Below, piece by piece: positions 1 through 64,000 of a DNA stretch of 64,000 nucleotides. Positions within the stretch are counted from its first letter, which is position 1. Each line of letters starts with the position of its first letter. The stretch lies in assembly GCF_041897805.1 (NCBI RefSeq), contig NZ_CP154825.1, positions 4,786,024-4,850,023 on the forward strand, read 5' to 3'. The position numbers and the translations under genes were made by a program. The notes under the pieces were generated by a model. The model did not search any database. It had not been told where the DNA came from and saw nothing but the letters and a program-made list of their open reading frames with translations. This DNA is from Actinokineospora auranticolor. GTDB taxonomy: Bacteria > Actinomycetota > Actinomycetes > Mycobacteriales > Pseudonocardiaceae.

Positions 1-316
1 CGCCCACCACCGCCAACACCCCGGCCGCCCCACCGGTCCGCTGGAGCCCGGTGATCGCGTCCACGATGATCCCGGCCGACTCGCCGGGCGCCAGCAGCCG
101 CACGTTCTCGATCACCGTGGCGGTCGCCGAAGGACCCAGCATCGCCAGCACCGAGGTGAGCACGATGATCGCCGGGAACAGCGACAGCACCGCGTAGTAG
201 GTCAGCGCGGCTGCCCAGTCCAGCAGGTTGTCCCGCTGGAACTCCTTGACCGTGCCCCGCAGCACGACCTTCCACGACCGCTTCGGCAGATCCGTCGGAC
301 CCTCTGGCACCGGCAT
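1..316 (-). CDS. YihY/BrkB-family inner-membrane protein (N-terminal part; C-terminus runs off the window start)
   Basis: Reverse translation from ATG at 316 gives MPVPEGPTDLPKRSWKVVLRGTVKEFQRDNLLDWAAALTYYAVLSLFPAIIVLTSVLAMLG..., the characteristic YihY/BrkB N-terminal signature followed by the first TM helix. Confidence 0.75.
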   Translation of the reverse strand, partial: MPVPEGPTDLPKRSWKVVLRGTVKEFQRDNLLDWAAALTYYAVLSLFPAIIVLTSVLAMLGPSATATVIENVRLLAPGESAGIIVDAITGLQRTGGAAGVLAVVG

Positions 317-381
317 CGTCGTTCCCTCCGCGCGAACTCACAGCGGTGTTCCCGCCACCGCGACAGGTGAAACGCTGCTGG

Positions 382-848
382 TCAGACCGGCGGTCCGGCA
401 GTGCTCTCGAGCGAGTCGAGCAGGTCGGCGAGGCCGCCGCGGGCGCGTCCGCGGGTCCGGGCGCTGGTGGTGACGGTGATGTGGTCGGCGTAGGCGCGGG
501 GGTGTCCGCCCTGACCGAGTCGACGCCACAGGTCGTGGTCCTCGCCGGTGGAGAGGGAGCCGAAGCCGCCGACGGCGTCGTAGGCGTCGGCGCGGATGCC
601 GAGATTGGCGCCGTAGACGTTGCCGTGGCCCTCCGGTAGCCGGGCCTTGTCGAGAACATGGGCGTAGCGCAGCAGCGCGACATGGCCCAGGGTGGTGCGG
701 TGGTCGAGGTGGGCCATCACACCGACCACGCGATGGCGGCGGGTAGGCCACGGGCGGCCGTGGCGATGGCGCGCAGGCAGGCGTGGATGTGCTCCGCTTC
801 GTCGCGGGCCGGGACGGCGATCGCGACGGCGGTGATCGGTGTGATCAC
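382..848 (-). pseudogene. Family-2 glycosyltransferase remnant (frameshifted/truncated)
   Basis: A GT2-like N-terminus (VITPITAVAIAVPARDEAEHIHACLRAIATAA) ends at an in-frame TGA near 717. A GT2-like C-terminus (GANLGIRADAYDAVGGFGSLSTGEDHDLWRRL) continues in the -1 frame (ORF 382..1002). Combined length is about 155 aa and the central DXD region is missing. The 5' end overlaps the stop of the upstream gene by 4 bp. Confidence 0.4.
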
Positions 849-2128
849 CGGCGGCGCAGCACGTGGACGGCGAACTCGTGGTCCAGGTGTTCGACGAGCG
901 GGTCGAGGTCGGGGTGGGCCAGCAGGCGGCGGTGGGCGTCCATGCCGTCCCGGGGTGCCTCGGCCGCCCATGGCAGCCAGTGCGCGGCGAGCAGGTGCCC
1001 ACCGGGGCGCAGCGCCGCGACCGCCTTGTCCACTGTGGAGTCCAGGTCGGTGTCGCCGAGGTAGTAGAGGATCTCGCTGAACACCACCAGGTCCGCGGGC
1101 TCGTCCGGCAGGTCGCGCGGTAGTGCGCCGACCTCGATCCGCACGTGGGGCAGGTGCGCGGTGCGCGTCCTGGCCCGGTCGACGGCGACGGGCACGGGGT
1201 CGAAGGCGGTCAACCGCTCGCACCTGGCGGCGAGGTCGACGGTGAGCTGACCGATCCCGCACGCGGGCTCCACGACCGTGCCGTACCGCTGTTCCGGCAG
1301 GCACGCGAGGGTGACCGCGCGTTTGCGCCGCTCGTACCAACTGTCGGTCACCGACCAGGGGTCGGTGTGCGCGGCGTAGAGGTCGGCGAACCGGTCGACG
1401 GGAGCGCTCGCACGCGGTGGCTCCCGGAACACGACCTCCACGTCCCGGTCGAAGTGGCTCAACATCGCCGTGTCCAGGATCGGAACACCCTCCGGCCCCG
1501 GCTCCACCTGCGAGACGAACCGGGCGATCCCGGCCGCCTTGCGCTCGCGCCGACCCCGGTCGAGCGCGATCGTGAACGCCCGTTCGCGCCGGACAAGGCG
1601 ATCATCGGGCTTGAGCCAGTGCCACATCCAGATCGGGTAGGACCAGCGGTGCGCGGTCACCGGCGCCACCTGGAGCGCCACCTCGCCCGCGCACTGGTGG
1701 TCGGGATGCGGGTCTCCCGGCCACGGCACCAGGCACAGGTCCGCGTCGGCCAGTTCACCGACCAAGGCCCCGGCGAGTTCGACGCGACGGCCCGTGAGCC
1801 CCGAGTCGGGCAGCCCGAGCCAGCGCACCTCCACCTCGCCGAGCCCCTGGGCGCGCAGCGACGCTGTCAGCTCCTGCCTGCGGGCGCGGCCCAGATCGGC
1901 GCGTTCGGCGGGCGACAGGGTGGGGAAGGCGGCCTCCCCGTCGGTCGCGACCACCAGGCGGACCTCGGTGCCGCGCTCGTGCAGCGCCTGGATCAGCCCG
2001 CTCGCGCCCAGCGTCTCGTCGTCCGGGTGCGCGGCGACCACGACGGCCAGGTCGTAGCGCTCGTCGGGGAACCGGCGCAGGCCGGTCAACCAAGACGCCC
2101 ACTCGTCTTCGTCGGTGGTCTGCCTCAT
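845..2128 (-). CDS. Bifunctional PIG-L (LmbE-like) deacetylase / class I SAM-dependent methyltransferase
   Basis: N-terminus has AVVVAAHPDDETLGASGLIQAL...VATDGEA (PIG-L zinc-deacetylase motif). The C-terminal half has VEPACGIGQLTVDLAARCERLTAFD (SAM-binding GxGxG) and a NodS-like fold. ATGA overlap with the upstream ACAD gene. Confidence 0.85.
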   Translation of the reverse strand: MRQTTDEDEWASWLTGLRRFPDERYDLAVVVAAHPDDETLGASGLIQALHERGTEVRLVVATDGEAAFPTLSPAERADLGRARRQELTASLRAQGLGEVEVRWLGLPDSGLTGRRVELAGALVGELADADLCLVPWPGDPHPDHQCAGEVALQVAPVTAHRWSYPIWMWHWLKPDDRLVRRERAFTIALDRGRRERKAAGIARFVSQVEPGPEGVPILDTAMLSHFDRDVEVVFREPPRASAPVDRFADLYAAHTDPWSVTDSWYERRKRAVTLACLPEQRYGTVVEPACGIGQLTVDLAARCERLTAFDPVPVAVDRARTRTAHLPHVRIEVGALPRDLPDEPADLVVFSEILYYLGDTDLDSTVDKAVAALRPGGHLLAAHWLPWAAEAPRDGMDAHRRLLAHPDLDPLVEHLDHEFAVHVLRRR

Positions 2129-3138
2129 CCCGCGCCCCGCCCGGCACGGTCCAGCACGGTTCGACCCAACGCGGCGAGATCCCGTTCAGCGTGGTGCTGG
2201 CGCACGTAGACCTGCAGATCGGCCAACCGCTGCGCGAACACCCGGTCCCGGCACAGCGGCGTCGGCCCCACAACCCGCGGCGCGCGATCAAGGACCTCCC
2301 ACGCCGCTCGCTCCACCACCGCCCGGCAGGTAGCCAGGTGATGACCGGTCGCCACACCGGCATCGACCATCCGGGCCACGTGCTCCAGGTGCGCGCCCGC
2401 CCCGGCGACAGCCGCGTGCAGGGCACCCAGGTGCGCCAGCTGGTGCTCGTCGGCCCGCCCGCCCAGCACGTCGACCACGTCGTCGAGCACGCCGACCGCA
2501 CCGCCCAGCCACACCGCCGCGACACCGCCACCACCCACCGCGAACCCCGGGCGCGCCGCGTACCAGTCCGGCGGCCCGACGACCGCGGTGGGCTCCACGT
2601 GGTCGAATCGCACGTCGGCGCTGGCGGAAGCGTCCATCCCGATCGCCTGCCAACTCGACGGGTCCACCGTGACCCCGGGGTGCGCCGGATCGATCTCGAC
2701 CAGCCGCGCCGCCCCCGCCTCGTCCACCGCGACCACGAGCACCCGGTCCAACCCGGCGCCACCGGAGCAGAACCTCGTCGTACCGCACACCCGTCCGCCG
2801 ACCAGTCGCGCACACACCCCGCCGGACCGCGACGCCCACACCCCGTACACCGCGCCCGCCACCGCGTCCCGCCCCGACTCGGCCAAGATCGCGACCGCGT
2901 CCACATGCCCCTCCGCGAGCCGCGCCACCACCAAGTCGGTTCGCCCCAACCGCGCCAGAGCAGCCCACCGAGCCACCGTGTCCTCCCCCGGCATCGGCAG
3001 CTCAAGCCCACCGTCGGCCAAGTGCGCACGCACCTCGTCGATCGCACTCGCGGCCGACCTCGACACCGCCGATCTGGGCGGCCGTCCACAATCGAGCCAC
3101 TCCAGGCCGGTGGCGGTGAGCACAGCAGCGGACACCAC
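2125..3138 (-). CDS. Acyl-CoA dehydrogenase family protein
   Basis: 337 aa. ACAD-like segments WYAARPGFAVGGGGVAAVWLGGAVG and RLADLQVYVRQHHAERD. First gene of an ACAD / PIG-L-MT / GT2 string. Confidence 0.75.
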   Translation of the reverse strand: MVSAAVLTATGLEWLDCGRPPRSAVSRSAASAIDEVRAHLADGGLELPMPGEDTVARWAALARLGRTDLVVARLAEGHVDAVAILAESGRDAVAGAVYGVWASRSGGVCARLVGGRVCGTTRFCSGGAGLDRVLVVAVDEAGAARLVEIDPAHPGVTVDPSSWQAIGMDASASADVRFDHVEPTAVVGPPDWYAARPGFAVGGGGVAAVWLGGAVGVLDDVVDVLGGRADEHQLAHLGALHAAVAGAGAHLEHVARMVDAGVATGHHLATCRAVVERAAWEVLDRAPRVVGPTPLCRDRVFAQRLADLQVYVRQHHAERDLAALGRTVLDRAGRGAG

Positions 3139-3372
3139 GCCTCCTCAACGACGTCTTCAGGCCAAGCCGGACATACCCCTCCGCCTGCCCAGCCATGCCT
3201 GCACCCGCGCCTTGGCGCAGCACCGTGCGATGCGACGTACCGCCGTGCGCGGCGTCCGGATGCCAAGAAACAGACAAATTGCCCAAACGCGAAGGGTGGC
3301 GGATTCGCCACCGCCCCGGACCGCGGGCCCAGGGCGGTTCGTCCACGATGCGTTCCGGTTCGAGCACAGTGG

Positions 3373-6300
3373 TTATGGGCCGCTGTGGATGAGGGCTGCC
3401 CAGCGGTCCGGGCGTTGGGGGTCGGAGTCTCGGAGTTCGCGGGTGACGTGGCGCAGGGTGGTTGCCGCGTCGGGGGCGGTTGGGCTGTCGGGGAGTCGGT
3501 CGTAGAAGGCGTGGGCGGCCGTGGCGCCGGTTGTGTCGTGCAAGGGCCAGAGGGTGGCGATGACGTGGCGGAAGCCCGCCAGGTGGAAAGCCGACGCGAG
3601 GTGGAGCACCTCGTCGGCGTGGCGGGTGCCGTGGTTGGCCGTCGAGCAGGCGGACAGGTAGGCGAGTTCGGCGTCCGGAAGGTGCAGTCCGCCGATCTCG
3701 GGTAGGAGCACGTCCCGGTCGTGCAGGACCAGTCCGCCCGCTGCGGGCGAGACCGGGTCGGTGATGGCGTGGCAGGCGAAATGCGCCCAAGTCGCCTTGC
3801 CCATGGCCGCCAAGACCGCGTCCCCGGTGGCGGCGGTGTCCACCAGCGTGGTCCCCCGCAGCGACTTGACTTCCTCGGCCGCGGTGGCCAGGTCTTGCGG
3901 CATGGCGACCGCGAGCACACGGCGTTCCGCGGCCGGTGGTCGGGACCGCGCGGCGCGCAGTACGCGCAGTGACGGGGTGTACGACGAGACGACCAGGTCC
4001 AATGCCCCCTGCTCCCCCGGGTGTCCCGCCGCGTGCAAGGGGAGCAGTCCCAGGACGCCAGTGGGCACCCACCAGACGCGGGTGGATGGCAGTGCGCTGA
4101 TGACCGGCCCGACCACGGCGTCCCACAGCCAGGCGAGTGTGTCGAGCAGGACAGGGCGTCGCCGCATCTGCATGGCCAACGAGTTGCCCTGGACGACGTT
4201 GAGCATCGCCGCGACACGGGCCTCCACGTCCACCAGGTCCGGCAGGTCCACCACCACCGGCTCGGCGTCGGAGCGCACCAATACGGCATGCCCACCACGG
4301 CGGTGCGCGCTGACCAGCACGGCCGTGCCCGCCTCGGGGCGCAGCGACCGCTCAGCTGGCTCGGCGAGGAAGTCGCCGAAGCCGGGCAGGTCGCGGATCT
4401 CGGCGAGCAGCTCGTCGTAGTCCCGCCACCAGCGCTTGCGCTCCGAGGTCGGGAAGTCCGGGGTGTTGAGCCGCTCGCACACCCACTCGAACCGGTCGGC
4501 CAGCTGACTCCGCGCGGACCGGAGCTGGGACAGGTCGACCCGGATGCCCGCCTCGGCCGCGAGCAGCACGCCGCGCCCGAGTTCGGCGACGGTGACCGCC
4601 CCGGCCGGGTCCGCCACCGCGCAGCGCGCCGCGACCGCGGCCTGCACCAAGCCCGACTGGGTGCCCAACCGGTCCGCCCAGTCCGCCTCGCGCGGCGGTA
4701 GCGACGGCAACAACCTGATCGCCGCGTCCAACACCGGCACGGCGAGGTCCGGTTCACCGATCGCCAACAGCAGCTCACCCACCGCGTGCTGGGCGGCGAC
4801 CTGGTCGTGCGGAGACGCCGACGGGGCGAGGAACACCTCGTCGGCGAGGGCGCGCACGGTGTCCGCCGGAACGGGAGCGTCGATGCGGGCCGCCTCGAGC
4901 AGGCAGCGGGCGAGTTCCCCCGCTCGCCGAATCCGCCGGGGGTGTTGCGGATCGGCCCGCACCAGCTCCCACGCGCGCTCGCTCGCCGACACCGCTTCGG
5001 CCAGGTGCGCGGCGTCCGGATCGGCGCGGAACCGGGCCAGGTAGGCGTCGGCGAGCACGGCGCGGCGATCCGGCAGGTCGACGTGATCGGTTCCGGTGGC
5101 GGCCACGGCGCCCTCGGCCAACGCCGTGGCCATGGCCAAGTCCCCTTCGGCATCGCGGATTCGCAGGTGGAGGGCAAGTTGCGCTTGGCGGTCGGGCAGC
5201 GACGCACGGCCCGCGCGGGTCGTGCGCACGGCTTGGTCGCCGAGTTCCACCGCCCGGTCGATCTCGGCCCGGTCCTGGGTGGCGAGGTAGCGGGCGTGGT
5301 GGATGCGGGCGGACACCGCCGCGTCCGTTGTCAGGCGGGCCGCGGCGTCCAAGTCGGCGCCTACTCCGTTGCGGGCGTAGCGGGTCAGGTGGATCTCGGC
5401 CAAGACCGCACCGGAGTCGGGGGCGGTGTTGTTCGCCGGGCGTGACCGGTGCGCCCAGGTCGCGTTCTTGACGGCCTGGTGCAGGTCCGCCTCCGCACCC
5501 CCGCCCAGGTAGCGCTGGTGCAGCGCGGCGGCCAGCGCCAGGTGGAGGCCGTGCAGGCGGGGGTGGTGGTCGGGTAGTTCGGCCAGGGTGTCCTTGGCCA
5601 GGGTGACGGCGCGGTCGAGGCTCGAGCGGTCGCCGCGGTGTCGGTACCGCAGCAACAACAGGGCGACGATGTCGGCTGCGGACTCGACGTCCACGGGTGG
5701 GACGACCAGTGTCCACGCGCGGTCGAGGTCGGGCAGGGTGGCGTCGCGTTCGAACCGGCGGGCCAGGGCGATCGCGAGGTGGGTGGACTCGCAGAAGTCG
5801 ATGGCGCGGTCGAGGTGGTTGTCGATACCGGTGTGGTCGTAGAGCAGTCGGTAGGCGACGCCCAGTGCGCCGCGGGCGGAGGGGACGTCGTGCAGGAGCT
5901 CACGTGCGCGCTCCAGGTCGTCCAGGTGGGTGTGGAGTGCGTACCTGTCCAGGTAGGCGCGGGCGAGGGCTTCGATGATCTCCGCGTCGTCTGTCGTGGC
6001 GATCACCCTGTCGCCCAGTTCGATGCCGTGCTCGAGATCAGCCGGGGCGCGTGAGTCCTGGTAGCGGCGCAGGTAGGCGAGGAACAGCACGCGCCTCAAT
6101 TCCGGGGAGCCTGCCGCGTGCGCAGCGACGAGCAGGATGCCTGCCTCCACCAGTTCCGGCTCGAAGCCGTCGAGCAGGCTCGTGCCGACCTCGACCTGGG
6201 TCCGCCGGTCGGCGAAGCGGCCGACGACCGGGGTCAGGTCCGGGGGGATCCGCTGGTGGTCGTCGGCGACCTGGGACAGGCAGATGATCGCCTTGGCGAG

Positions 6301-6534
6301 GTCGATCGGGCGCCGTCGGAACCGGTAGCGGCGGTGGTGGAACTGGCCGAGGACGGTCTTGGCCGCGGTCAGCTGTGCCGCGAGCACCCGTGACCCGCTG
6401 GCGTCGGTCGCCGCGCGCACGGTTCGCCACAGCTTGGTGGACTCCTCCTCGGCGTCGCGGGAGAACGCGGCCGGAAGCGGGTAGCGGACCCAGTCCGCCA
6501 CCCGGTTGATCTGCTCGTCGATCTGCACTCTCAC
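3373..6534 (-). CDS. TPR-repeat protein with C-terminal CHAT (caspase-like) protease domain
   Basis: About 880 aa of degenerate TPR-like repeats (…LDRAVTLAKDTLAELPDHHPRLHGLHLALAAALHQRY…). The C-terminal CHAT domain carries a His (WAHFACHA) and a Cys (LAYLSACSTANHG) dyad. GTG start at 6534 after a GGCGGAG RBS, overlapping the TGA of the upstream WD40 gene (GTGA). The ORF-track N-terminal extension to 6687 is rejected. Confidence 0.85.
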   Translation of the reverse strand: MRVQIDEQINRVADWVRYPLPAAFSRDAEEESTKLWRTVRAATDASGSRVLAAQLTAAKTVLGQFHHRRYRFRRRPIDLAKAIICLSQVADDHQRIPPDLTPVVGRFADRRTQVEVGTSLLDGFEPELVEAGILLVAAHAAGSPELRRVLFLAYLRRYQDSRAPADLEHGIELGDRVIATTDDAEIIEALARAYLDRYALHTHLDDLERARELLHDVPSARGALGVAYRLLYDHTGIDNHLDRAIDFCESTHLAIALARRFERDATLPDLDRAWTLVVPPVDVESAADIVALLLLRYRHRGDRSSLDRAVTLAKDTLAELPDHHPRLHGLHLALAAALHQRYLGGGAEADLHQAVKNATWAHRSRPANNTAPDSGAVLAEIHLTRYARNGVGADLDAAARLTTDAAVSARIHHARYLATQDRAEIDRAVELGDQAVRTTRAGRASLPDRQAQLALHLRIRDAEGDLAMATALAEGAVAATGTDHVDLPDRRAVLADAYLARFRADPDAAHLAEAVSASERAWELVRADPQHPRRIRRAGELARCLLEAARIDAPVPADTVRALADEVFLAPSASPHDQVAAQHAVGELLLAIGEPDLAVPVLDAAIRLLPSLPPREADWADRLGTQSGLVQAAVAARCAVADPAGAVTVAELGRGVLLAAEAGIRVDLSQLRSARSQLADRFEWVCERLNTPDFPTSERKRWWRDYDELLAEIRDLPGFGDFLAEPAERSLRPEAGTAVLVSAHRRGGHAVLVRSDAEPVVVDLPDLVDVEARVAAMLNVVQGNSLAMQMRRRPVLLDTLAWLWDAVVGPVISALPSTRVWWVPTGVLGLLPLHAAGHPGEQGALDLVVSSYTPSLRVLRAARSRPPAAERRVLAVAMPQDLATAAEEVKSLRGTTLVDTAATGDAVLAAMGKATWAHFACHAITDPVSPAAGGLVLHDRDVLLPEIGGLHLPDAELAYLSACSTANHGTRHADEVLHLASAFHLAGFRHVIATLWPLHDTTGATAAHAFYDRLPDSPTAPDAATTLRHVTRELRDSDPQRPDRWAALIHSGP

Positions 6535-8273
6535 TCCGCCAAACGGAGCAGACGAGCCGGGACGTGGTCCACATCGGTCACGGCGAGCACGACACCACCG
6601 TCCATTGTGGTCGTCATGGCCAGTGCGGTCGGGTACGTCTCGCGGCCCGTCACCGAGGCCAGTTCCTCCCCGGACTCGCTGTCCCACACCGCGGTGCGCT
6701 CGCCGTCGGTCACCGCGACCGCGACCCGCAGATCCTCCAGGACCGCCATGGCGAGTTGGCCGTACCTGCCGGGGACGGAGAACGCGCGGATCTCCTCACC
6801 GGTGGACCCATCCCAGACCCGCACCTCCGAGCCGCCGGCGACCCCCACCCGGAACGACCCGTCCGCCAACCCCACAACCGCCACACTCGGCGACTCGATC
6901 CCGAACCCGCCGCGCTCCAGGGTGAACGTGTGCAGGGTCGTCCGCGTGGTCGCGTCCCACACGTGGACGACCGAGCTGGCACCATCATCCGATCCAGCCA
7001 CCACGCAGACGTGCCCGTTCGCGAGCACGAGAGCGTCGAGCGACCACACGATGTGCACGCTCGGCGTGCCAACCTCCCAGTCCACGATCTTGCTTGCTGT
7101 CTCCGGGTCCCACACCACGACGGTCGCGTCGTCCCCACCGGTGATCAACCACGGCACTTCGCCCGGTGGGCAGGCCCAGGTGACGGCGTTGACCGGGCGG
7201 CGGTGCGCCTCGAAGCTCAACAGCGGTCGGCCGTCGCGCACCGCCCACAGCTTGACGAGCCCGTCCTGCCCGCCGGTCGCCAGCACCGCCTCCTCCTCGG
7301 GCAACGGCAACAACGCGGTGGCGAGCACCCGATCACCGTGACCGACGAACTCCTGGCGGGGCATACCGTCGCGGGGACTCCACACGGTCGCGCCGCCGTC
7401 GTCGCCGGAGGCCATCAGCAGGCTGCCGTCGGGGAGGTCGAGGAGCGTCAGCGCGTGCGGCGCGCTGCCGGACGACCAAGACTCGGGCGTCGCGTCGACG
7501 ACCTCCATCGGACCCGGCCCCCAACTCCGCGGGCGGCTGGTCATGCCTCGCACCCGACCGGGTTTCGCCGAGCGGGGGGTCGTGGGAAAGTCGATCGTCG
7601 CGCGGTAGCCGTACATCTCCAGGTGGTCGACGCGGTCCATGACGGCGCCATTCGGGAGTCGGACGAGGTTGTCCGGCATGTCCGAGGCGGAGTCGATGAC
7701 AATCGCGGGGATGTCGCAGGACCGGTACGGGAACTCCTCGCTGCGGTTGGCGTGGACGGTCTCCTCGTACTGGGTCTCCGCCGTGGACCTGTCCGGGTAG
7801 TCGACCACGTAGTAGTCGGAGCCTTCGTCGACTGCGGTCGCCACGGCGTACCGGTCGTCCCCGGTGAGGGGGTCGCGGTAGGCGACCGCGTCGATGAAGC
7901 CACCGAACAGCTCGTGCGCCAGGGTCTGCCGGAAGGTCTCGCCCGCGGCCATGGCCTGCTCGTAGCGTTTCCACCAACTGTCCGCGTGCGTGCCCCAGTG
8001 CCCGTACAGGCACTCGCCCGCGGTGTCGTAGAGCACCCGCGAACCATCCGCGGGGCGCATCGCGGCGAACGGGGCGTCGTCGCACTCCACCTGGACCCAC
8101 ACGCCGTCATGTCCCGCGCGGAGCGCTTGCACGGCGTCCCACGCACTTTGCTTGTCCGGGTAGCGGCGGTGACCGAAACCCGTGTGGTCGACCCGGTACT
8201 CCCCGGCGCGGACGCTGACCCGGATGTGCGCCTCCTCGTCCAGTGGTTTTCGCTTCCGCAGCACCCACTGCAT
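6531..8273 (-). CDS. WD40 β-propeller protein with ~270-aa uncharacterised N-terminal domain
   Basis: C-terminal repeats (ASGDDGGATVWSPRDG, ATGGQDGLVKLWAVRDG, TGGDDATVVVWDPETAS, AGSDDGASSVVHVWDATT…) are WD40 blades. ATG at 8273 (MQWVLRKRKPL…) avoids a 92-nt overlap with the upstream membrane-protein gene. Confidence 0.8.
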   Translation of the reverse strand: MQWVLRKRKPLDEEAHIRVSVRAGEYRVDHTGFGHRRYPDKQSAWDAVQALRAGHDGVWVQVECDDAPFAAMRPADGSRVLYDTAGECLYGHWGTHADSWWKRYEQAMAAGETFRQTLAHELFGGFIDAVAYRDPLTGDDRYAVATAVDEGSDYYVVDYPDRSTAETQYEETVHANRSEEFPYRSCDIPAIVIDSASDMPDNLVRLPNGAVMDRVDHLEMYGYRATIDFPTTPRSAKPGRVRGMTSRPRSWGPGPMEVVDATPESWSSGSAPHALTLLDLPDGSLLMASGDDGGATVWSPRDGMPRQEFVGHGDRVLATALLPLPEEEAVLATGGQDGLVKLWAVRDGRPLLSFEAHRRPVNAVTWACPPGEVPWLITGGDDATVVVWDPETASKIVDWEVGTPSVHIVWSLDALVLANGHVCVVAGSDDGASSVVHVWDATTRTTLHTFTLERGGFGIESPSVAVVGLADGSFRVGVAGGSEVRVWDGSTGEEIRAFSVPGRYGQLAMAVLEDLRVAVAVTDGERTAVWDSESGEELASVTGRETYPTALAMTTTMDGGVVLAVTDVDHVPARLLRLAE

Positions 8274-8295
8274 GACCGGCTCGTGCTCCACGCGC

Positions 8296-9174
8296 TCACC
8301 GTCCCTTTCGGACCAAAGCGGTGATCTCCCGCCCTTGATCGATGGTGAGGACCCCCGTCTCCTCCTGGTCGCCGACACCGAGGGCACGGGCCAGGGTGCG
8401 CCCGTGCAGATCGACGGCGGCCTCCGACAACACCGTCAGCTCGGCGATGGCGTGGCGCCCCTTGGCCCACCCGGTGGCACCGAACACCAGACCGATCACG
8501 GCGGCGGGCCACCACCACGCGGCGAGCACGAGGTAGGGCAGGCTCCACGTGCCGGTCGCCACCGCCGCGGCGAACGTCGACTCCGCCGCGGTGATCTCCG
8601 CGCGGACCGTGTCGGGTAGCACCAACCACAACCGCGACCAACCGAACGCCAAGTCGACGCCGAACCGGTTCAGCGCCACCTGTTCCACCGCGTGCACCCG
8701 GTCGCCCATCCAGGTCGGACGACCCGGCTCGGCCATCGCGATCCGGTTGGCCCGCTCGGCGAACCGGTCGACCTTCGCCTGCCGGTCGGGGTCGTCCCGG
8801 TCGACCGCCGCCCGTTTCTCGACCAGGGACAGCCACCGCCGCCTGCGCGCCGCCGCACGTAGACGCCGCACGGGACCCGGCCAGCGGCCGAGCCAGACCG
8901 CCCTGGTCAGCCCGGCGAGACCTTGTACAGCGAAGCCGATCCCGGCCGAGGCGAGGAGCAACGCCAGCACGGCGGTAACCTGGCCGCCGACCTGGAGGCG
9001 CAGCGCCGTCACGGCGTCCAGCCCCTGTCGCGCCCTGGTCCAGTCGAGCGCGAGCCGCTGGCCCTGCCACAGCGCGAGCGCGGCGAGCAAGATGAACAGC
9101 GCGCCGGGCAGGACCAGCAACGCCATCCAGCGCTCGGCCAGCTTCTTGGCCAGCTCCTCGAAGAACTTGCCCAC
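8296..9174 (-). CDS. Polytopic membrane protein, unknown function
   Basis: Several hydrophobic helices (ALLVLPGALFILLAALALW, VTAVLALLLASAGIGFAV, WSLPYLVLAAWWWPAAVIGLVFGATGW). Inside the 9174–9210 overlap, GC3 strongly favours the upstream small-ORF frame. A GTG start at 9174 (VGKFFEELAKK…) sharing one base with the upstream TAG is therefore preferred over ATG 9210. Confidence 0.6.
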   Translation of the reverse strand: MGKFFEELAKKLAERWMALLVLPGALFILLAALALWQGQRLALDWTRARQGLDAVTALRLQVGGQVTAVLALLLASAGIGFAVQGLAGLTRAVWLGRWPGPVRRLRAAARRRRWLSLVEKRAAVDRDDPDRQAKVDRFAERANRIAMAEPGRPTWMGDRVHAVEQVALNRFGVDLAFGWSRLWLVLPDTVRAEITAAESTFAAAVATGTWSLPYLVLAAWWWPAAVIGLVFGATGWAKGRHAIAELTVLSEAAVDLHGRTLARALGVGDQEETGVLTIDQGREITALVRKGR

Positions 9175-9530
9175 TACAGGCGCCTCATGCGCAGGCCGAG
9201 CAACGCGCACCGGGGCGGTTCACCCGCCGGAACCGTTCGCGCACGGTGGTTGCAACTGTCGTCGGGACAGCCGAAGACCTCGTCGTCGGCTCGACCCCCG
9301 CCCGCGCCGGGCAGGCCGGTGGCGGGGCCTCGGCGCGCTTCCACAATGTCCTCGGGGTCGCACTCGAGCAGTTGCGAGACGAGCCTGGCCACCGGGCGGC
9401 GGGAGGCGGCCTCGACCTCTATGCGGTCCAGCAGCGCCTTGCGGTCCGCCGACAGGTTCGCGCATTCCTGGCGCAGCTCGGGCAACCCCGCGCAGAGCAT
9501 GGTCAGCACATCCCGCTCGAACCTGTCCAC
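9174..9530 (-). CDS. Small Cys-rich hypothetical protein (~118 aa)
   Basis: GTG at 9530 preceded by GGGAGGA with a 4-nt spacer. GC3 is near 100% through the region that overlaps ORF 8296..9210. Six Cys, including the C-P-D-D-S-C-N-H cluster. No recognisable family. Confidence 0.45.
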   Translation of the reverse strand: MDRFERDVLTMLCAGLPELRQECANLSADRKALLDRIEVEAASRRPVARLVSQLLECDPEDIVEARRGPATGLPGAGGGRADDEVFGCPDDSCNHRARTVPAGEPPRCALLGLRMRRL

Positions 9531-9555
9531 CGCGTCCTCCCGTCTTCGTGGCGCA

Positions 9556-10116
9556 CTACCCGAGCGCGAGCTGTCCCCGGTCGATGAGACCACGAATGAA
9601 GGGAGGCCAATCGTCGGCCAACTTCTCGGCCAGGGCTTGTCGGACGGCATCTCGTTCACCCTCGGTGAGAACTTCACTCGATCCGTCGCCATAGTGCACC
9701 CGGTGGACAATGGCGGCGTTGCCGATGTGCATCAAAGCCCGTCGGCTGACGGTCATGAACAGGCCCAAGGTGTTGCCGGGAATGTAGTTGAGCGCGGAGA
9801 GCCAATCCACCTCCAGCGCCGCCCACGACGACCCCTGCTCGTCCAGCCACCTGGTGACATCGGTGAAGAACACAACCCGCTGGTCCGGGTGCTCGCGCGC
9901 ATAGCGGCGGCAGCAGCTCGCCACGTCCAGTGCGTGCGGAGGGTGCGTTCCCTCCTTGACGAACCGGGTATCGAACGCGAACGCGCCCTCGACCATCGCC
10001 TCCGTCGACCATTCATCGATATCGAGGGCGTGCACCACCCAGAAGGGCGGCTGCATGATGTTGCGAACGAGGTCCTCGTCGCTCGAGCGTGGAGGGTGTG
10101 ACTGCACGGGTAGCAC
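9556..10116 (-). CDS. Hypothetical protein (186 aa), lower-GC codon usage
   Basis: Protein-like sequence (FFTDVTRWLDEQGSSWAALEVDWLSALNYIPGNTLGLFMTVSRRALMHIGNAAIVHRVHY…). First gene after a 735-bp lower-GC intergenic region. Contains noticeably more A/T-ending codons than its neighbours. Confidence 0.55.
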   Translation of the reverse strand: MLPVQSHPPRSSDEDLVRNIMQPPFWVVHALDIDEWSTEAMVEGAFAFDTRFVKEGTHPPHALDVASCCRRYAREHPDQRVVFFTDVTRWLDEQGSSWAALEVDWLSALNYIPGNTLGLFMTVSRRALMHIGNAAIVHRVHYGDGSSEVLTEGERDAVRQALAEKLADDWPPFIRGLIDRGQLALG

Positions 10117-10850
10117 GTTAGTGGATCTTCCCGTGCTGGAGTCCGCTATCGCCGAAGACGAGGAGGGCTCAATTTTGGCTGGGGCTCGACAGGGTGGTCA
10201 TACCGGCAGTCGGCACAACGACCGTTGTCGCCTGCCATCGCGCAGGGTTGAGCGAGCGCCTGTTGAGATGATCCGGGCGTGGTTCCGGTAGCGTGAGCCG
10301 TCTGGGCACGGGCCTGTCGACTCGGGCGTTCGCGGCCCTGGTGGCAGAGCTCGGCCTGGCTTGAGATGTCCGTGCAGACGCACGGCGGGTGGCTCAGCCG
10401 CGTCTGCGCACAGTGGCTGCCAATTGTGGCCACCACAGGCAGATACCGCGCAACGGCGCTCTGGCCGGATGGGGCTCGGCGTGCCGGGACAAGCCCATCT
10501 GGTCGCCCTCACGGCCAGCACCTCCGCCAGCCACGGAAACCACCGACGCCCAGTCATCGCTCCGACCGATCACACCAGGGCGCGATGTCGTTCCGCAGGC
10601 GCAGGTGCCGACCGCCATTCCGGGAACTCAGGGGAAGGCGGACGCCGTCGGTGCGCGCAGGCGGAGACGCCGATGTCGAGGAAACGAGTTCGAACGCCTC
10701 GCTCATGACGCGGCCGAGCACGAATACGAAAACACTTTGCATTCTCCGGGGTGTCACGCTAGCGATTCTTCGCCAACCGCCGGACAACCGGTGACCGCTT
10801 GGCTACTATCTGTTCGTTGGTGCCGTCAGATGCGCTGAGAGTCTCAGAGC

Positions 10851-11672
10851 GTGTTTGAGAACGTTGGTGATCTTCAGGCGTTGGATGACGCGGTGGTGGC
10901 GTTGAGTGCGTTGAGGGAAGTGGCGCCCATAGGGCTTCCCGAGCGGGTCGAGGCGGTGGAGAACCTCGGTGTGTTGCTGCGGCTGCGGTTTGAGCGGCTT
11001 GGCGACCTCGACGACATCACCAGGTCCGTCGAAGCGCACCGGGAAGTGCTGGCGATCCTGTCACCCGACGATCCGACTTATCCTCGGCAGCAGGCTCAGC
11101 TTGCCAGTGCGCTGATGCCTCGGGGTGTCGCCACCACCGATCGGGGCGACTGCGAGGAAGCGCTGGGGTTGTGGCAGGACGCTCTTGCGGCGCTGCCGCC
11201 CGGTCATCCTGACGCGGGCCGCCACCGCCAGCTTGTGGGTGTGGGGCTTTCGGTACGGGCGGAGGTGTTCGGGTCGCTCCCCCATCGCAATGCGGCGGTT
11301 GCGTTTTGGCGGGCGGCGCTGGGCACTACCGAACCTGGGTCGCCTCAGCGGTTCATCGCTCGCGAGATGTTGGGGGCGAACCTGTTGGGTCGGTTCGCCG
11401 AGTTCACTGCCGATGCCGACCTGGCTGAAGCTCTCGCGGTGGCGCGGGACGCGCTCGCGGACGCGGGCCCCGAGCACCGCCTTCAGGCGACTCGCTCGCT
11501 CTGCAGTGCCCTTGACGCGCGGTTTCGGCGGTTCGGGGTTCGTGAAGACCTTGACGAACTCATCGAGCAGGGTGAGGTCGTACTGCACCTCATGCCCGCC
11601 GAGCACCCGGACCGGCCCGCTCACGAGCAGGGCATGGTCCACGCCCGCGCGCTACGCGACGATCGGGCCTAG
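10851..11672 (+). CDS. Stand-alone TPR-repeat protein (resembles the N-terminal repeat region of CHAT proteins)
   Basis: 273 aa of repeats of the type LGVLLRLRFERLGDLDDITRSVEAHREVL / LGANLLGRFAEFTADADLAEALAVARDAL. GTG start. The stop shares the palindromic CTAG with the convergent NTPase gene. Confidence 0.6.
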   Translation: MFENVGDLQALDDAVVALSALREVAPIGLPERVEAVENLGVLLRLRFERLGDLDDITRSVEAHREVLAILSPDDPTYPRQQAQLASALMPRGVATTDRGDCEEALGLWQDALAALPPGHPDAGRHRQLVGVGLSVRAEVFGSLPHRNAAVAFWRAALGTTEPGSPQRFIAREMLGANLLGRFAEFTADADLAEALAVARDALADAGPEHRLQATRSLCSALDARFRRFGVREDLDELIEQGEVVLHLMPAEHPDRPAHEQGMVHARALRDDRA

Positions 11673-14600
11673 CCCACTCTGCCGATCACGGACTCGACTG
11701 ATATCCGGGCCCACACCGCGCTCAATGTCGCGACGATCAGGGCGGCGGCGAAGGTTATCCAGAGCCCTGGGTCGGTCACGATGCGGTCGAACCAGGTGAT
11801 GGCGGCGATGCCGAGTAGCAGCACCGCCGATTTGGTGTCCGTGCAGACCGCGAATACCGAGAACGGCACGGTCGCGTAGTCGCTGCGTAGCGCGAACATC
11901 AAGGCCGACAGCACGGCGACCGCCACGACCAAGGCGGTGGCGATGGTGACCGGCACGGCGCCCCGCACAGCTGTGAAGACCCCGACGGCGGTGTACAGCG
12001 CGGCGGGCACCAGCAGCCGCAGGCCGAGCCACCTCGACGCGGTGTGTGAGCGGCGCAGCACCTCCCGGGTCCGCGCCAGTTCCGGATCGGGCCGTGGTGG
12101 TGCGGGGATGATCGGGAGGAGTTCGATCAGCTCCAGCGCGTCGGCGATGTCGTCCGGGGAGGCCGATAGGGAACGCAGCAGCGCCAACGATTCTTCGGCC
12201 TCACGTAGAGCCGCGTCGCGGTCGCCGCCCGCGCGCGCGGTGGCCAATGCCGACAACCGCAGCGTCCTGGCCAGGGGCAAGGTGAACGCGGCGGGTTCGG
12301 CGGCGGCCAGTGCTCGGTGTCGGACGACCGCGTCCTTGAGGATGGTGGCCGCCTCGGTGTGCTCGCCCTGTCGGTACAGCACCGCGCCCAGCCGGGCCGA
12401 TCCGTGTGCCACGTCGAACTCGAAGCCCTCCTCCACCGCGGCCAAGTCCCGGTAGCGCGCCAGCGACTCGCGCAGCACGGTCACCGCCTCGGGGACGCGG
12501 TCGAGTTCCGCCAGCAGCTCGCCGTGGTTGGCCAGCGCCCTCGCCAGGTGCGGCCGGAACACCTCGGGGACCGCGGCGGCCAGCGGTCGCAGCGCGGCGA
12601 TCGCGTCCACCCCCGTCGCGAGCGCCTCGGTCGACCGACCCGACGCGGCCAGCGCGAGGCTCAGGTTGACCAGTGCCGTGGCCAGGCTCCCGGCGGAGTC
12701 CGCGGTGTCCGCCTCGACGAGCGACCGGCACAGCCGTACCGACTCGGTGAGCGCCGCCACCGCCTCGGCCGGGCGGCCCGCGTCCACCAGCGCCAGGCCG
12801 TGGGCGGTGAGGGCCTTGTCCAACCGCCGCGTGCCCGCGAGTTCGCCCGCGTCGAGCAGGGCGCGGCTCAGCTCGACGGCCTCCGCCGCGGCGGTGACGG
12901 CGTCGGTGGGTCTGCCGTTCTCGGTCAGCCTGGCGCCCAAGTCGCTTAGCGCGGCGGCGAGACCGGCCGTCTCGCGCTCGGGGTCGCGCGCGGCCAGTCG
13001 TCTGCGCAGCGCCACCACTTCCGCGGCGACCGCGAGTGCCTCGGCCGGGCGACCGGCGGTCGCCAGGTCGGTGGCGTGGTTTCCCAACGCGATCGCGAGC
13101 CGGGGTTCGAACCGGTCCGGGTAGGTCGCGGCCGGGCCGCGCAGGCCCGCCACGGCCTCCCCCGCCGTCCGCACCGCGTCGGCGCGCCTGCCCGCGCGCG
13201 CCTGCGCGACCGCCAGGGCGGCGCGCGCCTCGGCCAGGCTCACCGCGTGCGCGGTCGGGTTGCGTTCGGCCTCCACGCGGAAGATGGCCACGGCCTCCTC
13301 CGCCGCGTCCACGGCCTCTTGGGGCCGCTGCGCGGTGGCGAGCCGGTCCGCGAGGTGGGTCAGCGTGACGGCCAGGTGGACGCGTTGGGTGCTGTTGTCC
13401 TCGGTGGCGACGCCGCGGAACAGGGCGACGGCCTCGACGGTCGACTCCAGCGCCGCCGGGTGCCGGTCCGCGTCCGCCAACGCCGTCCCGAGGTCGCCCA
13501 GGGCGATGGCCAGGTCGGGCGTGTGGACGAGCCGGTTCGCCTCGACCAGTTCACGCAGCAGCGCGACCCGCTCCTCGAACACCGCGACCGCCGCCGCCCA
13601 CTCCCCCTTGTCCCTCAGGCGAGTGCCGTGAACGCGCAGCAGCGCCACGGACTCGTCGGGGGACTCGTCGGGGTCTCGCGGCAGCGCGATCGCCTCGTCG
13701 GAGACGGCTTCCGCCTCCCGCACCCGGCCCACGGCCGTGTAGTGGCTCGCCAGGTTCCCCAACGACCGGGACAGTGCGACGGCGAACCGTTCCGGGTCGA
13801 CGGCGAAGAGCGCGCGGTGCGCCGCCACCGCTTCCTCCCCGAGCCGCACGGCTTCGTCGCGGCGGCCCAGGCTCGCCATGGCGATGCCCAGGTTGTCCAC
13901 GCCCGCCGCCAAGGTGCCCGCGTGGGCGTCGGGATCGGCGGCGTGCAGTTCGCGGCGCAGCGCCACGCACTCGGTGAACGCCGCCAGCGCCTCGTCGAAC
14001 CGGTCCGCGGCGAGCAATCGGGACCCGAGCGCGCCGTACAACACCGCTTTGGTCGCGAGATCGGTCTCCTCGACCAGCCTACGTCCGATGTGGACATTGG
14101 CCACCGCGGCGACCCCGGCCGCCAGGTCCGGGTCGACCGCGGCGGGGAACCGTTCGATGATGCCGGTCAGCGTGGTCTGGTCGATCCCCGGAATGGTCGC
14201 GACCACGCCCAACGCGCCACTGCCCGCCGCCACGGCCAGGTGCGGATCACGGCGCAGCAGGGGAAGCAACAACGTCTCGGCGACGTGCGGCCAGCGGTGC
14301 GCCGCGGCGGCCAGGAACGTGACCGCGCGGGGTGTCCAGTCGGCGGGCTCACGGCTCGTCGGCACCCGCGCGAGGACCGCCCGCGCCGTCTCGGCCGCCC
14401 AGGGCGCGGCCGGGTGGTCCGCGTCGTGGCCCGGCAGGGTGAGCGCGAGGAAGTCCTCGGCCAGGCGGTCCGGGTAGAGCGGTTCCAGGGCCGCGCCGTC
14501 CTCCGGCGGGTAGCACGCGGCGTGGTCGCCGACGGCGTCGTCCGGCAGGTCCAGGCGGTCGGCGACGACGCGCTCGGCGGCGGCGAGGGGTTGGGCGCCG

Positions 14601-15562
14601 GTCAGCGTCGCGGTGAACACGACCCGGTGCATGGCCTCGGGGGTCGTGCGGTAGCCGTCGCGGCGTTCGTGCATGAGGTGCCAGTGCAGGTGTTCGCGGT
14701 CGAGCAGGTACGCGGTCGTGCCCGCCAGGTCGGCGGGCGGGGTGCGACTGGCCGCGTGCGCGTCCACGGCGACCAAGGCCGTCATGTGCACGGCGAGCGT
14801 GAGACCGAACTCGGGGTTGCCGTCGAGGTCGGGTGGCTGCCGCACGTCCGCCGGGTCAATCAGGTCGTAGTAGGGGGCGAAGGCGTCGCGGGCGGCGGTG
14901 AACATGGTCGTGCGGTCGGCCGGTGGCAGGGTCGTGAGCGCCGAAGAGGACGTCCGGGAGCGCAACGCGACCAACGCGCCGCGCACGGCGGGCCAGGCGG
15001 TGTCGGTTCGGGCGATCAGCAGCAGCCGGGTCCGCGTGCCGGGTTGGGCGAACAGCGCGTTGCTCAGCAGCCACCGCAGGTGGGTTTGCGGCCACTGGTC
15101 GGCGTAGTCGACGACCAGCAGCACCCCGGCCTTCCCGTCGACACGCAGGTCCTGGCTGCCCGGCGCGACGGCGACGGCCCCCGGGCCGTGGGTGGCGGTG
15201 ACGACCAGCCAGCCCGCCGCGTCGGACTCGGCCGCGAGCCGGTCGGCGAGACGGGTCTTACCCGCGCCGCCGGGGCCGTGCAACCAGTGCGCGGCGAGGT
15301 CGCCGTCCGCGTCGCGCCAGGCCCGGAGCCGGTCGAGTTCGTCGGCGCGGCTGGTGAACCCGACCACCGCGCTGCGGGCGTGCAGCAGTCGGCTGGGGAC
15401 CTCCCGCAGCCACGCGTCGGGTGGGGGCGTCGGCGGTGACCAGCGCCGGAGCAGGTACAGCGGCGCGCCGTCGCCCAGGACGTGGATGTCCGCGCCGATC
15501 ACGCCGTAGGCGAAGCCGCCGGTGGCGGTCACGTGCTGGACGGCGCCGTCCGCGGCCGTCAC
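11669..15562 (-). CDS. STAND-type P-loop NTPase with TPR array and C-terminal 4-TM domain
   Basis: Starts at a GTG overlapping the TGA of the upstream small gene (VTAADGAVQHVTATGGFAYGVIGADIHV…). Walker A is WLHGPGGAGKTRLADRL. Walker B-like motif is GVLLVVDYADQW, followed by TRLLLIARTDTAWP. About 13 TPR units follow (…AIALGNHATDLATAGRPAEALAVAAEVVALRRRL…). Four hydrophobic helices sit at the C-terminus (WLGLRLLVPAALYTAVGVFTAV…LSAVWARISV). The ORF-track extension to 17269 is read-through into the opposite-strand ROK gene and is rejected. Confidence 0.8.
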   Translation of the reverse strand: MTAADGAVQHVTATGGFAYGVIGADIHVLGDGAPLYLLRRWSPPTPPPDAWLREVPSRLLHARSAVVGFTSRADELDRLRAWRDADGDLAAHWLHGPGGAGKTRLADRLAAESDAAGWLVVTATHGPGAVAVAPGSQDLRVDGKAGVLLVVDYADQWPQTHLRWLLSNALFAQPGTRTRLLLIARTDTAWPAVRGALVALRSRTSSSALTTLPPADRTTMFTAARDAFAPYYDLIDPADVRQPPDLDGNPEFGLTLAVHMTALVAVDAHAASRTPPADLAGTTAYLLDREHLHWHLMHERRDGYRTTPEAMHRVVFTATLTGAQPLAAAERVVADRLDLPDDAVGDHAACYPPEDGAALEPLYPDRLAEDFLALTLPGHDADHPAAPWAAETARAVLARVPTSREPADWTPRAVTFLAAAAHRWPHVAETLLLPLLRRDPHLAVAAGSGALGVVATIPGIDQTTLTGIIERFPAAVDPDLAAGVAAVANVHIGRRLVEETDLATKAVLYGALGSRLLAADRFDEALAAFTECVALRRELHAADPDAHAGTLAAGVDNLGIAMASLGRRDEAVRLGEEAVAAHRALFAVDPERFAVALSRSLGNLASHYTAVGRVREAEAVSDEAIALPRDPDESPDESVALLRVHGTRLRDKGEWAAAVAVFEERVALLRELVEANRLVHTPDLAIALGDLGTALADADRHPAALESTVEAVALFRGVATEDNSTQRVHLAVTLTHLADRLATAQRPQEAVDAAEEAVAIFRVEAERNPTAHAVSLAEARAALAVAQARAGRRADAVRTAGEAVAGLRGPAATYPDRFEPRLAIALGNHATDLATAGRPAEALAVAAEVVALRRRLAARDPERETAGLAAALSDLGARLTENGRPTDAVTAAAEAVELSRALLDAGELAGTRRLDKALTAHGLALVDAGRPAEAVAALTESVRLCRSLVEADTADSAGSLATALVNLSLALAASGRSTEALATGVDAIAALRPLAAAVPEVFRPHLARALANHGELLAELDRVPEAVTVLRESLARYRDLAAVEEGFEFDVAHGSARLGAVLYRQGEHTEAATILKDAVVRHRALAAAEPAAFTLPLARTLRLSALATARAGGDRDAALREAEESLALLRSLSASPDDIADALELIELLPIIPAPPRPDPELARTREVLRRSHTASRWLGLRLLVPAALYTAVGVFTAVRGAVPVTIATALVVAVAVLSALMFALRSDYATVPFSVFAVCTDTKSAVLLLGIAAITWFDRIVTDPGLWITFAAALIVATLSAVWARISVESVIGRVG

Positions 15563-15894
15563 CGGTGCTCCCGACCTGGGCCCGCCGGGTGGTTGACGAT
15601 GTCGCCGCCGATCACGCCCTGCGCGATCCCGCCCCCGGACGCCGTGATGGTCTGGGTCGGCGCGGGCGCCCGCCGGGACTGCGCCAGGGTCACGACCAGC
15701 GACACCAGCCCCAGCACGAGCGACGCGCCGCCGATGAACATGCTCACCACGCTCGCCTGCGAGTCCCGCTCGTCCAGTGGCAGCCGGAAGTACCCGACCA
15801 GCGCGCGGACCAGCCACACCCCGGCCACGACCACCACCGCTGTGGCGACCGCCGCGCCGATCACCCAGACCCGTCTCCGGTTCGCCACCCGCAC
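15559..15894 (-). CDS. Small 2-TM membrane protein whose C-terminal tail repeats the NTPase N-terminal motif
   Basis: 111 aa with a GTG start. Two hydrophobic helices, then …ITASGGGIAQGVIGGDIVNHPAGPG at the C-terminus. Its stop overlaps the NTPase start (GTGA). Confidence 0.6.
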   Translation of the reverse strand: MRVANRRRVWVIGAAVATAVVVVAGVWLVRALVGYFRLPLDERDSQASVVSMFIGGASLVLGLVSLVVTLAQSRRAPAPTQTITASGGGIAQGVIGGDIVNHPAGPGREHR

Positions 15895-16106
15895 CTCCGG
15901 CCGTCGTTGTCTCGATCATGCACGGTTCGCGCGCGCCGGTGGGCGGTATGCGCGGAACGCACCCGCGCGTTCGAGTGGTCGGGATTCCCGGGCCGGTCGG
16001 GAAACACCCCCCGAACGGCCCAAGCGCCTGGTGCGCGGTCCGGCGCAAGTGGTTCCGCGCTGTGGACGCGGGTTCCGCGCGCGGCGGATCGTGCGAGCAT
16101 CGGGGG

Positions 16107-17282
16107 ATGTCCGCGATCTCGGTACCCGGCGAAGACCGGTTCGCGTCCAGTACGGCGATGATGCTGCGCGCGGTGTTGCGCCACGGTCCGCTGTCGCGGC
16201 GGGCACTGGGGCGGTTGGTCGGCATGAGCGGGTCGACGATGACCCGGCACAGCGCGGTCCTCTTGGACACCGGGCTGATCCGGGAGACCGAGGGCAGGCC
16301 CGACGGGCGGGTGGGCAGGCCGCACGTGCCGCTCGCGGTGAACCCCCGGGCCTGCGAGGTGATCGGGGTGCACCTCGCGCACGAGTTCGGCACCGTGGCG
16401 GTGGCCGACCTGTGTGGACGGATCATCCGCCAGCGGCGCGTGGAGTACCGCGGCGATTCCCCCGGCGCGGCCGTCGACTCGGTGGCCGCGGTCGCCGCGC
16501 GGTGGGTCGAACCCGGGCGGACCAGGGCGGTCGGTGTCGCCACCGGCGGCTGGGTCGACGCCGACCAGGGCGTGCTGGTCTCGCACCCGTCCCTCGGGTG
16601 GCGGTCGGTGCCGGTGCGCGACATCGTGGCCAACCGGGTCCGGCTGCCGGTGCACGTGGACAACCACACGCGCGGTCTGGTGCAGGCCGAGGGGCTGTTC
16701 GGTGACGTCGACCCCGAGCAGTCGGTGCTGTTCCTGTTCGTGGGCAACGTGGTCGACGCCGCCGTGCGCACGGGACGGGAGGTGCACCGGGGGCCGCGCT
16801 CGGGCGCGGGGGTGGTCGCCCACCTGCCGGTCGGCGACCCGGCGATCCCCTGCCCCGACGGGCACACCGGCTGCTTCGAGGCCACGGTGGCGGACCAGGC
16901 GTGGGCGCGGCGGGTGTCGGGCGCGTCGTTCTGGGACCTGCTGGGCAAAGCCCAGGGCGGGGACGCGCGGGCGCGGGAATTGTTCGTCGCGCGCGGCGGG
17001 ATCGTCGGCCGGGCCGCCGCGCTGTTGTACGACATCGTCAACCCCGATGTGCTGATCGTCGCGGAATTGGGCGCCTCGGCCATCCCGGAATGCCTTGACG
17101 CGATCCGCGCCGAGGTCGGTCGGCGGTCGCTGCTGTGCTCCTCCCCCACCACCTCGATCCGGGCGAGCGCGTTCCCACCTGCCGAGATCCTGGCCGTGTC
17201 GGCGGCCGGGGTCGCTCTGGCCGAGGTGTACGCGGATCCGATAGGGGCGGTGCGGACTTCCCACTTCATGGGCCGGAGTTAA
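16107..17282 (+). CDS. ROK-family transcriptional regulator
   Basis: N-terminal HTH (LSRRALGRLVGMSGSTMTRHSAVLLDTGLIRE) followed by a ROK sugar-kinase-like fold (VGVATGGWVD, LPVHVDNHTRGL, CPDGHTGCFEA zinc motif). Start at MSAISVPGE…. The track's N-terminal extension is rejected. Confidence 0.8.
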   Translation: MSAISVPGEDRFASSTAMMLRAVLRHGPLSRRALGRLVGMSGSTMTRHSAVLLDTGLIRETEGRPDGRVGRPHVPLAVNPRACEVIGVHLAHEFGTVAVADLCGRIIRQRRVEYRGDSPGAAVDSVAAVAARWVEPGRTRAVGVATGGWVDADQGVLVSHPSLGWRSVPVRDIVANRVRLPVHVDNHTRGLVQAEGLFGDVDPEQSVLFLFVGNVVDAAVRTGREVHRGPRSGAGVVAHLPVGDPAIPCPDGHTGCFEATVADQAWARRVSGASFWDLLGKAQGGDARARELFVARGGIVGRAAALLYDIVNPDVLIVAELGASAIPECLDAIRAEVGRRSLLCSSPTTSIRASAFPPAEILAVSAAGVALAEVYADPIGAVRTSHFMGRS

Positions 17283-17393
17283 TTTCGCCGGTCGCATAGT
17301 TGACCGGTCGCGACGGGCTGAAACAGGATGGGACCACTTCGCAGCACCGCGTCGAATGCGGTGTGCCTCCCCATTCGCACGCTTGGAGCGCGC

Positions 17394-18725
17394 ATGTCCG
17401 TACGCCGTTTGCACCTCAACGCCTTCCTCATGGGGGTGGGTCACCACGAGGCCGCCTGGCGGCACCCGGTCACCGACCCGGCCCGCCTGGGCGACGTCCG
17501 CCACTACCAGGAGCTGGCCCGGATCGCCGAGGCAGGCGGGTTCGACTCGGTGTTCCTCGCCGACGGCGTGCAGGTCTGGGGCGACGTCGAGCACACGGCG
17601 GCGCACGTGTTCGAGCCGCTCACGCTGCTGACCGCGATGGCGGCGGTGACCTCGCGGGTCGGGTTGATCGCCACGGTGTCCACCGGCTACAGCGAGCCGT
17701 ACAACCTGGCCCGCTGGTTCGCCTCGCTCGACCACATCAGCGGTGGTCGCGCGGGGTGGAACATCGTCACGACCGCGGGCGACCGGTCCGCGCAGAACTT
17801 CTCCCTGCCCGGCGCGCCCGACCACGCCGAGCGCTACGAGCGCGCGGACGAGTACCTGCGGGTGGTCACGGCACTGTGGGACAGCTGGGCCGACGACGCG
17901 GTCCTGGCCGACCGGGAGACCGGGCGCTTCGTCGATCCGGCCAAGGTCCGGGAGATCGGCCACGAGGGCCGCTTCCACCGGGTGCGCGGCCCGCTCAACT
18001 CGACCCGGTCGCCGCAGGGCCACCCGCTGCTGGTGCAGGCCGGGTCGTCGGAGGACGGGAAGGCGTTCGCCGCGCGGTGGGCCGAGGCGGTGTTCACCGC
18101 GCACCAGACCGTCGAGTCGGCGCGGAAGTTCTACGCCGACCTGAAGGGCAGGCTGGCCGGGCACGGTCGCGGCGCGGATTCGGTGAAGGTGCTGCCGGGG
18201 GTGGTGCCGGTGCTCGGGTCTACGGAGGAGGAAGCGAACCGCCTGGCCCGTGAACTCGACGAGTTGATCGTGCCCGCGCGGGCGGTGGCGCAGGTGTCGG
18301 AGATGCTGGGGTTCGACCTGTCCGGGCACCCGCTCGACCGGCCGCTGCCGCCGCTGCCGGTGACCGGGGTGAACGGCGCGCAGAGCCGGTTCGCGCTGGT
18401 CCGGGACCTGGTCGAGCGGGAGAACCCGACGCTGCGCGAGCTGCTGTCGCGGCTGGGCGGCGGACGCGGCCACACCGTCGTCGTGGGCACGCCGGAGCGG
18501 ATCGCCGACCACATCGAGCTGTGGTTCACCACCGGGGCGGCCGACGGGTTCAACGTCATGGCCCCGCTGCTGCCCTCCGGTCTGACCGAGTTCGTCGACA
18601 CCGTCCTGCCGATCCTGCGGCGGCGCGGCCTGTTCCGCGACGACTACACCGGCACGACCCTGCGCGAGCACTACGGACTCGCCCGCCCCGCCGACGGCTT
18701 CGCCGACCTCGCCTCCGCCGTCTGA
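17394..18725 (+). CDS. LLM-class flavin-dependent monooxygenase (NtaA/SnaA/DszA family)
   Basis: MSVRRLHLNAFLMGVGHHEAAWRHP…, the typical N-terminus of FMN-dependent NtaA/DszA monooxygenases. 443 aa. Confidence 0.85.
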   Translation: MSVRRLHLNAFLMGVGHHEAAWRHPVTDPARLGDVRHYQELARIAEAGGFDSVFLADGVQVWGDVEHTAAHVFEPLTLLTAMAAVTSRVGLIATVSTGYSEPYNLARWFASLDHISGGRAGWNIVTTAGDRSAQNFSLPGAPDHAERYERADEYLRVVTALWDSWADDAVLADRETGRFVDPAKVREIGHEGRFHRVRGPLNSTRSPQGHPLLVQAGSSEDGKAFAARWAEAVFTAHQTVESARKFYADLKGRLAGHGRGADSVKVLPGVVPVLGSTEEEANRLARELDELIVPARAVAQVSEMLGFDLSGHPLDRPLPPLPVTGVNGAQSRFALVRDLVERENPTLRELLSRLGGGRGHTVVVGTPERIADHIELWFTTGAADGFNVMAPLLPSGLTEFVDTVLPILRRRGLFRDDYTGTTLREHYGLARPADGFADLASAV

Positions 18726-18766
18726 CGGCGCCGTCCACCCTTTTCCCACCACAGAAGGACATCGAA

Positions 18767-19792
18767 GTGCGCACCACATCCAGAAGGGCTTTCCTCGGCC
18801 TCACCGCGCTCGGCGCGACCGCGCTCGTCACCGCGTGCGGGCGCGGCGAGGCGGCGGGCGGCGCCGAGACCAAGAAGCTGCGCTACCAGGGCTGGGTCGG
18901 ACAGGTCACGCTGCCCGAGCTGGCCAAGGACCTCGGGTACCTGGGCGACCTGGAGCTGGAGTGGGTCGGCAACACCACCAGCGGCCCGCAGGACATCCAG
19001 TCCGCGGCCACCGGCCAGGTCGACTTCGGCGGCGCGTTCAACGGCGCGGTGGTGAAGCTGGTGGCGAGCAAGGCGCCGATCGTGTCGGTGATCAGCTACT
19101 ACGGCTCCGACAAGGACTCCTACACGGGCTACTTCGTCCTGGACTCCAGCCCGATCCGCACGCCCGCCGACCTGGTCGCGTCCGGTGCGAAGGTCGGGAT
19201 GAACACCCTCGGCGCGCACGCGGAGGCCATCCTGGACACCTACCTGGAGCTCGCCGGGATCGCCGGCGACGAGGCGAAGAAGGTCGAGCGGCTGGCGCTG
19301 CCGCCGGTCAACACCGAGCAATCGCTGCGGCAGCGCCAGATCCAGGTGGCGGCGCTGAGCGGGATCCTGCGCGACAAGGCACTGGCGGCGGGCGGGCTGC
19401 GGCCGCTGTTCACCGACTTCGAGCTGCTGGGCCCGTTCAGCGCGGGCACCTACGTGATGACGAAGCGGTTCGTCCAGGAGAACCCGAACACCACGACCAC
19501 CTTCGTCACCGGGGTCGCCAAGGCTCTCGATTGGTCGCGGGATACCCCGCGCGAGCAGGTGATCGCCCGGATGCGGGACATCGTGGCCAAGCGCGGTCGG
19601 TCCGAGGACTCCGGGCCGCTGGCGTTCTGGAAGTCCTTCGGCGTGGCCGAGCGGGGCGGGGTGATCCGCGACCAGGAGTTCGCGCTGTGGTTGGACTGGC
19701 TGGGCAAGCGCGGTGACGTCGAGGCCGGGTCGCTCAAGCCGTCCGACCTGTACACCAACCAGTACAACAAGTCGGGGCAGGCGGGCGGATGA
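18767..19792 (+). CDS. ABC transporter substrate-binding lipoprotein (sulfonate/nitrate/taurine SsuA/TauA-like)
   Basis: GTG start after GAAGGAC. Tat-type signal plus lipobox RRAFLGLTALGATALVTAC. NMT1/SsuA-like fold. Confidence 0.85.
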   Translation: MRTTSRRAFLGLTALGATALVTACGRGEAAGGAETKKLRYQGWVGQVTLPELAKDLGYLGDLELEWVGNTTSGPQDIQSAATGQVDFGGAFNGAVVKLVASKAPIVSVISYYGSDKDSYTGYFVLDSSPIRTPADLVASGAKVGMNTLGAHAEAILDTYLELAGIAGDEAKKVERLALPPVNTEQSLRQRQIQVAALSGILRDKALAAGGLRPLFTDFELLGPFSAGTYVMTKRFVQENPNTTTTFVTGVAKALDWSRDTPREQVIARMRDIVAKRGRSEDSGPLAFWKSFGVAERGGVIRDQEFALWLDWLGKRGDVEAGSLKPSDLYTNQYNKSGQAGG

Positions 19793-20601
19793 GCACCGCG
19801 AAGATCGAGTTCCGGGGTGTCGGCAAGACCTTCGCGGTGCGCGAGGCGGGCGGCACCGGCACGTTCACCGCGCTCGACGGGATCGACCTGACCGTGGCAC
19901 CCGGCGAGTTCCTGGCGGTGGTCGGGCCCAGCGGCTGCGGGAAGTCGACGCTGCTGGAACTGCTTGCCGGACTGACGAAGCCGACCAGCGGGCAGGTGCT
20001 GGTCGACGGGAAACCGGTCACCGGGCCGGGTCTCGACCGGGGCATCGTGTTCCAGCAGTACGCGCTGCTGCCGTGGCGGACCGCGCTGGGCAACGTCGAG
20101 TTCGGTCTGGAGGCCACCGGCGTGCCCCGCCGCGAGCGGGCCGCGCGGGCCCGGGACTTCCTCGACCTGGTCGGCCTGACCGGGTTCGAGCGCCGCTACC
20201 CGCACGAGCTCTCCGGCGGCATGCGCCAGCGGGTCGCCATCGCGCGCAGCCTCGCCTACGACCCGGACGTGCTGCTGATGGACGAGCCGTTCGCGGCGCT
20301 GGACGCGCAGACCCGCGAGTCGCTGCAGGAGGAGCTGCTGCGGATCTGGGAGCGCACCGGCAAGACGGTCGTGTTCATCACCCACGGCATCGACGAGGCC
20401 GTGTACCTCGGTCAGCGGGTCGCGGTGATGACCTCGCAGCCGGGGCGGATCAAGCAGGTGCGGCCGATCGGGCTCGACAGCCGCGCGGCGGGCGCGGACA
20501 CCCGGTCCACGCCCGAGTTCGCCGGGTACCGGCACGACATCTGGACGCTGCTGCGCGACGAGGTCGCCCGCTCGCGCGAGAAGGAGAGGGCCGCGCTGTG
20601 A
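19789..20601 (+). CDS. ABC transporter ATP-binding protein (SsuB/TauB-like)
   Basis: Walker A GPSGCGKST, ABC signature LSGGMRQRVAIARSL, Walker B VLLMDEPFAALD. Confidence 0.9.
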   Translation: MSTAKIEFRGVGKTFAVREAGGTGTFTALDGIDLTVAPGEFLAVVGPSGCGKSTLLELLAGLTKPTSGQVLVDGKPVTGPGLDRGIVFQQYALLPWRTALGNVEFGLEATGVPRRERAARARDFLDLVGLTGFERRYPHELSGGMRQRVAIARSLAYDPDVLLMDEPFAALDAQTRESLQEELLRIWERTGKTVVFITHGIDEAVYLGQRVAVMTSQPGRIKQVRPIGLDSRAAGADTRSTPEFAGYRHDIWTLLRDEVARSREKERAAL

Positions 20602-21449
20602 CCACCACCGAGCTACCATCCACAGTGGATATACCCGCGCCCGCGACCCCCGCCCCGGCCAGGCGACCCGGTGGCCTGGTCCGCCTGCGCCGCCTGGCAG
20701 GCGCGGTCGTGACCCGCACCGCCGCGATCGCCGCGCTCCTGCTGCTGTGGGAGCTGGCGCCCCGCTTCGAGCTGGTCGACCCGACGTTCCTGCCGCCGTT
20801 CAGCGAGGTCGCGGTGGCCTGGTGGGAGCTGCTGCTCGACGGCGAGCTGACCACGCACCTGGAGGCCAGCCTGGTGCGGGCGCTGAGCGGGTTCGGCTTG
20901 GCCGTGCTGGTCGCGGTGCCGCTCGGGCTGCTGATCGGGTGGTACAAACGGGTGTCGGACATCCTGGGGCCGTTGCTGGAGGTGTTCCGCAACACCGCCG
21001 CGCTCGCGCTGCTGCCGGTGTTCGTGCTGCTGCTCGGCATCGGTGAGACCTCGAAGATCGCCATCGTGCTCTACGCCTGCGCGTGGCCGATCCTGCTCAA
21101 CACGATCAGCGCGGTCCGCACGGTCGACCCGACGCTGGTGAAGCTGGCCCGGTCGATGGACCTGCCGCCGCCGCGGGTGTTCCAGAAGGTGGTGCTGCCC
21201 GCCGCCGTGCCGACGGTGTTCACCGGCATCCGGCTGGCGGGCGCGGTGTCGATCCTGGTGCTGGTGGCCGCCGAGATGGTCGGCGCCAAGGCCGGGTTGG
21301 GTCAGCTGATCAACGCGTCGCAGTACAACTTCGCCGTGCCGCGGATGTACGCCGGGATCGTCACGCTCTCGGTGTTCGGCGTGCTGTTCAACCAGGCGCT
21401 CGTCGCCGTCGAGCGCCGCTTCACGTCCTGGCGCGTCCCCACCTCATGA
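20598..21449 (+). CDS. ABC transporter permease (SsuC/TauC-like)
   Basis: GTGA overlap with the ATPase gene. Six hydrophobic helices. The track ORF 19713..21449 is a frame artefact upstream of 20598. Confidence 0.85.
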   Translation: MTTTELPSTVDIPAPATPAPARRPGGLVRLRRLAGAVVTRTAAIAALLLLWELAPRFELVDPTFLPPFSEVAVAWWELLLDGELTTHLEASLVRALSGFGLAVLVAVPLGLLIGWYKRVSDILGPLLEVFRNTAALALLPVFVLLLGIGETSKIAIVLYACAWPILLNTISAVRTVDPTLVKLARSMDLPPPRVFQKVVLPAAVPTVFTGIRLAGAVSILVLVAAEMVGAKAGLGQLINASQYNFAVPRMYAGIVTLSVFGVLFNQALVAVERRFTSWRVPTS

Positions 21450-21464
21450 CCGACCGGAGGACTC

Positions 21465-23024
21465 ATGACCACCCTCGACACCGATGTGCTCGTGGTCGGC
21501 GGCGGCCCCGCGGCCACCTGGGCAGCCCTGCGCGCGGCCCAGCGGGGCGCGGACGTCGTCCTGGCCGACAAGGGCTACTGCGGCACCAGCGGCGCGACCG
21601 CGTCGGCGGGTACCGGCGTCTGGTACGTGCCGCCGGACCCGGAGGCCCGCGAGGCCGCGATGGCCGCGCGGGAGGGGCTCGGCGGCTACCTCGCCGACCG
21701 CCGCTGGATGGGGCGGGTGCTCGACCAGACGTACGCGCAGATGAACGAACTGGCCGAGGTGGCCCGCTACCCGTTCCCCACCGGCCCGGACGGGGCGCCG
21801 CTGCGCACCGGGTTGCAGGGGCCGGAGTACATGCGGCGCATGCGGGTCCTGGTGCGCCGGGCGGGGGTGCGGGTGCTCGACCACAGCCCGGTGCGCGAGT
21901 TGCTGGTCGACCGCGACGGCGCGGTGGCGGGTGCGGTCGGACACCGGCGGCAGGAGGGCGCGGACTACCGGGTGCGGTCGGGCGCGGTGGTGCTGGCCAC
22001 GGGCGGGTGCGCCTTCCTGAGCAAGGCGTTGGGGTGTGACGTCAACACCGGGGACGGGGCGCTGTTCGCCGCCGAGGTGGGCGCGGAGCTGTCGGGCATG
22101 GAGTTCTCCAACGCGTACGGCATCGCCCCCGAGCACACCTCGGTGACCAAGACCGCGTTCTACTCGTACGCCACGTTCAGCCGCGCCGACGGGGAGGTGC
22201 TGGAGGGCGCGGGCAGCGCGCGCGGTCGGTCGGTGATCGCCCGGACCCTGTTGTCGGAGAAGGTGTTCTGCGTGCTCGACCGCGCCGACGAGCCGACGAG
22301 ACGGGCGATGCGGCTGGCGCAGCCGAACTTCTTCCTGACCTTCGACCGGCTGGGCATCGACCCGTTCACCCAGCGGTTCGCCGTGACGCTGCTGGCCGAG
22401 GGCACGGTGCGCGGCACGGGCGGCATCCGGATCACCGGCGACGACTGCGCCACCACCGTCGTGGGACTCTACGCGGCGGGCGACGCGGCCACCCGTGAGC
22501 CGATCTGCGGGGGTTTCACCGGCGGCGGCAGCCACAACGCCGCGTGGGCGATGTCCTCGGGTGCCTGGGCGGGGGCGGGCGCGGCGGCCTTCGCGCTCGC
22601 GGAGGGGCGTCACCGGGACCGTCCGGTCCGCGCGGCGGGCGGGGCCGGGTTGCGGCCCACCGGATTCGGCGCCGCGCCGTCGGCCGCCGAGGCGATCCGG
22701 TTGGTGCAGCGGGAAGTGCTGCCGTACGACATCAACTACCTGCGCCACGGCGACCGGCTGCGCGCGGCCCTGTCCGAACTGGATGGTGTGTGGACCGCGC
22801 TGCGGGAACACGCCTTCGCGGACGGTTCCGGGGCTGGGCGCCTGCGCTCCGCCGCCGCGATGACCGCGCACGCCCGGTGGATGTACCACTCCGCGCTGAC
22901 CCGCACCGAGAGCCGGGGCATGGCCAAGCGGCTCGACTTCCCCGAGCAGGACCCGACCCAGCACCACCGCGTGCTCAGCGGGGGCCTGGACCGCGTCCGG
23001 ACCTGGACGGAGGCCGTCGCGTGA
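21465..23024 (+). CDS. FAD-binding oxidoreductase (succinate dehydrogenase/fumarate reductase flavoprotein-like, FAD_binding_2)
   Basis: VLVVGGGPAATWAALRAAQRGADVVLADK dinucleotide-binding motif. 519 aa. Confidence 0.8.
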   Translation: MTTLDTDVLVVGGGPAATWAALRAAQRGADVVLADKGYCGTSGATASAGTGVWYVPPDPEAREAAMAAREGLGGYLADRRWMGRVLDQTYAQMNELAEVARYPFPTGPDGAPLRTGLQGPEYMRRMRVLVRRAGVRVLDHSPVRELLVDRDGAVAGAVGHRRQEGADYRVRSGAVVLATGGCAFLSKALGCDVNTGDGALFAAEVGAELSGMEFSNAYGIAPEHTSVTKTAFYSYATFSRADGEVLEGAGSARGRSVIARTLLSEKVFCVLDRADEPTRRAMRLAQPNFFLTFDRLGIDPFTQRFAVTLLAEGTVRGTGGIRITGDDCATTVVGLYAAGDAATREPICGGFTGGGSHNAAWAMSSGAWAGAGAAAFALAEGRHRDRPVRAAGGAGLRPTGFGAAPSAAEAIRLVQREVLPYDINYLRHGDRLRAALSELDGVWTALREHAFADGSGAGRLRSAAAMTAHARWMYHSALTRTESRGMAKRLDFPEQDPTQHHRVLSGGLDRVRTWTEAVA

Positions 23025-23374
23025 TCGAACTCCTCGACCCGGAACGCTGCGTGTCGTGCGACAAGTGCGTCAAGGTGTGTCCCACCGACGTGTTCGACCT
23101 CGGTGCCGACGGCGTGCCGGTCATCGCGCGCCAGTCGGACTGCCAGACCTGCTTCCAGTGCGAGGCGAACTGCCCGACGGACGCCCTCTACGTCGCCCCG
23201 CACACCACGCCGCTGCCGCCGGGTTCCCCGGAGCACGACGTGGCGCACCTGGTCGAGACGGGTCTGCTCGGCAGCTACCGGGCGCACCTCGGCTGGGGTC
23301 GGGGCCGAACTCCCGGCGCCGCGCTCGCCGTCGGCCCCAGCCTCACGCCCAGCGGTCCCAGGCTCATCTCCTGA
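23021..23374 (+). CDS. 4Fe-4S ferredoxin
   Basis: GTGA-coupled to the FAD protein. Two cluster motifs: CVSCDKCVKVCP and CQTCFQCEANCP. Confidence 0.75.
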   Translation: MIELLDPERCVSCDKCVKVCPTDVFDLGADGVPVIARQSDCQTCFQCEANCPTDALYVAPHTTPLPPGSPEHDVAHLVETGLLGSYRAHLGWGRGRTPGAALAVGPSLTPSGPRLIS

Positions 23375-23434
23375 GGGACTGTGGCGGCGGACCAGGTGCC
23401 CTCCCCTTGGTCCGCCGCCACTCCACCGCGCCCG

Positions 23435-23980
23435 TCACGGCAGGGCCAGGCCGTCGAGGACGATCGTGATGGCGCGGTCGCGGGTGTCGGGTGGGGTGGG
23501 CGCGGTGGCGCAGGCCTGGGCCAGGGCGCGGATGAGCAGGTAGACCTCGTCGATCGTGACCGACTCCCGCACGGCACCGGCCGCCTGGGCGCGGTGGAGG
23601 AAGTCGCCGACCGCGGTCTTCAGGTGCTTGGCGGCCCGCATGGCCGCGGCGGGGGTCTGGGTGCGGTCGGACAGGGTCGCCGCGAGGGTCAGTTTGGTGG
23701 CGCCGGTCTCGATCAGCGCGCGGACGAGCGCCCGCCACGCTTCAGCCGGGTCGGGGTGGTCGGCGAGGGCGCGGGCCCGCTCGCCCAGCCGCTCGTAGTG
23801 GCGGAGCAGGGCGGACTCGATCAGGGCGTCCTTGGTGGGGAAGTGCCGGAAGACGGTCGCGATGCCGACGCCCGCGCGCTGGGCCACCTCCTCGGTCGAC
23901 CCGGCCGCGCCCCGCGTGCCGAACACGTCCTCGGCCGCCGCCAGGATCCGCTCCCGGTTCTCCCGCGCGTCCTGGCGCAT
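23435..23980 (-). CDS. TetR-family transcriptional regulator
   Basis: N-terminal HTH RILAAAEDVFGTRGAAGSTEEVAQRAGVGIATVFRHFPTKDALI. Confidence 0.85.
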   Translation of the reverse strand: MRQDARENRERILAAAEDVFGTRGAAGSTEEVAQRAGVGIATVFRHFPTKDALIESALLRHYERLGERARALADHPDPAEAWRALVRALIETGATKLTLAATLSDRTQTPAAAMRAAKHLKTAVGDFLHRAQAAGAVRESVTIDEVYLLIRALAQACATAPTPPDTRDRAITIVLDGLALP

Positions 23981-24082
23981 GGCCCTCCTCGTGATTCGCC
24001 CGTGTGGAGCAGGGTAACCGGAGCGGGGACTTCGGTAGGCTAACCAGAGTCCAGACTCCGCTTACCCGTCCTGGGGGATGAG

Positions 24083-24556
24083 ATGCCACGAACTCCCACC
24101 GAAGTCGTCCGCGCCGTCACCGCGGAGGTCTCCCGCCTGATCTCCGGTGGCCTCACTGACCGGGAGCAGGCCGCCGCGTTCGACGAGTTGGCCGGGCTGT
24201 ACGCCGAAGACACCGACGTCCGCCACCCGTTCGCCCCGCTCGGCGACACCCCGCTGCGCACCCGGGCCGAAGTGCGCGCGCACTTCGTCGGCGCCCCCGA
24301 CCGCACCCCCGCCGTCGACCGGTTCGAGGTCGTCGACCAGGTGGTCCACCGCACCGACGACCCCGAGGTGGTGATCCAGGAGTTCAGCTACGCCATCACC
24401 CGAGACGGCCGCGACTTCACCCTGCCCTGCGTCTTCATCACCCGGGTCCGCGACGGCCTGATCGTCGAGTCCCGCGACTACGCCCACCACCTGGCGGGCG
24501 CCCGCGCCTTCGGCCGCCTTGACGAACTCCTGGACAACCTGGCCACCGAGGGCTGA
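24083..24556 (+). CDS. SnoaL-like/NTF2-fold (ketosteroid-isomerase-like) protein
   Basis: 157 aa. DVRHPFAP…RAHFV…VHRTDD…FITRVRDGLIVESRDY, typical of SnoaL_2 proteins. Confidence 0.65.
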   Translation: MPRTPTEVVRAVTAEVSRLISGGLTDREQAAAFDELAGLYAEDTDVRHPFAPLGDTPLRTRAEVRAHFVGAPDRTPAVDRFEVVDQVVHRTDDPEVVIQEFSYAITRDGRDFTLPCVFITRVRDGLIVESRDYAHHLAGARAFGRLDELLDNLATEG

Positions 24557-25177
24557 TCAGCTCCGGTCGCCGACCACGAGGTCGTAGACGACCTCGACGG
24601 CGAGCCCGTCGGACCCGCCCTTGATCCGCAACTCGTGCGGCCCGGGCGCGGGCGGCTCGATCTCGAACCAGAGGCCGCAGCCGCAACCGCGGTGGTCGCC
24701 CGCCTCGTCGTAGATCGCGCTGCCCTCGACGGCGCGCACGGTGAGGCGGGTCGGCCCGGTCCGCCGCAGGGTGACCGGCGCGCCGTCGAGGGTGACGGTG
24801 CCCTCGGCGGCGTCGAGGAAGTCGCGGCAGTCCTCCGGGGTGCTGACCAGGTTGACCGCCGGACCGACCAGTGCTCGACCGGCGGGGACCACGCACCGGC
24901 GGTGGGCCTTGCCGCCGAAGGTGCCCGCGACGAACCACAGGTCGTCCGGTTGGTTGACGTGGCATTGGGTGCCGACGAGGTCACTGACCGGGTCGGACCC
25001 GCTCGGCCGGGACGCCGCCCAACTCCACCAGCGGCCCTGCGTCTCGGCCAGGTCGATCGGCGCGCGCACGGCACCGCTCACCCCGGGTGACGGGACCGGC
25101 TGCCCGTCCGTCGCGCACCCGGCCGCGAGCACCCCGAAGGCCACCGCGGCGGCGGCCCACCATCGCCACACCATGTC
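24557..25177 (-). CDS. Secreted lipoprotein, unknown function
   Basis: ATG at about 25174–25177 after GGGGAAG. Signal peptide plus lipobox MVWRWWAAAAVAFGVLAAGC. Confidence 0.55.
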   Translation of the reverse strand, partial: DMVWRWWAAAAVAFGVLAAGCATDGQPVPSPGVSGAVRAPIDLAETQGRWWSWAASRPSGSDPVSDLVGTQCHVNQPDDLWFVAGTFGGKAHRRCVVPAGRALVGPAVNLVSTPEDCRDFLDAAEGTVTLDGAPVTLRRTGPTRLTVRAVEGSAIYDEAGDHRGCGCGLWFEIEPPAPGPHELRIKGGSDGLAVEVVYDLVVGDRS

Positions 25178-25433
25178 CACTTCCCCAGACAGCGCCCGGA
25201 CCTCCGAGAACGAGGTCGACGGCCGGAGTGTAAGGAGACCCGAGCCCGCGCGGGATGAGACCAGGCACACGGCACGGATCGTGAGCATCCGGTCGCCCTA
25301 CGACTTCCTCGTCGCGGAAGCGAAGCGACTCGGCGTGCTCTGCCGTGTCGCCACTGCCAAAGGCCACAGTGGACAGGGTGAGCACAGCCCTCGGCCGCCG
25401 CCCACCGTGCCGATCCCGAGACTCGTCTCGGTC

Positions 25434-26090
25434 TCACGCGGTGAAGGCGTCCCACTCCAGGTTCTCGATCTTCGTGAGGTACGCCAGACGGGCGGGCTTG
25501 TCGGCCGCCACCCACACCTCGCGCGCGGTCGCCGTTTCGGCTGTCTCGCCCGGTCCGGGGTTCGGTCCGCCGAAGGCGAGCAGCCCGTCCGCCGCGTACA
25601 GGCGATGGCCGCGGGCGGGCCAGCGCCAATCAGGCATCGGCAGCGGGTGCACCGGCGCCACGATCCCCTCCCACTGTGCCTGCGACACAACGCAGGCACA
25701 GGCACCGAACGCCGAGCCCATCACCGCCTCGAACACCGCGACGTGGAGCAGGAACGTCGACAGCGGCTCGCCCGTGGGCTGCCACACCGCGCCGTCGACG
25801 TTCTCCCGGTCATAGACCGGCGGGTCGTCACCGTCGGCATCGATCGCCCACGACCACGCCCCCTGGTTCTCCTCCCAGAAGACCAGCTTGCCGTCCTCGA
25901 GCCAAGGCTCGCTCAGCACGCGGTTCTGGGTGGCGACCGGCGTCGACCAGCGAGAGGTCACCTCGAACCAGTCGCGCAGCGGCCCAGGAGCGCGGCTGCC
26001 GTCAAGCACGGACTGCCGGTCCGGTGGGCCATACCAGCGGGTCAGGAACCGCGCCAGGCTGTCGCCGTCGACAGGGAAAAGTTCACGCAC
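25434..26090 (-). CDS. Hypothetical protein downstream of the giant AAA protein
   Basis: Tentative GTG start at 26090, 17 nt after the giant gene's stop. Trp-rich sequence (…LVFWEENQGAWSWAIDADGDDPPVYD…). No confident family; faint resemblance to SMI1/KNR4 (SUKH)-type proteins. Confidence 0.4.
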   Translation of the reverse strand: MRELFPVDGDSLARFLTRWYGPPDRQSVLDGSRAPGPLRDWFEVTSRWSTPVATQNRVLSEPWLEDGKLVFWEENQGAWSWAIDADGDDPPVYDRENVDGAVWQPTGEPLSTFLLHVAVFEAVMGSAFGACACVVSQAQWEGIVAPVHPLPMPDWRWPARGHRLYAADGLLAFGGPNPGPGETAETATAREVWVAADKPARLAYLTKIENLEWDAFTA

Positions 26091-26107
26091 GGCCGGAGTC
26101 TCGCAGA

Positions 26108-29100
26108 TCAGCGGTGGCCCGCGGCCCGGTCGATGGCGGCTTCGACGCGGTCGGCGAGGAGGCCGACGGCGCCGACGGCGCGGCTGATGGGGTCGTCGGT
26201 GCCGCCGCCGAGGGCTTGGGTGCGGAGGTAGGCCTTCTTCACTTCCGACCAACGTTCGGCCTGGTCCGGGGTCAGGCGGCCGCGGATCTCGGCCAGTTTC
26301 AGGAGGTTGGCCTCGGCGCCCGCGGTCAGGGTCTGGGCCTCGCCGCGGTAGTGGTCGTCGATGACGGCCTCCAGCTCGTCCTCGTTCATCGCCGGGACGA
26401 TGCGCTCGGCCAGCTTGTTCATGTTCCGGTAGGAACCCTGGAGGCCGAACGGCGGTTCCGTGCGGGACGGGTCCGCCTGGGCGGCCGAGGCGATGTAGGC
26501 GCGGTTGTTGTCCAGCACCACCCGCTGGACGCGGAGGAGTTTGCGCAGGACCGAGAGGATTTGCTCGACCTCGACGCCGGAGTACGGGTGGGCCAGCTGG
26601 TCCGCCCGGGCGCCGTCATCGCCCTGGGCCAAGCGGACGAACAACTCCACATCGGACCGCTCGCGGGTCGACAGCGGGGCCAGGACCGGGTTCGAGGTGA
26701 GCGAGTTCTCCACGTAGCTCAGCGCGAACAACTCTTCCCGGCCCGACAGCACGTCACCCAGGTTCCACACGTCCGCGCGGTTGGACAACATGTCCGGGAC
26801 GCGGAAGCGCTTACCGGACTCGGTGTACGGGTTGCCCGCCATGCACACCGCGAATCGCTTGCCGCGCATGTCGTACGTCCGGGTGCGCCCGTTCCACACC
26901 CCCTCGACGCGCCGCTGGGCGTCGCACAGGGAGATGAACTTCTGCAGCAGTTCCGGGTTGGTGTGCTGGATGTCGTCGACGTACAGCAGCGCGTTGTTGC
27001 CCAGCTCCAGCGCGAAATTGATCTTCTCGACCTCTTGCCGGGCCGTGGCATTGGGCGCGTCGGCCGGGTCGAACGACGTCACGCCGTGGCCCAGCGCCGG
27101 GCCGTTGACCTTGACGAAGACCAGGCCGAGGCGGTTCGCGACGTACTCCATCAGCGTCGTCTTGCCGTAGCCGGGCGGCGAGATCAGCAGCAGCAGGCCC
27201 ATCTGGTCGGTGCGCTTGTCCACTCCGGACGCGCCGAGCTGCTTGGCCAGGTTGTCGCCGATCAGCGGCAGGTAGACCTCGTCGAGCAACCGGTTGCGGA
27301 CGAACGCGCTCATCACCTTCGGCCGGTACTCGTCCAGCCGCAGCCGCCGCTTCTCCGCGGCGACCAGCTCGTTGCGCCTGCGCTGGTAGTCGCGGAAGCC
27401 GGGGACGCGCTCCAGCCGGAACCGCCGGGTGCGGTCCAGCAGGTCGTCCAGCCGCACGGGCAGCGCGCGGTCGACGACCCGGGGGTGCGCGCCGAGCAGG
27501 CCGTCGACCCGCTCGGCCAACGCCGCGGACGAGTCGTGCCGGGCCAGCAGGTCACCGCACAGCTCCAGCGCCACCGCTTCTGGAAGGTCCACATCGGACA
27601 TGTCGGTGGTCGCGAGGAACGCGCCCAACCACGCCGAGACCAGCTGGTGGCGCGCGTCGAGGTCGTCGCCGAGCGCGCGCAGGTCCTCGGCGTACGAGGT
27701 GTCCTTACCGCCGAGGGCGCGGTGGAACCGCTCGACCACGGTCCGCGCGCCCGCGCTGGTGACGAACCCGAACGGCGCGGACGCGAGTTCCTCGAACAGG
27801 TACTCCCCCACGGCCGCGTCGGGCGCGACCCGCAGGAAACCCGCCACCGCCGTGGTCAGTTCCCCGCACAGCTCGGCGATCGCGGCGGGCGGACCGAAGG
27901 CCGCGCGGGCCCTGGCCAGCGAGGACGCCCGCACCGACCACCGGTCCCTGGCGGCGGACTCCGCGCCGAACGCCCAGAACAGCTGCGCGGCGGCGCGAGC
28001 GGCGGGCGGGTAGCGCAGCAGACCCGCGCCCGCGTGCAGCCGCAGCAGGACGTCCAGGATCAGGGCCGCGTCGTGGTCGTGCACACCGCGCTCGTAGCCC
28101 TCGTCGTACCGCGACTCGGCGGCGGCGCGCACGGCCGCGAGCAGACCGCCGGACTCGACGGCCGCCGCGTGCAGCGCGTCCAGGTCACCGGTGGTCAGGA
28201 TCGCGGCGGCCAGGTGCTCGGCGCGGTAGACCTCGGGCGACTCGGAGACCAGCAGCTGGTCCCAGTACCCGCGCGTCTGGGCGAAGTCCGGGTCGGTGAC
28301 GGCCGCGCGGTAGTCCGTGCCGGTCACCGCGAAGGCCATGCCGCCGTCGTGCGGGACCAGGGTCAGGTCGAGCGGCTGGGTGTTGACGGCGAAGGCGTGC
28401 TTGCCGAACCGCAGGGTGTCGCCGCCGTCGGTGAACAGGTCGAGCCGGTCGCGCAGCGCGCGCCCCGCCTCCTGCCGGGCGGCCTTGAGCCTGCCCGCGA
28501 GCTCCTCGGCCCGCACCTGGTCGCCGATCTCGCGCAGGTCGTCGGTGACCGCGCGCAGCTTGGCGACCATCGGGTCCGAGGCGAAGTAGGTGTTGATGTC
28601 GTCCAGCGAGGCCAGAGTAGACAGTCTGCGTTGGACGCTGCCGAGCACCCGGTCCGCCGACTCGACCAGCCGGTCCGCGCGGCGGGCGCGCTCGTCGAGC
28701 AGCGCCTGCTTGCGCGAGGAGAACACCTCGTAGACGTCCGAGCGCTTCTCGCCGAGTTCGGTGAGGAAGTCGTCGAACTCGCCGAACCGCGACTCCAGGT
28801 TCTCCAGCCGGAGCATGAGCCTGCCGAGCTGGTCGTCGCAGCGCTGCGGCGTGTCGGCGACCGCGAGCGCGCCGGTGACCGCCTGGCCGAGCAGCGCGAA
28901 CTCGGCCGCGAACTCCGCCCGCCCCTCGGTGGCCAGCAGCTCCCCGCGCCGCGCGGCGAGCGTGGCGCGGGCCCGGTTGACCCCGCCCAGCACCTCGCCG
29001 ACGCGTTCCAGGATGGCGGTGCGCGCGGTGGCGTCGGCGATGTCGAGCGAACCGACCACGTCGGTGACGATCTCCAGCCCCTCGGCCTGTTCCGCGAGCC

Positions 29101-30991
29101 GCTCCCCCACCGGTCCGGCCTCGGCCACCGTGCCGATGGCCGCCGCGTCGGCCACGAGCCGGTCGACCTGCTCGTGGTAGCCCGCGAAGGCGTCCGCGCC
29201 ACCGAGGAAGGCCACCGCTCGCTGCCCGGCGGAGACCAGCTCGGCGGCCAGCTCCGCGGTCAACGAGTCCACTGTGGCCAGATCGAGGTACCGCCGCTCC
29301 CGCAGGGTGACGAGCCTGCCCTGGGCCCGCCGCAGGTCCGCGAGCTGGGCGACCCACCCGTCCGCCGACTTCGGCGCCGCGCCGCGCGCGGACCGCACCA
29401 GCGCGCCGACCTGGGCACCGGCCTCGGCGAGGGCGTCGGCGGCCTGGCGGGTGAGGGCCTGCACGGTCTCGAACTCGTCGAGCACCTGCTCGGCGGTGGA
29501 ACGCACCTGGGCCAGCGGTGTGCGCAGGTCACCGAGGTCGGCCTCGCCGAGCCAGTGGTAGTGGTCGAACACGCGCGCGCAGGTCGTGATCAGCGCCTCG
29601 AACACCGCGGTCGACGGGGCCATGTCGCCGACCATCTGGGCCACCGACAGGCAGTCGGAGATGCCGCGCACCAGGTCCGCGTTGCCGACCCGCTCCAGCG
29701 GCCCGGTGCCGACGGGCCGCGCGGCGGCGTAGGTGTCGGACAGGTAGGGCGTCTGCCAGACCTGCATGGGGTGCACGCGGGTGGGTTCCTCGGACGTCGC
29801 GCGGAACACCACGAGGGTGCCGTCGTCGAACAGCGAGTACCCGTGGCAGACCAGCGGGTTGGCCACTTCCTTGCGGATCACGTTGTAGGGCAGCAGAAGC
29901 GTGCGGCCCTCCTCGCGGGCGTGGAAGGCGTAGAGGACGTCCTCGCCGTTGGGCGAGCGGATGACGCGCTCGTACTCCAGGCTCGCCACCTCGGTGTCGA
30001 ACGTCTTGTGCACGCCGGTGGCCAGGTAGTAGCCGCCGGGGAAGATGATCCCCTGGTCCTCGGGGAGCCTGCGGCAGGCCTGGCCGATGCCGTCGAGGCG
30101 GACGACCGAGCGGGCGCGGGTGTCGAAGACCAGGTGCCGCCACTCGGTCTCGTTGTAGGGGCGGATCCGGAGGAGGATCAGCGAGCCGACCTCGGCGTAG
30201 TACACGTCCGCGTCGGCGAGGCTCTGCAACGGCTCGGCGACCGGTTCGGCGTAGATGCCCTCGCCGGTCTCGGTGTTGTTCTCGACCTTGACGGTCAGGT
30301 CGCCGCGCACGGTCTCCACGAAGACCTTGCCCAGGATGGAGATGTGCGGGAACCGGCCGAGCACGTGGTCGTCACGCGTGGTCTCGACCCACTCGAAGTC
30401 CTGCGCGGGCGGGAACACGTGGTCGCGTTCGCCGCGGTTGTCCGCATAGGACACCGCGCCGCCGGGGGCGATGTTCCAGCGCAGGACCTTCACGTCCTCG
30501 GTGCGCGGCCCGGTCTGGAACACCGCGAGCAGCTTGCCCTCGACGTGCCGCAGCTGCAGCAGCCTGGTCTCGCGGTAGTACCGGTACAGCTCGCCGAAGT
30601 CGCGCCGGAAACCCTCCCCGCGCAACAGCTCGGGCAGCTCGTCCGGCCCCGCCGCCTCGAAGCGGAACGCCTCGCCGTCGCGGGCGAAGCGGTGCAGGGA
30701 GAACACGTCGTCGACCGAGGTCTCCGGCTTGAGGCCGATGAACACGTTGTAGCCGAACAGCATCAGCCCGTCGACGGAGATGATGTCGCGCGGGACGCAG
30801 TTGTTCTCCGTGCGGATCCGCTCGGTGCCGACCAGCCGCAGCTCGGTGCCGCCGAACACGCGCAGCCGGTCGTCGTTGAGCGCCTCGGCCCGCCGGGCCA
30901 GCTCGGCGGCCTGCTCGCCGAGCCGGGCCCGCAGGACCTCGTAGGTACCGGCGTCGAGCGCGGGCCCGGTGGTCTCCGTGGTGTCGGTCAT
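26108..30991 (-). CDS. Giant (1627 aa) protein with C-terminal dynein-related/MoxR-like AAA (AAA_5) ATPase module
   Basis: Walker A LLLISPPGYGKTTLMEYV, Walker B ALLYVDDIQHTNPE, and AAA_5-type VCMAGNPYTESGKRFRVPDMLSNRADVW. A long α-helical/coiled-coil middle region and an N-terminal ~450-aa β-rich region. First Met is MTDTTETTGP. Confidence 0.8.
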   Translation of the reverse strand: MTDTTETTGPALDAGTYEVLRARLGEQAAELARRAEALNDDRLRVFGGTELRLVGTERIRTENNCVPRDIISVDGLMLFGYNVFIGLKPETSVDDVFSLHRFARDGEAFRFEAAGPDELPELLRGEGFRRDFGELYRYYRETRLLQLRHVEGKLLAVFQTGPRTEDVKVLRWNIAPGGAVSYADNRGERDHVFPPAQDFEWVETTRDDHVLGRFPHISILGKVFVETVRGDLTVKVENNTETGEGIYAEPVAEPLQSLADADVYYAEVGSLILLRIRPYNETEWRHLVFDTRARSVVRLDGIGQACRRLPEDQGIIFPGGYYLATGVHKTFDTEVASLEYERVIRSPNGEDVLYAFHAREEGRTLLLPYNVIRKEVANPLVCHGYSLFDDGTLVVFRATSEEPTRVHPMQVWQTPYLSDTYAAARPVGTGPLERVGNADLVRGISDCLSVAQMVGDMAPSTAVFEALITTCARVFDHYHWLGEADLGDLRTPLAQVRSTAEQVLDEFETVQALTRQAADALAEAGAQVGALVRSARGAAPKSADGWVAQLADLRRAQGRLVTLRERRYLDLATVDSLTAELAAELVSAGQRAVAFLGGADAFAGYHEQVDRLVADAAAIGTVAEAGPVGERLAEQAEGLEIVTDVVGSLDIADATARTAILERVGEVLGGVNRARATLAARRGELLATEGRAEFAAEFALLGQAVTGALAVADTPQRCDDQLGRLMLRLENLESRFGEFDDFLTELGEKRSDVYEVFSSRKQALLDERARRADRLVESADRVLGSVQRRLSTLASLDDINTYFASDPMVAKLRAVTDDLREIGDQVRAEELAGRLKAARQEAGRALRDRLDLFTDGGDTLRFGKHAFAVNTQPLDLTLVPHDGGMAFAVTGTDYRAAVTDPDFAQTRGYWDQLLVSESPEVYRAEHLAAAILTTGDLDALHAAAVESGGLLAAVRAAAESRYDEGYERGVHDHDAALILDVLLRLHAGAGLLRYPPAARAAAQLFWAFGAESAARDRWSVRASSLARARAAFGPPAAIAELCGELTTAVAGFLRVAPDAAVGEYLFEELASAPFGFVTSAGARTVVERFHRALGGKDTSYAEDLRALGDDLDARHQLVSAWLGAFLATTDMSDVDLPEAVALELCGDLLARHDSSAALAERVDGLLGAHPRVVDRALPVRLDDLLDRTRRFRLERVPGFRDYQRRRNELVAAEKRRLRLDEYRPKVMSAFVRNRLLDEVYLPLIGDNLAKQLGASGVDKRTDQMGLLLLISPPGYGKTTLMEYVANRLGLVFVKVNGPALGHGVTSFDPADAPNATARQEVEKINFALELGNNALLYVDDIQHTNPELLQKFISLCDAQRRVEGVWNGRTRTYDMRGKRFAVCMAGNPYTESGKRFRVPDMLSNRADVWNLGDVLSGREELFALSYVENSLTSNPVLAPLSTRERSDVELFVRLAQGDDGARADQLAHPYSGVEVEQILSVLRKLLRVQRVVLDNNRAYIASAAQADPSRTEPPFGLQGSYRNMNKLAERIVPAMNEDELEAVIDDHYRGEAQTLTAGAEANLLKLAEIRGRLTPDQAERWSEVKKAYLRTQALGGGTDDPISRAVGAVGLLADRVEAAIDRAAGHR

Positions 30992-30997
30992 CGGGTG

Positions 30998-33004
30998 CTA
31001 CAGGCTCGCGGCGAGGGCGGCCACCGGCTTGTCCGCCACCCCTAACCGCTGCGCGTGCCCGAGCAGCTCCCGGAGCTTGCCGGACTCGCCGCCGTCCGAG
31101 TTGATCATCTTGAGCAGCAGCGCCGACACGGTCAGGTTCTTCACGTCCTCGCTGCCGAGCGAGCCGAGCAGGCCGCGCAGGTCGTCGGTGAAGCTCGACG
31201 AACCGTCCAGCCACGGCCGGGCCAGCGTGCGCGCCGTCTCCGAGTGGTCCAGGAAGCCGTCGACGCTCTTGCCGAGCGACACCGCGCCGACGATCTTGTC
31301 GAAGAACATCGACTCGCCGCCGACGATGTCGATGTCGGCCTTCTCCAGCCCGGCGGCCAGCACCATCGCCTGCGCCTCGGCGACCTCGCGCTGCACGTCG
31401 ATCCCGCGCAGCCGCACCGAGGTGTCCGCCTCCAGCCGGAGCCGGTACTCCTCGTGCTCGCGGGTCGCGTCGTCCATCGCGGCGAGCGCGCCCGCCTTCT
31501 CTGACAGGCCCTCGGCCTCGCCCTTGAGCTTCTCCCGGATCGCGGCGGCCTCGACCATCGCCTTCTCGCGGGCGACAGCGGCCTCCGCGCGACCCACCTT
31601 CTCGATCGCGGCGGCGTCGCGCTCGCGCACCTGCACCTCGGCGAGCCCGGTCGCGGCGGCCCGGGCCTGCTCGCCCTCGGCGAGCCGGATCTGCGCGCGG
31701 GTGTCCAGCTCGGCGGCCTGCTGGCGGGCCTCGGCGAGCACGATCTCCTCGCGGGCCTTGTGCTTGGCGGCGGCCTCGGCCGCCTCCGCGGCCTTGATGT
31801 CCTTGACCAGGTTCTCCTGCGCGGCGGCCTCGGCGGCGATCACCAGCGCCTGGCGCCCGCGCTCGGCCTCCTCGACCGCGCGCAGCCGCTTGATGTTCTC
31901 CTCCTGCTCGGCCACCGTCCGGTCGACCGCGATCCGCTCCCGGACGACCTCGGCGACGGCGCGCTTCTCGCCCTCGACCTCCTTGTCCTTGGCGATCCGC
32001 GACAGCTCGGTCTCGCGCTCGCGGGAGATGACCTCCAGCAGCCGGTCCTTCTCGATCCGCTCGGTCTCGATCGCGATGACCCGCTCGCGGTTCTTCTGCG
32101 CGACGGCGATCTCGCGGGCCTGGTTCTCCGCCTGGATGCCGAGCGACTCGTCGGTGCGCAGGTTCGCGCCCTGGGCCTTGAGCCGCTCCTCGGCCTGCAC
32201 CTTCTGCGTCTCGGCCTCTTCCCGGGCGCGCATGGTGTCGATCTCGCGGCGCTGCTTGATCTCCGCGTCCGCCTGCCTGCGCTCGAGTTCGAGGATGGCC
32301 TCCCGGGCGTCGACGTTCTGCCGGGTGATCTCCTTCTCCTCGTTGCGCCGGTACTCGTTGGTGCGCACGTGCTCGACCGCGGTGAGTTCGGTGATCTTGC
32401 GGATGCCCTGGGCGTCGAGGATGTTCGCCGCGTCCAGCTGCGCCATCGGCGTCTGCTCCAGGTAGTCGATCGCCGCGTCCTCCAGGCTGTAGCCGTTGAG
32501 GTCGGTGCCGATCACCCGGATGATCTGGTCGCGGAACTCGTCGCGCTTGGTGTAGAGGTCGACGAAGTCCAGGTGCTTGCCGACGGTCTTGAGCGCCTCG
32601 GAGAACTTCGCGTTGAACAGCACCTGCAACGTCTGCTCGTCGCTGGCCCGCGCGGTGCCGATCGCCTGCGCCACCTTGATGACGTCCTCGACGGTCTTGT
32701 TGACCCGCACGAAGAACGTGATCCGGATGTCGGCGCGGATGTTGTCCCGGCAGATCAGCCCCTCGGTGCCCGCCCGGTTGATCTCGATGGTCTTCACCGA
32801 GATGTCCATGACCTCGGCCTTGTGCAGCACCGGGAGCACGACCGCGCCGGTGAAGGTCACGTCGACCTTCTTCACCTTCGACACGATCAGCGCCTTGCCC
32901 TGGTCGACCTTGCGGAACAGCCTGCCGATCAGGAACAGCAGGACGATGACGACGAGGAGGATGACGCCGAGCAGCACACCCAGCCCGGTGGAGATGACGT
33001 CCAT
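30998..33004 (-). CDS. Flotillin-family SPFH/band-7 protein (YqiK/FloT-like)
   Basis: N-terminal TM, then SPFH domain (…EINRAGTEGLICRDNIRADIRITFFVRV…). Long EA-rich coiled coil. 668 aa. Confidence 0.85.
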   Translation of the reverse strand: MDVISTGLGVLLGVILLVVIVLLFLIGRLFRKVDQGKALIVSKVKKVDVTFTGAVVLPVLHKAEVMDISVKTIEINRAGTEGLICRDNIRADIRITFFVRVNKTVEDVIKVAQAIGTARASDEQTLQVLFNAKFSEALKTVGKHLDFVDLYTKRDEFRDQIIRVIGTDLNGYSLEDAAIDYLEQTPMAQLDAANILDAQGIRKITELTAVEHVRTNEYRRNEEKEITRQNVDAREAILELERRQADAEIKQRREIDTMRAREEAETQKVQAEERLKAQGANLRTDESLGIQAENQAREIAVAQKNRERVIAIETERIEKDRLLEVISRERETELSRIAKDKEVEGEKRAVAEVVRERIAVDRTVAEQEENIKRLRAVEEAERGRQALVIAAEAAAQENLVKDIKAAEAAEAAAKHKAREEIVLAEARQQAAELDTRAQIRLAEGEQARAAATGLAEVQVRERDAAAIEKVGRAEAAVAREKAMVEAAAIREKLKGEAEGLSEKAGALAAMDDATREHEEYRLRLEADTSVRLRGIDVQREVAEAQAMVLAAGLEKADIDIVGGESMFFDKIVGAVSLGKSVDGFLDHSETARTLARPWLDGSSSFTDDLRGLLGSLGSEDVKNLTVSALLLKMINSDGGESGKLRELLGHAQRLGVADKPVAALAASL

Positions 33005-33008
33005 GCTT

Positions 33009-33635
33009 CTAGTCCCTTGGCCGTGGTTGGTCGCGGGGGTCCGCGAGGGGGGTCAGGTCGACCGGGGTGATCCAGAAGAACTCGCCCACCGGGTCGTAGT
33101 CGTGGATGACGGCGGTGCTGCCCGCCCGCAGCGGCTCCACTCCGGGCTGCCGGACCTGGATGACGGCGGAGGACCCGTCGACCGAGGTCACCTCGGCCTG
33201 CCCGAAGGTCCGGTCCACCGACCCGGTGCGCACGACGCACACCAGCCCGACGAAGTCCGCCCGCTTGGGCCCGGCGTCCTCCGGGAACGCCTTCCGCAAC
33301 GGGATGACGACAAGCCTGGTGACCAGCAGCGCGACCACCAGCACGACGACCAGGGCCACCGCGCGGGCGATGACCAGGAGGGCGCCCGCGAGGCCGAGGT
33401 CGTCGAGGAGCACGCCGGAGACCAGCGCGAGGAACCAGGCCACGACCGTCACCACGGACACGGCGACGGTCAGCGGCACGCCGCCCAGCCCGATGCCGTC
33501 GGGGTCCGGGGCACCGGGAAGGTCTATCTCGGACAGCCCGACGAGCACCAGCAGCCAGTAGCCGACGACCACGACGAGCAGGAAGCTGAACAGCACGGCC
33601 GGGAAGCTCAACGCCGCCCCGACGAACTCACCCAT
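33009..33635 (-). CDS. NfeD/YqiJ-like membrane protein (flotillin partner)
   Basis: Three or four TM helices, then a C-terminal OB-fold-like soluble domain (…GQAEVTSVDGSSAVIQVRQ…VIHDYDPVGEFFWITP). Strong RBS GAGGAGG. Lies immediately upstream of flotillin, as in the yqiJ–yqiK / nfeD–floT pair. Confidence 0.7.
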   Translation of the reverse strand: MGEFVGAALSFPAVLFSFLLVVVVGYWLLVLVGLSEIDLPGAPDPDGIGLGGVPLTVAVSVVTVVAWFLALVSGVLLDDLGLAGALLVIARAVALVVVLVVALLVTRLVVIPLRKAFPEDAGPKRADFVGLVCVVRTGSVDRTFGQAEVTSVDGSSAVIQVRQPGVEPLRAGSTAVIHDYDPVGEFFWITPVDLTPLADPRDQPRPRD

Positions 33636-34184
33636 CCAGCCTCCTCGTCACTGAGGGGAAATTACCCGGTGAACACCTCCCGGGTGGGGGGTTTCGGAAA
33701 ATTCGCTCAGCAGGCGAAGGATCGGTGGATCGTGTCCGTTTGTTCCGATTTCCCGACGCGGAGAGATCCTGTCCGGTCGCGGTCCGCCAAGGGCGAACGA
33801 CGCGCTTGCCGCGAATCGGTTTCACGTCATCGAACTGTCCGGAGTGGAGCACCCGGCGCGAGCCGGGCGGAACCACCCGGCTCGCGGGTGCGGGCGAGCC
33901 AGGTGGTGGCGTCCGATGGGCGGACGCGGGTGTCGATCGGCTCGTGCGCGGTGGGTCGCTCCCGACGCCTACGGTGTGGCCACTGTGGACACCGCGAACA
34001 GCGTGACGACCCGGTGGCGGCCCGCGCCCGCGCACCCCAGCCCGGTTCCGGTCGGCGACAAGACATGGCGTTCATTTTCCGATGGGAACCACCATTGTCC
34101 CGACCGGGTGGCGAGCAGGTGGTCGGACGAGGCGTCCGGCACCGACCGGGACCCGCTCCTTTCGCGTGGACTATCGCCGCCCGG

Positions 34185-35423
34185 CTACTCGGCGGCGGCC
34201 GCGGCCGTCCGCGGCCGGTGCACCGGGGCGGGCGGGTCGGTCGGCAGGTCGAGGAGGCGCAGGAGCGGGCCCGCCATGGCGGTGGTGACGATGGCCATCA
34301 CCACCATGACCGAGTACAGGCGCTGGTCCAGCATCCCCAGTCGCAGCCCGACGGACAGGATGATCAGTTCGGTCAGGCCCCGGGTGTTCATCAGCACCCC
34401 GAGCCCGGCGGCCTCCCTGGTCGGCATGCCGTTGAGCCGCGCGGCGGCGAAGGCACCGCCCAGTTTCCCGGTGACGGCGGCCACGAGGACCAGCGCCAGC
34501 TCCAGCACGCCGGTGGCGCCGATGGCCGACAGGTCCACCTTGAGCCCCGCCACGATGAAGAACACCGGCAGCAACAACGTCCCGTTGAACAGGTCGATCC
34601 GCTCGACCACCGACTCGCGCAGCCTGCTGGTCCCCTCGTGCGGGACCACCACGCCGAACAGGAACGCGCCGAAGATGAAGTGCAGGCCGATCCACTCCGT
34701 GGCGGCGCCGGAGAGCAGCAGACCCGCGATCAGGATCGACAGGGCCACCGAGGTCGGCACGCGGTCGGTGAGCACCTTGCGCAGCAGTGGGCGGACCAGC
34801 CAGAGCATCACCACGAGGTAGGCCGGACCCCAGAGGAACAACCACTGTCCACCGCCGCCGGAAACCAGGACGACGACGGCGAGCAGGCACCAGGCGAGCA
34901 GGTCGCCCGCCGCGGCGCACACCAGGGCGATGCCGCCCACGGGGGTCCTCGACAGGCCGCGGTCGGCGAGGATCCGGGCCAGCACGGGGAACGCCGTCAC
35001 CGACATCGCCGCGCCGATGAACAGGACGAACCCGAGCCGGTGCGGCGCCGTGTGGTTGCCCACGAGGTACAGGGCCAGCAGCGCGCCCAGCGCGAACGGC
35101 AGCGCGATCGAGGCGAGGGACACCGCGGTCGCGAGTTTCCCCTTGCCGCGCAACAGGGCGCGGTCCAGCTCGACGCCGATGCCGAACATGAACACCGCCA
35201 CGCCCACGTTGGCCAGGGTGGACAGCAGTGGGCGGACGTCGGCGGGGAACAGCACGTCGGTCACGCCGGTGCCGAGCAGGCTCGGGCCGATCAGCACACC
35301 GGCCAGGATCTCGCCGATGACCGCGGGTTGCCCCAGGCGCCGGGCGAGGGCGCCGACCAGGCGGGCGAGCGCGACGACGACGGCCAGGTCCAAGAACAGG
35401 AAGACGGTCTGATGCGTGGTCAT
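34185..35423 (-). CDS. Cation:proton antiporter (CPA2/Kef-type)
   Basis: 12–13 TM helices. Na_H_Exchanger-like motifs (AGVLIGPSLLG, FLFGVVVP). ATG at 35423 with GGGGAG RBS is preferred over the upstream GTG at 35453. Confidence 0.8.
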   Translation of the reverse strand: MTTHQTVFLFLDLAVVVALARLVGALARRLGQPAVIGEILAGVLIGPSLLGTGVTDVLFPADVRPLLSTLANVGVAVFMFGIGVELDRALLRGKGKLATAVSLASIALPFALGALLALYLVGNHTAPHRLGFVLFIGAAMSVTAFPVLARILADRGLSRTPVGGIALVCAAAGDLLAWCLLAVVVLVSGGGGQWLFLWGPAYLVVMLWLVRPLLRKVLTDRVPTSVALSILIAGLLLSGAATEWIGLHFIFGAFLFGVVVPHEGTSRLRESVVERIDLFNGTLLLPVFFIVAGLKVDLSAIGATGVLELALVLVAAVTGKLGGAFAAARLNGMPTREAAGLGVLMNTRGLTELIILSVGLRLGMLDQRLYSVMVVMAIVTTAMAGPLLRLLDLPTDPPAPVHRPRTAAAAAE

Positions 35424-35470
35424 GATCTCCCCCAGGGATCTCTCCCCGGACACGATGGCAGACGCGGGTG

Positions 35471-35508
35471 CCCCGCGGTACGACGATGCCGTCGTACCGC
35501 GGGGTTTT
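35471..35508 (+). terminator. Perfect 15-bp stem / 4-nt loop hairpin followed by TTTT
   Basis: CCCCGCGGTACGACG-ATGC-CGTCGTACCGCGGGG-TTTT. Lies between the end of the flavoprotein operon and the start of the antiporter gene, both on the minus strand. Confidence 0.4.
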
Positions 35509-35530
35509 CCGTGCGAACGTCAGGCGGGCG

Positions 35531-38500
35531 TCAGGACGACGGCGACTCCGCGGCGGCGCGGGCCGCCGGGTGCGTGTCGGCCAGCGGCGGCAGCGCGTAC
35601 GCGTGCAGCCTGCCCGCCTGGATCACGACCCGGATCCACTCGTCGGAGTGGTCGCGGATCAGCAGCGACGCCCGGTGCTCGCGGGTCGCGGCCAACGCCC
35701 GGCGGTCCGCGGGTGGCATCGGGCTGAACTCCGACTCGCTGTGCCGGATCCAGGCCTGGGTGTCGGCCTTGATCCCGTCGGCGAGGTCGCGCAGCGCCTG
35801 CTCGTGGGTCACCCCCGACTCGCGGGCCCGCCAGTACCGCAGCACGCGGTGGGCGTGGCCGACCATGCCGGTGGTGACACCGCCGCTGGTGAGCACGTGC
35901 CCGTTGCCGAAGGAGTCGCCCGCGACCACGGCGTTGGCCGCGACCACCGCGTCCGAGCCGATCCGCTCCACGAGGCGGAACAGCTTTGGCCCGTAGGTGA
36001 GCTGGATCTTGGCCAGCTCGGCCTTGGGGATCTCCAGCAGGTGCGCGGTCTGCTCCAGGAAGAAGTCCCGCATCAGCAGCTGGTGGGCGGCGAAGTACTT
36101 CGCGGTGTCCTTGGCGGTGCCCTCCGGCACCAGCCCCGCGAGCACCGGGTCGAAGGTCTTGAACTCCGGCACCTCGATCAGCACCCAGCCGACCTCGGCG
36201 TCGTCCTCGTGCCCGATCGCGATCTGGCGCGTGGTGTAGGCGGTGCCGTTGCGGTCGAACTCGGTGGACACCCGCCTGCGCACCCGGCTGTCGATGAACA
36301 CCTCGATCAGCCCGGCCAGGTAGTCCGCCTGCGCGGGCACCGGGCCGTTGCCGTCGCCGTGGTCGACGCGGACGTCGCGCTGGGTGAACCCGAGCCTGCG
36401 CGCGTCGGCGCCGGACTGGCCCTCGGCGATCACGATCAGACCGGGCACGCCCAGGTCGACGATCTCGGCGTTGTCCACCGCGACGCGGCGGAACTTGCCC
36501 TTGTGGTCGAGGCTGCGCACCATCTCCAGGCGCACCCGCAGCCTGCCGTCGGGCTGCCGCTCGAACCCGGTGGCGCCCTTGGCCGCGCGCCGCGGTTCGG
36601 TGAGCACGCGGTGGCTGGTGAACAGCCGCACGCGGGGCTCGCGGCCGGACGCGAGGTCCATGGCCTCCACGGCCTCCAGGTACCGGCGCAGGATCACCAG
36701 CACCTCCTCGGCGCCCGCGAGGAACGTCGGCCGGTCCGCCAGCACCTCGGCGAGGTCGCGGCCGAGCCGCGACGGGTCCGGGCCGGTGGGCGGCGTCATG
36801 CCGCCCAGGTCGGCGACGACCCGGTGCGGCCTGCCGTCGAGCCAGCGGTCGTCGACGTGCTCCTCGTGCAAGACCACGCCGCCGACGTGCGACTCCAGGT
36901 CGAACCCGCTGACCACCTCGTCGGCGGAGGCGTCGCCCGCCTCGGTCTCGGTGCTGTAGAGGCACTCCGCGAGCCGGAACAGGCTGCCGTCGCCGCGCTT
37001 GGGCACGCCGTCGGCGCCGTAGCGCTCCAGCATCAGCTGGTCGATGACGCCGAGGTGGTGGTAGATGTCGGCGTTGAGGTTCCAGTGCATGACCCCGTAC
37101 GACGGGTCGCCGCGCAGCTCGACACCGACGGCCCGCTTGCCCTCCGCGACCGACCACAGCATGCCCATCATCCCGGTGCCGCCGAGCCCGAGGGCCAGGT
37201 AGTCCGGGTCGCGCACGCCCGCGAGGTTGTGGTCGTGCGCGTCGACCGCGGTGTCGTCCAGGGACTTCGGCGCCGTCTTCGGCACCGCGGGCTGCACGAC
37301 GGTCATGCCCAGCACGGCGGCGACCAGCACGATCCCGGCCCCGACGAGGAACGCCAGCCGGTAGCCGGAGGTCAGCGCCTCCAGCGCGGGCACGCCGTCC
37401 GCCAGCGCGTCGCCGGTGCGCGCGCTGGACATCGCGGCCAGCACGGCCAGGCCGAGCGCGGGGCCCATCTGCTGGGTCGTGTTGACCAGACCGGAGCGCA
37501 CACCCGCGTCGCTGGTGGTGGCGTCGGCCATGGCGACCGTGATCACGGCGGGGAAGCACAGACCCGCGCCGGTGCCGAGCAGCAGCATCACCGGCAGCAC
37601 GTCCACCAGGTAGTCCCCGTCGACCGGGACCCTGGCGAACAGCGCCAGGCCCGCGACCATGAGGAGCATGCCCGGCACCAGCACGGCCTTGGCGTCGACC
37701 TTGTCCACCAGCTTCGGCGTGACCTTCAGCGACAGCGTCGCGATGGCCGCCGCGGCGGGCAGGAACGCCAGCCCGACCTCGGCGACGCTGAACCGCAGCA
37801 CGTTCTGCATGTACAGCGCGCCGAGGAAGAAGACCCCGGCGAACCCGGCCACCATCAGCGTCTGCACCAGGTTCGCCCAGCCGACGTTGCGGGCGCGGAA
37901 GATGCCCAGGGGCACCAACGGGTCCCGGGCCCGCGCCTGGTGCGCGACGAAGCCGAGCACCAGCGCGGTGGACACCGCGCACAGCACGATCGTGCGCGTC
38001 GAGCCCCAGCCGGTCTCCCCGGCCTGCACGATCGTGTAGACCCACAGCGACAGGCCCAGGGTGATCAGCAGACCGCCCAGCACGTCCGAGGTCTGCGCGT
38101 CGGTGTCGGCGGTGTTCTCGTCGAGCAGCCGCAGCGCCGCGACGATGGTCGCCGCGCCGAGGGGCAGGTTGACGAAGAAGATCCAGTGCCAGTTGATCGC
38201 CTCGGTGAGCGCGGCACCGGCCAGCAGGCCGAGCGAGGCGCCCGCCGCGGCCACGAAGGAGTAGACGCCGACCGCGCGGGCCTGCTCCCTCGGGCGGGGG
38301 AACATCGTCACGATCATGCCGAGCACCACCGCCGAGGCGGCGGCCCCGCCGATGCCCTGCGCGGCCCGGGCCGCGATCAGCACGGCCTGGCTGTTCGCCA
38401 GCCCGCAGGCCAGCGACGCGACCGTGAACACGGCCAATCCGCTGATGAACAGGCGTTTGCGACCTAAGAGGTCACCGAGTCGACCCGCCAGCAGCAGCAA

Positions 38501-38718
38501 CCCGCCGAAGGGGATCAGGTAGGCGTTGATCACCCACGCCAGGTCGGTCTGGGCGAACCCGAGGTCGGTCTGGATGGACGGCAGCGCGACGTTCACCACG
38601 GAACCGTCGAGGATGATCATCAGGGTGCCCGCGCAGAGCACGACGAGCGCCAACTGGCGCTCGCGCAGGCCGCGCAGCACGGGGACGGGCCGCAGCGCGG
38701 CCCCGGTCATCGCGTCCA
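35531..38718 (-). CDS. Apparent fusion: DHA2-type MFS transporter (N-terminal ~480 aa) plus FAD-dependent oxidoreductase domain (C-terminal ~590 aa)
   Basis: MFS signature LCAGTLMIILDGSVVNVALPSIQTDLGF with 14 predicted TM helices. It runs in frame, with no stop, into RDPDYLALGLGGTGMMGMLW (FAD GxGxxG)…AGDSFGNGHVLTSGG. The start overlaps the upstream paralog's stop (TGATG / GTGA). Confidence 0.6.
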
Positions 38719-40860
38719 TCACGCCCCCGCGTTCAGCGCCGGGGCGGCCAGGTCCGCCTGGCCGTTGCCGGTGGTCATCCCGGCCTCGTCCGCCATCACG
38801 TCCGAGGACTCCCCGGCCACCTCCCCCGACCCGCGCAGCGCGGGGTGGACCTGGCTGAGCGGGGGCAGCGACAGCGCGTGCGTGCGGCCGCTGCGGATCA
38901 CCAGGCGCCGCCAGTCCGACGGGTCGAGCGGCACCAGCGAGTGCCGGTGCCTGCGGGTGGCGTCGATCGTGTTCGCGCGGGCCTCGGTGGACTTGCCGCT
39001 GGCCGCGGAGATCCGCTCGATCCGCTCGGCGCCGAAGTTGATCGGCACGGCCTGGCTGAACTCCTGGGCGCTGACGTGCAGCCACCCGTCGGTGTCCGCC
39101 TTGATGCCGTCGGCCAACCCGCGCACCGCGGTCGGCTGGTCGGCGCCCGCCGCCCGGGCCTCCCAGTAGCGCAGCACCCGGGCGCCGTGGCCGACCATGC
39201 CGGTGATGGCGCCGCCGCTGGTCAGGAAGTGGCCGTTGCCGAAGGAGTCGCCCGCGACGACGCCGTTGGCCGCCACCAGCGCGTCCGCGCCGACCTGCTC
39301 GACCAGGCTGAACAGCTTGGGGCCGTAGGGGATCTGCACCGACTCCAGTTCCTCGCGCGGGATCTCCACGATGTGCGAGACCTGCTCGAGGTAGAAGTCG
39401 CGCAGCAGGTACTGGTACGCGGCGAAGTACTCCGGCGCCTTGCGGTCGGTGCCCGGGGGCACCAGTCCGGCCAGGATCGGGTCGAAGGTCTTGAAGTCGG
39501 GTACCTGCACCAGGATCCAGCCCACCTCGGGGTCGTCCTGGTGGCCCACGGCGATCTGCCGCACCCAGTACTCGTTGCCCTGCTTGTCGAACTCCGACGC
39601 GATGCGCCTGCGCAGCCGCCCGTCGACCAGGACCTCCATCAGCCCGGCCAGGTAGTCGGCCTGGGCCACCACGGGGCCGCGGCCGTCCTGGTGGTCCACC
39701 TTGACCTCCTCCTGGCGGAAGCCGAGGCGGGTGGCGTCGGTGCTGTCGAAGCCCTGCGCGATCATGAACAGCTCGGGCACGCCGAGGTCGAGCACCTCGG
39801 TGCCGGGCACCCGCACGCGGCGGAACTTGCCCTTGTAGTCCAGCTCGCGGATCTGCTCGATCCGCACGCCCATCCGGCCGTCGCGCTGCGGCGTGAAGCC
39901 CTCGTCGCGGCGCAGCCAGTTCAGGTAGCCGCCGTCGTCGTTCGGCGTCACCACGCGGTGGCTGGTGAACAACCGGACCCGGGGCCGCGCGCCGCGCTCG
40001 AGGTCCATCCGCTCGATCGCCTCGAGGTAGCGGCGCTGGAGGATGAGCACCTCGGAGGCGCCCGCCTGGAACGTGGAGGGTCCGTCGAGGACCTCCACCA
40101 TCGGCCTGCCGATCTTGGACGGGTCGTGGTCGGTCGGCGGCAGCGCGGAGTCCACGACGGTCACCACGCGCTGCGGTCGGCCGTCGGCCCAGCGGTCGTC
40201 GATGAACTCGGTGTGGTGGATGATGCCGGACACGTGCGCGTCCTCGCCGATGTGCGAGTCGAGGAAGCCGGTGACGACCTCGTCCGCGGCGACCGCGCCC
40301 GCGGCGGTGTCGGGGTGGTAGAAGCACTCGGCGAGCAGGAACGGGGTGCCGTTGCCGCGCTTGGGCACGCCGTCGGCGCCGTAGCGCTCCAGCATCATCT
40401 GGTCGATCAGTCCGAAGTGGTGGTACAGGTCCTCGCGGATGTTCCAGTGCACGCCGAGCGACGGGTCGCCGCGCATCTCCACGCCGACCGCGCGCTTGCC
40501 CATGGCGACCGTCCACAGCATCGCCATCATGTTGGTGCCGCCCAGGCCGAGCGCGAGGAAGTCCGGGTCGCGGACCAGCGCGGCGTCGGCGGCGTCCGCG
40601 GCGGCGGAGTTGTCCACGGTGGTGCCGTCCAGGTCACCGGGCACCGGGGCGGCCGAACGGGCCAGCTGGACGAGGAAAGCCGCGATCAGGGCGGCGAAGG
40701 CGGTACAGGCCCCGATGAGCAGCGCGGTGCGGGCGGTGCCCGCTTGCACAAGACCCGCGGCCCCAAGAGCGACAGCAACGGAGGCGAGCGCCCCCAGTAC
40801 CGCCTTGCGCGCGGGCGTGGCCCACGCGCGTCTCCAAGCAGGCCTTGCGGACTTGGCCAT
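38719..40860 (-). CDS. Membrane-anchored FAD-dependent oxidoreductase (paralog of the C-terminal half of the downstream gene)
   Basis: 713 aa. N-terminal hydrophobic helices (TALLIGACTAFAALIAAFLV), then RDPDFLALGLGGTNMMAMLW…AGDSFGNGHFLTSGG. About 70% identical to the downstream flavoprotein domain across its length. Confidence 0.7.
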   Translation of the reverse strand: MAKSARPAWRRAWATPARKAVLGALASVAVALGAAGLVQAGTARTALLIGACTAFAALIAAFLVQLARSAAPVPGDLDGTTVDNSAAADAADAALVRDPDFLALGLGGTNMMAMLWTVAMGKRAVGVEMRGDPSLGVHWNIREDLYHHFGLIDQMMLERYGADGVPKRGNGTPFLLAECFYHPDTAAGAVAADEVVTGFLDSHIGEDAHVSGIIHHTEFIDDRWADGRPQRVVTVVDSALPPTDHDPSKIGRPMVEVLDGPSTFQAGASEVLILQRRYLEAIERMDLERGARPRVRLFTSHRVVTPNDDGGYLNWLRRDEGFTPQRDGRMGVRIEQIRELDYKGKFRRVRVPGTEVLDLGVPELFMIAQGFDSTDATRLGFRQEEVKVDHQDGRGPVVAQADYLAGLMEVLVDGRLRRRIASEFDKQGNEYWVRQIAVGHQDDPEVGWILVQVPDFKTFDPILAGLVPPGTDRKAPEYFAAYQYLLRDFYLEQVSHIVEIPREELESVQIPYGPKLFSLVEQVGADALVAANGVVAGDSFGNGHFLTSGGAITGMVGHGARVLRYWEARAAGADQPTAVRGLADGIKADTDGWLHVSAQEFSQAVPINFGAERIERISAASGKSTEARANTIDATRRHRHSLVPLDPSDWRRLVIRSGRTHALSLPPLSQVHPALRGSGEVAGESSDVMADEAGMTTGNGQADLAAPALNAGA

Positions 40861-41378
40861 TGTGCACAGTCCTTCGCGTCAGGAACCGGTGACGAACGCG
40901 CCCGAGTGGACGCGCGGGGAGTCGAAAATGAGTCACCAACCGGTCGGCGGCAGGTGCCGTGAGAGGTCAACTCTCCGCGCTGCCAACAGGTGGGCGAAAA
41001 CCACAGGTCACCTCCCCTACTCCGAGTATAGGCAGCGCTCCCCGACTGTCGCGTGTGTTTCGCGCAAACAACCCGACTGTTACACACGGGACGGCGTTGG
41101 TCCAAAAGGACGCAACCGCGCGGATTTCCGCCGAACGTCCTAACCGGTGCGGTCCAAGGAGAGCAGCGACACCGCCCCGGGTTTTCGCTATGTTGGGCCG
41201 CACCCGAGCGGCCTGGCGAAAAACCGGCGGTGACCATCGTCGACTGTCGAAATTGGCCTACCGGTTAACCGGGTAACGAATTCGCTTACCACCACGACGA
41301 CCCCAAGACGATCCACCGGTGACAATCGGCCGCACGCCCCGGCCGCGATCCCCGGCAGCAGCGCGCGGCCCGACCGGC

Positions 41379-41398
41379 GACGGGTCGCGCGACCCGTC
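41379..41398. promoter_or_regulatory. 20-bp perfect palindrome in the kamA leader (candidate operator or leader hairpin)
   Basis: GACGGGTCGC|GCGACCCGTC, flanked by repeated CCGGCGACGGG. Lies about 65 nt upstream of the kamA ATG. Confidence 0.3.
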
Positions 41399-41462
41399 CG
41401 GCGACGGGCGCGGTGCCCGGGCGGTGTCCCGCCACGTCCCTCCGAGAGATTCGAGTAGGCGC

Positions 41463-42428
41463 ATGACTGAAGCTCGCTTCGCGGAAAAGACCACGCCGTA
41501 CCTGCTGGAACTGGCCGAGCGCAGCGACGCCGTCCGCAAGATGTACGTCTACGACCCGGCGCACGAGGACATCCCCGCCGACATCGAACGGGACCTGCTC
41601 AGCGAGAAGGCCAACACCGCCGTGCCCGGCGGGGTGCGCAAGTTCGACGGACGCCTGCTGGTACTGCTCTCGTACACCTGCGGCGCCAACTGCCGCTACT
41701 GCGAGCGGCAGGACCGGGTCGGCGTCGGCCTCGACCGCCTGGGGCGGTTGGGGACCGCGCAGATCGACACCATCGTCGACTACGTCAAGCAGGACGGCGA
41801 GCTGCACGACATCATCGCCAGCGGCGGCGACCCGCTGATCAACCCCAAGGGGTTGGAGTACCTGTTCACCTCGCTGGCCGAGGTCGAGCACGTCAAGGTC
41901 ATGCGGATCCACACCAGGTTCCCGGTGCAGTCCCCGGGCCAGGTCAACCTCGACCTCATGCGCAAGCTGGCCACCTTGCGGCCGACGATGTACCTGAGCC
42001 TGCACATCTCCCACCCGGACGAGCTGACGCCCGAGGTGGAGGACCTGATCGCCCAGTTCCGCGCGATGGGCTACCTCCTCATCTGCCAGAGCGTGTTCCT
42101 CAAGGGCGTCAACGACGACGTCGAGGTCCTGTACCGCCTCTACACCAGGCTGTTCCAGCTGGGGGTGCGGCCGTACTACCTCTACCACTGCCAGCGCATC
42201 CCGACCACGGCCCGGTTCGAGATGGACCTGCGCGACGAGGTGGCGATCATGTCGCGGCTGCGCGAGCGGCTCGACGGCCTCGCCTTCCCGCAGCACGTCA
42301 TCGACATGCCCGCCGCGCGCGGCAAGGTGCTGGTCCCGACGAACCACTGGGACTTCGACCTGGGGCACGTCACCGACTTCGACGGGCTGACCCTCAGCAC
42401 GGAGACCTGGAAGGCGCGCGAGGACTGA
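41463..42428 (+). CDS. KamA-family radical SAM protein (lysine 2,3-aminomutase-like)
   Basis: Radical-SAM CxxxCxxC motif LLSYTCGANCRYCER. KamA-type ASGGDPL motif and C-terminal Zn-binding region. Start at MTEARFAEKTTPYLL. Confidence 0.85.
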   Translation: MTEARFAEKTTPYLLELAERSDAVRKMYVYDPAHEDIPADIERDLLSEKANTAVPGGVRKFDGRLLVLLSYTCGANCRYCERQDRVGVGLDRLGRLGTAQIDTIVDYVKQDGELHDIIASGGDPLINPKGLEYLFTSLAEVEHVKVMRIHTRFPVQSPGQVNLDLMRKLATLRPTMYLSLHISHPDELTPEVEDLIAQFRAMGYLLICQSVFLKGVNDDVEVLYRLYTRLFQLGVRPYYLYHCQRIPTTARFEMDLRDEVAIMSRLRERLDGLAFPQHVIDMPAARGKVLVPTNHWDFDLGHVTDFDGLTLSTETWKARED

Positions 42429-42463
42429 GCGGTGGGCGGAAGGGGGAGCGGGGTGGGAGACCG

Positions 42464-43936
42464 GTGAGCGCGGAGAACCCGCACGAGAGCGGGATTCGGG
42501 ACGGGGGTGTCCACATGAGCGGTGTCCACAAGGGCAAGGACGTCCGCACCGGCGCACATCCCCGCGAGGGCAAGGTGAACGGTGCTCACGTAGGTGCCGG
42601 GCGCGTGGGTGACGTGCACGTCGGCAACGTGGTCGAGTTCCACGACGCGATGCTGCCCGAAGGGGTACCGGACGACGTCCGCGCGGACGTCGCCGCCGGG
42701 GACCTGGGCTACGCCTGCCTGGCGCCGTTCCACTCCCCCGACCCCGGGTTGGTCCTGGTGCCGGAGTTCGACGGCGAACCGTGGTGGGAGCGCCAGGTGG
42801 CGCTGCTGGGGTGGGACCGGTTCGAGCCGGTCACCGTGCCGGGGCCGCTGGGGCCGGGGTTCGCCGCGCTGGGCGCGGACCCGGTGCTGTCCGCGCGGGT
42901 GCGCGCGGCGGTCGACGCGGGCGCGCGGCTCATCCCGTGGGGCGAGAGCGCGCCGTACCGGGAGTACGCGCGGGACCTGCCGGAAGCCGCCGCGGTGCGG
43001 TCCACCGACGCCGCGTTACCCGCGTTCGCCGAGTCCAAGGCCTCCAGCCCCGAGCTGTTCGCCAAGGCGCACAACGCGCTGGACTCCCCCGACGGGATCC
43101 ACCTGACCGGGGAGCGGCTCTGCGAGTCCGAACCGGACCTGGTCGCGACCCTGGTCGACGCGGGCGCGCGCGGCCGGACCGTGGTCCTCAAGGCGCCGTT
43201 CGGCGTCGGCGGCTACGGCACGGCCGTGCTGTCCCCGCACCGGACGTCGACCCGCCGCGCGGTGCTCGAAACGCTGGCGCGCCTGCGCGAAGACGACACG
43301 TTCCACAACGGACTGCCCACGATCGTGCAGGACTACCAGTGGCGTTCCGACCTCCCATGGTCGGATGTCAGCGGCGACTGCACCATCGACCACCTGGGAC
43401 GGGTGCGCCTGGAGGGCGTGACGGCCATGGCGATGAACGGCACCCAGTTCGCGGGCGGGGTCACCGACGACGGCGTGGTGATCGCGCCCGCGCGCTCGGC
43501 GTTGCTGTCCGCGTTCTGCGTCGCGGTCGGCGAGCAGCTCGCGCTGGTGGGCTACCGCGGGTGGTTCGACATCGACTTCCTCGTGCGGCCGACCGGTGAG
43601 CTGGTGCCGCTGGAGATCAACGCCCGGCGCACCGGCACCACCGCGCCGCTCAGCGTCCAGACCTGCCTGCGCGCGCGGCGCGGCCGGGACGTGACGGTCA
43701 TCAGCCGGGACGTGATCGCGCTGCCGAGCCGCCACGCCTCCCGGCCCGCCTTCGCCCGCTTCGCCCGCGCGGTCGAGCTGGCCGGGCTGGCCGCGGACGT
43801 GGTGCCCACGCTCGTCGCGGGCACCGACGCGGCCCTGCCGCACCTGGGTGTCGTCGTGGCCGCCGACGACGCGGCCGACGCGGTGCGCAAGCTCGCGCAC
43901 TGCGTGGACGCGCTGGTCACGGAGTTCCGGAGTTGA
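42464..43936 (+). CDS. ATP-grasp domain protein (candidate amino-acid/β-lysine ligase)
   Basis: ATP-grasp segments RTVVLKAPFGVGGYGTAVL and GYRGWFDIDFLVRPTGELVPLEINARRTG. N-terminus carries short VH.G-type repeats. Confidence 0.75.
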   Translation: MSAENPHESGIRDGGVHMSGVHKGKDVRTGAHPREGKVNGAHVGAGRVGDVHVGNVVEFHDAMLPEGVPDDVRADVAAGDLGYACLAPFHSPDPGLVLVPEFDGEPWWERQVALLGWDRFEPVTVPGPLGPGFAALGADPVLSARVRAAVDAGARLIPWGESAPYREYARDLPEAAAVRSTDAALPAFAESKASSPELFAKAHNALDSPDGIHLTGERLCESEPDLVATLVDAGARGRTVVLKAPFGVGGYGTAVLSPHRTSTRRAVLETLARLREDDTFHNGLPTIVQDYQWRSDLPWSDVSGDCTIDHLGRVRLEGVTAMAMNGTQFAGGVTDDGVVIAPARSALLSAFCVAVGEQLALVGYRGWFDIDFLVRPTGELVPLEINARRTGTTAPLSVQTCLRARRGRDVTVISRDVIALPSRHASRPAFARFARAVELAGLAADVVPTLVAGTDAALPHLGVVVAADDAADAVRKLAHCVDALVTEFRS

Positions 43937-43985
43937 CCGCGCCGGGAGCGCGGGACGTGGGTTTGACGAGTCGACAGGAGAACCG

Positions 43986-45251
43986 ATGAGCCGACTGGCA
44001 CTGCACGGCGGACCCCGGGTCCGCGCGGACAAGCGCTGGGCGCGCTGGCCCCAGTACGACACCGCGACCGAGCAGGAGGTGGTCGCCGCGCTGCGCTCGG
44101 GCCGCTGGGCGATCAGCTGGCCAAGCGACGGCACCACGGCCCGCGAGCGGCGCTTCGCCGAGGACTGGGCCCGCTACAACGACGTCCCCCACTGCGTCAG
44201 CGTCGACCACGGCTCCAGCGCGCTGCTGGTGGCGTTGGAGGCGCTGGACATCGGGCCCGGCGACGAGGTCATCGTGCCCACCATGACCTGGGTCGCGCCG
44301 GTGACCGCGGTGCTGCGCGTCGGCGCGCTGCCGGTGCTGGCCGACGTCGACCCGGTGACCGGGTGCGTCACGCCGGAGACCATCGCCGCCTGCCGGTCCG
44401 GGCGCACGAAGGCGATCATCGTCGTGCACCTCGGCGCGACCGTCGCCGACCTGGACGGGATCCTCGCGGTGGCCGGTGACGTCCCGGTCGTCGAGGACTG
44501 CGCCCAGGCGCACGGCGCGCGCTGGCGGGGCCGCAACGTCGGCACGTACGGCGCGCTCGGGGTGTTCAGCTTCCAGAACGGCAAGGTGCTGGCCGCGGGC
44601 GAGGGCGGCGCCGTGATCACCTCGGACCCGGTGCTGTACCGGCGGGCCCAGCAGCTGCGCGCCGACTCCCGCCGCTACCCCGACCACCCGGTGCCCGAGG
44701 GCACGATGGAGCTGGTCGAGGACGGCGAGGTCATGGGCGCCAACTACTGCATGTCGGAGCTGTCGGCGGCGGTGCTGCTCGACCAGCTGCCGCGGTTGGA
44801 CACCCAGCACCTGCACCGGGAGAAGATCGCGGGCGAGTTGGAGCGCGGCCTGGCCGAGCTCGGCGGGTTCGGCCCGATCCCGGTGCCCGAGGAGGTCGAC
44901 CGGCGGTCCATCTACGAGTACGGCATCAGCTACGCCGAGGACGCCTTCGGCGGCGCGCCCGCCGAGAAGGTCGCCGAGGCGATCACCGCCGAGCTGGGCT
45001 TCGCGGTCTACCCGCCGGACCCTCCGCTCAACGACAGCGTGATGCTGCGGCCGTTCACCAAGCGCCGCTTCGCGCAGATCTGGTCCGAGGAGGGGCAGCG
45101 GCGGGCGATCGGCCGGGAGTTCCCCGGCGCGGAGCGGTTCCGGCGGTCCGCGCTGCTGTTCCACCACGGCGTGCTGCTGGGCGACAGCGCCGACGCGGCC
45201 GACATCGTGGCCGCGGTCGCCAAGGTCCGCGACCACGCCCACGAGCTGTGA
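43986..45251 (+). CDS. DegT/DnrJ/EryC1/StrS-family PLP-dependent (sugar) aminotransferase
   Basis: ATG after AGGAGAA. CVSVDHGSSALLVALEAL…VIVPTMTWVAP…DCAQAHGAR (PLP-Lys region). 421 aa. Confidence 0.85.
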   Translation: MSRLALHGGPRVRADKRWARWPQYDTATEQEVVAALRSGRWAISWPSDGTTARERRFAEDWARYNDVPHCVSVDHGSSALLVALEALDIGPGDEVIVPTMTWVAPVTAVLRVGALPVLADVDPVTGCVTPETIAACRSGRTKAIIVVHLGATVADLDGILAVAGDVPVVEDCAQAHGARWRGRNVGTYGALGVFSFQNGKVLAAGEGGAVITSDPVLYRRAQQLRADSRRYPDHPVPEGTMELVEDGEVMGANYCMSELSAAVLLDQLPRLDTQHLHREKIAGELERGLAELGGFGPIPVPEEVDRRSIYEYGISYAEDAFGGAPAEKVAEAITAELGFAVYPPDPPLNDSVMLRPFTKRRFAQIWSEEGQRRAIGREFPGAERFRRSALLFHHGVLLGDSADAADIVAAVAKVRDHAHEL

Positions 45252-46519
45252 GCGGGCGCGGCGGTGACCCCGCCGACCTGCACGTGCTGCGGCTGACGCC
45301 GTACTACTACCTGGCCGATCGGCGGCTGGACCACCGCGAGCTGCAGTACGAGCCGATCGGTGGCATGCAGGTGCAGATCATGCAGACCACCGAGCAGGTC
45401 AGCGAACTCGGGGCACGGCAGACCGTGGTGTTCCCCAGGCGGCCGGGGATGCCGCGCTCGGTCGAGGTCGACCCGCGCACCCGGTTCGAGTTGCTGCGCC
45501 TGCCGATCGCGCCGATCCCGACCCGGGCCAAGGGGTACGCGGGGCTGCTGGTGTCGTGGGGCCTGGCGCTCACCGTGTGGTGCCTGCGGCAGCGGGTCCG
45601 GCGCGCGCACCGGCGCTTCTCCGTCATCCACGTGCACTGCAGCGAACTGCCGTGGACGTTCCTGTTCGCGGTGGTCGCCAAGGCGGTGCTGGGCAGACCG
45701 CTGGTGATCACCACGCATTGCAGCGCGATCGCCACCTTCCACCCGGAGAACCTCGTCGGCAGGCTGCTCATCGGCCCGGCAAGGCTGTTCGAGCGGTGGG
45801 CTGTGCGCCGGGCGGACGCCGTCGTCGTGCTGACCGAACGGGTTCGCCGGGTGTACACCGAGTCCGGGCTGACCACGGCGGACCGCGTGCACGTGGTGCC
45901 GGACGGGGTGCGGCTGGACCTGTTCACCCCCGAGCTGACCACCGCCGCGCCCGCGCCCGCCGAGGTGCCCACGGTGCTCTACTGTGGACGGTTCGCCCCG
46001 GAGAAGGGGTGGGCCGACTTCGTGGCCGCGGCCGAGGTGCTGGTCCGGGAGGGCGCGTCCGCGCGGTTCCTGATGTGCGGCGACGGCAACGAGCTGCGGT
46101 ACTGCCGGGCGGAACTGGCCAGGATGGGCATCACCGAGCACGTGGAGCTGTGCGGCCACCTCGACCGGACCGCCGTGGCCGCCGCGATCGGCGCGGCGGA
46201 TGTCGTGGTCATCCCCTCACGGCACGAGGAACTGGGCGGCACCGTGCTGGAGGCGCTGACCGCCCGGCGCGCCGTGGTGGTCACCGACGTCGGTGGACTG
46301 CCGGAGGTGGTCGGGCACGGCGAGGCCGGGCTGGTCGTACCGCCGTGCGACCCGCAGGCGTTGGCCGCGGCGGTGCGCAAACTGCTGGAAGCGCCGGAAC
46401 TGCGAGCCGACTTCGGCGCCGCGGGCGCCCGGCGGGCGGCGGGTTTCGCGCTCGACGCGGTCACCCGCCGCCTCACCGGGGTCTACTCCGGGATCGTCCC
46501 CGCGGCGGTCTCCTCGTGA
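45248..46519 (+). CDS. GT4 (GT-B fold) glycosyltransferase
   Basis: GTGA overlap with the aminotransferase gene. C-terminal GT4 motifs (…VIPSRHEELGGTVLEALTARRAVVVTDVGGLPEVV…). Confidence 0.8.
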   Translation: MSGRGGDPADLHVLRLTPYYYLADRRLDHRELQYEPIGGMQVQIMQTTEQVSELGARQTVVFPRRPGMPRSVEVDPRTRFELLRLPIAPIPTRAKGYAGLLVSWGLALTVWCLRQRVRRAHRRFSVIHVHCSELPWTFLFAVVAKAVLGRPLVITTHCSAIATFHPENLVGRLLIGPARLFERWAVRRADAVVVLTERVRRVYTESGLTTADRVHVVPDGVRLDLFTPELTTAAPAPAEVPTVLYCGRFAPEKGWADFVAAAEVLVREGASARFLMCGDGNELRYCRAELARMGITEHVELCGHLDRTAVAAAIGAADVVVIPSRHEELGGTVLEALTARRAVVVTDVGGLPEVVGHGEAGLVVPPCDPQALAAAVRKLLEAPELRADFGAAGARRAAGFALDAVTRRLTGVYSGIVPAAVSS

Positions 46520-48006
46520 AGCAGCAGCGTGGCGACGCGGTGGGCCAGGGCCTGGATGGTCAGGGCCGGGTTCACCGCGCCGGGGTACGGCATCAGCGCG
46601 CCGTCCGCCACGCGCACGTTCACCACGCCGTGCACCCGCCCCTGGGGGTCGCACACCGAGGTCGCGGGATCCGTCCCCATCCGGCAGGTGCCGTGCAGGT
46701 GCCCGCTGCCCAGGGAGAAGTCCATGGGCTCCGGGTCCACCCGCGCGGCGCCCGCGCGGGTCAGCACCTCGGTGGCGCGATCGCGCAGGTAGTCCAGCCG
46801 CTTGAGGTCCAGGGGGTGCGGCCGGTAGTCCAACACCAGTCGTGGCAGACCATACGCGTCCACTGTGGACCAATCCAGGGTGACCCGGTTCTCCGCCACG
46901 GGTTGGTCGGCGACCAGGCACTCCAGCCGCAGCACCCGCCGGTCGGCGATGTCCGCCGGGTCGAGCGGTCCGGTTTCCAGCACCAGCCCGCCGAGGCCGG
47001 ATGGGCAGTGCTGGTCGAGGTAGTTGTCGGTGAACGCGACGGTGACGTACCGCCCACCCTTCGGGGCCGGGATCTCGTCGAGGTCGTGGTCGAGGTGGGC
47101 GGTCAGGTTCTGCCCCACCTTCATGCACAACCCGCGCCCCACCACGCCGCGGCCGTTGCCGAGCCCGTCCGGCGAGTGCGCCGAGCGGGAACGCAGCAGC
47201 AGCGCGGCGGACTGGATGGCATTGGCGGCGACTACGAAGTGCCTGGCGCGCACCAGTTCCCGCGCGCCGGTGGCCACGTCGAGGCACTCGACCGCCGCCA
47301 CCCGGCCCGGCCGGTCCTCGACCAACCGCACCGCCTTGCACCCGGTGCGGACCTCGATGCGGTCGGCCAGCGGCGCGAGCAGGCGGTGGTGGACATCGCC
47401 CTTGGCGCCGCTCGGGCAGGCGAAGTCGGTGCAGGTGGTCAGGTCCGCGCAGGCGGGTGCCCCGGCGAACGGCGCGGACGCCACGGCCAAGGGCATGGGG
47501 AACGGGGTACGACCCAGGGCCCGACCGGCCGCCACGAGCGCGGCGCCGCGGGCGCTGGGCCGGTGCGGGGGCAGCAGGTCCAGCGGCGGGGACGGGCGGG
47601 TCGGGTCGAGCCCGCCGTCGGAGGTCACGCCGAGGCGGCGCTCCACCCAGTCGTAGTGCGGCCGCAGGTCGTCGTAGCCGAAGGGCCACGCGGGCGGCAG
47701 CGCCTCCGCGGCGCAGTGCGCGGTCGCGTCGAAGTCGACCCGCCGCAGCCGCAGCGACACCCCGGCGTAGAACCGGGTGCCGCCACCGACGCAGCAGGCC
47801 GTCCACGGGTAGCCCTCCTCGGTCCACCCGCCGTCGAGGTCGCGCGCCCTGGCCGTCTCGTAGCCGGGGATCAGGTCGTGCAGGTGCGTGCCGGGTGGGA
47901 CGTGCTCGCCCTGTTCCAGGACCAGCACGTCCCACCCGGCCTCGGCCAGCACGGCGGCGGCGACCGCGCCCGCGGCGCCGCTGCCGATCACGCAGACGTC
48001 GCGCAC
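46483..48006 (-). CDS. GMC-family FAD oxidoreductase
   Basis: VCVIGSGAAGAVAAAVLAEAGWDVLVLE (FAD-binding). C-terminal GMC signature HLHGTCRMG…VHGVVNVRVADGALMP. Confidence 0.85.
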   Translation of the reverse strand: MRDVCVIGSGAAGAVAAAVLAEAGWDVLVLEQGEHVPPGTHLHDLIPGYETARARDLDGGWTEEGYPWTACCVGGGTRFYAGVSLRLRRVDFDATAHCAAEALPPAWPFGYDDLRPHYDWVERRLGVTSDGGLDPTRPSPPLDLLPPHRPSARGAALVAAGRALGRTPFPMPLAVASAPFAGAPACADLTTCTDFACPSGAKGDVHHRLLAPLADRIEVRTGCKAVRLVEDRPGRVAAVECLDVATGARELVRARHFVVAANAIQSAALLLRSRSAHSPDGLGNGRGVVGRGLCMKVGQNLTAHLDHDLDEIPAPKGGRYVTVAFTDNYLDQHCPSGLGGLVLETGPLDPADIADRRVLRLECLVADQPVAENRVTLDWSTVDAYGLPRLVLDYRPHPLDLKRLDYLRDRATEVLTRAGAARVDPEPMDFSLGSGHLHGTCRMGTDPATSVCDPQGRVHGVVNVRVADGALMPYPGAVNPALTIQALAHRVATLLLHEETAAGTIPE

Positions 48007-48009
48007 CGG

Positions 48010-49878
48010 CTACTCCGCGACCAGTGCGGGTTCGTCGGCCAGCTCGTCCAGGCTCGACCGCAGCACGGCGATCGCGGTGGCGCACACGGACTCGAAGACC
48101 GGGTCCGTGTCGTCGACGCTCAGCGCGAACACGCAGCGGCCGTCCACCTTGCCGGGCAGTTGCCTGCTGCCGTGGGCGACCCCGGTGTAGAGGCTGACCG
48201 CGGCGGCGAGCGCGTCGCCGGTGAAGGTGCACAGACCGTCCGGGCGGGCCTTGTCACCGAGGTGCTGCATGGCGTCGTAGCAGCCGTCGCGGTGCACGTG
48301 CACCAGGTTCCCGTCGAGCACCTCGGGCACCGCCGGGACCTCGAGGCCGCCGTCCGGTCCGAACAGGTCGGTGCTGTGCGCGAGCAGCCGCTCCAGGCCC
48401 TCGGCCAGCGAGACCGGTCCGCGGGCGCGGCGTTCGGCGCCCTCCAGCAGGTAGTCGGGCCACTGCGCCATGGCCTGGGTGCTCACCCACGCCCAGTACA
48501 GCTCGGCGGGTGGGAGCCGGTCGGAGCCGATGGCGAAGTTGAACTGGTCGTAGAGCGCCGGTTCGGTCTCGTGCCGGATGAGCCCGGCGTCCAGGCACTG
48601 CTGGAAGTCCGGGGACCCGGGGATCGGGTAGAACGGGTTGGTCCAGAACCGGACGCCTGCCAGCACCAGGTTCACCGAGTCCTTCACCAGCTCCTCGGTG
48701 GACTGCCCGAGCAGCCCGACGATCAGCGACGCGCCGACGTCCACCCCGTGCCGGGTGAACAGGGCCGCGCCGTCGCGGACCTTGGCCAGCGAGGTGAAGC
48801 CCTTGCGGATCTTGCGCAGCCGGGCCATGTCGGTGGTCTCCAGCCCGAGGAACAGCGACCGGAAGCCCGCGCCCGCCATGTCCTCGACCAGCTCCTCGCT
48901 GAGCTTGACCACGGTCATGCCGTTGGGCAGGTGCAGCTCGACGTCGAGCCCCCTGGCGCGGATCGCCCGGCAGATCTCCCGCACCCGGTCGATGTCGAAG
49001 GTGAAATTGTCGTCCTCGATGAAAAACCGCCGGATACCGTGTTCCGTGACGTAGTGTTCTACTTCGTCGACGACTTTTTCTGACGCCCGCGATCGGAATT
49101 TTTTGCCGACGGTCGCGTGCACCGTGCAAAAGGAGCACGAAAAGGGGCAACCACGACTGGTGATGAGCGTCGCGGTCGCGTCGTAGGAACTCATGTCGAG
49201 CAGGTTCACGGCGGGTGGCGCGATGCTGTCCAGGTCGTCGAGGAACGTCGCCCTGGGCCGCAGGTGCACGCGCGCGGGACCGGTGCAGTCGCACAGCCCG
49301 GGCTTGCAGCGGAACGCCACGCCGGGTTGGTCGGTGAGCCCCGAGCCGGTGTGCAGCGCGCGCACGATGGCCGAGACGTTCGCCTCGGCCTCACCGAGCA
49401 CCAGGGCGTCGAAGGCCGTCTCGGTGAGGGCGTGGTGGTGTGCCACGGTGGGGTGCTGGCCACCCAGGATGATCTTGGCGTCGGGCAGGATCTCCCTGGT
49501 CAGACGGGCGAGTTGGTAGGCGGGTTCGTAGTACGGGGTGAACATGCAGGACACCCCGACGACGTCGAACTCCCCCGCGCGCAGCGTCTGCTCGACGCGC
49601 TCCCAGGTGGCGCCCCAGTGCACGAGGTGCCGCCAGCGCGGGTGCGCGGCGATCTTGGCGCGGTCGGCGTCGGTGTAGTCCGCCGGGTCGACGACGTGGT
49701 TGTCGTCGGTCCAGGCGAGCGAGTCGAAGATCTCGACGTGCATGCCGTCGGCGCGCAGCTGTGCGGCCAGGTAGGCCAACCCGATCGGCATGTGCCGACC
49801 GATCTCGACCATGCACGACCGAATTGGTGGTTTGATGAGAAGAACTCGTGTGGCACCGGGTGCCTGGACCGACTTCAA
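48010..49878 (-). CDS. B12-binding radical SAM protein (class B rSAM, methyltransferase-like)
   Basis: N-terminal cobalamin-binding Rossmann-like domain (RVLLIKPP…MPIGLAYLAAQLRADGMHVEIFD). Radical-SAM motif TSRGCPFSCSFCTV. Confidence 0.85.
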   Translation of the reverse strand: MKSVQAPGATRVLLIKPPIRSCMVEIGRHMPIGLAYLAAQLRADGMHVEIFDSLAWTDDNHVVDPADYTDADRAKIAAHPRWRHLVHWGATWERVEQTLRAGEFDVVGVSCMFTPYYEPAYQLARLTREILPDAKIILGGQHPTVAHHHALTETAFDALVLGEAEANVSAIVRALHTGSGLTDQPGVAFRCKPGLCDCTGPARVHLRPRATFLDDLDSIAPPAVNLLDMSSYDATATLITSRGCPFSCSFCTVHATVGKKFRSRASEKVVDEVEHYVTEHGIRRFFIEDDNFTFDIDRVREICRAIRARGLDVELHLPNGMTVVKLSEELVEDMAGAGFRSLFLGLETTDMARLRKIRKGFTSLAKVRDGAALFTRHGVDVGASLIVGLLGQSTEELVKDSVNLVLAGVRFWTNPFYPIPGSPDFQQCLDAGLIRHETEPALYDQFNFAIGSDRLPPAELYWAWVSTQAMAQWPDYLLEGAERRARGPVSLAEGLERLLAHSTDLFGPDGGLEVPAVPEVLDGNLVHVHRDGCYDAMQHLGDKARPDGLCTFTGDALAAAVSLYTGVAHGSRQLPGKVDGRCVFALSVDDTDPVFESVCATAIAVLRSSLDELADEPALVAE

Positions 49879-50018
49879 TCGGACCCCCCTCTGCGGAATC
49901 CTTGATCTGGCGCTGCTCCGCGTGGTTTATTAGACGCATCCCGGAAAGCGGTGTCAAGGGTGGCGTCAGGGCAAGGCGGGAACCAGGAGTGCGCTACGCC
50001 CCATTCGGAGGAATCACA

Positions 50019-51164
50019 ATGATCCGTTTATCCATCGAGCCCACCACACCGCCGCTGCCCGCGGCCCCGCGCTACGCGACGGTGTTCGTCAACTGGGCCT
50101 GCAACCTCACCTGCCGCGAGTGCTGGCTCTACGGCGACTCGTCGAGCGAGAACACCTGGCTGGAGGAGGTCAAGCGCGAGCAGATCAGCCTGGAGATGTG
50201 GACGGCGCTGGTCGACGAGCTGGCCGCGCACAACGAGCACCCCGGCATCTCCATGATGGGCGGCGAGCCGCTCATGCACCCGTTGGTGCTGGACCTGGTG
50301 CGGGAGGCCAAGACCAGGGCGCCGGGGTGCCAGCTGGACATGAGCACGAACGGCACCCTGCTCCCCCGCTACGCCGAGGGGCTGGTCGAGGGCGGCATCG
50401 ACATCGTCTACGTGTCCCTGGACGGCCCGACCCCGGAGATCAACAACCCGATCCGCGGCCGGAAGTCCTTCGAGCGCGTGGTCACCGGCATCCGCGCGCT
50501 GCAGGACGCCTGCGCCAAGGCCGGGCGCGGGCCGCGCATCGCGCTGAACTTCACCCTCACCGGGATGAACTACACCTCGCTGCCCGGCATGGTCCGGCTG
50601 GCCGAGGAGCTGGACATCCCGCAGGTGACCGTCGACCTCGCGATGTACTTCACCCGCGAGGAGGGCAAGGCCTCGCGCGCCGGGTTCGAGGGGGTGACCG
50701 GCAGGCCGTTCCTGTCCTGGACCGGCTACTGCAACGAGCACCAGCACGCCGACGTGGACCAGGCCGTGCTGCTGTCGGTGCTGGAGGAGGCGAAGTCCTG
50801 TTCGGACACCGTCGAGGTGCTCGTGGCGCCGGTGCGCTACAACTCCCAGGAGCAGAGCACCTACTTCACCGACCAGTGGCGCGAGGTGGTGCACGAGACC
50901 ACCTGCCCCAAGCTGTGGGCGCAGACCACGGTGCTGCCCAACGGGGACGTGCTCAGCTGCACGCCCTTCGCCGACACGGTCATGGGCTCGGTCCGCGGGC
51001 AGAGCCTGGCCGAGGTGTGGGGCAACGACGTGTACGGCCGGATGCGGGAGCTGATCCGCGAGAAGCTCGAGCCCATCTGCTACCGCTGCTGCGAACTCAG
51101 CCTCGACATCGAGGTCGACCCGGCGCTGTTCGCCAAGACCGCCCAGCCGGGCGAGACACCCTGA
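50019..51164 (+). CDS. Radical SAM / SPASM-domain protein
   Basis: ATG after GGAGGAATCACA. Cluster motif VFVNWACNLTCRECW. C-terminal SPASM-like Cys motifs (…CPKLW…CTPF…ICYRCCEL). Confidence 0.8.
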   Translation: MIRLSIEPTTPPLPAAPRYATVFVNWACNLTCRECWLYGDSSSENTWLEEVKREQISLEMWTALVDELAAHNEHPGISMMGGEPLMHPLVLDLVREAKTRAPGCQLDMSTNGTLLPRYAEGLVEGGIDIVYVSLDGPTPEINNPIRGRKSFERVVTGIRALQDACAKAGRGPRIALNFTLTGMNYTSLPGMVRLAEELDIPQVTVDLAMYFTREEGKASRAGFEGVTGRPFLSWTGYCNEHQHADVDQAVLLSVLEEAKSCSDTVEVLVAPVRYNSQEQSTYFTDQWREVVHETTCPKLWAQTTVLPNGDVLSCTPFADTVMGSVRGQSLAEVWGNDVYGRMRELIREKLEPICYRCCELSLDIEVDPALFAKTAQPGETP

Positions 51165-51192
51165 TCACCGAGGTCGAGTCGGAAGGACACGC

Positions 51193-51942
51193 ATGACCCG
51201 CTTCGCCCACCAGGTCGAGAACGCCACCTACGGCGACATCGACCGGGCCAGGAAGATCTACGGAGAGGCCTTCCGGCTCACCTTCGAGTACGTCTACGGC
51301 AGCCACATCCCGGGCGCGGTGGCCGAGTTCGGCTGCTTCGAGGGGTTCAGCACGCTGCTGCTGGCCGACCTCGTCGCCGAGTTCCGCGCGGAGACCGAGT
51401 TCTACGCCGAGACGTTCCCGCGCCACGTGTACGTCTACGACTCGTTCCAGGGCTTCCCGACCAGTGAGGGCAACCCGGTCGACTCGATCTCCTACGAGGT
51501 CGCCGACAGCGGCTACTGGCGCGAGCACGAGGACGCGTCACCGCCGGGGACCGAGCAGATGCTGCGCGAGGAGTTCACCCGCAGGCTCGGCGCTTCGGGG
51601 TGGACGATCGTGCCCGGCCTGTTCTCCGACTCGCTGCCCGCGCACCCGATCACCGAGCCGGTGGCCATCGCGAACCTCGACTGCGACCTGTACTCGTCCA
51701 CCGTGGAGGTGCTGGACCACCTCCTCGGGCAGCGGCTGCTGCCCGATGGGGCGGTGTTGCTGATGGACGACTACAACTGCAACCGCGCCAACCCCAGGTT
51801 CGGCATGCGCCGCGCGATGCGGGAGTGCTTCGCCCGCACCGACGGCTTCTACGAGTACAGCGAGTTCCTGCGCTACGGCTGGCACGGCCGCGCGTTCTTC
51901 GCGCACCGGCTGGGCGACAGCCCCAACCCGGACGCCGGGTGA
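51193..51942 (+). CDS. TylF/MycF-family (macrocin-O-methyltransferase-like) SAM-dependent O-methyltransferase
   Basis: AEFGCFEGFSTLLLA…LDCDLYSSTVEVLDHL…GAVLLMDDY. 249 aa. Confidence 0.8.
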   Translation: MTRFAHQVENATYGDIDRARKIYGEAFRLTFEYVYGSHIPGAVAEFGCFEGFSTLLLADLVAEFRAETEFYAETFPRHVYVYDSFQGFPTSEGNPVDSISYEVADSGYWREHEDASPPGTEQMLREEFTRRLGASGWTIVPGLFSDSLPAHPITEPVAIANLDCDLYSSTVEVLDHLLGQRLLPDGAVLLMDDYNCNRANPRFGMRRAMRECFARTDGFYEYSEFLRYGWHGRAFFAHRLGDSPNPDAG

Positions 51943-51947
51943 CCGGC

Positions 51948-52703
51948 TCAGTCCGCGGTGTGCCAGAGCAGTTCCGGCGCGCCGTGGTCGTCCACCCTGA
52001 CCTTGGCGTGCGTGGTGAACCCGTCCCGCCACGAGCTGTCCGGGAACAGCATGCCCATCTGCGAGCGGTAGTGCGCGATCGCGGCGAGCTTGCGCTCCCG
52101 GTCGCGCTCGTCGCCCGCGTCGGCGCGCACCCGTCCGAACGCGACACCCGGGGTGCCGATGGCGTAGGGCAGGTCCTCCCACAGCACCAGCTCCACGTCG
52201 CCGCGCACCTGCTCGACGACCGCGCGGGTCATCCGGTGGTCGACGTGCCCGCCGATGCCCGCGCAGGTCCACACCTCGGCCGGGCGCAGCTCGTCCAGCA
52301 CGTCGGTCAGCGCGGCGCCGACGGCGGCGGCCACGTCCGGTTCCGCGGGCAGGTTCGGGTCGAAGTGCGCGCCGGAGACCGTGACGAGCCAGTCGTCGCC
52401 GAGGCGGCGGTAGATGGCGTCGGCGAAGTCGAGGTGCCGGTGCTCCGCGCCGAGCGCCGCGACGGCCGCGGCGTCCTCGGCCCGGCGCGCGGGCGCCGCG
52501 TCGTCGCCGAGGCCGCACTTCGCGTGGAACGACACCGCCTTCGGCGACAGCGGCGGGACCGGGTCCCCGGCGAACACGGTGCACACGACCACCCGCCTGC
52601 CCGCGCGGGTCAGCGCGGAGATGGCCGCGCCCGCCGAGAGCACGGCGTCGTCGAGGTGCGGCGAGACCGCCAGCACCGGCCCGAGGTCAGCGGTTGCGGC
52701 CAC
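51948..52703 (-). CDS. PIG-L (LmbE-like) family deacetylase
   Basis: LAVSPHLDDAVLSAGAAI…CAGIGGHVDHR, the zinc-dependent N-acetyl-sugar deacetylase motifs. Confidence 0.8.
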   Translation of the reverse strand: MAATADLGPVLAVSPHLDDAVLSAGAAISALTRAGRRVVVCTVFAGDPVPPLSPKAVSFHAKCGLGDDAAPARRAEDAAAVAALGAEHRHLDFADAIYRRLGDDWLVTVSGAHFDPNLPAEPDVAAAVGAALTDVLDELRPAEVWTCAGIGGHVDHRMTRAVVEQVRGDVELVLWEDLPYAIGTPGVAFGRVRADAGDERDRERKLAAIAHYRSQMGMLFPDSSWRDGFTTHAKVRVDDHGAPELLWHTAD

Positions 52704-52790
52704 GGCTCAGCTCCTCATCCGTCCAGTCATCCCGTCAAGTAAAGCAAGGTGATGATGTATACCGAACAGGCCCACCCGGACGCGCCGGAC

Positions 52791-53783
52791 ATGGTGGCAC
52801 TGGTAGTGACCGGGCCGCGCGAACACGCACTGCGGCGGGTGCCCAGACCGGAGCCGGTCGGCGACCAGGCCCTGGTGGACGTCAGCCACGTCGCGTTGTG
52901 CGGCACCGACCTGCGGCTGCTGCGCGGGACGCTGCACGACGCGGACTACCCGACGGTGCCGGGGCACGAGTGGGCGGGCGTGGTGCGCGCGGCGCCCACC
53001 CGGCCGGAGCTGGTCGGTCGGGCGGTGGTGGGGCACAACTTCCTGCCCTGCGGTTCTTGCGCGTGGTGCGCCCGGGGCGCGGAGAACCTGTGCGAGTCGC
53101 TCGACGAGATCGGGTTCAGCCTGCCCGGCGCGTTCGCCGAGGCGCTGTGCGTGCCCGCCGAGAACCTGCGGCTGTTGCCGGACGGTGTGTCCGGTGCCGA
53201 GGGCTGCCTCGTGGAGCCGTTGTGCGTTGCGGTGCACGCGGTCGACCGGGCCGGTGAGGTGACCGGTCGCTCCGTCGGCGTCATCGGCGCGGGCGCGGTC
53301 GGACTGCTGGTGGCGCAGGTGGCCCGGGGTTCCGGGGCCAAGTCGGTGACGGTGGTCGACCCGGTGGCGAGCAGGCGCGCGGTGGCCGCCGAGTTGGGGC
53401 TGGGCGCGGAAGCGGACCTGTCCCGGTTCGAGGCCGATCCGCCGGAGGTGGTGTTCGACGCGACCGGGGTCGCCGCGCTGTTCCCCCGGGCGCTCACCGC
53501 CACCCGGCAGGGCGGGACCTGCGTGCTGGTGGGCTACTCGGGGTCCGAGGCGACGCCGTTCGAGCCGTCGGTGGTCATGCTGCGCGAGTTGACCGTCGTC
53601 GGTTCCCTGTCCGGGGTCGGCATGATCGACCGGGCGGTGGAGCTGGTCGCGAACGGGGTGGTGCGGTTGTCGCCCCTGGTCAGCCCCGCGCTACCGCTCG
53701 CGCACTACCGGTCGGTTGTGGACACCCCGGCCACCGAAGCCCCGTTACGTGCCTTTTTCGCGGTAGACGAGGAGACCCGATGA
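52791..53783 (+). CDS. Zinc-dependent alcohol dehydrogenase (MDR superfamily; sugar/cyclitol dehydrogenase-like)
   Basis: ALCGTDLRLL, GHEWAGVV, CGSCAWCARG (structural Zn), GVIGAGAVG (NAD). Start placed at MVALVVTGP. The track ORF begins at 52749 (MMMYTEQ…). Confidence 0.8.
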   Translation: MVALVVTGPREHALRRVPRPEPVGDQALVDVSHVALCGTDLRLLRGTLHDADYPTVPGHEWAGVVRAAPTRPELVGRAVVGHNFLPCGSCAWCARGAENLCESLDEIGFSLPGAFAEALCVPAENLRLLPDGVSGAEGCLVEPLCVAVHAVDRAGEVTGRSVGVIGAGAVGLLVAQVARGSGAKSVTVVDPVASRRAVAAELGLGAEADLSRFEADPPEVVFDATGVAALFPRALTATRQGGTCVLVGYSGSEATPFEPSVVMLRELTVVGSLSGVGMIDRAVELVANGVVRLSPLVSPALPLAHYRSVVDTPATEAPLRAFFAVDEETR

Positions 53784-55078
53784 ACAACGAGCAGCTGATC
53801 GAGCGGGCGCGCCGCGTCACCGCCGCCGAGGTGTACGACATCGGCACCCGGTTCCCGTCGGTGTTCACCACCGCGGACGGGTCGTGGATGACCGATGTGG
53901 AGGGCAAGCGGCTGCTGGACGTCACCGCGGCCAGCGGGGCGCTGCTGCTGGGCAACCGGCACCCGGCCGTCGTCGAGGCCATCACCCGCTACATCGCCGA
54001 GCACGGCACGGTGTTCGCCAGCACGCTGTCGCTGCCGCGCATCGAGTTGGCCGAGCGGCTGGCGGAGCGGTACCCGGCGTGCGAGAAGGCGGTGTTCACC
54101 AAGTCCGGTTCGGAGGCCACCACGACCGCGATCCGGCTGGCGCGCGCGGCCAGCGGCCGGGACCTGGTGATCACCTCCGGGTACCACGGCTGGCACGACT
54201 GGCACCTGGGGTTCCTCAACCTCGGTTTCGACGCGGGTACCCGGGTGGCCTGCTTCGGCTACAACGAGACGGCGCTGGAGCGCATGCTCGACGCGCTCGC
54301 CGACCGGGTCGCCTGCGTGATCGTCACCCCGGAACCGGCGTGGTTCGACGCCGAGTACTACCGCCGCCTGTCGGCGCTGTGCGCCCGGCACGGCGTGCTG
54401 TTCGTGATCGACGAGGTGATCACGTCGCTGCGCTACGGCCCGCGCGGGCTCAACGGCACCGGCAACGTGCCCGCCGACCTGATCACCATGAGCAAGGGCC
54501 TGGCCAACGGGCACTCGCTGGCGGCCATCCTGGGCAAGCGGGAGGTCATCGACGCCTACGACGCGGCCGGGATCGCGGGCACCTACACCCGCGAGGTGCC
54601 GCCGATGGCCGCCGCGCTGGCCACGCTGGACGTGCTCGCCGACGGGACCGTCCACGCGGGCGCCGAGAAGCGCGGCCAGGCGCTCATGGACGGCATGCGG
54701 GAGATCCTGGCGGCGGCGGGCATCCCCGCGTTCATCGGCGGTCCGCCGCTGATGTTCGACGTGGTGGTGCCCTCGGAGGCGCTGTCGTGGGAGCTGTACC
54801 GCGCGGCCTACGACCACGGCGCGTACTTCGAGGACAGCGGCACGCAGATGATCACGCTGTCCTACACCGACGCCGACGTCGACCACGCGCTGACCGCGTT
54901 CGAGCGCGGCGTGGCCGACGTCGCGGCGCGCACGGACATCGAGCCGGGCGAGCTGCCCGGGTCGCGCAAGGCCGAGTTCGCCGCCGAGGCGTTCGGCGGC
55001 GCGTTGACCGACACCCCCGAGGTGCTCGCGCGGGTCGACGACACCATCACCCGGATCATCGAGCACCAGGACCGGTGA
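53780..55078 (+). CDS. Class-III (GSA-aminomutase-like) PLP-dependent aminotransferase
   Basis: TKSGSEATTTAIRLARAASGRDLVIT…VIDEVITSLRYGP…MSKGLANG (PLP-Lys). 432 aa. Confidence 0.85.
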   Translation: MNNEQLIERARRVTAAEVYDIGTRFPSVFTTADGSWMTDVEGKRLLDVTAASGALLLGNRHPAVVEAITRYIAEHGTVFASTLSLPRIELAERLAERYPACEKAVFTKSGSEATTTAIRLARAASGRDLVITSGYHGWHDWHLGFLNLGFDAGTRVACFGYNETALERMLDALADRVACVIVTPEPAWFDAEYYRRLSALCARHGVLFVIDEVITSLRYGPRGLNGTGNVPADLITMSKGLANGHSLAAILGKREVIDAYDAAGIAGTYTREVPPMAAALATLDVLADGTVHAGAEKRGQALMDGMREILAAAGIPAFIGGPPLMFDVVVPSEALSWELYRAAYDHGAYFEDSGTQMITLSYTDADVDHALTAFERGVADVAARTDIEPGELPGSRKAEFAAEAFGGALTDTPEVLARVDDTITRIIEHQDR

Positions 55079-55884
55079 CCGGCGCTCCCACCCCGCCCGT
55101 CGCGCCGCCGGTACCCGCGTACCGGCGGCGCGGCCGGTGGGAGCACGTGGCCACCCGGTCGTACGGCACGACCGTGCACCGGGTGGTGCCCGACTCCGGC
55201 CCCGCGCTGTACGTCAAGGCGACGACGTCGGCGGACGAGACCGACCCCCGGTTCCACCCGGTCGCCGAGGCGGCGGCGCTGCGGTGGTTGCGCGAGCGGG
55301 GTTTCCCGGTGGCGCGGGTGGTCGAGGTCGGCCGAGACGATGAATGGTCTTGGCTCGTGACCGAGGAACTGCCCGGTGTGCCCGCGTCCGGGCCGTGGCG
55401 CGCCGACCAAGTGGACGCGGTGCTCGACGCGGTGGCGGGTGTGGCGGCAGCGCTGCACCGGCTCCCGGTCGCGCGGTGCCCGTTCGACCGGCGGTTGGCG
55501 GTGACGCTGCCCGCGTGCCGCCGCGCCGTGGAACTGGGCACGGTGGACCTCGACGACCTCGACGAGCGGCACGAGGGCTGGACCGGGGCACAACTGCTCG
55601 CCGAGCTGGCCGCCACGCCCGTGCCGCCCGAGGACCTCGTGGTCTGCCACGGGGACCTCGGGCTGGACAACGTCCTGCTCGACCCGGACACGCTGGCGCC
55701 GACCGGCTTGCTGGACGCGGGCAGGCTCGGGGTCGCGGACCGCTGGACCGACCTGTCGATCCTGCTGCGCGACCTCGCCGAGGCCGGGTGGTGCGACCCG
55801 GCCGGGTTCACCGCCCGCTACGGTTTGTCCGATGTGGACTCGGCGAAGGACTCGTTCTACCGGCTGATGGACGAGTTCATCTGA
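55075..55884 (+). CDS. Aminoglycoside phosphotransferase (APH) family kinase
   Basis: GTGA-coupled start. Catalytic motifs VVCHGDLGLDNVLLD and DAGRLGVADRWTDLS. The track ORF 53884..55884 is a frame artefact upstream. Confidence 0.8.
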   Translation: MTGAPTPPVAPPVPAYRRRGRWEHVATRSYGTTVHRVVPDSGPALYVKATTSADETDPRFHPVAEAAALRWLRERGFPVARVVEVGRDDEWSWLVTEELPGVPASGPWRADQVDAVLDAVAGVAAALHRLPVARCPFDRRLAVTLPACRRAVELGTVDLDDLDERHEGWTGAQLLAELAATPVPPEDLVVCHGDLGLDNVLLDPDTLAPTGLLDAGRLGVADRWTDLSILLRDLAEAGWCDPAGFTARYGLSDVDSAKDSFYRLMDEFI

Positions 55885-55893
55885 GGGTTCCCG

Positions 55894-56727
55894 CTAGGCC
55901 GTCACCGGCGCGGGCGCGCTGAGGGCGGCCGTGCTGGTGTGGGCCAGCAGCGGCGCGTGCGCGCGCGGGGAGGCGGCCAGGACGTTGCCGGTGACCAGCC
56001 AGGCGTCGTGGTCGTCGTGCCAGTCCGTCACGACGCCACCCGCCTCCCGGACCAGCAGCGCACCCGCCGCGACGTCCCACGGGCCCAGGCCCAGCTCGAA
56101 GAACGCGTCGAACACCCCGCAGGCCACCCACGCCAGGTCGAGGCTCGCCCCGGCCGGTCGGCGCACGTCCTCGACCGAGCGCACGACCTTGCCCAGCACG
56201 TCGAAGTACGCCGGGAAGGACTCCGGGCGCTTGAACGGGAAACCCGTGGAGCACAACGCCTGGCGCACCGGGCGGTTGGCGACCCGGATCGGCATGTCGT
56301 TGCGGAACGCGCCGCCACCGCGCACCGCGGTGAAGGTCTCGCCCCACATCGGCGCGTGCACGACCCCGACGACCGGCTCGCGGTCGCACACCAGCGCGAT
56401 CGACACACCGACCGACGGGTAGCCGCGGACGAAGTTCGTGGTGCCGTCCAACGGGTCCACCACCCAGCAGAGCCCGTCGACGGCGCCACCGGACTCCTCG
56501 CCGACGAACTCGGCCGCGGCCCCGGTCTCGCGTACCAGGAACTCACGGATCACCGCCTCGGCGGCGAGGTCCACCTCGGTGACGTAGTCGCCGGGGGACT
56601 TCGAGCGCACGGCCACCCGCGCGTCGGCGAAGCCCGCGCGCACCACGCTCCCGGCCGCGTGCGCGGCGCGGGTCGCCGCGCACAGGAACGGGTCCCAGTC
56701 CTCAGCTGTGCGCACGGCTCTCCCCAT
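55894..56727 (-). CDS. Inositol-monophosphatase (IMPase) family protein
   Basis: WVVDPLDGTTNFVRG and AWVACGVFDAFFE motifs. 277 aa. Confidence 0.85.
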   Translation of the reverse strand: MGRAVRTAEDWDPFLCAATRAAHAAGSVVRAGFADARVAVRSKSPGDYVTEVDLAAEAVIREFLVRETGAAAEFVGEESGGAVDGLCWVVDPLDGTTNFVRGYPSVGVSIALVCDREPVVGVVHAPMWGETFTAVRGGGAFRNDMPIRVANRPVRQALCSTGFPFKRPESFPAYFDVLGKVVRSVEDVRRPAGASLDLAWVACGVFDAFFELGLGPWDVAAGALLVREAGGVVTDWHDDHDAWLVTGNVLAASPRAHAPLLAHTSTAALSAPAPVTA

Positions 56728-57511
56728 CCCGCTCCGGCTTGCGCAGCACCATCAGCACGTCGCGGTAGCCCACGGAGGTCGGCGAGCCGCGCCGCGCCGA
56801 CCAGTGCGCGCTCAACGCCGCCTCGTCGACCTCGCGCAGCAGCGCGGAATCGTACGCGGGCGGTTCGATGGCGTAGTCCAGCACCGACGACGCCTCGACC
56901 CGCTCCCACCGCAACCCGCTGCCCAGGGCGGCGGCGACGTAGTCCTCGAAGAACATCCGGTTGACCGTGGTGCTGTCGTGCACGTGCCGTACCAGCACTT
57001 CCACCAGGTCGGGCGCCACGGCGCTGGACAGCAACGCCACCAACTCCTCGCGGGTGTAGGCCAAATGGGCCCACGGCGGCAGCAGCGTGTCGCGCCAGAA
57101 CAGCAGGTCCCGCCCGTCGTACCGGGTGTATTCGAGCTGGTGTCCGTCGACCGCGCTCCAGATCGGACCGAAGTGCGCGTGCAGCACCCCGCCGGGTCGC
57201 AGCACCCTGGCCACCTGGGCGAGCGTGGCGGATACGTCGAGGAACTGGAAGGCGTTGCTGGAGAACACCGCGTCGGCCGACTCGTCCGGCAGGGGCAGGT
57301 CCTCGGCGCGGGCCCGCACCACGGCGTAGTGCCCGTCCACGAGCGCTTCGCGGTTCGGGTCGACGGCGCGCCAGCTCGCGACGCCGTGCGCGGCGGTCAC
57401 CTCGACCGGGACGGCGCCGCCGATCTCGACGACGTCCGCACCCGAGAGAGGGACGCGGTCGGCGAAGTCGGCGAAGACCGCGTCCTCGGACAGCGCCAGT
57501 CCGGCGCTCAC
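56702..57511 (-). CDS. Class I SAM-dependent methyltransferase
   Basis: Methyltransf_11-like region (…ADAVFSSNAFQFLDVSATLAQVARVLRPGGVLHAHF…). Confidence 0.7.
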   Translation of the reverse strand: MSAGLALSEDAVFADFADRVPLSGADVVEIGGAVPVEVTAAHGVASWRAVDPNREALVDGHYAVVRARAEDLPLPDESADAVFSSNAFQFLDVSATLAQVARVLRPGGVLHAHFGPIWSAVDGHQLEYTRYDGRDLLFWRDTLLPPWAHLAYTREELVALLSSAVAPDLVEVLVRHVHDSTTVNRMFFEDYVAAALGSGLRWERVEASSVLDYAIEPPAYDSALLREVDEAALSAHWSARRGSPTSVGYRDVLMVLRKPERDGESRAHS

Positions 57512-58521
57512 GCGCCCACCGCCGGCGCGGTCAAGGCGGGTAACGACACCGGGCGGCGGTCCCGGCGCGACCGGGTCACCGCCTCCGCGATCTCCAGTGC
57601 GCGCAAGGCGTCCGAGACTTCGCAGGGGCTGGTCCCGCCCTCGGCGACCAGGGTCACGAAGGCGGTCATCTCCGCCTGGTAGGCGGTGGCGAAGCGCGGT
57701 AGGAAACCGGACCAGGCGTCCCCCGGCGGCGGCGCGGACGGTTCTGCCGAGCGCACTGGCACCCGCTCGTCCCAGCCGACGGCGAGCGTGCCCTCGGTGC
57801 CCGCGACCTCCATGCGCACGTCGTAGCCCGCGCCGTTGTAGCGGGACGCCTGCGCGGTGACCAGCGTGCCGTCGTCCAGGGTGAGCAGCACGGCTGCCTC
57901 GTCGACGTCACCGACGGCGGCGAAGTGCGGGTCGCCCCGGTTCGCCCCGGTCGCGTAGACCTCGACCACCTCGCGGCCGGTGACCCACCGGAGCACGTCG
58001 TAGTCGTGGATCTGGCAGTCGCGGTGGATGCCGCCCGAGCGGGCGACGTACTCGGCGGGCGGTGGGGCCGGGTCGGCGGTCACGAGGTGCGCGCGGCGCA
58101 GTTCGCCGAGTTCACCGGTGCGCACGGCGTTGTACGCGCGCCGGTAGCCCGGGTCGAAGCGGCGCTGGAACCCCACGTGCACCACCGAACCCGCGTCCCC
58201 GACCTCGGCCACGACCGCGCGAGCCGTGTCGAGGTCGGTGAAGCAGGGCTTCTCGCAGAACACCGGGAGTCCGGCGCGCGCCCACTCCAGGATGAGCGCG
58301 GCGTGGGTGTCGGTCGGGGTGGCGAGCACCACCGCGTCCGGTCGCCACGCCGCGAGGTCGTCCCGGTCGAGCAGGACCCGCGCGCCGAGCGGACGGACCA
58401 CCTCGCCCGCCCGCCGGGCGTCCGGGTCCAGGACGGCCACCGCGCCGACCCGGGGGTCCGCGGCCAGGGACGCGGCGTGCAGCGCGCCGATCCGGCCGAC
58501 GCCAAGCACTCCTACGCGCAT
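57508..58521 (-). CDS. Gfo/Idh/MocA-family oxidoreductase (myo-inositol 2-dehydrogenase-like)
   Basis: MRVGVLGVGRIGALHAASL…VFCEKPCFTDL, the classic IolG-like N-terminus. Confidence 0.85.
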   Translation of the reverse strand: MRVGVLGVGRIGALHAASLAADPRVGAVAVLDPDARRAGEVVRPLGARVLLDRDDLAAWRPDAVVLATPTDTHAALILEWARAGLPVFCEKPCFTDLDTARAVVAEVGDAGSVVHVGFQRRFDPGYRRAYNAVRTGELGELRRAHLVTADPAPPPAEYVARSGGIHRDCQIHDYDVLRWVTGREVVEVYATGANRGDPHFAAVGDVDEAAVLLTLDDGTLVTAQASRYNGAGYDVRMEVAGTEGTLAVGWDERVPVRSAEPSAPPPGDAWSGFLPRFATAYQAEMTAFVTLVAEGGTSPCEVSDALRALEIAEAVTRSRRDRRPVSLPALTAPAVGA

Positions 58522-58558
58522 CCGATCGTCCTGTCTCTACAGTGGGTGGGTACCGGGT

Positions 58559-59017
58559 TCAGGACACGGGCCAGGGCCGGGCCCCGCCCGCGATCCGGTT
58601 CCACACGTTGATGATCGCCACGGCCCAGGTCAGCTCGGCCAGCTCCACCTCGGTGAAGTGCTCGCCCGCGCGGGCCCACACGTCGTCGCCGACGGACTCG
58701 ACGTTGACGTTGGTCAACGCCTCGCCGACCTCCAGCGCGGCGCGCTCGCGGTCGTCGTAGAACGGGGCCTCCCGCCACACCGGCAGCGCGGCCAGCTTGG
58801 TCGCCGACACCCCCGCGTCGAGCGCGGCCTGGTGGTGCGCGTGCACGCAGAACGCGCAGTTGTTGACCTGGGACACCCGAACCCGGACGAGTTCGAGCAG
58901 GTCCAGCGGCAGGCTCAGCTTGTCGCCCGCGTCCTCAAGCGACTCCATCGCCGCCATCACGTGCGGGACGAGCTTGTCGACGCGCAGACGGGACTTCGGG
59001 GGTTCAAGGGCCACGGA
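58559..59017 (-). CDS. Carboxymuconolactone-decarboxylase (AhpD-like) family protein
   Basis: GTG after AGGAGAG. CMD motif NNCAFCVHAH. About 152 aa. Confidence 0.75.
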   Translation of the reverse strand, partial: SVALEPPKSRLRVDKLVPHVMAAMESLEDAGDKLSLPLDLLELVRVRVSQVNNCAFCVHAHHQAALDAGVSATKLAALPVWREAPFYDDRERAALEVGEALTNVNVESVGDDVWARAGEHFTEVELAELTWAVAIINVWNRIAGGARPWPVS

Positions 59018-59250
59018 TCTCTCCTGTTGGAACGCCGATGCTTGTCGACAGTGCGGATTCCGCCTTGTGGCGGCGGATCGGGGCGTGGGCACGCCACCGG
59101 TATCCGTTGGTATACCAGAGCGGGCGGTCCAGTAGACATGGATTGCGGGCAACTTCGGCGTGGGCTTCGGCCGAACGGCCTCCCCGGTCGCCTATCTGGA
59201 GCAAGGGCGAGTTTTCGCCCAACAAGGCCACATCCAGCGAAGTGGCCACC

Positions 59251-60432
59251 ATGGCGGTTCCCCTGTCGACACGGGTCCCGCTGTGGCAGCCTGGGTGCGT
59301 GCAACCGTTCACGATCGCCGTTCCGGAAGCGGTGCTGGCGGACCTCCGCGACCGCGCGCGCCGGACCCGGTGGCCCTCCCCCGCGCCGGGTCCCGCGTGG
59401 TCGCAGGGGACCGACCTGGGCTACCTGCGCGAGGTCGTGGCGCACTGGGCGGACGGTTTCGATTGGCGCGCCGCGGAATCCGCGCTCAACGCGCACGACC
59501 ACCACCGGCTCGCGCTCGGCGACGCGACGGTCCACTTCACCCTGCGGCGCGCGGCGAACGGGCGCGGCGTCCCGTTGGTACTGACCCACGGCTGGCCGAG
59601 CACCTTCGTCGAACTGCTGCCGCTGGTGCCGCTGCTCACCGACCCGGCCGCGCACGGCATCACCGGACCCGCCTTTGACGTGGTGATCCCATCACTGCCC
59701 GGGTACGGGTTCTCCAGCCGTCCACCCCGCGCGCACACCACCCGCGACACGGCCGCGTTGTGGCACCGCCTGATGACGGCGCTGGGCTACGACCGCTACG
59801 CCGCCCACGGCGGCGATCTCGGCGCGGCGGTCAGCACGTTCCTGGCGATCGACCACCCCGAGTCGGTCGTGGCGCTGCACCTGAGCAACCTGGAACTCGA
59901 CCCGATCGCCGACGAGGACACCCTGACGGTGGCGGAGCGGGAGTTCCTGGAGAGGGAGGAGGAGTGGGAGCGGCGGGAGGGTGGCTACGGTGCCATCCAG
60001 TCCACGAAACCGCAGACGCTGGGCTACGGCCTCACCGACTCCCCCGCCGCCCTGGCCGCCTGGCTCCTGGAGAAGTGGCGCGCCTGGTCGGACTCCCAGG
60101 GCGACCCGGAACGGGCGGTCACCAGGGATTTCCTGCTCACCACCCTGACCCTGTTCTGGGCAGGCGGCTGCGTCACGGAGACACTCCGCGACTACTTCGA
60201 CAACGCCCAGTCCCCTTTGACCGCCGACGACCGGGTGCGCTGCCCGACCGCCGTCACCCTCTTCCCCAGCGAATACACCCACGGCTCCACACCGCCGCGC
60301 TCGTGGGCCGAACGCCTCTACCCGATCCACCGCTGGACACCGATGACGGCGGGCGGCCACTTCGCGGCCGTCGAACAACCCCGAGCCCTCGCCACCGACA
60401 TCGCCGCCTTCTTCGCGGAACTGGACCTGTGA
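59251..60432 (+). CDS. Epoxide hydrolase (α/β-hydrolase with EHN N-terminal domain)
   Basis: VQPFTIAVPEAVLADLRDRARRTRWP (EH N-domain). HGWPSTF oxyanion motif. Catalytic His near the C-terminus (TAGGHFAAVEQP). Confidence 0.8.
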   Translation: MAVPLSTRVPLWQPGCVQPFTIAVPEAVLADLRDRARRTRWPSPAPGPAWSQGTDLGYLREVVAHWADGFDWRAAESALNAHDHHRLALGDATVHFTLRRAANGRGVPLVLTHGWPSTFVELLPLVPLLTDPAAHGITGPAFDVVIPSLPGYGFSSRPPRAHTTRDTAALWHRLMTALGYDRYAAHGGDLGAAVSTFLAIDHPESVVALHLSNLELDPIADEDTLTVAEREFLEREEEWERREGGYGAIQSTKPQTLGYGLTDSPAALAAWLLEKWRAWSDSQGDPERAVTRDFLLTTLTLFWAGGCVTETLRDYFDNAQSPLTADDRVRCPTAVTLFPSEYTHGSTPPRSWAERLYPIHRWTPMTAGGHFAAVEQPRALATDIAAFFAELDL

Positions 60433-60496
60433 CCCGAACGCCGAACCGCCCCGCTCACCGGGCTTGGCGAGCGGGGCGGGTGGCCGGGTCGGTCGG

Positions 60497-61807
60497 TCAG
60501 CGGCGGTGCAGGCCCGAGGACAGGCCGCGGATGAGTTCGCCCTGCGGGGTGTCGCCGTCGAGGGACCAGATCATCGCGCCGCCGAGTTCGCGGTCGCGGA
60601 TGTAGCGGCCCTTGCGGGCCAACTCGGTCGGGTCGTCGTAGTTCCAGAAGGTGGTGCCGTTGAACAGCCAGGCGTGGCCTGCCTTGTCGTCGCGGTGGAG
60701 GGTGTACTTGCCGCTCGTCAGCAGGCCCTTGAGGATGCGGTAGTCGTCATAGCCCGCTTCGTAGGTGCCGGGGGCGGGGCCGGTGGCTTGCTGGAACAGG
60801 CCGTTGTTCTGGTTGGGCAAGCCGGTCCAGCCGCGGCCGAAGTAGGGCACGCCGAGGGTGATCTTGTCCCGGGGCGCGCCGCGGTCGAGGTGGGCGTCGA
60901 CGACGATCTCGCCGCTGTCCTTCGGCGTGGTGGGGTCACCGTCCGGCACGCGGAGGGCCGACTGCTGGTTGGCGGTCCGTTCCCAGGCGCCGTGGTAGTC
61001 GTAGCCCTGGACGGTGGCGAAGGTCAGCAGGCGGTAGACCTCGCGGAGTTCGTAGCCGCGGTCCATCGCCTCGCGGTTGGCGGGCAGGAAGGCGGTGAGG
61101 TCGTACCGCTTGTGGTCGGCGCGGCCCTGCTTGTCCAGCTGGGCGCGGTACTCGCGCAGCAGCGCGGTGAAGTTCTGCTTGTCCTCCGGCCGCACGACGT
61201 TGCCCGGCGCGCCCTCGGTCGCGGGCCACTCCCAGTCCAGGTCGATGCCGTCGAACACGCCCTTGCCCGCACCGGCGGGCGCGCCGGGCAGGTTGCCCTT
61301 GAGCCACAGGTCGACGCAGGACTTGACGTGCGCCGCGCGGGACTGCGGGGTCAGCGCCGCGTTGGAGAAGTACGCGGACCCGATCCACCCGCCGAGCGAG
61401 ATGTAGACGCGTAGCCGCGGGTACTTCCGCTTGAGCTGCCTGAGCTGGTTGAGGTTGCCCGCCAGCGCCTGACCCGCCTGGTCGGCCTTGCCGTTGACGG
61501 AGTCCTTGGCCGGGATCAGGCGCCGGTAGTCGGCCTCCGGGTCGGAGCTGACGCAGCCACCCCGCTCGTCGAGCAGCCCGAACGCGTAGTTGAGGTGGGT
61601 GAGCCTGGACGCCGTGCCGTTGTCGACGATGTAGCGGACCGGGATCCCGCGATCCTGGTGGCTCCACTGCGTGTAGTACCCGACCGTGCGCACCTCGCCG
61701 CCACCGCCGTGGGCCTGCGCGGGTGTCCCGACAACCGCCAACCCGACCGCCAAGGCGCCCACCGCGACCGCGGCACCCCACCTCTTCCCGGACATGGCCC
61801 TCCTCAT
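60497..61807 (-). CDS. Secreted GH18 chitinase
   Basis: Signal peptide GAAVAVGALAVGLAVVGTPAQA. Catalytic DGIDLDWEWP motif. Confidence 0.85.
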   Translation of the reverse strand: MRRAMSGKRWGAAVAVGALAVGLAVVGTPAQAHGGGGEVRTVGYYTQWSHQDRGIPVRYIVDNGTASRLTHLNYAFGLLDERGGCVSSDPEADYRRLIPAKDSVNGKADQAGQALAGNLNQLRQLKRKYPRLRVYISLGGWIGSAYFSNAALTPQSRAAHVKSCVDLWLKGNLPGAPAGAGKGVFDGIDLDWEWPATEGAPGNVVRPEDKQNFTALLREYRAQLDKQGRADHKRYDLTAFLPANREAMDRGYELREVYRLLTFATVQGYDYHGAWERTANQQSALRVPDGDPTTPKDSGEIVVDAHLDRGAPRDKITLGVPYFGRGWTGLPNQNNGLFQQATGPAPGTYEAGYDDYRILKGLLTSGKYTLHRDDKAGHAWLFNGTTFWNYDDPTELARKGRYIRDRELGGAMIWSLDGDTPQGELIRGLSSGLHRR

Positions 61808-61944
61808 CTCGGAGCTATGGTCTAGACCAAGCTAGAGCAAGATCCGGACCGCTGATACGCCCGGACAGCGCAACCGGACATCCGCCGCGATCGGTACCAA
61901 TTGCCGGCCCCGCCGTGCGCGCACCGCGGGGCGGCGGACGTCGA

Positions 61945-64000
61945 TCAGGGCTGGGACCGCAGCCGCGCGGTCGCGGTGACGAGGTTGGCCAGGGTGGCGC
62001 GGACCTCGGGGTAGCCGCGGGTCTTCAGGCCGCAGTCGGGGTTGACCCACAGCCGGTCCGCCGGGAACGCGGCGGTGGCGGCGCGCAGGTGCGCGGTGAT
62101 CTCGGCGACGGACGGGACGCGGGGCGAGTGGATGTCCCAGACGCCGGGGCCGACCTCGTTGGGGTACCCGGCGGTGGTCAGGTCGGCGACGATGGCCATG
62201 TTCGACCTGGCCGCCTCCAGGCTGATCACGTCGGCGTCCATGTCGATGATCGCCTGGAGGACGTCGCCGAACTCGGCGTAGCACATGTGGGTGTGGATCT
62301 GGGTCTCGTCGCGCGCGCCGGAGGTGGCCAGCTTGAACGCGGTGACGGCCCACGCCAGATAGCCTGCGCGGTCCGCCGCGCGCAGCGGCAACGTTTCGCG
62401 CAGGGCGGGTTCGTCGACCTGGATCACCGCGATCCCCGCCGCCTCCAGGTCGGTGACCTCGTCGCGCAGGGCGAGCGCGACCTGCCGCGCGGTCTCGGCT
62501 TCCGGCTGGTCATCGCGGACGAACGACCAGGCGAGCATCGTGACCGGTCCGGTGAGCATGCCCTTGACCGGCCGCGAGGTCAGGCTCGCGGCGTAGGTGG
62601 ACCAGGCCACGGTCATCGGCGCCGGGCGGGACACGTCACCCGCGATGATCGGCGGGCGGACGTAGCGGGTGCCGTAGGACTGCACCCAACCGTGCCGGGT
62701 CGCCAGGAACCCGTCGAGCTGCTCGGCGAAGTACTGGACCATGTCGGTGCGCTCGGGTTCGCCGTGCACCAACACATCGAGACCGAGTTCCTCCTGGTCG
62801 GCGATGACGGCGCGGATCTCGGCGCGCATCGCCTCCTCGTAGGCGTCCTCGGTCAACGCGCCCTTGCGCAGCGCCGCGCGGGCCCGGCGCAGTTCGGTGG
62901 TCTGCGGGAACGAACCGATGGTGGTCGTCGGCAGCTCGGGCAGCCCCAACTTCGCCTGCTGGGCCTGGCGGCGGATCGCGTAGGGGCTGTCCCGGCGGGT
63001 ATCGGCGACCAGGCGGTCTCGCACCGCAGGCACCCGGGTGATCGGCGACGCCGCCCGGGAGGCCAGACGGGCCGCGTTGGTCGCCAACGCGTCGGCGACC
63101 ACCTCGCGGCCGTCGGTCAGCCCGCGACGCAAGGTGACGATCTCGTCGAGCTTCTGCCGCGCGAAGGACAACCAGCTCGCGACCTCGGCGTCGAGGTCGC
63201 GTTCCGGGGTGGTGTCGAGCGGGACGTGCAGCAGCGAGCAGGACGCGGACACGTCCAGCGACCCCGCCAGGCCGTCGAGCGTGCCCAGGGTGTCCAGGGC
63301 GGCGGTCAGGTCGGCCGCCCAGATGTTGCGGCCGTCGACCACACCGGCGACCAGCCGCTTGTCCCGCACGCCCCCGATGGCGGAGAGGTGATCGAGGTTG
63401 GCCGCCGCGGGGCCGGTGAAGTCCACCGCCACGCCCTCGACCGGGGTCTGGGCGAGCACGGGTAGCGCGTCCCCGAGTCGGTCGAAGTAGGAGGCGACGA
63501 GGATCTTGGGCCGCACCGGCTCGGCGGCCAGCGCCGCGTAGGTCCGCGCGACACGCGCCAGCACGTCGGCGGGTTGGTCGGTCACCAGCGCGGGTTCGTC
63601 GAGCTGGACCCACTCCGCGCCCGCCGCCCGCAGTTGGCCGAGCAGATCGGCGTAGTGCGGGAGCAGTCGGTCGAGCAGGTCCAGCGGCCGGAAGCCCGCG
63701 GTGCCGGTCGGGTCCTTGGCCAGCAACAGGAAGCTGATCGGGCCCAGGACGACCGGCCGGGTCAGCACCCCCTCGGCCAGCGCCTCGGCGAACTCGGCCA
63801 GGGGCTTGGCCGGGTCCAGGGCGAACGTCGTGCCCGGGCCCAGCTCCGGGACGAGGCAGTGGTAGTTCGTGTCGAACCACTTCGTCATCTCCAACGGCGC
63901 CACGTCCGCCGTGCCCCGGGCCATCGCGAAGTAGCGGTCCAGCCCCTCCGCCGCGCCCGCGTGCCGCTCCGGGACGGCGCCCAGCAGCCACGCGGTGTCC
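61945..64000 (-). CDS. metE: Cobalamin-independent methionine synthase (5' end beyond window)
   Basis: …[13 protein letters not shown]…[17 protein letters not shown]… plus full C-terminal catalytic domain ([22 protein letters not shown]). The reading frame stays open to the window edge. A full-length MetE (~760 aa) would need ~225 nt more. Confidence 0.85.

Follow-up and report, generated by a model that had tools for sequence, protein, structure and literature searches.

Amyloid-signalling pairs of the Bell/BASS type, found in filamentous actinomycetes, are encoded by collinear, often overlapping genes and share a motif of ~25 aa that is rich in G/V/I and poor in K/P/L (Dyrka et al. 2020, bioRxiv 10.1101/2020.01.06.895854). 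For Bab/Agp, an antiphage abortive-infection pair of E. coli, experiments have demonstrated amyloid templating, by which a TPR receptor signals to a small effector that targets the membrane (Ibarlosa et al. 2024, bioRxiv 10.1101/2024.11.07.622273). Bacterial gasdermins are activated when they are cleaved by a CHAT protease encoded next to them, in many cases a fusion with TPR, WD40 or NACHT repeats (Johnson et al., bioRxiv 10.1101/2021.06.07.447441). The parts list of the ternary MoxR-vWA-VMAP/iSTAND and EACC1-caspase systems, enriched in multicellular actinomycetes, comprises STAND, TPR, WD40, caspase-like peptidase and TM components (Kaur et al. 2020, PMC7159879). Here we compare with these systems a 12.5-kb island of Actinokineospora auranticolor, located in a stretch of 64 kb (the window).

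Gene layout of the island

Features of the island are listed in Table 1. The presence of the genes at or near these coordinates is backed by GC3 frame analysis and by public gene calls (PTIX01000016.1, GCA_002934265.1). Start/stop overlaps show two operons, referred to as modules A and B. In module A, the stop codon of g109 overlaps the start of the NTPase gene (hereafter NLR) in GTGA at 15559-15562, while module B is linked by GTGA at 6531-6534 and by a 1-nt overlap at 9174. The domain calls of an earlier note on this DNA, namely CHAT with intact His/Cys, WD40, TPR, a STAND-type P-loop NTPase and TM partners, are right. Some of its sizes had to be revised: the polytopic membrane protein is present with 292 aa instead of 304 and the 186-aa ORF with 183 aa, and the TPR array of the NTPase has about 14-15 units by its 46-aa period, compared with the ~13 claimed.

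Table 1. Position of modules, genes, domains and motifs in the window
Feature	Position	Strand	Description
Module A	11669-15888	-	109-aa two-TM protein and 1297-aa STAND NTPase-TPR protein
NLR / NTPase	11669-15562	-	1297 aa
Receptor-side motif of NLR	15467..15541	-	residues 8-32, VQHVTATGGFAYGVIGADIHVLGDG
STAND-type nucleotide-binding oligomerisation module (NOD)	14123..15385	-	NLR residues ~60-480
Walker A	15254-15277	-	GPGGAGKT, in NOD
Walker B	15098-15121	-	LLVVDYAD, in NOD
TPR array of NLR (putative sensor)	12083..14122	-	residues ~481-1160, 46-aa period, about 14-15 units
Hydrophobic C-terminal tail of NLR	11693..12031	-	residues 1178-1290, four segments, by hydrophobicity
g109, putative effector	15559..15888	-	109 aa, 2-TM mini-protein; GC3 0.95 and public gene call
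Effector-side BASS-like motif of g109	15589..15657	-	residues 78-100, TQTITASGGGIAQGVIGGDIVNH
Stand-alone TPR ORF	10851..11672	+	273 aa; convergent with NLR, overlaps NLR stop
Module B	3373-9530, ± 9556-10107	-	g118, mem292, WD40 protein, TPR-CHAT protease
TPR-CHAT protease	3373..6534	-	1053 aa; Pfam CHAT E=4.7e-44
CHAT domain	3379-4143	-	within TPR-CHAT protease
Catalytic His922	3769-3771	-	TPR-CHAT protease
Catalytic Cys963	3646-3648	-	TPR-CHAT protease
WD40 protein	6531..8291	-	586 aa; novel N-domain and WD40 propeller
Novel N-domain of WD40 protein	7437-8291	-	285 aa
WD40 propeller	6534-7436	-	residues ~286-586
mem292, polytopic membrane protein	8296..9174	-	292 aa; 3-4 hydrophobic segments
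g118, soluble Cys protein	9174..9530	-	118 aa
g183, unknown family	9556..10107	-	183 aa; first gene of module B operon here; gene call

The stand-alone TPR ORF lies in a stretch of low local GC (0.65-0.68). Its repeats, with a period of 45 aa, are 25-33% identical to TPR arrays of TPR-CHAT homologues. The ORF carries no CHAT remnant and is not conserved beside module A or module B in other loci. Judging by this similarity, it is probably a remnant or an orphan piece of a CHAT-type TPR array.

Module A: a putative receptor and a small membrane protein with a common motif

The NOD of the NLR has a STAND fold and belongs to a family missed by Pfam NB-ARC and NACHT. The TPR array is recognized by Pfam TPR_12 (1.3e-24) and TPR_10 (3.9e-23), with an autocorrelation maximum at lag 46. 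Coding GC3 is maintained and the frame is unchanged in the hydrophobic tail that ends the protein. A multi-TM tail occurs in just one other locus of the NTPase family (L045; 1 of 79), and the two tails share no homology; L038 has two internal segments and is a possible fusion. Hydrophobic segments place two TM helices of g109 at residues ~8-30 and ~46-70, a hairpin whose two ends, including the C-terminal tail, would face the cytoplasm. The only g109 homologue found, in Saccharopolyspora ipomoeae (L032, 40% identity), is likewise located upstream of an NLR. Upstream genes in the NTPase family mostly encode helical proteins of ~130-170 aa with an N-terminal hydrophobic helix (~54), and 3-4 encode TM hairpins; no sequence tie of the helical effectors to Bell or Bab was obtained.

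The C-terminus of g109 (ITASGGGIAQGVIGGDIVNH) matches the N-terminus of the NLR (VTATGGFAYGVIGADIHVLG) with a local alignment score of 58, reached by none of 20000 shuffles of either partner. This is the top non-self match in six-frame translations of the whole window. Scored against a motif HMM built solely from other loci, the g109 motif obtains 30.0 bits, and in 58 of 80 NTPase-family loci an HMM from other loci detects, in the 750 nt preceding the NLR, a related motif of >= 15 bits that closes the upstream gene, its end 12-153 nt before the NLR N-terminus. The motif HMM has no match of >= 10 bits in three control sets, while 56/80 NLR N-termini reach this value; the receptor-side motif of the window's own NLR scores 23.1 bits against the effector-side HMM. 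The motif is rich in Gly/Val/Ile/Ala and devoid of Lys and Pro, and on the effector side it is followed by a disordered Pro/Gly tail. The NTPase had been described in the earlier note as lacking an N-terminal effector element; in fact, it carries a 25-aa N-terminal signalling motif that it shares with the mini-protein.

In its predicted anatomy, module A is a Bell/BASS amyloid-signalling NLR pair with three departures: the NOD family, the TM-hairpin effector and the rare four-TM receptor tail. As in Bell/BASS pairs, a small effector gene is placed directly upstream of an NLR-like NTPase-TPR gene, collinear and overlapping with it, a Gly/Val/Ile-rich motif of ~20-25 aa is common to the effector C-terminus and the receptor N-terminus, and the pair is hosted by an actinomycete. 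The g109 motif is similar to the published BASS6 motif VTITASGERSIAAHTIGTAVT (ITASG..IA...IG). The receptor motif GFAYGVIGADIHV is absent from the BASS tables of Dyrka et al. Because Pfam NB-ARC/NACHT do not detect this NOD, it fell outside the screen of Dyrka et al. The effector is a two-TM hairpin with no Bell helical bundle, and the receptor differs by its four-TM C-terminal tail. With Bab/Agp, module A shares the adjacency of the two genes and a small (109-aa) membrane-targeting executioner whose C-terminal motif is matched at the N-terminus of a large TPR sensor. However, Agp is built as TPR-GreA/B-C-PIN and lacks a STAND NTPase. Bab, a soluble helical ‘Babybell’ domain, moves to the membrane, whereas g109 is an integral TM hairpin, and the Bab/Agp motif class, BASS11, is unlike the module A motif. 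Fungal NWD2/HET-S and related NLR/HeLo pairs follow the same logic: a repeat-bearing STAND receptor has a templating motif at its N-terminus, and the neighbouring gene encodes an effector that damages membranes and carries the same motif. These pairs are eukaryotic, their receptors have a NACHT NOD and WD repeats, the effector is of the HeLo type and the motifs are HRAMs; they have no sequence relationship to module A.

The motif could be real and yet not an amyloid template, serving instead as a homotypic docking strand (beta-augmentation) or as an autoinhibitory or regulatory peptide that tethers the small protein stoichiometrically, for instance as a clamp resembling an anti-toxin or as a tag for recruitment to the membrane. 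The receptor-side motif is conserved at the N-terminus across the whole NTPase family and is nearly invariant. Cognate motif pairs are not more alike than non-cognate ones (30.3 vs 29.6 across the family, with 1557 of 10000 permutations at or above the observed value), so with an almost invariant receptor side there is no pair-specific signal of co-evolution. The AF2 model shows short beta strands in the receptor-side motif, at low confidence. The distal part of the motif (GDGxPLYLL) may have a structural role, since in the model it forms a strand that packs against the NOD. These observations, together with the position of the motif outside published BASS classes, would fit docking. We nevertheless regard docking alone as unlikely: the motif lies at the extreme effector C-terminus and extreme receptor N-terminus, as validated BASS and fungal motifs do, and agrees with them in length, composition, gene arrangement and taxonomic range, and the disordered tail after the effector motif is as in BASS proteins.

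We also considered whether module A is an inactive relic, its TM tail and TM-hairpin effector being incidental products of gene fusion or read-through and of effector degeneration. TM tails in just 2-3 of 80 loci, not homologous among themselves, are in line with this, as is the lack of close relatives of the window's NLR and g109, each the single member of its 90% cluster. Decay is nevertheless very improbable given the coding levels of codon-position GC through tail and effector (GC3 0.85-0.97), the intact Walker motifs and family-invariant residues, a motif pair ranking 3 of 44 in match quality within the family, and the homologous TM-hairpin effector retained in Saccharopolyspora.

Taken jointly with the division of the island into two modules, it is probable that module A is an NLR-type receptor and effector pair signalling via the common short beta-prone motif, by analogy with Bell/BASS-NLR and fungal HET-S/NWD2. 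A trigger would be bound by the TPR array, and nucleotide-dependent oligomerization of the NOD would then gather the N-terminal motifs (VTATGGFAYGVIGADIHV) into a cross-beta template. This template would recruit and convert the matching motif (ITASGGGIAQGVIGGDIV) at the C-terminus of g109, which is presumably co-translated and whose TM hairpins would cluster and damage the membrane, presumably with a lethal outcome. Because both partners are membrane proteins, the effector a hairpin with both ends cytoplasmic and the receptor provided with a four-TM anchor, templating would take place at the inner face of the membrane.

Module B: a rare operon centred on a TPR-CHAT protease

Residues H922 and C963 of the TPR-CHAT protease are invariant among 75 homologues and align with H615 and C658, the catalytic residues of Csx29 (PMC10028731). 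The dyad, on which the earlier note had made its reading depend, is thus present and intact, predicting a catalytically competent enzyme. No Pfam match was found for the 285-aa N-domain of the WD40 protein, and neither mem292 nor g118 has Pfam or PDB relatives. In the alignment of mem292 homologues, the FFxELAKKLAERW helix at the N-terminus is invariant, and the C-terminus reads ...RKGR. The N-terminal part of g118 is helical and its C-terminal part carries a CPDxxC...C motif (9204-9269), while a GLPGAGxGRADxE loop is invariant; the protein is conserved at 38-82% identity and always adjoins the membrane gene. For g183, which has no Pfam, NCBIfam or PADLOC match, a homologue was seen solely in a metagenome locus (L088), where it immediately precedes g118, and is absent from other module B loci.

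Module B is a rare conserved operon with a core of TPR-CHAT protease, mem292 and g118, present also in Lentzea, Amycolatopsis, Actinomadura, Frankia, Dactylosporangium and metagenomes. Among 14 metagenome loci with mem292, g118 is adjacent in 11 and a TPR-CHAT gene is nearby in 8. The WD40 protein with the novel N-domain is an addition of one sub-clade; WD40-TPR-CHAT fusion proteins exist as well (P0150/L087), and in Dactylosporangium WD40 and CHAT occur but the small and membrane genes are missing. Deletions are present in the membrane gene of Lentzea.

The likeliest reading, though a tentative one, is that module B represents a protease-gated membrane effector. The WD40/N-domain and TPR repeats would sense a signal and release CHAT activity, and CHAT would then cleave g118 or a cytoplasmic segment of mem292, as modelled on CHAT-activated bacterial gasdermins and on Csx29 cutting Csx30. 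Csx29 of type III-E CRISPR (Craspase) has an alignable His/Cys pair in a C-terminal CHAT domain following a TPR array. It is inactive until a partner changes its conformation, and then cuts a single operon-encoded partner, a logic to which that of module B may be likened. However, the module B protease scores 40 bits on NCBIfam Csx29 (cutoff 300), and no Cas7-11 or Csx30/31 is found near module B, the partners being the WD40, membrane and 118-aa Cys proteins. Gasdermin operons also encode a CHAT protease with repeats beside a membrane protein, and the proposed cleavage is drawn by analogy with them; module B differs in having no gasdermin homologue, since mem292 is not a gasdermin but a polytopic protein that sits in the membrane constitutively, accompanied by a small soluble protein. 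EACC1-caspase systems differ in the N-terminal position of the caspase-like domain, which is C-terminal in module B, and in the single-TM EACC1 in place of a 292-aa polytopic partner.

Alternatively, module B could serve regulated proteolysis in development or in envelope homeostasis, a role of the kind proposed for cyanobacterial CHAT proteases of the HetF type, with mem292 and g118 as sensor or anchor and not as target. Module B includes no toxin-like domain or NTPase and has no PADLOC model, and its family is small, vertically patchy and confined to filamentous actinomycetes, all of which suit such a role. We consider it doubtful, as the genes around module B change with each genus and often are defence-like (NACHT/UvrD-like, Mrr_cat, TIR_2/EAD1), its patchy occurrence in different families, with identities of 44-82%, points to horizontal spread, and one copy is decaying, which is typical of dispensable conflict genes.

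Relationship between the two modules

The earlier note had combined the whole 12.5 kb into a single ‘ternary’ conflict system dependent on NTP; here the TPR-CHAT protease would be activated by the STAND NTPase, and the WD40, TPR and membrane proteins would act as sensors and partners. The genes are all adjacent and nearly all on the same strand, STAND, TPR, WD40, caspase-like and TM components form the domain vocabulary of such systems, and clustering of defence genes is frequent. The general flavour of conflict or programmed cell death is reasonable, but a single NTPase-switched system is extremely improbable and already largely refuted by missing co-occurrence. Homologues of module B (CHAT, WD40, 292-aa, 118-aa and 183-aa proteins) are found within 10 kb of the NTPase family in 0/79 loci, and at least 11 module B loci are without the module A NTPase. 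In the five other actinomycete genera and in metagenomes, module B never adjoins module A. Conservation of neighbourhood, named in the earlier note as a test, thus holds within each half of the island and not between the halves.

A convergent TPR ORF and a low-GC gap stand between the operons and make a shared transcript impossible. Domain profile searches, including Pfam, found no MoxR or vWA component in the island, which consequently is not a ‘ternary’ system, and the module A NTPase is already paired with its own motif-matched effector. Considered together with the readings proposed for modules A and B, the island probably consists of two independent, separately inherited modules of cell-death or defence type that became neighbours by chance.

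Gene layout and composition of the island

The window has a G+C content of 72%, and its overlapping ORFs were sorted into a clean gene set by third-position GC; the gene models coincide with the public gene calls of contig PTIX01000016.1 (GCA_002934265.1), to which the region was assigned by exact sequence match. The TPR-CHAT protease has 100% identity to a protein of Actinokineospora auranticolor. The genes and domains described in the earlier note (CHAT, WD40, TPR, NTPase and transmembrane (TM) proteins) were all recovered, by Pfam, by Walker motifs in the case of the NTPase, and by hydrophobicity.

Genes and segments of the island, in window coordinates
Feature	Length	Position	Strand	Description
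CHAT1053	1053 aa	3373-6534	-	TPR-CHAT protease; C-terminal Pfam CHAT, E=4.7e-44
WD586	586 aa	6531-8291	-	WD40 propeller families at residues ~286-586 (Pfam)
mem292	292 aa	8296-9174	-	Three or four TM segments
g118	118 aa	9174-9530	-	
g183	183 aa	9556-10107	-	
TPR273	273 aa	10851-11672	+	Convergent with the 1297-aa gene, overlapping its stop
NLR	1297 aa	11669-15562	-	Walker A/B, TPR array, hydrophobic C-terminus
g109	109 aa	15559-15888	-	Two TM helices
Stop/start overlap of g109 and NLR	4 nt	15559-15562		GTGA; NLR start is GTG
Low-GC stretch		9500-11700		Contains the g183 gene, a non-coding-looking gap and TPR273
Spurious ORF	119 aa	10198-10557		

Module A is comprised of g109 and the overlapping gene of the STAND NTPase-TPR receptor (NLR). 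In module B, the genes of the WD40 protein (WD586) and of the protease (CHAT1053) are joined by a GTGA start/stop overlap, and those of the 118-aa protein (g118) and the membrane protein (mem292) by an overlap of one base. Genes flanking the island are metabolic or regulatory, one flank having a PIG-L/methyltransferase and an acyl-CoA-dehydrogenase-like gene, and the opposite flank ROK, luciferase-like and ABC genes.

Exactly between the two modules, at 9.5-11.7 kb, GC dips to 0.65-0.68, compared with 0.72-0.78 in the surroundings, and this stretch may be a junction of separately acquired DNA. The stand-alone TPR gene in the gap, TPR273, scores 26.0 bits with TPR_10, just under the Pfam cutoff of 27.5 bits. 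As a marker of a disrupted TPR-CHAT gene it was rejected, its similarity to CHAT-type TPR arrays being that of generic repeats only, and no CHAT remnant was found elsewhere in the window. Lying in the low-GC gap, TPR273 is most simply a remnant. There were no tRNA genes around the island and no promoter or terminator signals above chance, and IMG/VR viral contigs held no relatives of either module; thus, there is no evidence of a mobile element. PADLOC recognised no island protein as a known defence protein, its sole match being a weak one (1.7e-06) between WD40 repeats and a HEAT-ARM candidate model.

In the earlier note, the island was likened by its domain logic to 'ternary' NTP-dependent conflict systems; those (MoxR-vWA-VMAP / iSTAND; Kaur et al. 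2020) have a core pair of MoxR AAA+ and vWA and a conserved co-occurrence of the NTPase with peptidase and repeat components. For comparison, 79 NLR-family loci were taken with 10-kb flanks (80 with the window), sampled from Streptomyces, Kitasatospora, Micromonospora, Dactylosporangium, Nonomuraea, Kribbella and others. None of the 79 has a homologue of the CHAT, WD40, 292-aa, 118-aa or 183-aa proteins, and module B loci elsewhere are without this NTPase. In addition, no match to MoxR AAA+ or vWA was obtained for any of the nine island proteins. Since MoxR/vWA are absent and the NTPase and protease do not co-occur, the 'ternary' label is unsupported. Module B is separate from module A, conserved, and NTPase-free.

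The receptor of module A and its upstream hairpin protein

The NLR carries Walker A (GPGGAGKT, residues 96-103) and Walker B (LLVVDYAD, 148-155) motifs, in which G99, G101, K102 and D152 are invariant among 80 homologues. Its TPR array (TPR_12, 1.3e-24; TPR_10, 3.9e-23 in Pfam) has a period of 46 aa and about 14-15 units, and the C-terminus contains four hydrophobic segments. Pfam gave no NTPase match at E<=0.01, NB-ARC and NACHT included; the nucleotide-binding module (NOD) has sub-threshold matches to AAA_16 (21 bits), NPHP3_N and NACHT, and in an NLR homologue nSTAND_NTPase5 reached 24 bits against a cutoff of 34. According to the AF2 model (pLDDT 91.5, pTM 0.91), with which Foldseek concurs, the NOD is a STAND by fold (NBD-helical-winged-helix). 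More than 240 homologues of the N-terminal 480 residues are present in the protein database, with identities of 57% at most, and one-genome-per-species data contain at least 460 relatives.

Contrary to the earlier description of an NTPase without an N-terminal effector element, the first 32 residues of the NLR (…VQHVTATGGFAYGVIGADIHVLGDG) are similar to the stretch (…TQTITASGGGIAQGVIGGDIVNH) with which the structured part of the upstream mini-protein g109 ends. Their local alignment has a score of 58, reached by none of 20000 shuffles of either partner, and all six translated frames of the 64-kb window hold no better non-self match to the NLR N-terminus than the g109 motif. Throughout the NLR family the receptor-side motif QxVxAxxGFAYGVIGADIHVFGDGxPLY is kept at the N-terminus, while at most family loci the upstream gene ends in a related motif, e.g. 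WVQHVTAHGQGTAFGVQGGDIHYH or YIQNINASAQGATAQGVMFGNIINH. An HMM of the effector-side motif, built from 30 motifs with the window left out, scored 15 bits or more in the 750 nt preceding the NLR at 58 of the 80 loci, its matches stopping 12-153 nt short of the NLR N-terminus. No match of 10 bits or more was found in control DNA (reverse frames, 3 kb upstream, and inside the NLR gene). In the window, the HMM scores 30.0 bits on g109 and 23.1 bits on the NLR N-terminus.

Covariation specific to motif pairs was not detected: the cognate mean is 30.3 vs 29.6 for non-cognate pairs, 1557 of 10000 permutations reach the observed value, and the window pair ranks 3 of 44 for match quality. Because cognate pairs show no excess, only matching at the family level is claimed, and the alignments point to the motif match as a family property, not a lock-and-key one. 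AF2 models short strands with low confidence in the N-terminal motif of the NLR; the distal end of this motif forms, in the model, a strand that packs against the NOD.

Two observations concern motifs elsewhere in the family. The more distant NLR homologues P0071, P0080, P0104 and P0112 have a different N-terminal beta-prone motif, e.g. GSVVHGPVVQAGSIAGGVHFH, which suggests that motif classes differ within the NOD family. In Dactylosporangium darangshiense, a single ORF (P0059, 568 aa) combines a helical Bell-like effector, the C-terminal motif and an NLR N-terminus; this reflects an artefact (a frameshift or the assembly) or an 'all-in-one' architecture.

The protein g109 belongs to no Pfam, NCBIfam or PADLOC family. 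Helical proteins of 130-170 aa with an N-terminal hydrophobic helix (…LAxAGAxxVVAAMATDAW…) take the effector position at about 54 of the 58 loci. These proteins fit the description of Bell domains, and no significant sequence link to Bell/Bab was found for them. A TM hairpin takes the place of the helical effector in the window and in L006, L059 and L032, and only the L032 protein is homologous to g109 (40% identity). The motif sub-type of g109, ITASxxGxxAQGVxxGxIxNH, is borne by helical effectors in L016, L024, L031 and L069, indicating that the executioner domain was swapped and the motif kept.

Within the NLR family, a multi-TM tail of the receptor is present only in the window and in Catellatospora paridis (L045:10001-13585). 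The NLR tail has no homology to the L045 tail or to the g109 hairpin. No effector motif is recognisable upstream in L045 (score -1.3 bits), and so its multi-TM tail might act as an in-cis effector.

In published Bell/BASS systems, a small effector gene is collinear with the NLR gene and often overlaps it (91% and 42% of pairs, respectively), and the bacterial amyloid-type signalling (BASS) motif of ~25 aa is rich in G/V/I/Q/N and poor in K/P/L; the hosts are filamentous actinomycetes and cyanobacteria, and the screen that revealed them required NB-ARC/NACHT (bioRxiv 10.1101/2020.01.06.895854). In E. coli Bab/Agp, a TPR sensor was demonstrated to signal through amyloid to a membrane-targeting executioner of 109 aa (bioRxiv 10.1101/2024.11.07.622273). 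As in Bell/BASS pairs, the module A genes are adjacent, collinear and overlapping, and a motif of about 20-25 aa is shared between the effector C-terminus and the receptor N-terminus; this motif is Gly/Val/Ile/Ala-rich and without Lys or Pro. Unlike in them, the effector g109 consists of a two-TM hairpin and lacks a Bell or other known executioner domain, the receptor has a multi-TM tail, its NOD is missed by Pfam NB-ARC/NACHT, and its motif lies outside the supplementary table of the screen. Neither the receptor nor the effector motif string occurs in the published Table S2 of that screen, and the receptor string had no match in a literature string search. The g109 motif is closest to the published BASS6 VTITASGERSIAAHTIGTAVT, as compared by eye. 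Judged from sequence, module A is a variant of the Bell/BASS-NLR kind.

Module A thus described is probably a device for NLR-to-effector signalling via the shared motif. A trigger would be sensed by the TPR array, and nucleotide-dependent oligomerisation of the NOD would cluster the N-terminal motifs. The clustered motifs would template the C-terminal motif of the hairpin protein, which would then assemble in the membrane and kill or arrest the cell. The positive-inside charges of g109 (N-terminal RRR, and SRR after TM2) would place both hairpin ends, and hence the motif, in the cytoplasm, and the receptor tail, its TM segments being even in number, would keep the NOD and TPR there.

The TPR-CHAT module and its distribution

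In CHAT1053, the CHAT domain (PF12770, residues 798-1052; 151 bits against a cutoff of 24) is C-terminal and follows ~700 aa of TPR. The catalytic His/Cys proposed in the earlier note are intact on alignment: H922 and C963 are invariant in 75 homologues, fungal ones included, and in a profile alignment they fall on the catalytic H615/C658 of Csx29, mutation of which abolishes Csx30 cleavage (PMC10028731). A nine-sequence CHAT profile was needed for this alignment, as a single-sequence PDB search of the CHAT domain did not reach Csx29. CHAT1053 is predicted to be catalytically competent.

The remaining proteins of the module are less easily placed. Invariant motifs GLPGAGxGRADxE and CPDxxC…C characterize the g118 family, and in the mem292 family FFxELAKKLAERW is invariant at the N-terminus and RKGR stands at the C-terminus. 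Both are without a Pfam or PDB relative, and g183, g118 and mem292, searched singly or as family alignments, match no gasdermin or other family. Searches of g118, mem292 and the N-domain of the WD40 protein against solved structures and curated families returned nothing significant.

Related gene sets were found in other actinomycetes. The order 118 aa - membrane - WD40 - CHAT is present in Lentzea sp. (L081, 81-82% identity), and the same four genes in Amycolatopsis mediterranei (L082; 46/68/53/53% identity). In Actinomadura graeca (L084) and Frankia sp. (L086), the pair of 118-aa and membrane proteins is divergent from the WD40 and CHAT pair, and Dactylosporangium aurantiacum (L085) has WD40 and CHAT only. 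A metagenome scan with mem292 disclosed 14 further loci, with the g118 gene adjacent in 11, TPR-CHAT nearby in 8, and a WD40 gene in 3; one of the metagenome loci (L088) also has a g183 homologue. These recurring sets define the conserved core of module B as CHAT, the membrane protein and the 118-aa protein. The N-domain-WD40 protein is an addition in one clade, and the 183-aa protein is lineage-specific. WD40-TPR-CHAT fusion proteins (P0150, P0151) independently connect, in Rosetta-stone fashion, the propeller and the protease that are encoded by separate genes in the window.

Several features of individual loci were also recorded. The fusion protein of Saccharothrix sp. BKS2 (P0150, L087:10001-14455) has 1484 aa, with WD40 N-terminal to TPR-CHAT and without the novel N-domain. 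In Lentzea sp. NPDC005914 (L081:5277-5804), where the module is otherwise 82% identical, the membrane protein has 175 aa instead of 292; two internal deletions take out TM2 and TM3/4, and the gene may be a decaying copy or an assembly issue. Beside the CHAT module lie a NACHT and a UvrD-like helicase in Amycolatopsis (L082:1990-6754), Mrr_cat in Dactylosporangium (L085:7497-8075), and several TIR_2/EAD1 proteins in Frankia (L086:12920-17769). Such defence-like neighbours are consistent with location in conflict islands.

Homologues of WD586 align over the full length, N-domain included. The N-domain family is tiny: at E<=1e-3, 1.84 billion representatives yielded 30 clusters, and WD40 is present in nearly all of its full-length members. 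A word-indexed protein search missed its homologues, the 82%-identical Lentzea protein among them, and negatives of that search do not mean absence; they were recovered by tblastn in the fetched loci and by a full HMMER scan. A 45-aa stretch of the N-domain (residues 112-156, window 7824-7958) weakly matches repeats of SWM_repeat proteins, with 4-15 repeated stretches in the large P0262, P0263, P0266 and P0270 (E 1e-9 to 6e-4). This similarity probably reflects either a beta-hairpin or Ig-like element common to both, or composition.

With regard to described CHAT and caspase systems, CHAT1053 scores 40 bits on NF041237, the cutoff of which is 300, and Cas7-11/Csx30 partners of the Csx29/Craspase type are missing, genes near module B being metabolic or of unknown family. 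Bacterial gasdermin-protease operons differ in that no gasdermin-family pore-former lies beside CHAT1053. EACC1-caspase (System 4) combines a small single-TM 5' protein with a 3' protein carrying an N-terminal caspase domain (PMC7159879), whereas here CHAT is C-terminal and the membrane partner has 292 aa and 3-4 TM segments. The protease family of module B is known, but the module as such is uncharacterised. We tentatively favour a protease-gated membrane effector, as a possible but far from assured function, by analogy with CHAT-activated bacterial gasdermins and Csx29/Csx30; a membrane-sensor model and a developmental proteolysis model are the alternatives.

Implications for putative actinomycete cell-death systems

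A joint reading of the island can be formulated, and it is doubtful that all of its parts hold together. Module B would be an undescribed NTPase-free, protease-gated cell-death system in which TPR-CHAT cleaves g118 or mem292 to produce a non-gasdermin membrane lesion; in one clade its guide would be a WD40 protein, with a novel and possibly WGR-like N-domain as the sensor of an invader. In module A, the NLR would itself be an integral membrane protein, the first of its kind in bacteria, and would template an integral-membrane hairpin executioner via an unclassified BASS-like motif; the same motif would be the mark of a large family of NLRs, with at least 460 genomic loci, missed by NB-ARC/NACHT surveys.

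The conserved CHAT protease/membrane protein/small Cys protein module (with or without WD40) has no counterpart in PADLOC, Pfam or PDB. As a candidate, it would be a new membrane system under the control of a caspase-like protease, with a logic comparable to that of gasdermin and Craspase systems.

Amyloid-templated signalling from NLR to executioner ties together fungal, animal and bacterial cell death, and bacterial catalogues of it rest on Pfam NB-ARC/NACHT matches and Bell domains. The locus points to a large actinomycete NLR family missed by those screens, with at least 460 relatives and a matched motif pair in most loci. It would also widen the known repertoire, in that a bare TM hairpin can apparently replace the helical Bell-like domain of the effector, with g109 as a minimal putative executioner of 109 aa, and the receptor can be membrane-anchored.

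What the first reader, a model, noticed from the sequence alone, without database searches (positions are those of the whole stretch)
11669..12100. STAND NTPase ends in four transmembrane helices
After the TPR array, the last ~140 aa form four strongly hydrophobic helices (WLGLRLLVPAALYTAVGVFTAV…, ATALVVAVAVLSALMFAL, AVLLLGIAAITWF, WITFAAALIVATLSAVWA). C-terminal membrane anchoring of a TPR-NTPase is uncommon. It places the putative sensor at the membrane together with the 2-TM partner protein.
Basis: seen in the sequence. Interest (0 to 1): 0.6.

Follow-up and report, generated by a model that had tools for sequence, protein, structure and literature searches.

The report
Membrane-tailed NLR with amyloid-motif partner
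An Actinokineospora NLR-type (STAND NTPase plus TPR) protein really does end in a hydrophobic, probably membrane-spanning tail, and it sits next to a small two-helix membrane protein that shares a short amyloid-type signalling motif with it; the tail has no relative anywhere, so its function is unproven.

Summary
The gene (window 11669-15562, minus strand, 1297 aa; Actinokineospora auranticolor WP_104481470.1) stays in a coding-like frame to its stop. Its last ~120 aa carry the four quoted hydrophobic segments. Only two of them (aa 1205-1225 and 1267-1286) score as clear transmembrane helices; the other two are marginal.

The 109-aa upstream gene overlaps the NLR start by 4 bp (GTGA). It has two TM helices, and its C-terminal motif (TITASGGGIAQGVIGGDIVN) matches the NLR N-terminus (VTATGGFAYGVIGADIHV). 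This is the known bacterial amyloid-signalling effector/NLR layout (Dyrka et al. 2020), here with a 2-TM effector in place of a Bell domain.

The tail is an orphan: an exhaustive search of 1.84 billion proteins found only itself. Of 83 family homologues, 81 lack any tail. Two carry a different multi-TM tail; those two tails are homologous to each other.

I read this as a new variant of a known kind: a membrane-tethered amyloid-signalling NLR. Co-localisation with the partner is plausible but not supported statistically (Fisher p = 0.20).

The parts
15559..15888 (-). Small partner gene, 109 aa (WP_146108236.1). Proposed 2-TM effector with a C-terminal amyloid-type motif. Its stop TGA overlaps the NLR start GTG (GTGA).
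   Evidence: (same gene call in NCBI). GC3 is 0.95.
15808..15864 (-). Partner TM helix 1 (aa 9-27, VIGAAVATAVVVVAGVWLV).
   Evidence: KD19 2.55; dG19 -0.78.
15685..15750 (-). Partner TM helix 2 (aa ~47-68).
   Evidence: KD19 2.29; dG19 -0.48. Conserved in the L084, L028 and L081 partners.
15586..15660 (-). Partner C-terminal motif (aa 77-101, PTQTITASGGGIAQGVIGGDIVNHP).
   Evidence: Local alignment to the NLR N-terminus scores 56. This was reached in 1 of 5000 shuffles of the partner side and 0 of 5000 of the NLR side.
11669..15562 (-). NLR-type gene, 1297 aa (WP_104481470.1), GTG start. Order of parts: N-terminal motif, STAND NTPase, TPR array, hydrophobic tail.
15473..15553 (-). NLR N-terminal amyloid-type motif (aa 4-30, ADGAVQHVTATGGFAYGVIGADIHVLG).
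   Evidence: conserved as QxVxAxxGFAYGVIGADIHVFGDG across about 80 loci. Low pLDDT with short strands in the model.
14123..15385 (-). STAND NTPase module (aa ~60-480). Walker A is GPGGAGKT at aa 96-103; Walker B is LLVVDYAD at about aa 147-154.
12143..14065 (-). TPR array (aa ~500-1140).
   Evidence: Pfam TPR_12 1.3e-24 and TPR_10 3.9e-23. NCBIfam FxSxx_TPR, partial. BLAST to homologues' TPRs ends at about aa 1135-1160. AF2 pLDDT above 90 for aa ~1055-1150.
12032..12142 (-). Pro/Arg-rich linker (aa 1141-1177; PIIPAPPRPDPELARTREVLRRSHTASR), 6 K/R.
11966..12031 (-). Hydrophobic segment H1 (aa 1178-1199). Marginal TM; contains R1182.
   Evidence: KD19 1.73; dG19 +3.95.
11888..11950 (-). Hydrophobic segment H2 (aa 1205-1225). 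Clear TM helix.
   Evidence: KD19 2.66; dG19 -2.44.
11789..11830 (-). Hydrophobic segment H3 (aa 1245-1258). Short and marginal.
   Evidence: KD19 1.65; dG19 +4.9.
11705..11764 (-). Hydrophobic segment H4 (aa 1267-1286). Clear TM helix.
   Evidence: KD19 2.02; dG19 -0.65.

Best explanation
The two overlapping genes form a bacterial amyloid-signalling effector/NLR pair of the kind described by Dyrka et al. 2020.

The large protein is a STAND (NLR-like) NTPase with a TPR sensor. Its first ~30 residues carry a Gly/Val/Ile-rich motif. The small upstream protein is an integral membrane protein with two TM helices (N-in, C-in). It carries the matching motif on its cytoplasmic C-terminus.

Inferred mechanism:
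- Ligand binding by the TPRs lets the NTPase oligomerise.
- The clustered N-terminal motifs adopt a cross-beta fold.
- That fold templates the partner's motif.
- The assembled 2-TM effector damages the membrane, giving regulated cell or compartment death, probably anti-phage.

This particular NLR also has a genuine, in-frame, species-specific C-terminal extension with two firm and two marginal TM helices. Either topology leaves the NTPase, the TPRs and the extreme C-terminus in the cytoplasm. The most likely role of the tail is to tether the receptor to the membrane where its effector already resides.

Shown here: gene structure, STAND fold, TPRs, motif pairing, hydrophobic tail, rarity of the tail.
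Inferred: amyloid templating, pore formation, and the tethering function.
For: - Frame and gene call.
- STAND fold. Walker motifs invariant. TPRs.
- The 4-bp GTGA overlap and significant motif similarity.
- The same motif pairing recurs in about 60 homologous loci with a helical 'AAMATDAW' partner, and in five further loci (L004, L028, L050, L081, L084) with a 2-TM partner related to the window's.
[quoted passage not shown] Experimental amyloid-triggered Abi by Bab/Agp (10.1101/2024.11.07.622273).
- Tail: two segments with negative insertion energy. The hydrophobic stretch was reached in 0 of 2000 shuffles. The 4-TM N-in/C-in model puts about 9-10 K/R inside and 2 outside.
- Two other family members (L041, L069) have C-terminal multi-TM tails that are conserved between each other (33% identity, tblastn 1e-12). 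C-terminal membrane modules therefore recur in this family and can be maintained.
Against: - The window's tail has no homologue at all: 1.84 billion representatives, the word-indexed search and metagenome contigs. No conservation supports function.
- 81 of 83 homologues lack a tail.
- There is no significant association between a 2-TM partner and a TM tail (p = 0.20).
- H1 and H3 are marginal, and AF2 confidence in the tail is low.
- A/T-ending codons are somewhat more frequent in the tail (12% against 7%). The DNA just downstream looks degraded: lower GC and a truncated TPR-like ORF. Both fit a recent rearrangement.
- The motif could not be assigned to a named BASS class, and amyloid formation is untested.
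- The NTPase misses the Pfam NB-ARC and NACHT thresholds.
Confidence: 0.55

Rival explanations
1. The tail is a recent, lineage-specific accident. Stop-codon loss, an indel or a rearrangement extended the TPR gene into new sequence. It is tolerated but has no selected function, or it even inactivates the receptor.
For: - The sequence is an orphan, and the protein is a singleton at 90% identity.
- Family homology stops at aa ~1135-1160, about where many homologues end.
- A Pro-rich linker precedes the tail.
- The downstream 1.6 kb has lower GC and holds a convergent truncated TPR-like ORF that overlaps the stop codon.
- A/T-ending codons are enriched in the tail.
Against: - GC3 of 0.88 with GC1 above GC2 is a normal coding signature, not what out-of-frame or non-coding DNA gives in a 72% GC genome. 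Other frames there read as Arg/Pro/Gly-rich.
- The segment spacing, short hairpin loops and charge distribution look like a real helical-hairpin membrane domain.
- Two other family members have independently conserved TM tails.
Confidence: 0.28
2. The tail is an active module rather than a passive anchor. Either it senses membrane or envelope perturbation (for example phage entry or lysis proteins) and gates the NTPase, or it is itself a pore-forming effector brought together when the NLR oligomerises.
For: - L041 has a TM tail and the N-terminal motif but no recognisable adjacent effector.
- L069 pairs a TM tail with a soluble helical partner, so tails are not tied to membrane partners.
- TM effector modules are known in STAND defence proteins (Avs effector legend in PMC13581612).
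Against: - No similarity to any known TM effector family. The best Pfam match is DUF4231 at E = 5.6, i.e. noise.
- In known STAND proteins the effector is N-terminal and the C-terminus is the sensor.
- No periplasmic domain is present: the outside loops are 5-8 residues in the 4-TM model.
Confidence: 0.1
3. The tail is an annotation or sequencing artefact. A frameshift error joins the NLR to an unrelated reading frame, and the true C-terminus lies elsewhere.
For: Only that 81 of 83 homologues lack a tail.
Against: - Identical protein in two separate assemblies.
- Continuous coding-type codon-position GC through the junction.
- No alternative frame with a coding signal. The overlapping ORF 11652-12032 (-) is Arg/Gly-rich off-frame sequence.
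Confidence: 0.03

Closest known systems
Bell-domain / NLR gene pairs with bacterial amyloid signalling sequences (BASS1-10; Dyrka et al. 2020, bioRxiv 10.1101/2020.01.06.895854)
   Same: - Collinear adjacent genes with a 4-bp overlap.
- A small effector with a ~25-aa G/V/I/Q-rich motif at its C-terminus, and the same motif at the N-terminus of an NTPase+TPR protein.
- Filamentous actinobacterial host.
- Most homologous loci carry a ~140-aa helical partner of the expected size and layout.
   Different: - The effector here is an integral 2-TM protein, not the soluble helical Bell domain.
- The NLR carries a C-terminal TM tail, which that work does not describe ('transmembrane' occurs 0 times in the text).
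- The BASS class was not assignable with the tools at hand.
Bab/Agp amyloid-controlled abortive infection system of E. coli (Ibarlosa et al. 2024, bioRxiv 10.1101/2024.11.07.622273)
   Same: - A sensor with an N-terminal amyloid motif next to a small membrane-targeting effector with the C-terminal motif.
- It provides an experimentally shown mechanism for this layout.
   Different: [quoted passage not shown]
- Bab is a soluble Bell-related domain that relocates to the membrane.
- The sensor has no TM segments.
Fungal HET-S / NWD2 (HeLo pore-former activated by an NLR-borne amyloid motif)
   Same: The logic is the same: NLR oligomerisation templates an amyloid fold that activates a membrane-damaging effector. 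This rests on established knowledge and is summarised.
   Different: - Eukaryotic.
- The effector exposes a TM helix only after activation.
- The NLR is soluble with WD40 repeats.
Ectocarpus ROCO (LRR-Roc-COR) candidate receptors with C-terminal TM anchors (Zambounis et al. 2012, PMC3341825)
   Same: A repeat-containing NTPase receptor family in which a minority of members acquired one or two C-terminal TM segments, apparently twice independently.
   Different: Different NTPase class (Roc GTPase), a eukaryotic alga, and no amyloid partner.

Membership tests
STAND (NLR-like) P-loop NTPase | Walker A (GxxxxGK[TS]) and Walker B (hhhhD[DE]) motifs | tested here: met
   GPGGAGKT at aa 96-103 and LLVVDYAD at about aa 147-154. 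G99, G101, K102 and D152 are invariant in 32 family members.
STAND (NLR-like) P-loop NTPase | NBD + helical domain + winged-helix module, structurally closest to NLR/Apaf-1/MalT-type proteins rather than to classical AAA+ | tested here: met
STAND (NLR-like) P-loop NTPase | Significant match to a curated NB-ARC, NACHT or nSTAND sequence profile | tested here: not met
   Only sub-threshold P-loop matches: AAA_16 20.7 bits (cut-off 32.6), NPHP3_N 16.7, NACHT 12.6. Some homologues carry precomputed PF25199 (nSTAND_NTPase5) or PF13191 hits.
STAND (NLR-like) P-loop NTPase | C-terminal superstructure-forming repeat sensor | tested here: met
   TPR_12 1.3e-24 and TPR_10 3.9e-23.
BASS-type amyloid-signalling effector/NLR pair | Adjacent collinear genes, short distance or overlap | tested here: met
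   The stop TGA of the 109-aa gene overlaps the NLR start GTG. Same gene calls in NCBI.
BASS-type amyloid-signalling effector/NLR pair | Shared ~20-25-aa motif at the effector C-terminus and the NLR N-terminus | tested here: met
   SW score 56, reached in 1 of 5000 and 0 of 5000 shuffles. The pairing recurs across homologous loci.
BASS-type amyloid-signalling effector/NLR pair | Effector is a Bell domain | tested here: not met
   The window effector is a 2-TM protein with no Pfam, NCBIfam or PADLOC match. For the helical partners of other loci, Bell identity could not be verified: no PDB or NCBIfam match.
BASS-type amyloid-signalling effector/NLR pair | Motif matches one of the published BASS1-11 profiles | not testable with these tools
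   The profiles and logos are figures or supplements that are not held.
BASS-type amyloid-signalling effector/NLR pair | Motif forms amyloid, and the NLR side seeds the effector side | not testable with these tools
   Needs ThT/EM/ssNMR or in vivo prion assays.
C-terminal multi-pass membrane anchor | Segments of about 19-21 aa with favourable predicted membrane insertion | tested here: met
   H2 dG19 -2.44 and H4 -0.65. Two such segments occurred in 16 of 2000 shuffles.
C-terminal multi-pass membrane anchor | Four TM helices, as claimed | tested here: inconclusive
   H1 is +3.95 and H3 is +4.9, comparable to the TPR helix at 957-975. AF2 draws four helices at low pLDDT. The charge distribution favours the 4-TM model.
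C-terminal multi-pass membrane anchor | Conserved in orthologues or homologues | tested here: not met
   No homologue of the tail. 81 of 83 family loci have no tail. L041 and L069 carry a different tail.
Known TM effector families (e.g. SLATT/DUF4231) | Profile match | tested here: not met
   Best Pfam hits have E = 0.65 and 5.6.

The most novel reading that the evidence does not exclude
C-terminal membrane modules have been recruited at least twice within one actinobacterial family of amyloid-signalling NLRs. One is the orphan tail described here; the other is the conserved L041/L069 tail. On this reading they turn a cytosolic pattern-recognition receptor into a membrane-resident one. Such a receptor would either survey the cytoplasmic face of the membrane (phage entry or lysis events), or nucleate amyloid activation of an integral 2-TM 'holin-like' executioner directly in the plane of the membrane. 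A membrane-embedded amyloid signalosome of this kind has not been described in bacteria.
Probability: 0.3. Interest if true: 0.65.

Novelty: new variant of a known kind. Interest (0 to 1): 0.45.

Why it matters
Bacterial NLR/STAND receptors and their amyloid-motif partners are treated as soluble cytoplasmic machines. The executioner is thought to move to the membrane only after activation. Here both the executioner (2 TM) and, unusually, the receptor (2-4 TM at the C-terminus, after the sensor repeats) appear to be membrane-resident.

If the tail is functional, it gives a simple natural test case. One could ask whether membrane tethering changes NLR activation thresholds or what the receptor senses. 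It would also show that amyloid signalling can operate between two integral membrane proteins.

If the tail is only a recent accident, it illustrates how quickly the C-termini of these fast-diversifying receptors change.

Tried and rejected
- Tail-only homology searches found nothing but self: word-indexed, exhaustive HMMER over 1.84 billion representatives, metagenome contigs, and tblastn against the window and all fetched loci.
- Pfam on the tail gave only noise.
- I looked for a conserved downstream membrane gene that could have fused to the NLR. No consistent one exists in 82 loci.
- I looked for an internal start or RBS that would make the tail a separate gene. None is convincing.
- Internal duplication of H1-H2 against H3-H4 is not significant (755 of 3000 shuffles).
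- Window tail against the L041 and L069 tails scores above shuffles (30 and 8 of 1000). Shuffling destroys hydrophobic runs, so I do not count this as homology; tblastn finds nothing.
- A first NJ tree grouped the three tail-bearing NLRs, but bootstrapping on trimmed columns gave 10% support or less. Common ancestry of the tails therefore stays unresolved.
- The metagenome search with the L041/L069 tail profile found nothing. Partner-family alignments were too variable for a locus scan.
- The partner protein search found only self.
- PADLOC has no model for either protein.
- The PDB profile search with the whole family was swamped by TPR proteins.
- The helical partner profile hit nothing meaningful in PDB or NCBIfam.
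- No terminator-like or promoter-like sites near the gene end, and no meaningful repeats.
- The first homologue list contained only proteins of 873 aa or less. Genome-derived ORFs of the family are about 880-2000 aa, so the window protein's total length is not unusual.
Full report
**What is at the coordinates.** The window is 72% GC. The long minus-strand ORF 11669-17269 is coding only in its 3' two-thirds. Codon-position GC shows the real frame starts near 15560. The gene is 11669-15562 (-), with a GTG start, and encodes 1297 aa. The same product is annotated in NCBI as WP_104481470.1, 'tetratricopeptide repeat protein', from Actinokineospora auranticolor. It appears in a draft assembly and in an assembly with an 8.49-Mb contig. 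The finding's interval 11669-12100 corresponds to aa 1154-1297. GC3 stays at 0.87-0.93 to the stop codon and GC1 exceeds GC2. The alternative frames over this stretch are typical Arg/Gly/Pro-rich off-frame sequence. A frameshift artefact is therefore very unlikely.

**How hydrophobic the tail is.** Kyte-Doolittle 19-residue windows give H1 (1178-1199) 1.73, H2 (1205-1225) 2.66, H3 (about 1245-1258) 1.65 and H4 (1267-1286) 2.02. I also used a position-independent Hessa-type insertion scale, with values recalled from memory. On it only H2 (-2.4) and H4 (-0.65) are favourable. H1 (+3.9, with an internal Arg) and H3 (+4.9, short) are no better than a TPR helix of the same protein. The protein is Ala/Leu/Val-rich, so single high KD windows arise often in shuffles. 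A 109-aa stretch this hydrophobic never arose in 2000 shuffles, and two dG-favourable segments arose in 0.8%. A 4-TM N-in/C-in model places 9-10 Lys/Arg inside and 2 outside. A 2-TM model (H2 and H4) is also topologically consistent with a cytoplasmic NTPase-TPR. Single-sequence AlphaFold2 draws four helices at the expected places but with pLDDT of 40-60. Conclusion: the tail is real, with two firm TM helices and two possible ones.

Immediately upstream on the same strand is a 109-aa gene (15559-15888). Its stop overlaps the NLR start (GTGA). It has two clear TM helices. Its C-terminal tail, PTQTITASGGGIAQGVIGGDIVNHP, aligns with the NLR N-terminus, ADGAVQHVTATGGFAYGVIGADIHVLG. The score of 56 was reached in 1 of 5000 shuffles of one side and 0 of 5000 of the other. 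This is the layout Dyrka et al. defined for bacterial amyloid signalling sequences: a motif at the C-terminus of a small effector and at the N-terminus of an adjacent, often overlapping, NB-ARC/NACHT-TPR/WD gene. The mechanism has since been shown experimentally for the E. coli Bab/Agp abortive-infection pair.

**The family.** A genome scan returned 80 family loci from Streptomyces, Kitasatospora, Micromonospora and others, at 48-57% identity. The NLR-side motif is highly conserved, with consensus QxVxAxxGFAYGVIGADIHVFGDG. Most loci have an upstream helical protein of about 130-180 aa with an 'AAMATDAW' N-terminal signature and a matching C-terminal motif. Five loci (L004, L028, L050, L081, L084) instead have a 2-TM partner, three of them 37-41% identical to the window's. 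One database homologue (P0069) has the helical domain fused to the NTPase. The window's pair is therefore a member of a known kind of system with an unusual integral-membrane effector.

**Is the tail conserved?** No.
- The tail alone finds nothing in the word-indexed database.
- It finds only itself in an exhaustive HMMER scan of 1.84 billion representatives.
- It finds nothing in metagenome contigs.
- Both proteins are singletons at 90% identity, and the closest NTPase module is 56-59% identical, so no orthologue exists to compare.
- TPR homology to relatives ends at aa 1135-1160.
- Among the 83 other loci, 81 have no C-terminal hydrophobic segment.
- Two do: L041 (Catellatospora paridis) and L069 (an Actinomycetota MAG). 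Each carries a tail of about 185 aa with several hydrophobic segments, in frame and with coding-type GC. The two tails are homologous to each other (33% identity, tblastn 1e-12). They are not detectably related to the window's tail.
- Bootstrapped NJ does not group the three tail-bearing NLRs (10% support or less). Whether there was one origin or several is open.
- No conserved downstream membrane gene exists that could have been fused, and there is no plausible internal start.

**Interpretation.** The best-supported reading is a membrane-tethered variant of an amyloid-signalling NLR, with its effector already in the membrane. It is not supported by co-occurrence. Five 2-TM-partner loci lack tails, L069 combines a tail with a helical partner, and L041 has no adjacent partner. 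The Fisher test gives p = 0.20.

The main rival is a recent neutral extension. In its favour:
- The sequence is an orphan.
- A/T-ending codons are slightly more frequent in the tail (12% against 7%).
- The adjacent 1.6 kb looks degraded, with lower GC and a convergent 273-aa TPR-like ORF. That ORF overlaps the stop codon and weakly resembles the repeat region of the nearby CHAT protein.

An analogous recruitment of C-terminal TM anchors, apparently twice independently, has been described for Ectocarpus ROCO receptors. I found no description of C-terminal TM tails on bacterial NLRs in the papers searched. That is absence of evidence in a limited library.

**Verdict.** The system is a new variant of a known kind. 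Interest is moderate: the architecture is unusual and experimentally tractable, but the tail's function rests on one species' orphan sequence.

Noticed in passing
window 3373-10116 (-): Downstream on the same strand lies a second putative conflict cluster. It has a CHAT-domain protein (3373-6687; Pfam CHAT 5.4e-44), a WD40 protein (6531-8387), a 304-aa protein with hydrophobic stretches and no family match (8296-9210), and two small ORFs without matches (9174-9710, 9556-10116). About 1.5 kb of lower-GC DNA separates it from the NLR pair.
   Followed up: partly
window 10851-11672 (+): A convergent 273-aa ORF is annotated as a gene in NCBI. Its stop overlaps the NLR stop by 4 bp. It is TPR-like (TPR_10 9e-6), has low GC3 (0.76), and weakly resembles the repeat region of the nearby CHAT protein (E 3e-4). 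It is probably a truncated remnant. The surrounding 10000-11600 region has GC of 0.55-0.72.
   Followed up: partly
L041:9028-9582 and L069:9352-9906: Two NLR homologues (Catellatospora paridis and an Actinomycetota MAG) end in a ~185-aa multi-TM module. The two modules are homologous to each other, with conserved DGxWAWVLT..HL and FLxD...ALAxRPxxW motifs. The module has no Pfam match and no relatives in metagenome contigs.
   Followed up: partly
L005-L084, about 500 nt upstream of each NLR: The usual partner in this family is a ~130-180-aa helical protein. It has a conserved N-terminal 'LAxxGxTTxVxAMATDAW' signature and a C-terminal motif (QQxWVQxxTAxxxGxAFGAQGGxxxVH) that mirrors the NLR N-terminus. 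It is probably a Bell-type domain, but that could not be verified. P0069 has this domain fused directly to the NTPase.
   Followed up: partly
P0054 (Streptomyces sp. SR27, partial record): In this record the first ~300 aa of a family NTPase are followed by a MurJ-like multi-TM region (PF03023). This may be a chimeric or misassembled record, or another membrane fusion.
   Followed up: no
window 15777-18725 (+) and L001 1-9456: Divergently transcribed from the NLR pair are a ROK/MarR-type regulator, an NtaA/DmoA-family FMN monooxygenase, an ABC transporter and FAD/ferredoxin genes. This looks like an ordinary metabolic cluster. The NLR pair sits at its edge, island-like.
   Followed up: no
All 120 listed hits of the word-indexed protein search were 873 aa or shorter. 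ORFs of the same family recovered from genomes are about 880-2000 aa. The protein list is therefore biased toward short or partial entries and should not be used to judge C-termini.
   Followed up: yes

Follow-up and report, generated by a model that had tools for sequence, protein, structure and literature searches.

A motif shared by a two-helix membrane hairpin protein and its NLR-like neighbour in Actinokineospora auranticolor suggests a BASS-type receptor/effector cassette

In Actinokineospora auranticolor (Pseudonocardiaceae), a small gene and a large gene for an NLR-like protein, both on the minus strand, carry the same short peptide motif, and we consider it fairly probable, largely by analogy with characterized systems, that the two form a receptor/effector cassette of the BASS type. 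Homotypic templating would here act on a membrane hairpin that is already inserted and that occupies the place of the usual Bell domain; the amyloid step and the killing are what we infer from such systems. The layout as such is already known, and what is new is that this motif, in this NLR clade, is combined with a minimal partner that is predicted to be constitutively membrane-inserted. A ∼110-aa 'hypothetical protein' and a 'tetratricopeptide repeat protein' in the annotation may then be read as one functional cassette.

The small open reading frame spans 15559..15894 (111 codons) if read from its first GTG. A start at the GTG at 15888, five bases downstream of a GGAGG, is more probable, and the NCBI annotation also gives a 109-aa product (V5P93_004219, Actinokineospora auranticolor). 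A spurious frame is ruled out by the GC3 of 0.93, the Shine–Dalgarno sequence, and the conserved family and synteny. The stop codon of this gene and the GTG of the NLR gene overlap as GTGA, as the sequence-only reading had noted; a 4-bp ATGA/GTGA overlap is found likewise in the related loci L001, L002, L003 and L004/L005, and translational coupling is its probable role. The overlapping GTG opens a frame of 1297 codons that ends at 11669, and it is the better NTPase start since Q9 and V11 of the resulting protein are invariant among relatives. That protein begins VTAADGAVQH, with the core motif from residue 11; the same reading had the NTPase open with VTATGG, which is incompatible with a start at the overlapping GTG.

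Table 1. Features of the two-gene locus. Positions refer to the window, the whole 64-kb stretch of DNA that was analysed; aa, residues of the respective protein.
Feature	Position	Strand	Basis
Small gene (putative effector), 109 aa	15559..15888	−	ORF; GGAGG at 15894-15898; NCBI call; GC3 0.93; 16 homologous clusters
Predicted transmembrane helix 1, aa 7-31, after basic N-terminus MANRRR	15796..15870	−	Kyte–Doolittle segment 9-27; AlphaFold helix 2-34, pLDDT 84-91; positive-inside rule
Inter-helix loop GYFRLPLDERDSQASV	15748..15795	−	family alignment
Predicted transmembrane helix 2, aa 48-70, then basic QSRR	15679..15747	−	hydropathy; AlphaFold; flanking charges
Effector-side motif TQTITASGGGIAQGVIGGDIVNH, aa 78-100 (core 15595-15648)	15589..15657	−	BASS6-like; AlphaFold low-confidence, no regular structure
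GTGA start/stop overlap	15559..15562	−	small-gene TGA (15559-15561) shares bases with NLR GTG (15560-15562)
NLR-like gene, 1297 aa	11669..15562	−	N-terminal motif; P-loop NOD; TPR array; C-terminal hydrophobic extension
NLR-side motif VQHVTATGGFAYGVIGADIHVLGDGAPLYLL, aa 8-38 (core 15479-15532)	15449..15541	−	clade conservation; profile match to effector tails; AlphaFold
Nucleotide-binding oligomerisation module (NOD), aa 45-461	14180..15430	−	sequence; AlphaFold pLDDT 93, pTM 0.91; Foldseek
Walker A, GPGGAGKT	15254-15277	−	sequence
Walker B, VLLVVDYAD	15098-15124	−	sequence
TPR array, ∼aa 500-1150	12113..14065	−	Pfam TPR_12, E 1.3e-24; TPR_10, E 3.9e-23
C-terminal extension, aa 1175-1297, about four hydrophobic transmembrane-like segments	11672..12040	−	hydropathy, segments 1181-1279

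The AlphaFold model of the small protein consists of two long helices only (residues 2–34 and 38–73, pLDDT 81–91), followed by a low-confidence tail without regular structure. The basic flanks and the neutral or acidic loop predict an N-in/C-in hairpin whose motif tail is cytoplasmic. In the family alignment the loop (Y/F-x-R-x-P-L-x-x-Q-D-x-x-A-S-V) is the most conserved part of the family and, as its net charge is about zero or negative throughout the family, it is probably extracytoplasmic. The family is rare, with 16 clusters among 1.84 billion representatives in an exhaustive HMMER search; a word-indexed protein search returned only the protein itself when queried with the small protein, and only two proteins when queried with the family alignment, since its candidate list fills up with hydrophobic words. 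Other P-loop NTPases carry the hairpin domain as a direct N-terminal fusion, in P-loop/repeat proteins of 1268 and 1029 aa. Comparison of the small protein with Pfam and NCBIfam gave nothing significant, and Foldseek with the hairpin model gave no match below E = 8.9.

Bell domains are bundles of five helices, ∼100 aa long, in which the N-terminal helix is hydrophobic and position 2–3 is acidic. The small protein, with its two helices and its basic MANRRR start, does not fit this description. A divergent Bell domain is ruled out by hhalign and by a Bell HMM. The hairpin family has no detectable relationship to the Bell N-domain (hhalign probability 0.2%), and the HMM, which recognized published Bell fragments with E-values of 1.3e-12, 3.1e-8 and 2.2e-5, did not match the small protein even when filters were switched off and E-values as high as 10 were allowed.

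The neighbouring protein has the attributes of a STAND/NLR protein, namely Walker A and B motifs, STAND-type fold matches and TPR repeats downstream of the NOD; the TPR array is presumed to be the sensor part. The best Foldseek matches of the NOD model include NLRP2, MalT, Avs5 (EfAvs5), NRC4, ZAR1 and Apaf-1, with E-values of 1e-6 to 3e-4 and TM-scores of only 0.3–0.4. No NB-ARC or NACHT model of Pfam matched the NOD, for which Pfam and NCBIfam gave nothing significant, and a PDB sequence search gave matches at the level of the P-loop only; relatives of the NLR have precomputed Pfam assignments to PF25199 (nSTAND_NTPase5) or PF13191 (AAA_16). Neither the NLR nor the small protein matched a PADLOC defence model at E up to 0.01.

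The hydrophobic C-terminal extension of the NLR is coding, as judged from its GC3 of 0.90, and non-coding read-through was rejected on this ground. It is missing from five relatives that adjoin hairpin genes, and TM-rich C-termini occur in only 2 of 80 other NLR relatives, which rules it out as a family feature; homology with the TM-rich ends in L057 and L083 was also rejected. The picture of two membrane-embedded partners is particular to this locus.

The peptide shared by the small membrane protein and the adjacent NTPase, first noticed in the sequence alone, is real. The two cores, ITASGGGIAQGVIGGDIV (15595-15648) in the small protein and VTATGGFAYGVIGADIHV (15479-15532) in the NLR, which carries VQHVTATGGFAYGVIGADIHV from residue 8, show 11 identities over 18 columns with one gap; the number of identities had been put slightly too high, at about 12. 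On the effector side the motif is not at the very C-terminus, as had been supposed, but is followed by 11 further residues (NHPAGPGREHR). This motif, ITASGGGIAQGVIGGDIVNH, contains six G, four I, two V, one Q and one N; K, P and L are absent from it, and the linkers on either side are Pro-rich. The pair has a BLOSUM62 local score of 56, compared with 22.6 ± 4.5 for shuffled termini, a score reached in one of 5000 shuffles of the termini and in none of 5000 when both were shuffled. Profile comparisons gave hhalign probabilities of 94.8% (E 4.8e-8) for hairpin tails against NLR N-termini, 94% (E 1.4e-7) for Bell tails against NLR N-termini, and 97.2% (E 3.3e-11) for hairpin tails against Bell tails. 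When a loose form of the motif was searched in six frames through the 64-kb window, these two copies were the only ones in real genes; there was one further match, which is chance-like.

Related loci were retrieved with the NLR alignment. The NLR clade is large and actinobacterial: it comprises 225 protein clusters, its genomic loci number 351 or more, relatives occur in Streptomyces, Micromonospora and Saccharopolyspora, among others, and its N-terminal motif is conserved. The motif pair recurs across genera at all related loci examined, and at eight of eight loci that encode relatives of the small protein the neighbouring gene is for an NLR of this clade and both partners bear the motif. Absence of the motif from orthologous loci and lack of conservation of the small ORF, which the sequence-only reading had named as grounds for abandoning the pair, were both looked for, and neither was found. 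A census of partners at 80 loci gave a Bell protein at 65, a two-helix hairpin at three, another motif-bearing protein (including TIR_2 and CHAT) at six, and none at the remaining six. The motif is C-terminal on the Bell, hairpin and TIR proteins and N-terminal on the CHAT proteins, and there are Bell proteins, as at L043, that carry two motifs in tandem. A second type of tail, VQIGTAxDGGRLFxVAxGDVHxH, is present at L003, L005, L050 and L051; against the NLR motif it scores 18–28, near the shuffle baseline. A search for strong co-evolution between the motifs of individual loci found weak support only, the matching of cognate against non-cognate partner motifs giving p = 0.04 for 8 loci and ∼0.013 for 57 loci.

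A homotypic adaptor logic, in which one module is found on both a STAND NTPase and its effector, was reportedly set out by Kaur, Iyer, Burroughs and Aravind in 2021. Effector-associated and bacterial death-like domains resemble the present element in this respect, the same module being on the NTPase and on the effector. However, they are globular alpha-helical domains of ∼80–100 residues, whereas the element shared here has 20–30 residues and is modelled either without regular structure (effector) or as partly beta (NLR); no domain was found in it with Pfam or NCBIfam. The proposal of a homotypic adaptor survives as a coupling segment, given the motif-matched Bell, hairpin, TIR and CHAT partners within the same clade, but not as a member of the death-like or effector-associated class.

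In BASS, the effector ends in a short, beta-prone motif of ∼25 aa and the NLR starts with a related one (Dyrka et al., 2020, bioRxiv 10.1101/2020.01.06.895854; PMC8086366). The pairs are collinear in 91% of cases and have overlapping ORFs in 42%, the genes being typically ≤10 bp apart or overlapping, and the motifs are rich in G/N/Q/V/I and poor in K/P/L (Dyrka et al., 2020). Paired motifs, adjacent collinear genes, the NLR architecture, the motif composition and a filamentous host are all found here. Actinokineospora and the genera of the relatives are filamentous. BASS6/Bell–NLR pairs likewise combine a NOD + TPR receptor with collinear, often overlapping genes in a filamentous actinomycete host, and the effector-side motif is a near-match to published effector-side instances such as ETTIEQHITASGQNSTAQGVIGGTITNHPFP; near-matches listed as BASS6 are A0A1G6LK47, A0A0M8VPA8 and A0A0B5F1K7. 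The usual partner in this NLR clade is Bell, whereas here it is a hairpin with no detectable relationship to Bell. Published BASS6 pairs are of the ASGERSIAAxxIGTAVTGD type (PMC8086366). The NLR-side motif GFAYGVIGADIHVFGDG is not among the 346 published BASS pairs, and in the BASS supplementary and test sets it matched the negative set only. The census of partners suggests that a large pair class of this NLR clade is under-represented in the published BASS pair tables, probably because its two sides differ by indels of one or two residues. A bolder reading would make the GFAYGVIGADIHVF/WVQHVTAxGxGxAxG class, whose loci number 351 or more, a sizeable family of amyloid-signalling pairs that the published lists overlooked.

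For BASS1 and BASS3, prion and fibril formation has been shown, with the NLR side seeding the effector side; in the literature that we found, amyloid formation is described for BASS1, BASS3 and BASS11 only, and for no BASS6-type motif. In E. coli, Bab/Agp (BASS11) brings about abortive infection (Ibarlosa et al., 2024, bioRxiv 10.1101/2024.11.07.622273), during which the Bell-type Bab moves to the cell periphery, with membrane alterations (10.1101/2024.11.07.622273). As in the pair described here, a ∼109-aa effector with a C-terminal motif adjoins a large TPR sensor that bears the counterpart motif at its N-terminus; this effector works at the membrane, and the system provides an experimental precedent for the mechanism that we propose. 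Its motif family is a different one, and Bab, a 'Babybell' of five helices, is soluble and keeps a hydrophobic helix buried, whereas the small protein here is predicted to be a constitutive membrane hairpin. In fungal HET-S/NWD2 and NLR/HeLo pairs, the N-terminal motif of the receptor templates the C-terminal motif of the effector, which then acts on the membrane. The same templating logic holds for these pairs and for the RHIM of RIPK1/RIPK3; no sequence relationship to any of them was found. All of these systems are eukaryotic, and HeLo/Hell domains are soluble until activated, whereas the hairpin would already be in the membrane. Small multi-TM effectors of the CBASS and Pycsar type are thought to kill by membrane disruption after a sensor has been triggered. 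Their trigger is a nucleotide second messenger acting on a cytoplasmic domain, whereas the motif tail is the sole predicted cytoplasmic feature of the hairpin protein. Transmembrane effectors are mentioned in a further report (10.64898/2026.08.12.744502).

By analogy with BASS1, BASS3, BASS11 and HET-S/NWD2, a ligand bound to the TPR array would cause nucleotide-dependent oligomerisation of the NLR. The oligomer would gather the N-terminal motifs into a beta-arch (cross-beta) nucleus, and this nucleus would template the tails of hairpin proteins resident in the membrane. The growing fibre would align and pack the hairpins, thereby damaging the membrane and leading to arrest or death of the cell, which in a filamentous actinomycete might be, for example, an abortive infection or a non-self response. 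Through the 4-bp overlap, the small protein and the NLR would be made in a coupled manner. Several observations count against this templating model: part of the NLR-side motif is modelled as ordered beta strands; the hairpin would be permanently membrane-bound, unlike Bell and HeLo, whose hydrophobic helix stays hidden until activation; locus-specific matching of the motifs is weak; the second tail type is near baseline; and PADLOC gave no match.

Amyloid signalling from NLRs to effectors of cell death is well established for fungi, and E. coli has recently provided a demonstrated case; for actinomycetes the argument is built chiefly on bioinformatics and on Bell-domain effectors. If the hairpin is the executioner, polymerisation of a cytoplasmic tail alone would turn a resident membrane protein into a lesion, a logic simpler than the release of a hidden helix by HeLo, Bell or MLKL. 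A bolder form of the same reading, which we put forward tentatively and with some doubt, is that the hairpin represents a new class of amyloid-gated membrane effector (an 'amyloid-nucleated holin'), permanently in the membrane and harmless as a monomer, whose tails would be zipped by the NLR-nucleated fibre, forcing the hairpins into a linear, lesion-forming array; with it would go a fold-switch trigger, formed by the NLR-side motif as a beta hairpin docked on the NOD until activation, and a missed class of pairs.

The motif could also act by homotypic docking without amyloid, a reading that we consider unlikely. The tail would mimic the N-terminal beta hairpin of the NLR and bind 1:1, by beta-augmentation or strand exchange, with either the NOD or the NLR motif as its target; the small protein would thereby be recruited or released, and no self-propagating cross-beta polymer would be involved. 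In the AlphaFold model, NLR residues ∼19–40 are indeed ordered strands packed with the NOD (motif strands 19–22 and 36–40, pLDDT 73–90), and from these ordered strands, with pLDDT up to 90, we surmise that the NLR-side motif at rest may be docked on the NOD rather than forming a free amyloid-prone tail. This motif leads without a break into an invariant stretch, P34/Y36/L38, and its conservation far exceeds that of the effector tails; the weak partner-specific covariation would also suit docking. Against this, the effector-side motif falls inside a published amyloid-signalling family, and the composition and length of the motif suit beta-arch motifs. The motif is, moreover, portable between protein ends and partner types, and can be present twice in a single Bell protein. 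Portability, tandem motifs and composition fit better with a self-contained polymerising unit than with a docking groove.

A role for the two-helix protein other than killing, as a membrane anchor or negative regulator that would tether or sequester the NLR through the shared motif, strikes us as quite improbable. Membrane location may matter for this NLR, which has a hydrophobic extension of its own, the hairpin at the NTPase N-terminus of P0013 and P0016 could be a mere anchor, and Pfam, NCBIfam and Foldseek reveal no recognizable catalytic or pore-forming signature in the hairpin. However, the slot that the hairpin occupies is otherwise held, in the same clade, by the effector-type modules Bell, TIR_2 and CHAT, the NLR N-terminus is the site of the effector domain in 'all-in-one' architectures, and the related Bell-type Bab goes to the cell periphery, with membrane alterations, in abortive infection.

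Chance similarity between Gly-rich, low-complexity segments of a high-GC genome merits almost no credence. In its favour are the shortness of the motifs, their richness in G/A/V/I and the 12 of 1000 shuffles of the whole small protein against the whole NTPase that reach the score, but it is refuted by the comparative data, with recurrence at all related loci and profile E-values of 5e-8 to 1e-7, as well as by the rarity of the score among shuffled termini (≤1/5000) and the restriction of in-gene copies in the window to these two. Just as hard to credit is a similarity that has no functional meaning and was left by recent local duplication of the DNA, or by gene conversion over the junction of the two genes; the two DNA copies do have a 13-nt identical core, GGCGTGATCGGCG, but conservation of the two-sided motif across genera and the codon comparison refute such an origin, since four of the 11 identical residues have different synonymous codons, and the seven codons that are shared are simply the dominant ones of this genome (GGC 70%, ATC 86%, GAC 95%).

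The small effector gene and the NTPase gene both lie on the minus strand, which corrects the sequence-only reading, and their GTGA overlap suggests that they are translationally coupled. For the small ORF, 15894 is a less likely start than the GTG at 15888, which follows a GGAGG by five bases. It gives a 109-aa product, in agreement with the NCBI call (hypothetical protein V5P93_004219, Actinokineospora auranticolor), composed from N to C of MANRRR, a hydrophobic helix, a loop (GYFRLPLDERDSQASV), a second hydrophobic helix, QSRRAPAP, TQTITASGGGIAQGVIGGDIVNH and PAGPGREHR. For the NTPase, the overlapping GTG is favoured over an internal GTG because positions 9 (Q) and 11 (V) are invariant among its relatives. 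The sequence-only reading had proposed this start, and a motif common to the C-terminus of the small protein and the N-terminus of the NTPase. Both proposals were borne out, with 11 identities and one gap between the two 18-residue motif cores, but with translation from the overlap the NTPase copy does not begin until residue 11, and 11 residues trail the copy in the small protein.

Features of the gene pair and its surroundings in the window
Feature	Coordinates	Strand	Remarks
Small effector ORF	15559..15894	-	open reading frame
GTGA start/stop overlap	15559-15562	-	TGA of the small gene shares bases with the NTPase GTG
NTPase ORF	from GTG in the GTGA overlap to 11669	-	1297 codons; N-terminus VTAADGAVQHVTATGGFAYGVIGADIHVLGDGAPLYLL
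NLR C-terminal extension	11672-12040	-	~120 residues, about four hydrophobic TM-like segments; GC3 0.90
CHAT protein	3373-6795	-	1140 aa; C-terminal CHAT (caspase-like) domain, E 5.8e-44
WD40-repeat protein	6531-8435	-	
304-aa ORF	8296-9210	-	unassigned; overlaps the start of the WD40 ORF
ORF with TPR_10 match	10851-11672	+	E 9e-6

The local alignment scored 56, compared with 22.6 ± 4.5 for shuffled termini; this score was reached by 1 of 5000 shuffles, and by none of 5000 when both termini were shuffled, which rules out chance similarity. Across the 64-kb window, a six-frame scan for a loose form of the motif matched only the two copies in real genes and one unrelated-looking stretch. A duplication scar is ruled out by the codons: synonymous codons differ at 4 of the 11 identical residues and the seven common ones are the genome's dominant codons. 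The similarity is therefore maintained at the protein level.

Bacterial amyloid signalling sequences (BASS) are motifs of ~25 residues that a small effector (in most cases a helical 'Bell' domain) carries at its C-terminus and an adjacent NLR at its N-terminus; the gene pairs are 91% collinear and 42% overlapping, and are almost confined to prokaryotes that are filamentous or multicellular in some other way (Dyrka et al., bioRxiv 10.1101/2020.01.06.895854). Fibrils and prions are formed by both BASS1 and BASS3, with the NLR side seeding the effector side, and in E. coli the BASS11 pair Bab/Agp acts as a system of abortive infection. Effector-side sequences of BASS6 (internal name C09) in follow-up datasets include ETTIEQHITASGQNSTAQGVIGGTITNHPFP, RQTTTQHITASGSNSLAQGVIGGNIYHTGAS and APQVRQNIIASGQNATAQGVVGGSIHNHAAP (PMC8086366). 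By its sequence, the effector-side motif of the window, TQTITASGGGIAQGVIGGDIVNHP, plainly belongs to this subtype, and the window pair is an instance of the BASS kind of system; PADLOC models gave no match to it. The sequence-only reading is partly supported: its homotypic adaptor survives as a segment for homotypic coupling, though one of the BASS amyloid-signalling type and not a death-like adaptor fold.

The large protein carries Walker A (GPGGAGKT) and Walker B (VLLVVDYAD) motifs and a long TPR array (TPR_12, E 1.3e-24; TPR_10, E 3.9e-23). Residues 1–461 gave a confident AlphaFold model (pLDDT 93, pTM 0.91), whose top Foldseek matches were the STAND proteins NLRP2, MalT, EfAvs5, NRC4, ZAR1 and Apaf-1, with other AAA+ proteins alongside. 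Pfam models of the nucleotide-binding oligomerisation module (NOD) did not match the window protein; its relatives carry precomputed PF25199 (nSTAND_NTPase5) or AAA_16 matches. The motifs, array, model, structural matches and Pfam families of the relatives support its designation as a STAND/NLR-like NTPase.

The small protein had no significant match in Pfam or NCBIfam. Hydropathy indicates two transmembrane segments, and an AlphaFold model from the family alignment has long helices at 2–34 and 38–73 (pLDDT 81–91) and a tail of low confidence that lacks regular structure. Family members have basic flanks at the N-terminus and after helix 2, and a neutral or acidic loop; by the positive-inside rule the topology is probably N-in/C-in, so that the motif-bearing tail is predicted to lie on the cytoplasmic side, with the NTPase. 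HMMER, run exhaustively against 1.84 billion cluster representatives, yielded no more than 16 clusters (E ≤ 1e-3). Conservation among them covers the hairpin domain, which follows the pattern RRxxW, helix, Y/F-x-R-x-P-L-x-x-Q-D-x-x-A-S-V-x-S-M-F-I-G, helix, Q-L-R-R. The region C-terminal to the hairpin differs among them: it is a BASS6-like tail in clusters P0002, P0005, P0011, P0012, P0014 and P0015, and in P0003, P0004 and P0006 a second tail type, VQ[VI]GTAxDGGRLFxVAxGDVHxH, with weak resemblance to the NLR motif (scores 18–28). P0013 (1268 aa) and P0016 (1029 aa) have the hairpin fused directly to a P-loop NTPase with Walker A/B motifs and, after it, repeats, the 'all-in-one' layout typical of NLR effector domains. 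P0007, P0008 and P0009 (140–179 aa) have no BASS-like tail, and their segment after the hairpin resembles the P0013/P0016 linker (…LGVHQAI…); they may be split or truncated forms of the fusion.

We compared eight loci encoding hairpin-family members (L001–L008; L004 and L005 encode the same protein). The sequence-only reading had proposed looking for loss of the motif or of the small ORF at orthologous loci, and the outcome favours the finding: an NLR of the window's clade adjoins the hairpin gene in all eight, and the motif stands at the N-terminus of each of these NLRs (such as VTASSGFAYGAVGADVHVFGDG and VTATGGVAYGVVGADLHVYGDG). The genes share a 4-bp ATGA/GTGA overlap in L001, L002, L003 and L004/L005, are separated by 54 bp in L008, and are divergently oriented in L007. 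L006 has an intact NLR from 1389 and also, at 960–1400, directly after the hairpin gene and in another frame, a degenerate NLR start (QQAIATARFAYGMNAGDLHRRPDGSPVYLL), so that the receptor gene may have undergone turnover or duplication. Cognate motifs matched each other only slightly better than non-cognate ones (p = 0.04, 8 loci; z = 2.3, p about 0.013, 57 loci). Scores of cognate pairs averaged 30, against 20 ± 4 after shuffling, and the window pair, with 56, is at the upper end of their range.

The NOD region has 225 protein relatives (E ≤ 1e-10), all from actinomycetes and most with the N-terminus ...VQNVTAxxGFAYGVIGADIHVFGDGxPLYLL; scanning a single genome for each species gave at least 351 loci of the clade. 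In the best 80 of these, partners within 4 kb were classed with HMMs built in this analysis. The partner was a ~150-aa helical domain in 65, the two-helix hairpin in three (L021, L050, L051) and another motif-bearing protein in six, with none found within 4 kb in the other six; it lay directly upstream on the same strand in 66. The ~150-aa domain starts like LEExLTALALTGATTVVAAMATDAW and ends [WF]VQH[VI]TAxGxGxAFG[AV]xGGxIxxH. Its HMM, with tails left out, matches published Bell fragments (E 1.3e-12, 3.1e-8 and 2.2e-5), identifying it by sequence as Bell. Among the six other motif-bearing partners, a TIR_2 protein (L052, 2991–3968; E 2e-7) has the motif C-terminally, and CHAT proteins have it N-terminally, in a gene downstream of the NLR in L024 (7050–7823; E 3e-10) and upstream in L047 (2974–3783). 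Also among the six, L044 (3449–3922) encodes a different small two-TM protein with the motif, which the hairpin HMM does not recognise.

Profile–profile comparison related hairpin tails to NLR N-termini (probability 94.8%, E 4.8e-8), Bell tails to NLR N-termini (94%, E 1.4e-7) and the two tail sets to each other (97.2%, E 3.3e-11). The hairpin itself has no detectable kinship with Bell (hhalign probability 0.2%; the Bell HMM does not match the window protein). What emerges is a single receptor clade and a single portable motif with interchangeable effector heads, the window's head being a rare one. A Bell-type protein in L043 (3357–3974) carries the canonical BASS6 motif (ERSAAIGVDTTGIVSSGD) and then a IQNITASGPGTSAYGAMSGDVVHH motif in tandem, linking the two BASS6 subtypes on one effector. 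The NLR relative P0030 (746 aa) has the NLR-side motif twice in tandem within residues 1–70 (RAESGFAYGAIG..., RAENGFAYGVVDADIHVFGDG), and P0068 (568 aa), in which the NTPase is joined directly to a Bell-like N-terminus, is an all-in-one form. In P0056 (510 aa; record marked partial) an NLR N-part is joined to a MurJ flippase domain, which may be an assembly or annotation artefact.

In the supplementary table of 346 pairs from Dyrka et al. (bioRxiv 10.1101/2020.01.06.895854), those of BASS6 have the ASGERSIAAxxIGTAVTGD form; YGVI, GADI, GVIG and VFGDG do not occur in it, and the NLR-side motif is not in the NLR-side test set of PMC8086366. BASS6 profiles thus caught the effector-side subtype, and the pairing of a BASS6-like tail with an NLR motif of the window type appears to be previously unlisted. 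Indels of one or two residues between the two sides are a plausible reason, given that motifs in the published screen were gapless (Dyrka et al., bioRxiv 10.1101/2020.01.06.895854). Non-Bell partners listed in the papers searched are alpha/beta-hydrolase, TIR2, CHAT, guanylate cyclase, EAD7, NACHT and NB-ARC. In BASS-related literature, of which our coverage was incomplete, we found no mention of a transmembrane-hairpin effector with a BASS motif, although one may have been described earlier, and the BASS literature searched contained no experimental work on a BASS6-type motif. New here, then, are the effector head and an NLR-side motif class absent from published pair tables; the motif family and architecture are known. 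A specialist would regard this as an expected extension, yet it offers a simple test of tail polymerisation arming a resident membrane protein.

The analysis shows directly how the pair is built, that its members share a motif, that partners are swapped as modules, that a membrane hairpin is predicted and that the NTPase has a STAND fold. By analogy with BASS1, BASS3, BASS11 and HET-S/NWD2, the TPR array would detect a ligand, the NOD would then oligomerise, and the clustered NLR N-terminal motifs would form a beta-arch nucleus that templates the effector tails. The motif reads naturally as three short strands with the turns GG(G), G[GA]D and GDG between them. Because the hairpins are already membrane-inserted, the polymer would align and crowd them and so damage the membrane. 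A non-amyloid mechanism of strand docking is also compatible with the data, as AlphaFold models the NLR-side motif partly as ordered strands (19–22, 36–40; pLDDT 73–90). In the amyloid scheme, the modelled motif may be docked on the NOD at rest, which is compatible with release upon activation.

The C-terminal extension of the window NLR is judged coding from its GC3, and its hydrophobic segments suggest that this NLR may itself be membrane-anchored. This would be an unusual, locus-specific trait and not a property of the system: the extension is absent in five relatives adjoining hairpin genes, and TM-rich C-termini occur in only 2 of 80 other relatives, L057 (Catellatospora paridis) and L083 (Streptomyces sp. 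McG3), neither with significant sequence similarity to the window extension.

Upstream of the pair, in the opposite direction, are genes for a ROK-family regulator and a luciferase-like monooxygenase. The CHAT and WD40 genes lie three to eight kb downstream of the NLR; they and the 304-aa ORF lack the motif and look like another conflict-type system. Between 9000 and 12000 the GC content is 0.65–0.69, against 0.73–0.76 around it, and ORFs have a weak codon-position signal; the ORF with the TPR_10 match may be a remnant of another NLR. The CHAT and WD40 genes, the lower-GC, weakly coding stretch and the TPR-like remnant fit a conflict-system region.
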